Assembly: GCA_037147375.1 (NCBI GenBank)
Contig: JBAWVI010000023.1
Location: 1 to 10,757, forward strand
Length of the DNA stretch: 10,757 nt
Origin: an archaeon
GTDB taxonomy: Archaea > Iainarchaeota > Iainarchaeia > Iainarchaeales > CSSED10-239
Direction: 5' to 3'
Below are positions 1 through 10,757 of the stretch, one piece after another. A model generated the notes under the pieces. The model was given only the letters and a program-made list of their open reading frames with translations, did no database searches and was not told where the DNA came from. The translations under genes and the position numbers were made by a program. Within the stretch, counting starts at the first letter, position 1. The number at the start of each line of letters is the position of its first letter.

Positions 1-2
1 CT

Positions 3-185
3 ATGAAATTAATGGAAAGATTTAAAGAATTTATATCTTCATCAAAAAGAATAATCTCAATTTCCCAAAAACCAAGTAAGAAAGAATTTTGGTTAATGGC
101 AAAGATTATTGGTCTAGGTATAATTATTATTGGAGTTATTGGTTTTTTAATTAAATTTACAATGCAATCTATAGGATTTTTTTAA
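3..185 (+). CDS. secE: Preprotein translocase subunit SecE / Sec61-gamma
   Basis: The 60-aa ORF has a basic amphipathic N-terminus (KEFISSSKRIISISQKPSKKEF) and a single C-terminal TM helix (IIGLGIIIIGVIGFLI), which is the archaeal SecE layout. It lies directly upstream of spt5 and rpl11, as in the conserved secE-nusG-rplK cluster. The ATG is 2 nt from the window edge, so a start further upstream cannot be excluded. Confidence 0.85.
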   Translation: MKLMERFKEFISSSKRIISISQKPSKKEFWLMAKIIGLGIIIIGVIGFLIKFTMQSIGFF

Positions 186-216
186 ATGATTTTAGGTTAA
201 GGTAATGTGATATAAT

Positions 217-654
217 ATGATTTTTACAATAAGAACTACAGTTGGACAAGAAAAGGTTATTATTGACATGCTTCATAATAGAGCAAAGCAAGAAGAACTT
301 GAAGTTTATTCCTTAGTTGAAATGGCGGACCTTAAAGGATATATTCTTGTTGAGGCTGATTCAGAAAAGACTGTAGAAATATTAATACATAATGTTCCTC
401 ACATTAAAGGTGGAAAAATAGTTGAAGGAAACATAGATATTAAAGAAATAGCTGGTGTTCTTGAATCTCGTCCACTTATGAGTTCATTAAAACCAGGAAA
501 CACAGTTGAAATAATTTTAGGTCCATTTAAGGGATCACGTGCAAAGATAGTTAGAGTAAATCTTGCAAAGGAAGAGGTTGTTATTGAATTATTTGATGCA
601 ACTGTAAAAATACCAATTTCAATGAAAGCAGAAAACGTTAAGGTTCTAAACTAA
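217..654 (+). CDS. spt5: Transcription elongation factor Spt5 (archaeal NusG; NGN + KOW domains)
   Basis: The translation starts MIFTIRTTVGQEK and contains LKGYILVEA (NGN domain) and VEIILGPFKGSRAKIVRV (KOW motif). It matches archaeal Spt5 (as remembered from Methanocaldococcus) along the full length. A GTGAT SD lies at 207-211, 5 nt before the ATG. Confidence 0.93.
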   Translation: MIFTIRTTVGQEKVIIDMLHNRAKQEELEVYSLVEMADLKGYILVEADSEKTVEILIHNVPHIKGGKIVEGNIDIKEIAGVLESRPLMSSLKPGNTVEIILGPFKGSRAKIVRVNLAKEEVVIELFDATVKIPISMKAENVKVLN

Positions 655-688
655 AAAAGGAAAAATTAAAAAGAAGAGTGATTAAAAT

Positions 689-1153
689 ATGGCACAAACA
701 ATAAAGGTTTTAGTAGACGCAGGACATGCTAATGCAGGTCCACCAATAGGCCCAGCACTTGGTCCAATTGGAGTTAATACAATGAATGTTGTTAACAAGA
801 TAAATGAATTAACAAAAGACTTAGAAGGAATAACTGTTCCAGTTTCAATAATTATTGATAATAATAAGAATTTCACAATTGAAGTTGGTTCACCAATGAC
901 AAGTGCATTAATTAAGAAAGAATTAAGTGCAAAAAAAGGTTCAGGAAAAGCAGGAACTGAAAACATTGGAAACATTTCTTTTGATCAAGTTAAAAAGATT
1001 GCAAGAGCAAAGTATAATCAATTAATTTCAAGAACAGAAAAATCATCAATTCTTGAGGTTCTTGGAACTTGTAGAACAATGGGTGTTACTGTTGATAAAT
1101 TATCAATTAAAGAAGTAACAGCTAAGGTAAAATCAGGGGAATATAAATTATAA
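689..1153 (+). CDS. rpl11: 50S ribosomal protein uL11
   Basis: It carries the hallmark N-terminal motif AGPPIGPALGPIGVN and the C-terminal rRNA-binding region (ILEVLGTCRTMGVTV). It has the expected position after spt5. A GAGTGAT SD lies at 676-682. Confidence 0.95.
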   Translation: MAQTIKVLVDAGHANAGPPIGPALGPIGVNTMNVVNKINELTKDLEGITVPVSIIIDNNKNFTIEVGSPMTSALIKKELSAKKGSGKAGTENIGNISFDQVKKIARAKYNQLISRTEKSSILEVLGTCRTMGVTVDKLSIKEVTAKVKSGEYKL

Positions 1154-1167
1154 ATATTCTTCCTATC

Positions 1168-1181
1168 TTTTTCTTTTTTTT
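1168..1181 (+). terminator. Oligo-T tract (T5-C-T8), archaeal intrinsic terminator for the secE-spt5-rpl11 unit
   Basis: The sequence tttttctttttttt starts 15 nt after the rpl11 stop codon (1151-1153). Archaeal RNA polymerase terminates at runs of five or more T. Confidence 0.55.
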
Positions 1182-1199
1182 CTAATTTTAATAAATCTT

Positions 1200-1229
1200 A
1201 TCTATTTTTTAAGAAAAGAATAGATTTTT
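1200..1229 (+). terminator. 11-bp hairpin followed by T5 (terminator-like stem-loop or operator)
   Basis: In atctatttttt-aaga-aaaagaatagat, positions 1200-1210 pair with 1216-1226... more exactly 1200-1225 fold as 10 Watson-Crick pairs plus 1 G-U pair around a 4-nt loop. The hairpin runs straight into ttttt (1225-1229). It lies between the oligo-T terminator and the AT-rich promoter region of the next gene. Confidence 0.35.
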
Positions 1230-1285
1230 ATATGCTTTTGATATTATATCTAATAACAAAAATATATTTTACGAGGGGATATTAG

Positions 1286-1795
1286 ATGAGATTTAAGATA
1301 TTTATTATACTTATATTATTAACTTTCTTTTTACCAATTGTTCAAGCAGCTTATGCAGATTTTGGGATTAATGAGCTAATTGTTCCACAATCAATTAAGG
1401 AAGGAGAAGATCTTAATTACACTATAGTCCTTTCAAATAATTCTGGCGCAGGTTCTGTAGACGTAACTGTATGGATTTTACCGCCTACAGGAACATCAAT
1501 AAATATAGGTACTATATCACGTGCTGTCCCTGCAAATGGTACTGCAGACTTTAATGTAACAATAGATGACCCTTCAGTTGTTGATTTTGTAAATTCAAAT
1601 AACCCTTATTCAATTTATGCAACAATTCCAACAGAACCAAATGGAAATATTGCAAATAATGCTTATACTAAGTATTTTACTGTAAGAAAAGCAAGTAAAA
1701 AAATACCTGTTCCTGATATGCCTATAGTTCTTGGAATGGTTCTTGCAATCTCAATTGTGTTTATCTTAGCAAGAGATAATAAAAATAAAAAATAA
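1286..1795 (+). CDS. Secreted, C-terminally anchored surface protein with a CARDB-like Ig-fold domain
   Basis: A GAGGGG SD (1273-1278) lies 7 nt before the ATG. The signal peptide is MRFKIFIILILLTFFLPIVQAAYA. The single-domain body matches the CARDB pattern (KEGEDLNYTIVLSNNSGAGSVDVTVWI ... EPNGNIANNAYTKYFTV). It has four N-x-S/T sequons. The C-terminus is PVPDMP, then a TM helix (IVLGMVLAISIVFILA), then a basic tail (RDNKNKK). Confidence 0.6.
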   Translation: MRFKIFIILILLTFFLPIVQAAYADFGINELIVPQSIKEGEDLNYTIVLSNNSGAGSVDVTVWILPPTGTSINIGTISRAVPANGTADFNVTIDDPSVVDFVNSNNPYSIYATIPTEPNGNIANNAYTKYFTVRKASKKIPVPDMPIVLGMVLAISIVFILARDNKNKK

Positions 1796-1809
1796 AGAAT
1801 AGATGAATT

Positions 1810-2724
1810 ATGGAACAAGAAATCATACAAAAGCACATCTTAGCTGGTGAAATTAATCATAATGCACAAAAGCTTGCAAAAAAACTAATTAAACCTGGAG
1901 TTAACTTGTTTGAAGTTGGAGAAAAAATTAATTCTTTTATTTTAGAAAACAAGGGAGTTCCTGCTTGGCCAGTTAACTTATCTATTAACCATGAAGCAGC
2001 ACATAATACCTATAATCCTGAAAAACAATATATTCTAAAGGAAGAAGATATTCTAAAAGTTGATATTGGAGTTTCAATTGATGGTTATTTATCTGATTCA
2101 GCTATAACAATTATATTTTCAAAGAAGCATGAAACATTAAAAGAAGCTAGTGATAAAGCACTTGCAAATTCAAAAAAGTTCTTGCAAGAGAACACAAAGA
2201 CAGCTACTATTTCAGACATAGGTACTGTGATTGAAAACACAATTAGATCTTATAATTTCAAACCAATAATTAATTTAACAGGACATGTTCTTGGTCATTA
2301 TCATGTACATGATTATCCTTCAATTCCAAATGTTAAGAATGGACTTAAGATTAAGTTTTCTGAAATTGATAAAGCATTTGCGCTTGAACCTTTTTCATCA
2401 ACTGGAGATGGGTATGTTAATGAAGGAGATGAAGTACTTATCTTTGAGCATATTGATGATAGACCACTAAGAAACAAAGAAGCTAAGCTACTCTTAGAAG
2501 AAATTAAAAGATATAATGGTCTTCCATTTTCTGAAGTTTGGATAGGAAAAGGAATGGATAGTTTTTCAAAAAAGTTTGCATTAAGAGAATTATTAAAATC
2601 AGAAGCAATAGCATCATATCCAGTCTTAGTTGATAAGAAAGGAAGCTTTGTAAGCCAAGCAGAAACAAGTTTTGTAATTACAAAGGACGGATTAATTGAT
2701 TTGGTGAAAGTTGATGAACTTTAA
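1810..2724 (+). CDS. map: Methionine aminopeptidase, type 2 (archaeal MetAP)
   Basis: It resembles archaeal MetAP (as remembered from Pyrococcus) along the full length: PAWPVNLSINHEAAH, LKVDIGVSIDGYLSDSA, NLTGH, FALEPFSS, GLPFS, YPVL, SQAETSF. All five metal ligands (D, D, H, E, E) appear to be present. Confidence 0.93.
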   Translation: MEQEIIQKHILAGEINHNAQKLAKKLIKPGVNLFEVGEKINSFILENKGVPAWPVNLSINHEAAHNTYNPEKQYILKEEDILKVDIGVSIDGYLSDSAITIIFSKKHETLKEASDKALANSKKFLQENTKTATISDIGTVIENTIRSYNFKPIINLTGHVLGHYHVHDYPSIPNVKNGLKIKFSEIDKAFALEPFSSTGDGYVNEGDEVLIFEHIDDRPLRNKEAKLLLEEIKRYNGLPFSEVWIGKGMDSFSKKFALRELLKSEAIASYPVLVDKKGSFVSQAETSFVITKDGLIDLVKVDEL

Positions 2725-3700
2725 GGAAGATTTCTTAAGTAAACAAAGCATACTTAAATTGCTTTTAATAGTTATATCAATGTTAATCTGGATTTACTTT
2801 TACACTGCATCTAAAGTTTCATTAAGCATATTAATTGTGTTTGACTTACCATCAATTATGAATACTTTTGTTACACTTAATTTTGGTCTTTTCTTACTTT
2901 TATTTCCAATAACCTCTTGTATTGTTATTGCATTATCTAAAGGTAAAGATCTTTTGCTTGATATCTTGCAAGTTTCTATAGGTATTGTTATAGGTCTCTT
3001 GTTTGGATTAATAATATTTGGGCTTGGAACAGGTTTCTTACTATTTGGATTATTTTATTTAGTATCTCATATAATTTTAGAAGTATTAACACATCATAAG
3101 TTTAAAGAAAAAGAAAAAAGAAAATTATTTTCAGTAAATAATTATGCAACTTCAAAGATTAGTATCTTACTTACAGTAACCTTGCTTGTTGTTACTATGA
3201 TTATTATTTATCCACATCAACAAGAATCAGCACAATCAATGGAAGCTGGAATTGTAAATATGTTTGTTGGAGATGACTTAAGTAATTGGCTTGGAACATC
3301 ATACAACATAAGTAAAATTAGTACTAAATCCGCAATTGATTATATTATGTCAACTCCTGAATATAAGGGGTTATCAACAGTAAATGATGCAAAGGTAGAT
3401 AAGTTTACTGAATTTATGAGTAATCAAGCATCTGAGCTTGAAAAACCAACAACTGAAAAGGATGTAAAACTAGCATACGCTAATCTTACTGATGTGAAAT
3501 TAAAACAACAAATACTAGAAACTATTCGTGCAATTCCATTACTTGTAATTGTTGAAGAATACTTTGCATTTGTGTTTGCTTTGTTACTTGCATCACTTGC
3601 TCAATTATACTTTTCAATTGCATTTTCACTTCTTGGTATTCTTTATGTTTATATATTTTATAAATTGTTTTCAGTAGATGATGATGAGGAAAATAAGTGA
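2714..3700 (+). CDS. Polytopic membrane protein of unknown function (about 7-8 TM helices, about 115-aa extracytoplasmic loop domain)
   Basis: The ORF track starts at TTG 2711, but the adjacent ATG at 2714 is the more likely start. Either start overlaps the map stop codon (2722-2724). Several N-terminal TM helices are followed by a basic loop (HHKFKEKEKRK) and another TM helix. Next comes a soluble domain with N-x-S/T sequons (NIS, NLT), then two C-terminal TM helices and an acidic tail (SVDDDEENK). I recognise no family. Confidence 0.7.
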   Translation: MNFKEDFLSKQSILKLLLIVISMLIWIYFYTASKVSLSILIVFDLPSIMNTFVTLNFGLFLLLFPITSCIVIALSKGKDLLLDILQVSIGIVIGLLFGLIIFGLGTGFLLFGLFYLVSHIILEVLTHHKFKEKEKRKLFSVNNYATSKISILLTVTLLVVTMIIIYPHQQESAQSMEAGIVNMFVGDDLSNWLGTSYNISKISTKSAIDYIMSTPEYKGLSTVNDAKVDKFTEFMSNQASELEKPTTEKDVKLAYANLTDVKLKQQILETIRAIPLLVIVEEYFAFVFALLLASLAQLYFSIAFSLLGILYVYIFYKLFSVDDDEENK

Positions 3701-3706
3701 AATTAA

Positions 3707-5026
3707 ATGAAATTAATTAACTATGCATTAATAATAATTGGATTATTATTTTTTGGGTCACAAATACATGCTATCTCTTTATTTAATGCACAAGACGTTT
3801 CTAAGAATTATTTACAAACAAATGAAATGATTGATGCATTTTCTCAAGGAAGCATAACTTGTGATAAAAACACATACTTTGTAATTCCAATTATCTCAAA
3901 CTCAAATGATCTTTCGTTCTTTGTTATAATTTCAGAAAAAGATGGACTTGTTTATTCAACAAAAGATGAAACAACTGCAATTAGTTTATTAAAATCAGAA
4001 TATATCTTAAGATCTTTGTATTATTCTAATAACACAAATTATTTATCAACTCAATTGTTTGATAGAATGGATAGATTAATTTCTTTGCTTGATTCTAAAA
4101 AATCTAGACTTGAAGGATTAATTGCTGCAAGCTATCCATATGATGTTAAAACAGAGATAACAAGCACAAAAAACAAGCTTGTTACTTTAAATACTTCACT
4201 TGAAACTTTAAAAACAAACTTGAAGGAAATGTATGATCTTCAACAAGCATTTGTTTATTCTCCTAATTGCTCAAGTCTTGGAACACTTACAAGCAAGTTT
4301 AGTTCTGCATTTATAGGATACTCTGAAATTTCTAAGCAATCACTTGATTATCTTGATGCAACAGATACTGCTACAAAGGTTGTTGTTGCAAGCACACAAT
4401 TATCTGATGAAGATAAGAGAAGTATATTAGGTTTTATAACTCCACCAAGTAGTTTAAACTCAGAAGTTACATTTATTTACGATTCATTATCTTCAACAAA
4501 CAAGTTTTATTCAGACATTGTTGTAACTATAAGTAACACAACTAATAACAAAGGTTTAATGCTTTATTATAATAATTTTATATCAAGACAAGACTATGTA
4601 ACTGCAAAATCTATGTTATATGATTTTGATTCTGATTTCCCAAAGTATAATAGCCTTGATAGCGTTTTACAAGTAATTGTGGATCCAGAAAACATGGTTT
4701 ATTGGAAAGCACAAGAAGATGCAGATGCAATTACTTCTGAGTACACAATTATTAAGGAACAATACACAAAGGGCCAGTATAAGGATGTAATTAATAAAAT
4801 TAAATCAATTAGAACAAAAGCAAAGAACGTACTTTCTGAAGGATATGTTATTTATGAAGAAAAAACAAGCACCCTTTACTATTGGTTTGCAGGAAGTATA
4901 GCTTTTATTATAATAATTATAATAATTGCAAGAAAGATTAATGCTAAGAATTTAAAAAATAAAGGAAAAAAAGAAAGAAACAAAGATGATTTTTTAGAAT
5001 CAAGCGATGATTCTCTTTTTGGTTAA
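3707..5026 (+). CDS. Type-I membrane-anchored surface glycoprotein, unknown function
   Basis: It starts 7 nt after the preceding stop. The signal peptide is MKLINYALIIIGLLFFGSQIHA. The ectodomain of about 380 aa is Ser/Thr/Asn-rich, with helical heptad-like stretches (LISLLDSKKSRLEGLI ... LVTLNTSLETLKTNLKEMYDLQQ) and at least four sequons (NNT, NTS, NCS, NTT). The C-terminus is a TM helix (FAGSIAFIIIIIIIA) followed by a Lys-rich cytoplasmic tail. Confidence 0.7.
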   Translation: MKLINYALIIIGLLFFGSQIHAISLFNAQDVSKNYLQTNEMIDAFSQGSITCDKNTYFVIPIISNSNDLSFFVIISEKDGLVYSTKDETTAISLLKSEYILRSLYYSNNTNYLSTQLFDRMDRLISLLDSKKSRLEGLIAASYPYDVKTEITSTKNKLVTLNTSLETLKTNLKEMYDLQQAFVYSPNCSSLGTLTSKFSSAFIGYSEISKQSLDYLDATDTATKVVVASTQLSDEDKRSILGFITPPSSLNSEVTFIYDSLSSTNKFYSDIVVTISNTTNNKGLMLYYNNFISRQDYVTAKSMLYDFDSDFPKYNSLDSVLQVIVDPENMVYWKAQEDADAITSEYTIIKEQYTKGQYKDVINKIKSIRTKAKNVLSEGYVIYEEKTSTLYYWFAGSIAFIIIIIIIARKINAKNLKNKGKKERNKDDFLESSDDSLFG

Positions 5027-5035
5027 ATCATCTTA

Positions 5036-5048
5036 TTTTTAAAAAAAA
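5036..5048. terminator. Bidirectional oligo-T terminator between convergent genes
   Basis: The sequence tttttaaaaaaaa gives T5 on the + strand (10 nt after the 3707-5026 stop) and T8 on the - strand (12 nt after the ATPase stop at 5061). Confidence 0.45.
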
Positions 5049-5060
5049 GGAAAATAAAAT

Positions 5061-7295
5061 TTATTCTATTTTTATAGCTTCTGTTGCTTTGTAATTGTTA
5101 AGTGCAATCTTAAATGCAACATAATCCTTTGGAGGATTCTTACACAACGTATCTATGAAATTCTTTCTTGCTGTAATTAGAGCAAGTAAAGAATTTGGCT
5201 CAATATTATGTTCTCTTGAAATATCCTTAAGTAAATCTGAATTGTAAATTATTGGAAGTTTTGTAGTAAATAAGTCTCCTTCTTTTTGTTCAGGTTCTTT
5301 CTCATAAGATTTATAGATTGCATTATATTCAACCTTTCTTGTTTTAACATTAAACCCACGTATTTCATCAAGTTCCTTAATCTCTCTGTTTGTTTCATTA
5401 CTCCCTTTAAACCCAGTAACTATAACAATATCAAGACAAGTTAATAGTGATGGATCAAGTGAGATAGGTGGTGTAGTTAGTCTTGTTACTAAACTTTCTA
5501 CGCTTTTTGAGTGCACAGTAGATAAGGAACAGTGACCAGATGCCATACCCTGGAACATTAAAGACATTTCCTCACCTCTTACTTCACCTAAGATTAAGTA
5601 ATCAGGTCTTTGTCTGAATGATTCCTTTAAAAGATCAAGCATTGTTACTTCACCATATTTTTTACCACCAGAGTCAGGTGGACCAAAACCAGGTCTTGTA
5701 ATCTGTGGAATCCAGTTTTCCATTAATAAATTAATTTCTCTAGTGTCTTCAATTGAAACTACTCTTTGTGCTGGTGCAATAAATGATGATATTACGTTAA
5801 GTAAAGTTGTTTTTCCACCAGCAGTTGGTCCAATTAATACCATGTTCTTTTTAAATTCAAGAGCTGTCCATAAATAAGATGCAATTGTTGAATTAAGTGT
5901 ACCTGAGTTTATTAAATCAATTGCTGTTAATGGCTTTTGTGGAAACTTTCTGATTGTAAATGTTGGACCTCTAGTTGATACATTGCTTGTTAAGGTTGCA
6001 TTAACACGAGAACCATCTGGTAGTATTGCATCAAGTAATGGAGATGCATATGAAACATAACTTTTAGAAAGGTGTGCCATCTTAATTATAAATTGTTGTA
6101 ATTCCTTTTCAGTATCAAATTGTACGTTTGTAACTATGTGTCCATATTTACGATGAACAATAAAGATAGGTATTCCAATTCCATTACATTCAATATCTTC
6201 AATTAAAGTGTCGTGCATTAATGCTTCAATTCTATCAAGTCCATTAACTTGTCTAATTATATAGTATACAATTTTATTTTTTTGTAAGTTATCCATTCTA
6301 ATTTTATTTTTTGTAAATAATTTTTCAATCATTTCATAAATTTGACCTTCGTTTGTAAGATCAGCAATTGAAATTTTATTAATTAAAGAAGTTTTTGTTT
6401 CTTCTAATACCTTTGCTTCTTCTTTTGTTAATTCAGGTTCAGCAACAGTATATCTTTTTGCAGTGTTTCCCATTTCTTGGATAAATGCATATGCAAATCC
6501 AGGAATTAAAATTTGATAGTTTTCTGGAAGTAAATCTTTAGGCACTTCAAACTCTGGAGTTTGTACAATAATGTCTGATCTAAGTACTGGCTTTTCTGTT
6601 TCTACTGGTTTGTTTTTTATAAATAAATCATTAAGACTATTAAATACAGAACTATTTTTGTTTTCAGTTACTTGTACTTTCTTTTCAACTCTTGGAATAT
6701 CTGGGCTAACTGTTTTTGGACTAATAATTGGTTCTGTAATAACGTTTGGTTTATTTGTTTCCTCTCTTTGGCTCGCCTTGCTTGTTGACATAATTATTTG
6801 AGCTGTTGGTATTTCTTTAGGTTTTTCAACTATGATTGCAGGCTCTGGCTTAACTACAACAGTAGTAACAGGAATTTTACTCTTAGGTGTTTCTTGTACA
6901 ATAGGAGTAATTTGTTTTTGTACTTCTTCCTTTTGCTTTGTTTCTCCAGGAATAGTTGATTTAAGTTTCTTACCACTTAACATTTTTAATAAACCACTAC
7001 TTCTATTCTTGAGCTTGTATTTCTTAACCCCAATAATTCCAAAGTCTGTTGAAATTTCTATAAGTAGTTTATTATAATTAATAAGCTCTGTAATTATTTT
7101 AGTATCAAGTAATTTAGAATTAGTTAATAAGTTTTTGGTTTTGAGAGAAGTATATGCATCTTTTTCAGAAATCTTCTTATTAATTAGTTTTTTAAAGATT
7201 TCATAATCTTCTTTATTTCTAGTTGCTTCTAAAGTCTTTAGATATCCTATGCTCTTGATAAATTCCTTTAGTTTTTCGCTTTTGGGAAACTGCAT
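5061..7295 (-). CDS. Type IV pilus / archaellum-type secretion ATPase (FlaI/PilB/TadA, T2SSE family) with a long N-terminal extension
   Basis: Residues about 256-744 match archaeal FlaI-type ATPases. The motifs are YTVAEPE, Walker A GPTAGGKTT (aa 489-497; aa 489-496 = nt 5808-5831), Asp box RVVSIEDTREI, Walker B RPDYLILGEVRGEE and His box GHCSLSTVHS, plus the typical C-terminal helical region. Residues 1-255 are additional (see findings). Confidence 0.93.
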   Translation of the reverse strand: MQFPKSEKLKEFIKSIGYLKTLEATRNKEDYEIFKKLINKKISEKDAYTSLKTKNLLTNSKLLDTKIITELINYNKLLIEISTDFGIIGVKKYKLKNRSSGLLKMLSGKKLKSTIPGETKQKEEVQKQITPIVQETPKSKIPVTTVVVKPEPAIIVEKPKEIPTAQIIMSTSKASQREETNKPNVITEPIISPKTVSPDIPRVEKKVQVTENKNSSVFNSLNDLFIKNKPVETEKPVLRSDIIVQTPEFEVPKDLLPENYQILIPGFAYAFIQEMGNTAKRYTVAEPELTKEEAKVLEETKTSLINKISIADLTNEGQIYEMIEKLFTKNKIRMDNLQKNKIVYYIIRQVNGLDRIEALMHDTLIEDIECNGIGIPIFIVHRKYGHIVTNVQFDTEKELQQFIIKMAHLSKSYVSYASPLLDAILPDGSRVNATLTSNVSTRGPTFTIRKFPQKPLTAIDLINSGTLNSTIASYLWTALEFKKNMVLIGPTAGGKTTLLNVISSFIAPAQRVVSIEDTREINLLMENWIPQITRPGFGPPDSGGKKYGEVTMLDLLKESFRQRPDYLILGEVRGEEMSLMFQGMASGHCSLSTVHSKSVESLVTRLTTPPISLDPSLLTCLDIVIVTGFKGSNETNREIKELDEIRGFNVKTRKVEYNAIYKSYEKEPEQKEGDLFTTKLPIIYNSDLLKDISREHNIEPNSLLALITARKNFIDTLCKNPPKDYVAFKIALNNYKATEAIKIE

Positions 7296-7319
7296 ATTCT
7301 CTCATTCTTTCCCATATTT

Positions 7320-7673
7320 TTATTTTTTAATATCCTCAACAATTTCAGATGCGTCTTCTATATCTGTTTTCTGATTGTAAGCGTCTTTGAGTAAGTTTAA
7401 GTTATCACTTATTGTGTTTACGCATTCAGCAACTTCATTCCAAATCTTTTTTCTTTTATTTGTGTTTTCTTCAAGATTCTTTTGATTAAGTTCTTGCATA
7501 GTTGCATAAGTAAACTTTGTAATTGTATCAGCTTTTAGCTTTTCTTTTGCTCTTTTAATTTCGTCATCAATTTTTTCCTTTTGATCTTCGAAAGTTCTAA
7601 GCATTTCAAGCTTTGCTGTAATATCATTACTTCTGTTTTCAATAACATCTAAAAGTCCTATTATATCTACCAT
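7320..7673 (-). CDS. Small cytoplasmic coiled-coil protein, unknown function
   Basis: The ORF track begins at GTG 7682. The ATG at 7673 is preceded by AAAAAAAGGTGTATTTT, a GGTG SD (7680-7683, minus strand) with a 6-nt spacer, so the GTG would sit inside the SD. The 117-aa product is highly charged (K/E/D-rich), has no TM helix or signal peptide, and is helical with heptad-like character throughout. It stops 24 nt upstream of the ATPase start. Confidence 0.7.
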   Translation of the reverse strand: MVDIIGLLDVIENRSNDITAKLEMLRTFEDQKEKIDDEIKRAKEKLKADTITKFTYATMQELNQKNLEENTNKRKKIWNEVAECVNTISDNLNLLKDAYNQKTDIEDASEIVEDIKK

Positions 7674-7711
7674 AAAATACACCTTTTTTTCTTTAATTAT
7701 AATATATTATA

Positions 7712-7755
7712 TTGATAATCTTTATATCATAAAATATATGTTGATATCATTTATA
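7712..7755 (-). promoter_or_regulatory. Candidate internal promoter region with two TTGATA-N3-TTTATA direct repeats
   Basis: This is a 104-nt AT-rich gap between two same-strand genes. The repeats ttgataatctttata (7712-7726) and ttgatatcatttata (7741-7755) match at 12 of 15 positions and start 29 nt apart. Each carries a TATA-box-like TTTATA/TATAAA element 50-80 nt upstream of the ATG at 7673. Confidence 0.35.
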
Positions 7756-7786
7756 AATATATCTATTTTTCATTTTTTCTTAAAAA

Positions 7787-8290
7787 TTACGTTCTATTTA
7801 TATCAGATTCGTTTGGATCGCTCCCTCTTATATAACTTACATAGTTCATGTCTGTTTCTCTTATCTCTATATAGTATGATGTTTTTATGTCTGAGTTAAT
7901 ATCTACTGAACAATTGCCTAAGGATATGTTATTTGGGTTAAGTGCTTTAGTTACTAAGACTGTTATTTGATTTGGTATATTTTTATCTGTTTGTCCAGTA
8001 TAGTTACTTACGTAAATGTTATCTCCTTGACTAATTATTGTACAAATACTAACCTCATAGTTGTGTGCTCTAATAAAATCATAAGCTTTAGAATTAAAAT
8101 TATCAAGAGTAGTTGCAGTTACATTTGAATCAACTAGATATTTAAGTTCATTCTTGTAATTATCACTTAATTTGTTTGAAGTATATTCCATAACTGGTTC
8201 TGGCCTGAATAAAAGAAAGAGAGCAGTTATAAATGAGATAATTATTACTACAATAACAACGTATGTAAATCCTTTCGTGTTTATTTTCAT
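7787..8290 (-). CDS. Prepilin-like protein with class III (type IV pilin-type) signal peptide
   Basis: The ORF track starts at GTG 8299. The ATG at 8290 forms an ATGA start/stop overlap with the upstream gene and is preceded by GGTG. From that ATG the N-terminus is MKINTKG|FTYVVIVVIIISFITALFLLF. That is a short basic leader, K-G at -2/-1 and a hydrophobic helix, which is the archaeal prepilin pattern. The Asn/Ser/Thr-rich body has 2 Cys. Confidence 0.7.
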   Translation of the reverse strand: MKINTKGFTYVVIVVIIISFITALFLLFRPEPVMEYTSNKLSDNYKNELKYLVDSNVTATTLDNFNSKAYDFIRAHNYEVSICTIISQGDNIYVSNYTGQTDKNIPNQITVLVTKALNPNNISLGNCSVDINSDIKTSYYIEIRETDMNYVSYIRGSDPNESDINRT

Positions 8291-8646
8291 TTTATCCACA
8301 CCATTATTGAGGTTGTTTTGTTTATATCAAATAAATAATAATTAATTGTTTTCTTAGTTGCACTTTCTTGCTCATTATAGGAATTACAATCAGAGGTTAT
8401 TCCATTACAAATTGAAACACTATAAGAAACATCCATATAATTGTATACTGAATCATATACATTGTATGCGTTTCCATCATTAACAAGTTCTCTAAAAGAT
8501 GGATCTTGTGCTTTTAGTTTAAGAATCTCGTACGTTCTTTCACTTATGTTTGTAGAAACTTGTTTTTCAGGAACATTTTGAATTAAGAAGAAAATAAATG
8601 TGAATAAGATTAAGATTGCAATTACAACTTCAAGTGATTTAATCAT
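8287..8646 (-). CDS. Small prepilin-like / N-terminally anchored exported protein (paralog of 7787-8290)
   Basis: The N-terminus is MIKS|LEVVIAILILFTFIFFLIQ, with a very short leader and K-S at -2/-1. It shares with the downstream gene the layout helix - PE - about 52 aa - Y-x-V-S-I-C. It has 2 Cys (C80, C87). Confidence 0.6.
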   Translation of the reverse strand: MIKSLEVVIAILILFTFIFFLIQNVPEKQVSTNISERTYEILKLKAQDPSFRELVNDGNAYNVYDSVYNYMDVSYSVSICNGITSDCNSYNEQESATKKTINYYLFDINKTTSIMVWIK

Positions 8647-8659
8647 AATTTATTCAAAT

Positions 8660-9646
8660 TTAATTTATCATTCCATCAATCATATTTTCTATGATTGAAA
8701 AGTATTTATCTTCATCCTCGTCTTCTGAAAGATATTCAGGAGGAATAGCATAATATGCAACCTTGTTTGAATTACTTGTAACAATTGCTGGGAATACATC
8801 TCCTCCACCAACGCTTGTGTTTGTGTCCTTAAATAATTTAGAACCATAATCAATCTTTAAAGGAACTGCATTATTTCCAATAACTTCAACTATTGCAAAA
8901 TTATCTCTTATTGGAAGAGTGCTTTTTAGAGCATAAACAAGTGGATGATCAGGAGAGGGAATTAGATTACCATTTGAGTAATCAGGATAACTTATAATTA
9001 TTGATTTATTATCATATTCATTTATCTTGTATGTTTTTTCCTTACAATCCTTAACGTTACAGAAAGTATCTACGTATGATACTCCAAGGAACTCATCAAA
9101 TCTTATCATATACCCTTCATTATCAAGTCTTGCCCATTTACCAACTATATTACCATCATAAGAACCATCAACATCTCCCACAGTTAAGTATTTATCAACT
9201 CTATCTTTTGTATCAACACCAGCATCTCCAATCCAAATAAGTCTACCGCCTTTAGATACATAGTTTTGAAACATAGTTAGGTTGTTTGTGGACATGCTTC
9301 TTGCTCTTTCAACTATTACAAGGCTAACTCCTTTTAGTTTTTCTGGGCTCATATAATTAATATTTTCTAGAGATGGATGAAGCCCTAAATGTTTTTTATC
9401 AGAAATAATATTATTTAATAAATAAGGGTTACCAAGTCCAGTTTGATCATTAGGATCATAAATAATTAATATACTTGGTTGTGTTCTTCCAGTAATTAGG
9501 GTTTGTGTACCCCAATAAATGTTGCACATGCCAGGAACTGATCTACATCTAAGGTTTCCAGTCCAGATCATTGCAAACAATAGTATGATCAATAATAGTA
9601 GAACAAATAAACTTCTTCTTACAATCTTTTTCTGCTTATCATCCAT
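8660..9646 (-). CDS. N-terminally anchored extracytoplasmic protein with class I glutamine-amidotransferase-like (ThuA/DUF4159/DUF4350-type) domain
   Basis: A GGGGA SD-like element lies 9 nt upstream of the ATG. The N-terminus is MDDKQKKIVRRS|LFVLLLLIILLFAMIW. The body shows the pattern typical of non-catalytic GATase1-like domains. This pattern is SILIIYDP (beta1), VSLVIVERA...MFQNYVSKGGRLIWIGDAG, PDHPLVYAL and FPAIVTSNSNKVAYYAIPPE. The C-terminal tail is acidic (SEDEDEDK). The fold-level call is from pattern memory only. Confidence 0.55.
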   Translation of the reverse strand: MDDKQKKIVRRSLFVLLLLIILLFAMIWTGNLRCRSVPGMCNIYWGTQTLITGRTQPSILIIYDPNDQTGLGNPYLLNNIISDKKHLGLHPSLENINYMSPEKLKGVSLVIVERARSMSTNNLTMFQNYVSKGGRLIWIGDAGVDTKDRVDKYLTVGDVDGSYDGNIVGKWARLDNEGYMIRFDEFLGVSYVDTFCNVKDCKEKTYKINEYDNKSIIISYPDYSNGNLIPSPDHPLVYALKSTLPIRDNFAIVEVIGNNAVPLKIDYGSKLFKDTNTSVGGGDVFPAIVTSNSNKVAYYAIPPEYLSEDEDEDKYFSIIENMIDGMIN

Positions 9647-9703
9647 TTTTTATCTTCCCCGATTTAAAAATAAGGTACTTTTCAATTAATATATAATATA
9701 GTA

Positions 9704-9730
9704 ACCTATTTAATAATTACCTATTAATAA
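9704..9730. repeat. Tandem ACCTATT(T)AATAA repeat in a divergent promoter region
   Basis: The copies acctatttaataa (9704-9716) and acctattaataa (9719-9730) lie between the divergently transcribed 8660-9646 gene and sec61-beta. They lie immediately upstream of, and abut, a TATA-like atatatataa (9731-9740). Confidence 0.3.
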
Positions 9731-9775
9731 ATATATATAAAGTTGAGGTAAATACTTAAAAAAGGTGTAATTAAT

Positions 9776-9943
9776 ATGAAATGGCAACATTCAAAGAATA
9801 CAACTCAAAGTCCTAGTTCATCAATTGGAATCATGAAATTCAATGAGACCATGAGTGGACCAAAACTAACTCCAGAAACTATAGTTGGTATAACAATTGC
9901 GTTTGCAGTATTAGTGATAATATTAAAGTTTACTGTTTTTTAA
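9776..9943 (+). CDS. secG: Preprotein translocase subunit Sec61-beta (archaeal SecG)
   Basis: This 55-aa ORF is not in the supplied track. Its translation is MKWQHSKNTTQSPSSSIGIMKFNETMSGPKLTPETIVGITIAFAVLVIILKFTVF. It matches the archaeal Sec61-beta pattern (remembered from M. jannaschii: [36 protein letters not shown]), including the tail-anchor TM helix. An AAAAAAGGTGTA SD lies 8 nt upstream of the ATG. Confidence 0.85.
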   Translation: MKWQHSKNTTQSPSSSIGIMKFNETMSGPKLTPETIVGITIAFAVLVIILKFTVF

Positions 9944-9957
9944 AAAGTATATTCATT

Positions 9958-9978
9958 TAGGAGATATTGTTTCTCCTA
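9958..9978 (+). terminator. 7-bp stem-loop 15 nt downstream of sec61-beta
   Basis: The sequence taggaga-tattgtt-tctccta forms a perfect 7-bp stem with a 7-nt loop. No strong T-tract follows, so terminator function is uncertain. Confidence 0.3.
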
Positions 9979-10049
9979 TGTTAGATGTTTATATCTCTTT
10001 CGTGAGGTAAGCTTGGTTAAGCATACTTTCAATAGATATTTAAAAATAG

Positions 10050-10397
10050 TTATTTATATTTAAATTTCTTATTATATTCGTTGTGATCTATTATATCTAA
10101 AATAAACGCAACTATTTCTATTTCATTTGAATCTGTTAATGTATATAACATCCTCCAGTATAAAGGAAGTTCAACTCTAAATAAATTAGAAATATTGTAT
10201 GTATCTATATAATCTTTAGGAAAAAGAGAATGAGGGACCTTAATACCATATTGTGGATTTTCTTTTATTAATTCTATTTTTTTAGTTATTGAATCTAAGA
10301 TTTGTTTTTCTTTTTTTGAATGAAGAGATTCTTTCTTTAGATAATTATATACTTCTTCTGCTTTTGGAGATAGTACAACAACTAATGTTTTTTTCAT
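10050..10397 (-). CDS. RelE/ParE/YoeB-superfamily toxin (type II toxin-antitoxin system)
   Basis: This is a 115-aa protein. The N-terminal helical hairpin is LSPKAEEVYNYLKKE...ILDSITKKIELIKENPQYG. The C-terminal sheet region is FRVELPLYWRMLYTLTDSNEIEIVAFILDIIDHNEY. Both fit the RelE/ParE pattern (..P..G ... YR.IY.. ... I..I.H...Y). There is a 4-nt ATGA overlap with the upstream small gene. Confidence 0.65.
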   Translation of the reverse strand: MKKTLVVVLSPKAEEVYNYLKKESLHSKKEKQILDSITKKIELIKENPQYGIKVPHSLFPKDYIDTYNISNLFRVELPLYWRMLYTLTDSNEIEIVAFILDIIDHNEYNKKFKYK

Positions 10398-10678
10398 AGT
10401 CTAGTTCCTTTCTTAATATCTTCTTGAAGTTTTGTGTTTGTGTTGTATACCCAAGTTATTCCTTTAAGGCCAACATAGATTTTATTACTATTTTCTAAAT
10501 ATTCAAGTATATGCATTAAGGTATTATGGTTTACTTGCTTTGGTAGTTCTTTTTTAATTGCTGATACCTTAAACACACTATCATTCATGTTCTTTAAAGT
10601 ATTTTCAACCATGATTACTGTATTTAATGTTGGAGAATATTTAGGTTCCACTTTCTTAACACCTTTCTTTTTATTCAT
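10394..10678 (-). CDS. Putative antitoxin / winged-helix DNA-binding protein
   Basis: This 94-aa ORF is translationally coupled (ATGA overlap) to the RelE-like gene. It has a basic N-terminus (MNKKKGVKKV) and a winged-helix-like core (VSAIKKELPKQVNHNTLMHILEYLENSNKIYVGLKGITWVY). An AAAAGGTGTGATTT SD precedes the ATG. The role is inferred mainly from position. Confidence 0.5.
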   Translation of the reverse strand: MNKKKGVKKVEPKYSPTLNTVIMVENTLKNMNDSVFKVSAIKKELPKQVNHNTLMHILEYLENSNKIYVGLKGITWVYNTNTKLQEDIKKGTRL

Positions 10679-10690
10679 AAATCACACCTT

Positions 10691-10734
10691 TTAGTTACTA
10701 ACTAATAACTATTAGGTATGAAATAATATATAAA
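10691..10734 (-). promoter_or_regulatory. TA-operon promoter: consensus TATA box plus two overlapping palindromic operator-like sites
   Basis: On the minus strand, TTTATATA lies at 10734-10727. About 25-30 nt downstream are the palindromes TTAGTTA-c-TAACTAA (10691-10705) and CTAATA-ac-TATTAG (10702-10715). They sit over the expected transcription start, immediately upstream of the SD. Confidence 0.4.
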
Positions 10735-10757
10735 TGTTATTATTTAACTTATTTTCT

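Follow-up and report, generated by a model that had tools for sequence, protein, structure and literature searches.

A conserved five-gene locus around a type IV pilus-family ATPase in Iainarchaeota, probably split from its platform and major-pilin genes

Results

Gene layout

The window, by which we mean the whole 10,757-nucleotide stretch of archaeal DNA that was analyzed, contains five co-directional open reading frames on the minus strand between positions 5061 and 9646, the last of which encodes a FlaI/PilB-type ATPase. In the direction of transcription the features are:

8660–9646, minus strand: G1, 328 aa
8287–8646, minus strand: G2, 119 aa
7787–8290, minus strand: G3, 167 aa counted from the ATG
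7674–7786, minus strand: AT-rich G3–G4 spacer
7320–7673 (or 7682 with a GTG start), minus strand: G4, 117 aa from ATG 7673
5061–7295, minus strand: ATPase, 744 aa
5027–5060: convergent spacer between the ATPase gene and p439, 34 nt

As described in an earlier, sequence-only reading of this DNA, G1 and G2 are separated by 13 nt, G2 and G3 overlap in an ATGA (...ata aaA TGA aaa...), and 24 nt lie between G4 and the ATPase gene. The same reading gave 104 nt for the G3–G4 gap, a value that holds if G4 starts at GTG 7682 and becomes 113 nt with ATG 7673. The ATG is the likelier start because it is preceded by a GGTG ribosome-binding site and agrees with public gene calls of 117 aa. Downstream of the operon lies the convergent gene p439, whose end at 5026 is 34 nt away from the ATPase stop codon. 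A bidirectional terminator had been proposed here; no stem-loop or hairpin terminator was found in 5027–5060, and what stands of the proposal are T-tracts on both strands, which are probably archaeal oligo-T terminators of the ATPase operon and of p439.

The ATPase

The 744-aa protein matches PF00437 (E = 5.9e-32) and, by sequence, is a type IV pilus assembly ATPase of the FlaI/PilB/GspE2 family. All four motifs claimed for it were located, namely Walker A (GPTAGGKT, residue 489), the Asp box (SIEDTRE, residue 514), Walker B (LILGEVR, residue 567) and the His box (GHCSLSTVH, residue 587). An N-terminal domain of ~100 aa is followed by a Pro/Lys/Glu/Val-rich linker (~aa 100–260), a FlaI-like N-terminal domain and a RecA-like C-terminal domain. 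The best NCBIfam model is FlaI, but the score of 319.7 bits is far under the equivalog cutoff of 550; moreover, the top PDB match is A. fulgidus GspE2 (2OAP, 2.4e-94) and not FlaI (4II7, 4.7e-67), and the window lacks the other archaellum genes (FlaH, FlaJ, FlaF/G, archaellin (PF01917) and FlaCDE/X). Profile searches with the window proteins gave no match to PF00482, to an A24 peptidase or to a pilin family, such that the window is without a T2SSF platform, an A24 peptidase or a PilA-type pilin.

Conservation in related genomes

The in-group consists of eight genomes, that of the window and L007, L019, L006, L008 (complete Ca. Forterrea), L009, L010 and L026, and the five-gene order is conserved throughout. 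A divergent sec61-beta gene is followed by G1, G2, G3, G4 and the ATPase gene and then by the convergent genes p439, mem329, MetAP, p169, L11, Spt5 and SecE. The sequence-only reading had found no platform, peptidase or recognizable major pilin gene at the locus, and this extends to the clade, as ~10 kb of flanking sequence on each side of the locus is free of TadC, prepilin peptidase and PilA-type pilin genes in all eight genomes. Some relatives encode a DUF2341/LamG adhesin just past sec61-beta.

Seven distinct loci represent the sister clade: L016 (GCA_026396995.1), L017/L024 (L017, GCA_964551725.1), L018 (GCA_043821385.1, JBDRCV010000008.1), L022, L023, L025 and L027. In every one of them the ATPase gene is directly followed by two half-size TadC (PF00482) genes. 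Those with upstream sequence available carry a G2-like gene (‘MIKxxEA’), a G3-like gene (‘KGF’) and a G4-like coiled-coil gene in the same order, together with ‘GVSPLIA’ pilins (PF07790, E = 7e-4) and giant adhesins. Full-length identity among the in-group ATPases is 53–87%, which, with all motifs intact in the window protein, argues for purifying selection. In a neighbor-joining tree of the ATPases the in-group forms one clade nested among TadC-linked loci, implying a single separation event.

G2, G3 and G4

As predicted earlier, one N-terminal hydrophobic segment is found in each of G1, G2 and G3. The extreme N-terminus of G2, M-I-K-[STV]-x-E, is kept in its orthologs and precedes a hydrophobic helix; two Cys are conserved, and homologs occur in the canonical loci L018, L017 and L016 (E = 2e-6 to 8e-5). 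G2 has essentially no leader peptide. The orthologs of G3 retain a class-III-like N-terminus, [KR]-G-F-T-Y-[IV]-[IV]-I, after which come a hydrophobic helix and a globular part in which two Cys are conserved in in-group orthologs and in L018, where the homolog was detected at E = 6e-4. Neither protein matched Pfam or the curated pilin families. G2 and G3 had been described as paralogs, a relationship that was not detectable by hhalign (probability 3%). Their sequences indicate that they are probably pilin-like components of the locus and candidate minor pilins.

No hydrophobic or transmembrane (TM) segment was found in G4 or in the ATPase, and G4 yielded only coiled-coil noise against Pfam and the PDB. 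Its homolog at the same position in L018 shares 31% identity over 114 aa (E = 2e-12), and it also aligns with proteins of L027, L016 and L017. We thus class G4 by sequence as a soluble coiled-coil protein, as previously suggested, whose gene is a conserved partner directly upstream of the ATPase. None of the four accessory proteins matched a pilus or archaellum family, in line with the sequence-only reading; its further view of them as an unrecognizable, lineage-specific set has to be given up, since homologs of G2, G3 and G4 precede the ATPase in the canonical sister loci.

G1

G1 is a predicted type II membrane protein in which a basic N-terminus leads into a single TM segment and a domain on the extracytoplasmic side. 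Its AF2 model (pLDDT 93, pTM 0.90) was compared with the PDB by Foldseek, and matches at E ~1e-6 (probability 1.0) were the ThuA-like protein 4PXY (TMt 0.65, the highest), GH42 5XB7, PurQ 3D54, IFT52 5FMS and HisH, at a sequence identity of just 10–14%; PF09822 (ABC_transp_aux) matched weakly. The GATase1-like assignment made earlier is thereby borne out at the level of the modeled fold (ThuA, GH42 domain, IFT52-GIFT-like). G1 shares this fold with ThuA-like, GIFT (GldG, IFT52 N-terminal) and GH42 domain-B proteins, but differs from them by an N-terminal membrane anchor, two conserved Cys pairs and the absence of the Cys-His-Glu triad, a combination that suggests an extracytoplasmic, non-enzymatic role. 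The proposed RRS/L leader is not conserved among orthologs, and for this reason the N-terminus is read as a signal anchor and not as a class III signal peptide. The 57 members of the G1 family are without exception hypothetical proteins of Iainarchaeota type.

The convergent neighbor mem329

The mem329 gene encodes a 7-TM protein of a broad family (137 representatives), and with p439 it is a conserved convergent neighbor of the ATPase gene across the in-group. It was considered as a TadC and rejected, as there was no Pfam match, the hhalign probability was <=1.4%, and no fold match reached E <= 0.001 (TM ~0.2). By the positive-inside rule, the 115-aa helical domain of mem329 is assigned to the outer side of the membrane, where it does not face the ATPase. 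In the one distant relative examined, the mem329 homolog is encoded close to MetAP, surrounded by genes for surface proteins, and there is no ATPase gene in the vicinity.

Discussion

How should a pilus ATPase locus that lacks an adjacent platform be understood? Our preferred reading, to which we assign a probability of about 0.6, is that these five genes represent the conserved core of a type IV pilus (T4P) locus of Iainarchaeota (Diapherotrites, DPANN) whose platform and major-pilin genes have become detached from it. The T4P relationship had been suspected from the window, and the PF00437 match and the homology to sister loci uphold it. Homologs of G2–G4 stand in the same order in the canonical sister loci, which argues for an ordinary archaeal T4P locus that was truncated or split and, on present evidence, against a new kind of machine.

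Type IV pili have been reported in Diapherotrites reference genomes (DPANN survey, PMC8561730). The canonical Iainarchaeota/Diapherotrites loci, which are known from genes alone, have an ATPase of the same clade as that of the window, with the long N-terminal extension (45–57% identity), and G2-G3-G4-type genes directly upstream of it, whereas only they have, next to the ATPase gene, two half-size TadC genes downstream and several ‘GVSPLIA’ PilA-type pilins and a 1093–2211-aa adhesin upstream, and only the window clade has G1 and sec61-beta on the 5′ side. Among euryarchaeal and Tad-like systems, Haloferax has PilB/PilC with PilA, and Methanococcus Epd combines the EpdL ATPase with the half-size platforms EpdJ and EpdK (Makarova, Koonin and Albers 2016, PMC4858521). 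The window resembles these in its FlaI/PilB-family ATPase and its pilin-like proteins with an N-terminal hydrophobic helix, the sister loci in their half-size TadC pairs and some relatives in the DUF2341 adhesin, and G4 is reminiscent of arCOG07564, a cytoplasmic coiled-coil protein that occurs in T4P loci (PMC4858521). The differences are that the platform is not adjacent, that G2 and G3 match no described pilin family, and that the G2 N-terminus is virtually leaderless; a GATase1-like membrane protein as a T4P accessory finds no mention in PMC4858521. Pilin genes apart from ATPase/TadC modules and pilin sets common to several systems are documented (Makarova et al. 2016, PMC4858521), and the ATPase and TadC form a linked module in the surveyed archaeal loci (PMC4858521), which makes a stable, clade-wide separation of the two unusual.

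By analogy with such systems, we hypothesize that the ATPase would act as a hexamer at the membrane with G4 as a small cytoplasmic coiled-coil partner or regulator, and that G2 and G3 would be membrane-inserted pilin-like subunits, most likely minor pilins, with a part in priming assembly or in a tip or base complex with the DUF2341/LamG adhesin. ATP hydrolysis would drive a TadC-type platform, likely encoded elsewhere in the genome, to pull pilins out of the membrane and build them into a filament that may be used for surface or host attachment. If TadC, peptidase and major pilin genes lie elsewhere in the in-group genomes the locus is a split one; if they are lacking, it would be a platform-less machine, and novel.

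An alternative hypothesis takes the latter course, with TadC lost in the in-group and the ATPase, by its long N-terminal extension, and G4 using another membrane partner, for which mem329 is one candidate, to assemble or secrete G2/G3-type proteins; such a partner could amount to a non-homologous platform. The absence of TadC within 10 kb on either side in eight genomes, when it is adjacent in every sister locus, and the conserved position of mem329 and p439 are in its favor, and substitution of TadC by unrelated 4–5-TM proteins has been proposed for some Thermoproteales systems (Makarova et al. 2016, PMC4858521). However, mem329 is unlike TadC by Pfam, hhalign and fold search, its helical domain is predicted to be extracellular, and its family is broad, with a distant homolog away from any ATPase. 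We know of no T4P-family ATPase that works without a PilC/TadC/FlaJ-type platform, and we regard this hypothesis as unlikely. Far more improbable is a decaying remnant without current function; TadC and pilin genes have been lost from the flanks relative to the sister loci, but the five frames are intact in eight genomes whose ATPases are as little as 53% identical, the window ATPase retains its catalytic motifs, the orthologs of G2 and G3 keep their N-terminal motifs and Cys, and reduced genomes are under deletion pressure.

The weakest part of the split-locus reading is the functional tie of G1 to the pilus, and a further, still doubtful but stronger competitor holds that two units only look like one operon, G1 being a sec61-beta-associated surface protein and the pilus module being confined to G2-G3-G4-ATPase. 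No G1 homolog occurs in the canonical out-group T4P loci, and in distant Diapherotrites a G1 homolog lies beside sec61-beta without an ATPase (L014) or with neither gene nearby (L013). G4 and the ATPase might in addition have their own promoter, as the 113-nt AT-rich spacer contains a 29-nt tandem repeat (7690–7755) and TATA-like runs that may constitute one; among in-group relatives (L026, L019) the length of this spacer runs from 10 to 130 nt, and in the out-group L018 it is 15 nt. Against two units, the G1–G2 gap is short throughout the in-group (13 nt here, 9–104 nt overall). Within the split-locus reading, G1, which adjoins sec61-beta at the 5′ end of the locus across the in-group, was probably its neighbor before the pilus genes joined, given that the pair is found with no ATPase gene beside it in a distant relative, and would later have become fused to the 5′ end of the operon, where it may be a surface- or glycan-binding accessory or merely co-transcribed. 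The L014 homolog also clusters with a second GATase1-like paralog and a Glug adhesin that bears a class III signal peptide (AQG/TIEYL), which speaks against the two-unit view and hints at an older link between G1 and pilin-like surface proteins.

Gene organization and conservation

The five co-directional genes at 5061-9646, namely G1 to G4 and the ATPase, lie on the minus strand and converge on the plus-strand genes of the window, whose GC content is 25-35%. The features are arranged as follows.

plus strand: secE, spt5/nusG and rpl11
1286-1795, plus strand: p169, small surface protein between rpl11 and the methionine aminopeptidase gene
plus strand: methionine aminopeptidase (MetAP)
2711-3700, plus strand: mem329, polytopic membrane protein
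3707-5026, plus strand: p439, signal peptide plus C-terminal anchor
5061-7295, minus strand: ATPase
6516-6995, minus strand: low-complexity Pro/Lys/Glu/Val/Thr-rich linker of the ATPase (residues about 100-260)
7320-7673, minus strand: G4
7787-8290, minus strand: G3
8287-8646, minus strand: G2
8660-9646, minus strand: G1
9776-9943, divergent from G1: sec61-beta
10050-10678, minus strand: overlapping two-gene pair, ParE-like, with p94 upstream of p115

The 13-nt gap, ATGA overlap and 24-nt gap described in the sequence-only reading are borne out, while its 104-nt gap between G3 and G4 holds if G4 begins at a GTG and becomes 113 nt with the ATG at 7673, which is preceded by GGTG and is the likelier start. 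This spacer is AT-rich, carries a 29-nt tandem repeat at 7690-7755 (2.3 copies, 82% match) and ranges from 10 to 130 nt in the in-group relatives checked. A bidirectional terminator had been proposed 3' of the ATPase; no hairpin is found there, only T-tracts on both strands.

The window DNA was found again in several public assemblies, and its relatives are Iainarchaeota/Diapherotrites MAGs that include the complete genome of Ca. Forterrea multitransposorum. Comparison of gene neighborhoods reveals the order sec61-beta / G1 G2 G3 G4 ATPase / p439 mem329 MetAP p169 L11 Spt5 SecE in all eight distinct genomes of the window clade (the in-group), such that the five-gene arrangement is identical across a clade, and the in-group ATPases are 53-87% identical to that of the window.

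The ATPase

The ATPase matches PF00437 with E = 5.9e-32, and its best solved relatives in the PDB are A. fulgidus GspE2 (2OAP, 2.4e-94) and S. acidocaldarius FlaI (4.7e-67). All four expected motifs (Walker A, Asp box, Walker B and His box) were located, in agreement with the sequence-only reading, and on these sequence features the protein is a secretion ATPase of the VirB11/PilB/FlaI superfamily. Its N-terminus comprises a domain of ~100 residues followed by a ~160-residue Pro/Lys/Glu/Val-rich linker, and the variation in length among in-group ATPases (671 to 747 residues) falls mainly in this linker. The Ca. Forterrea genome paper reported that repeats inside "a secretion-related ATPase" caused assembly errors (PMC5905446), and that protein may be orthologous to the window ATPase in its linker region. 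This mention of an ATPase with internal repeats is all that paper offers, and no account of the G1-G4-ATPase arrangement was found in the literature searched.

Membership in an archaellum was considered and rejected, since the ATPase scores 319.7 bits against the NCBIfam NF058587 cutoff of 550 for a FlaI equivalog and family searches of the window locus found none of the archaellum partners FlaH, FlaJ, FlaF/G or archaellins. The prospect, raised in the sequence-only reading, that the accessory proteins might match FlaF/FlaG/FlaH-type families was not realized. The Sulfolobus bindosome assembly system (BasE) was likewise rejected, with 196.7 bits against an NF053672 cutoff of 1000.

Sister loci share G2, G3 and G4

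The scores of the ATPase homologs drop sharply, from at least 753 bits in the window clade to at most 568 bits, and the lower tier was compared at seven distinct loci (L016, L017/L024, L018, L022, L023, L025 and L027), referred to here as the sister or out-group loci. In all seven, two half-size T2SSF platform (TadC) genes, encoding about 290 and 285 residues, come after the ATPase gene. On the other side of the ATPase, where upstream sequence is available, the gene order matches that of the window: the products are a 108-115-residue G4 homolog with a coiled coil (E = 2e-12 for L018), a 172-201-residue protein starting "KGF" or "KGQ" that is homologous to G3 (E = 6e-4), and a ~128-residue protein starting "MIKxxEAL" that is homologous to G2 (E = 2e-6 to 8e-5). 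Further upstream are a 1093-2211-residue adhesin and several 144-168-residue "KGVSPLIATxLL" proteins with weak PF07790/PF01917 matches, which are ordinary archaeal PilA-type pilins. In a neighbor-joining tree of the ATPases, the window clade forms one branch nested within the group of TadC-linked loci.

The shared upstream order and the single nested ATPase branch argue that the window G2-G3-G4-ATPase set represents the conserved core of a canonical Iainarchaeota type IV pilus (T4P) locus, and that ATPase-TadC adjacency was ancestral and was lost once. Some in-group genomes also carry a gene for a DUF2341 or LamG protein just beyond sec61-beta, and this protein and the giant out-group adhesin have a common "xYIDW" N-terminus, so that the in-group and out-group loci are roughly collinear with sec61-beta and G1 interposed. 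A relation to type IV pili, as originally proposed, is upheld. Because G2, G3 and G4 are standard companions of the ATPase in sister Iainarchaeota loci with canonical TadC pairs, the claim of an unrecognized accessory set is wrong; the observation behind the sequence-only reading was real and well described, and its interpretation was partly right.

G1, G2 and G3 each contain one N-terminal hydrophobic segment and G4 contains none. The N-terminus of G3 is conserved as [KR]-G-F-T-Y-[IV]-[IV]-I and that of G2 as M-I-K-[STV]-x-E, each followed by a hydrophobic helix, and both proteins have two Cys residues that are kept in most orthologs. Pilins of archaeal T4P systems are expected to bear a class III signal peptide, with a [KR]-[GAS] cleavage site ahead of a hydrophobic helix, and the two proteins are candidates for such pilins. 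Neither matches PF07790, PF04021 or PF01917, nor any curated pilin family, and the suggestion that G2 and G3 are paralogs is not supported (hhalign probability 3%). Searches of Pfam and the PDB with G4 return only coiled-coil noise; a DUF7809 match (E about 0.01-0.03) appears in three of 11 members and lies below the cutoff. A coiled-coil protein, arCOG07564, has been noted in halobacterial T4P loci (PMC4858521), and G4 is analogous to it.

Search for platform, peptidase and pilin genes

Profile searches for T2SSF, which the sequence-only reading had proposed, found no PF00482 platform among the window proteins, nor among the called genes within 10 kb either side in three loci (L001, L019 and L026). 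Such a polytopic FlaJ/TadC/PilC protein normally has its gene beside that of the ATPase. Across the eight in-group genomes, neither a PF00482 gene nor a "GVSPLIA" pilin occurs within about 10 kb either side, and tblastn of the in-group loci with six TadC queries from the sister clade returned nothing below E = 0.6. A metagenome scan with narrow patterns from the TadC alignment recovered four loci, all of them out-group, and none on a 688-kb in-group contig; a scan of viral contigs returned nothing. Prepilin peptidases (PibD/FlaK/EppA, A24 family) are missing from the window and the fetched flanks, but this is uninformative since canonical out-group loci also have none nearby. The absence of an adjacent platform, peptidase and PilA pilin, as first described, is confirmed for the window and the flanks examined.

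The only polytopic platform candidate in the window is mem329, which begins at a TTG with a 14-nt overlap of the MetAP stop. It is predicted to have seven transmembrane segments, with the N-terminus outside, the C-terminus inside and a 115-residue helical domain; charge bias places this domain outside the cell and a Lys-rich loop inside. In a T2SSF/TadC platform, by contrast, the helical PF00482 domain is cytoplasmic and flanked by transmembrane segments. A weak blastp match to the L018 TadC (E = 0.012) reflects non-collinear hydrophobic similarity. The window protein and 49 family members have no Pfam match, a PDB profile search returns nothing, the AF2 model (pLDDT 80) has no Foldseek match in the PDB with E <= 0.001, and hhalign against both sister TadC types gives a probability of 1.4% or less. 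On these results, together with the topology, mem329 is rejected as a diverged TadC/T2SSF protein. An exhaustive profile search yields an unannotated family without a Pfam match; clustered at 50%, it has 137 representatives, each of about 310-390 residues. The gene for one distant homolog that was examined is again close to MetAP, in the company of LamG/Big_7 surface-protein genes and away from any ATPase, which makes the MetAP neighborhood, and not the ATPase, the conserved partner of mem329.

G1 is a GATase1-like membrane protein

The G1 family comprises 57 hypothetical proteins of uniformly 300-350 residues. The AF2 model of G1, built with a 50-sequence alignment, has a pLDDT of 93, and Foldseek matches it to ThuA-like 4PXY, PurQ 3D54, HisH 4GUD, the GH42 domain of 5XB7 and IFT52 5FMS with E-values of 7e-7 to 2e-5. 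The model thus has a class I glutamine amidotransferase-like (GATase1) alpha/beta fold, which confirms the earlier guess, and the nearest proteins by fold are ThuA-like proteins, the GH42 domain, PurQ/HisH and the IFT52 GIFT domain. With respect to the catalytic Cys-His-Glu triad, the 50-sequence alignment contains no invariant or near-invariant His, and the nucleophile-elbow position reads WIGDAG and lacks Cys. Four Cys residues are invariant, C34/C41 beside the transmembrane segment and C196/C201 in a hairpin, and the N-terminus is basic and predicted to be cytoplasmic. From these features we infer that the extracytoplasmic domain of G1 is non-catalytic and is held by a signal anchor. Its "RRS|L" leader had been read as a class III signal, an assignment that fails because the motif is not conserved in orthologs.

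Distant G1 homologs occur at two loci without any ATPase, one beside sec61-beta and another alone, and G1 was thus probably adjacent to sec61-beta before the pilus module joined. In the first of these, on a distant Diapherotrites contig (L014, 10001-14541), sec61-beta is followed by four genes, with no ATPase nearby, that encode the G1 homolog, a second GATase1-like membrane protein paralog (PF07090, E = 1e-3), a 192-residue membrane protein and a 608-residue Glug-repeat protein whose archaeal class III signal is clear (AQG|TIEYLVIVGV).

Model for a reorganized pilus locus

DPANN archaea are believed to rely on contact with other cells, and type IV pili stand out as candidates for host attachment. 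How, then, would the window ATPase operate with no platform gene beside it? The reading that we favor, with a probability of roughly 0.6, holds that the T4P locus has been split or trimmed and that its minor-pilin/ATPase core would work with a platform, peptidase and major pilin encoded elsewhere; G1 would be a GATase1-like surface protein that was recruited or is only co-transcribed. For TadC, the peptidase and the major pilin, a location elsewhere is the more likely explanation by analogy, because pilin sets frequently lie apart from ATPase/TadC modules and serve more than one system (Makarova et al. 2016, PMC4858521) and because a DPANN survey reports type IV pili for the Diapherotrites reference genomes (PMC8561730). 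An alternative hypothesis is that no TadC/FlaJ/PilC homolog exists anywhere in the in-group clade, the complete 840-kb Ca. Forterrea genome included. The FlaI/PilB-type ATPase, its coiled-coil partner and the two pilin-like proteins would then still be under selection, either with a non-homologous membrane partner or with the ATPase acting directly on the pilin-like proteins, and the GATase1-like ectodomain protein would have been recruited as a new extracellular component. Rejected as a recognizable platform, mem329 may still have a non-homologous role; we regard the platform-less alternative as unlikely.

In a platform-less clade, this locus would be the first type IV filament-type ATPase module without a canonical platform, and absence of the platform from complete genomes would challenge the rule that such ATPases need a PilC/TadC/FlaJ partner. 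With the platform elsewhere, the locus would neatly illustrate how a T4P locus can be split in nature, and the G2-G3-G4 triplet would be a conserved marker of Iainarchaeota pilus loci, one overlooked by current annotation, in which all three genes are labeled "hypothetical". One whole Iainarchaeota clade has reorganized its pilus genes such that the ATPase, coiled-coil partner and two pilin-like proteins have long been kept together while the platform and recognizable major pilins are now unlinked.

Flanking genes

Every in-group genome keeps p439 as the convergent neighbor of the ATPase. This protein combines a Sec-type signal peptide with a long and largely helical ectodomain, a C-terminal transmembrane anchor and a short tail ending in a conserved acidic DD(S/P)(L/F) motif; no family matches it, and a role as an S-layer-like or surface protein is possible. 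The position of p169 between rpl11 and MetAP is kept in all relatives, and this protein has a signal peptide, a C-terminal transmembrane anchor and weak beta-sandwich matches (DUF11, LtfC-like). At the other end of the window, p115 shows a weak ParE-toxin match (PF05016, E = 5e-4), and the p115/p94 pair, present in only some assemblies of the window organism, is probably a toxin-antitoxin module. Several independent assemblies of the window organism end in the stretch of about 1 kb upstream of sec61-beta (window about 9950-10757), as seen at the starts of L002-L005. The relatives L019 and L026 have a DUF2341 or LamG adhesin gene at the position of the breaks, a pattern that suggests a strain-variable or repeat-rich surface-protein region.
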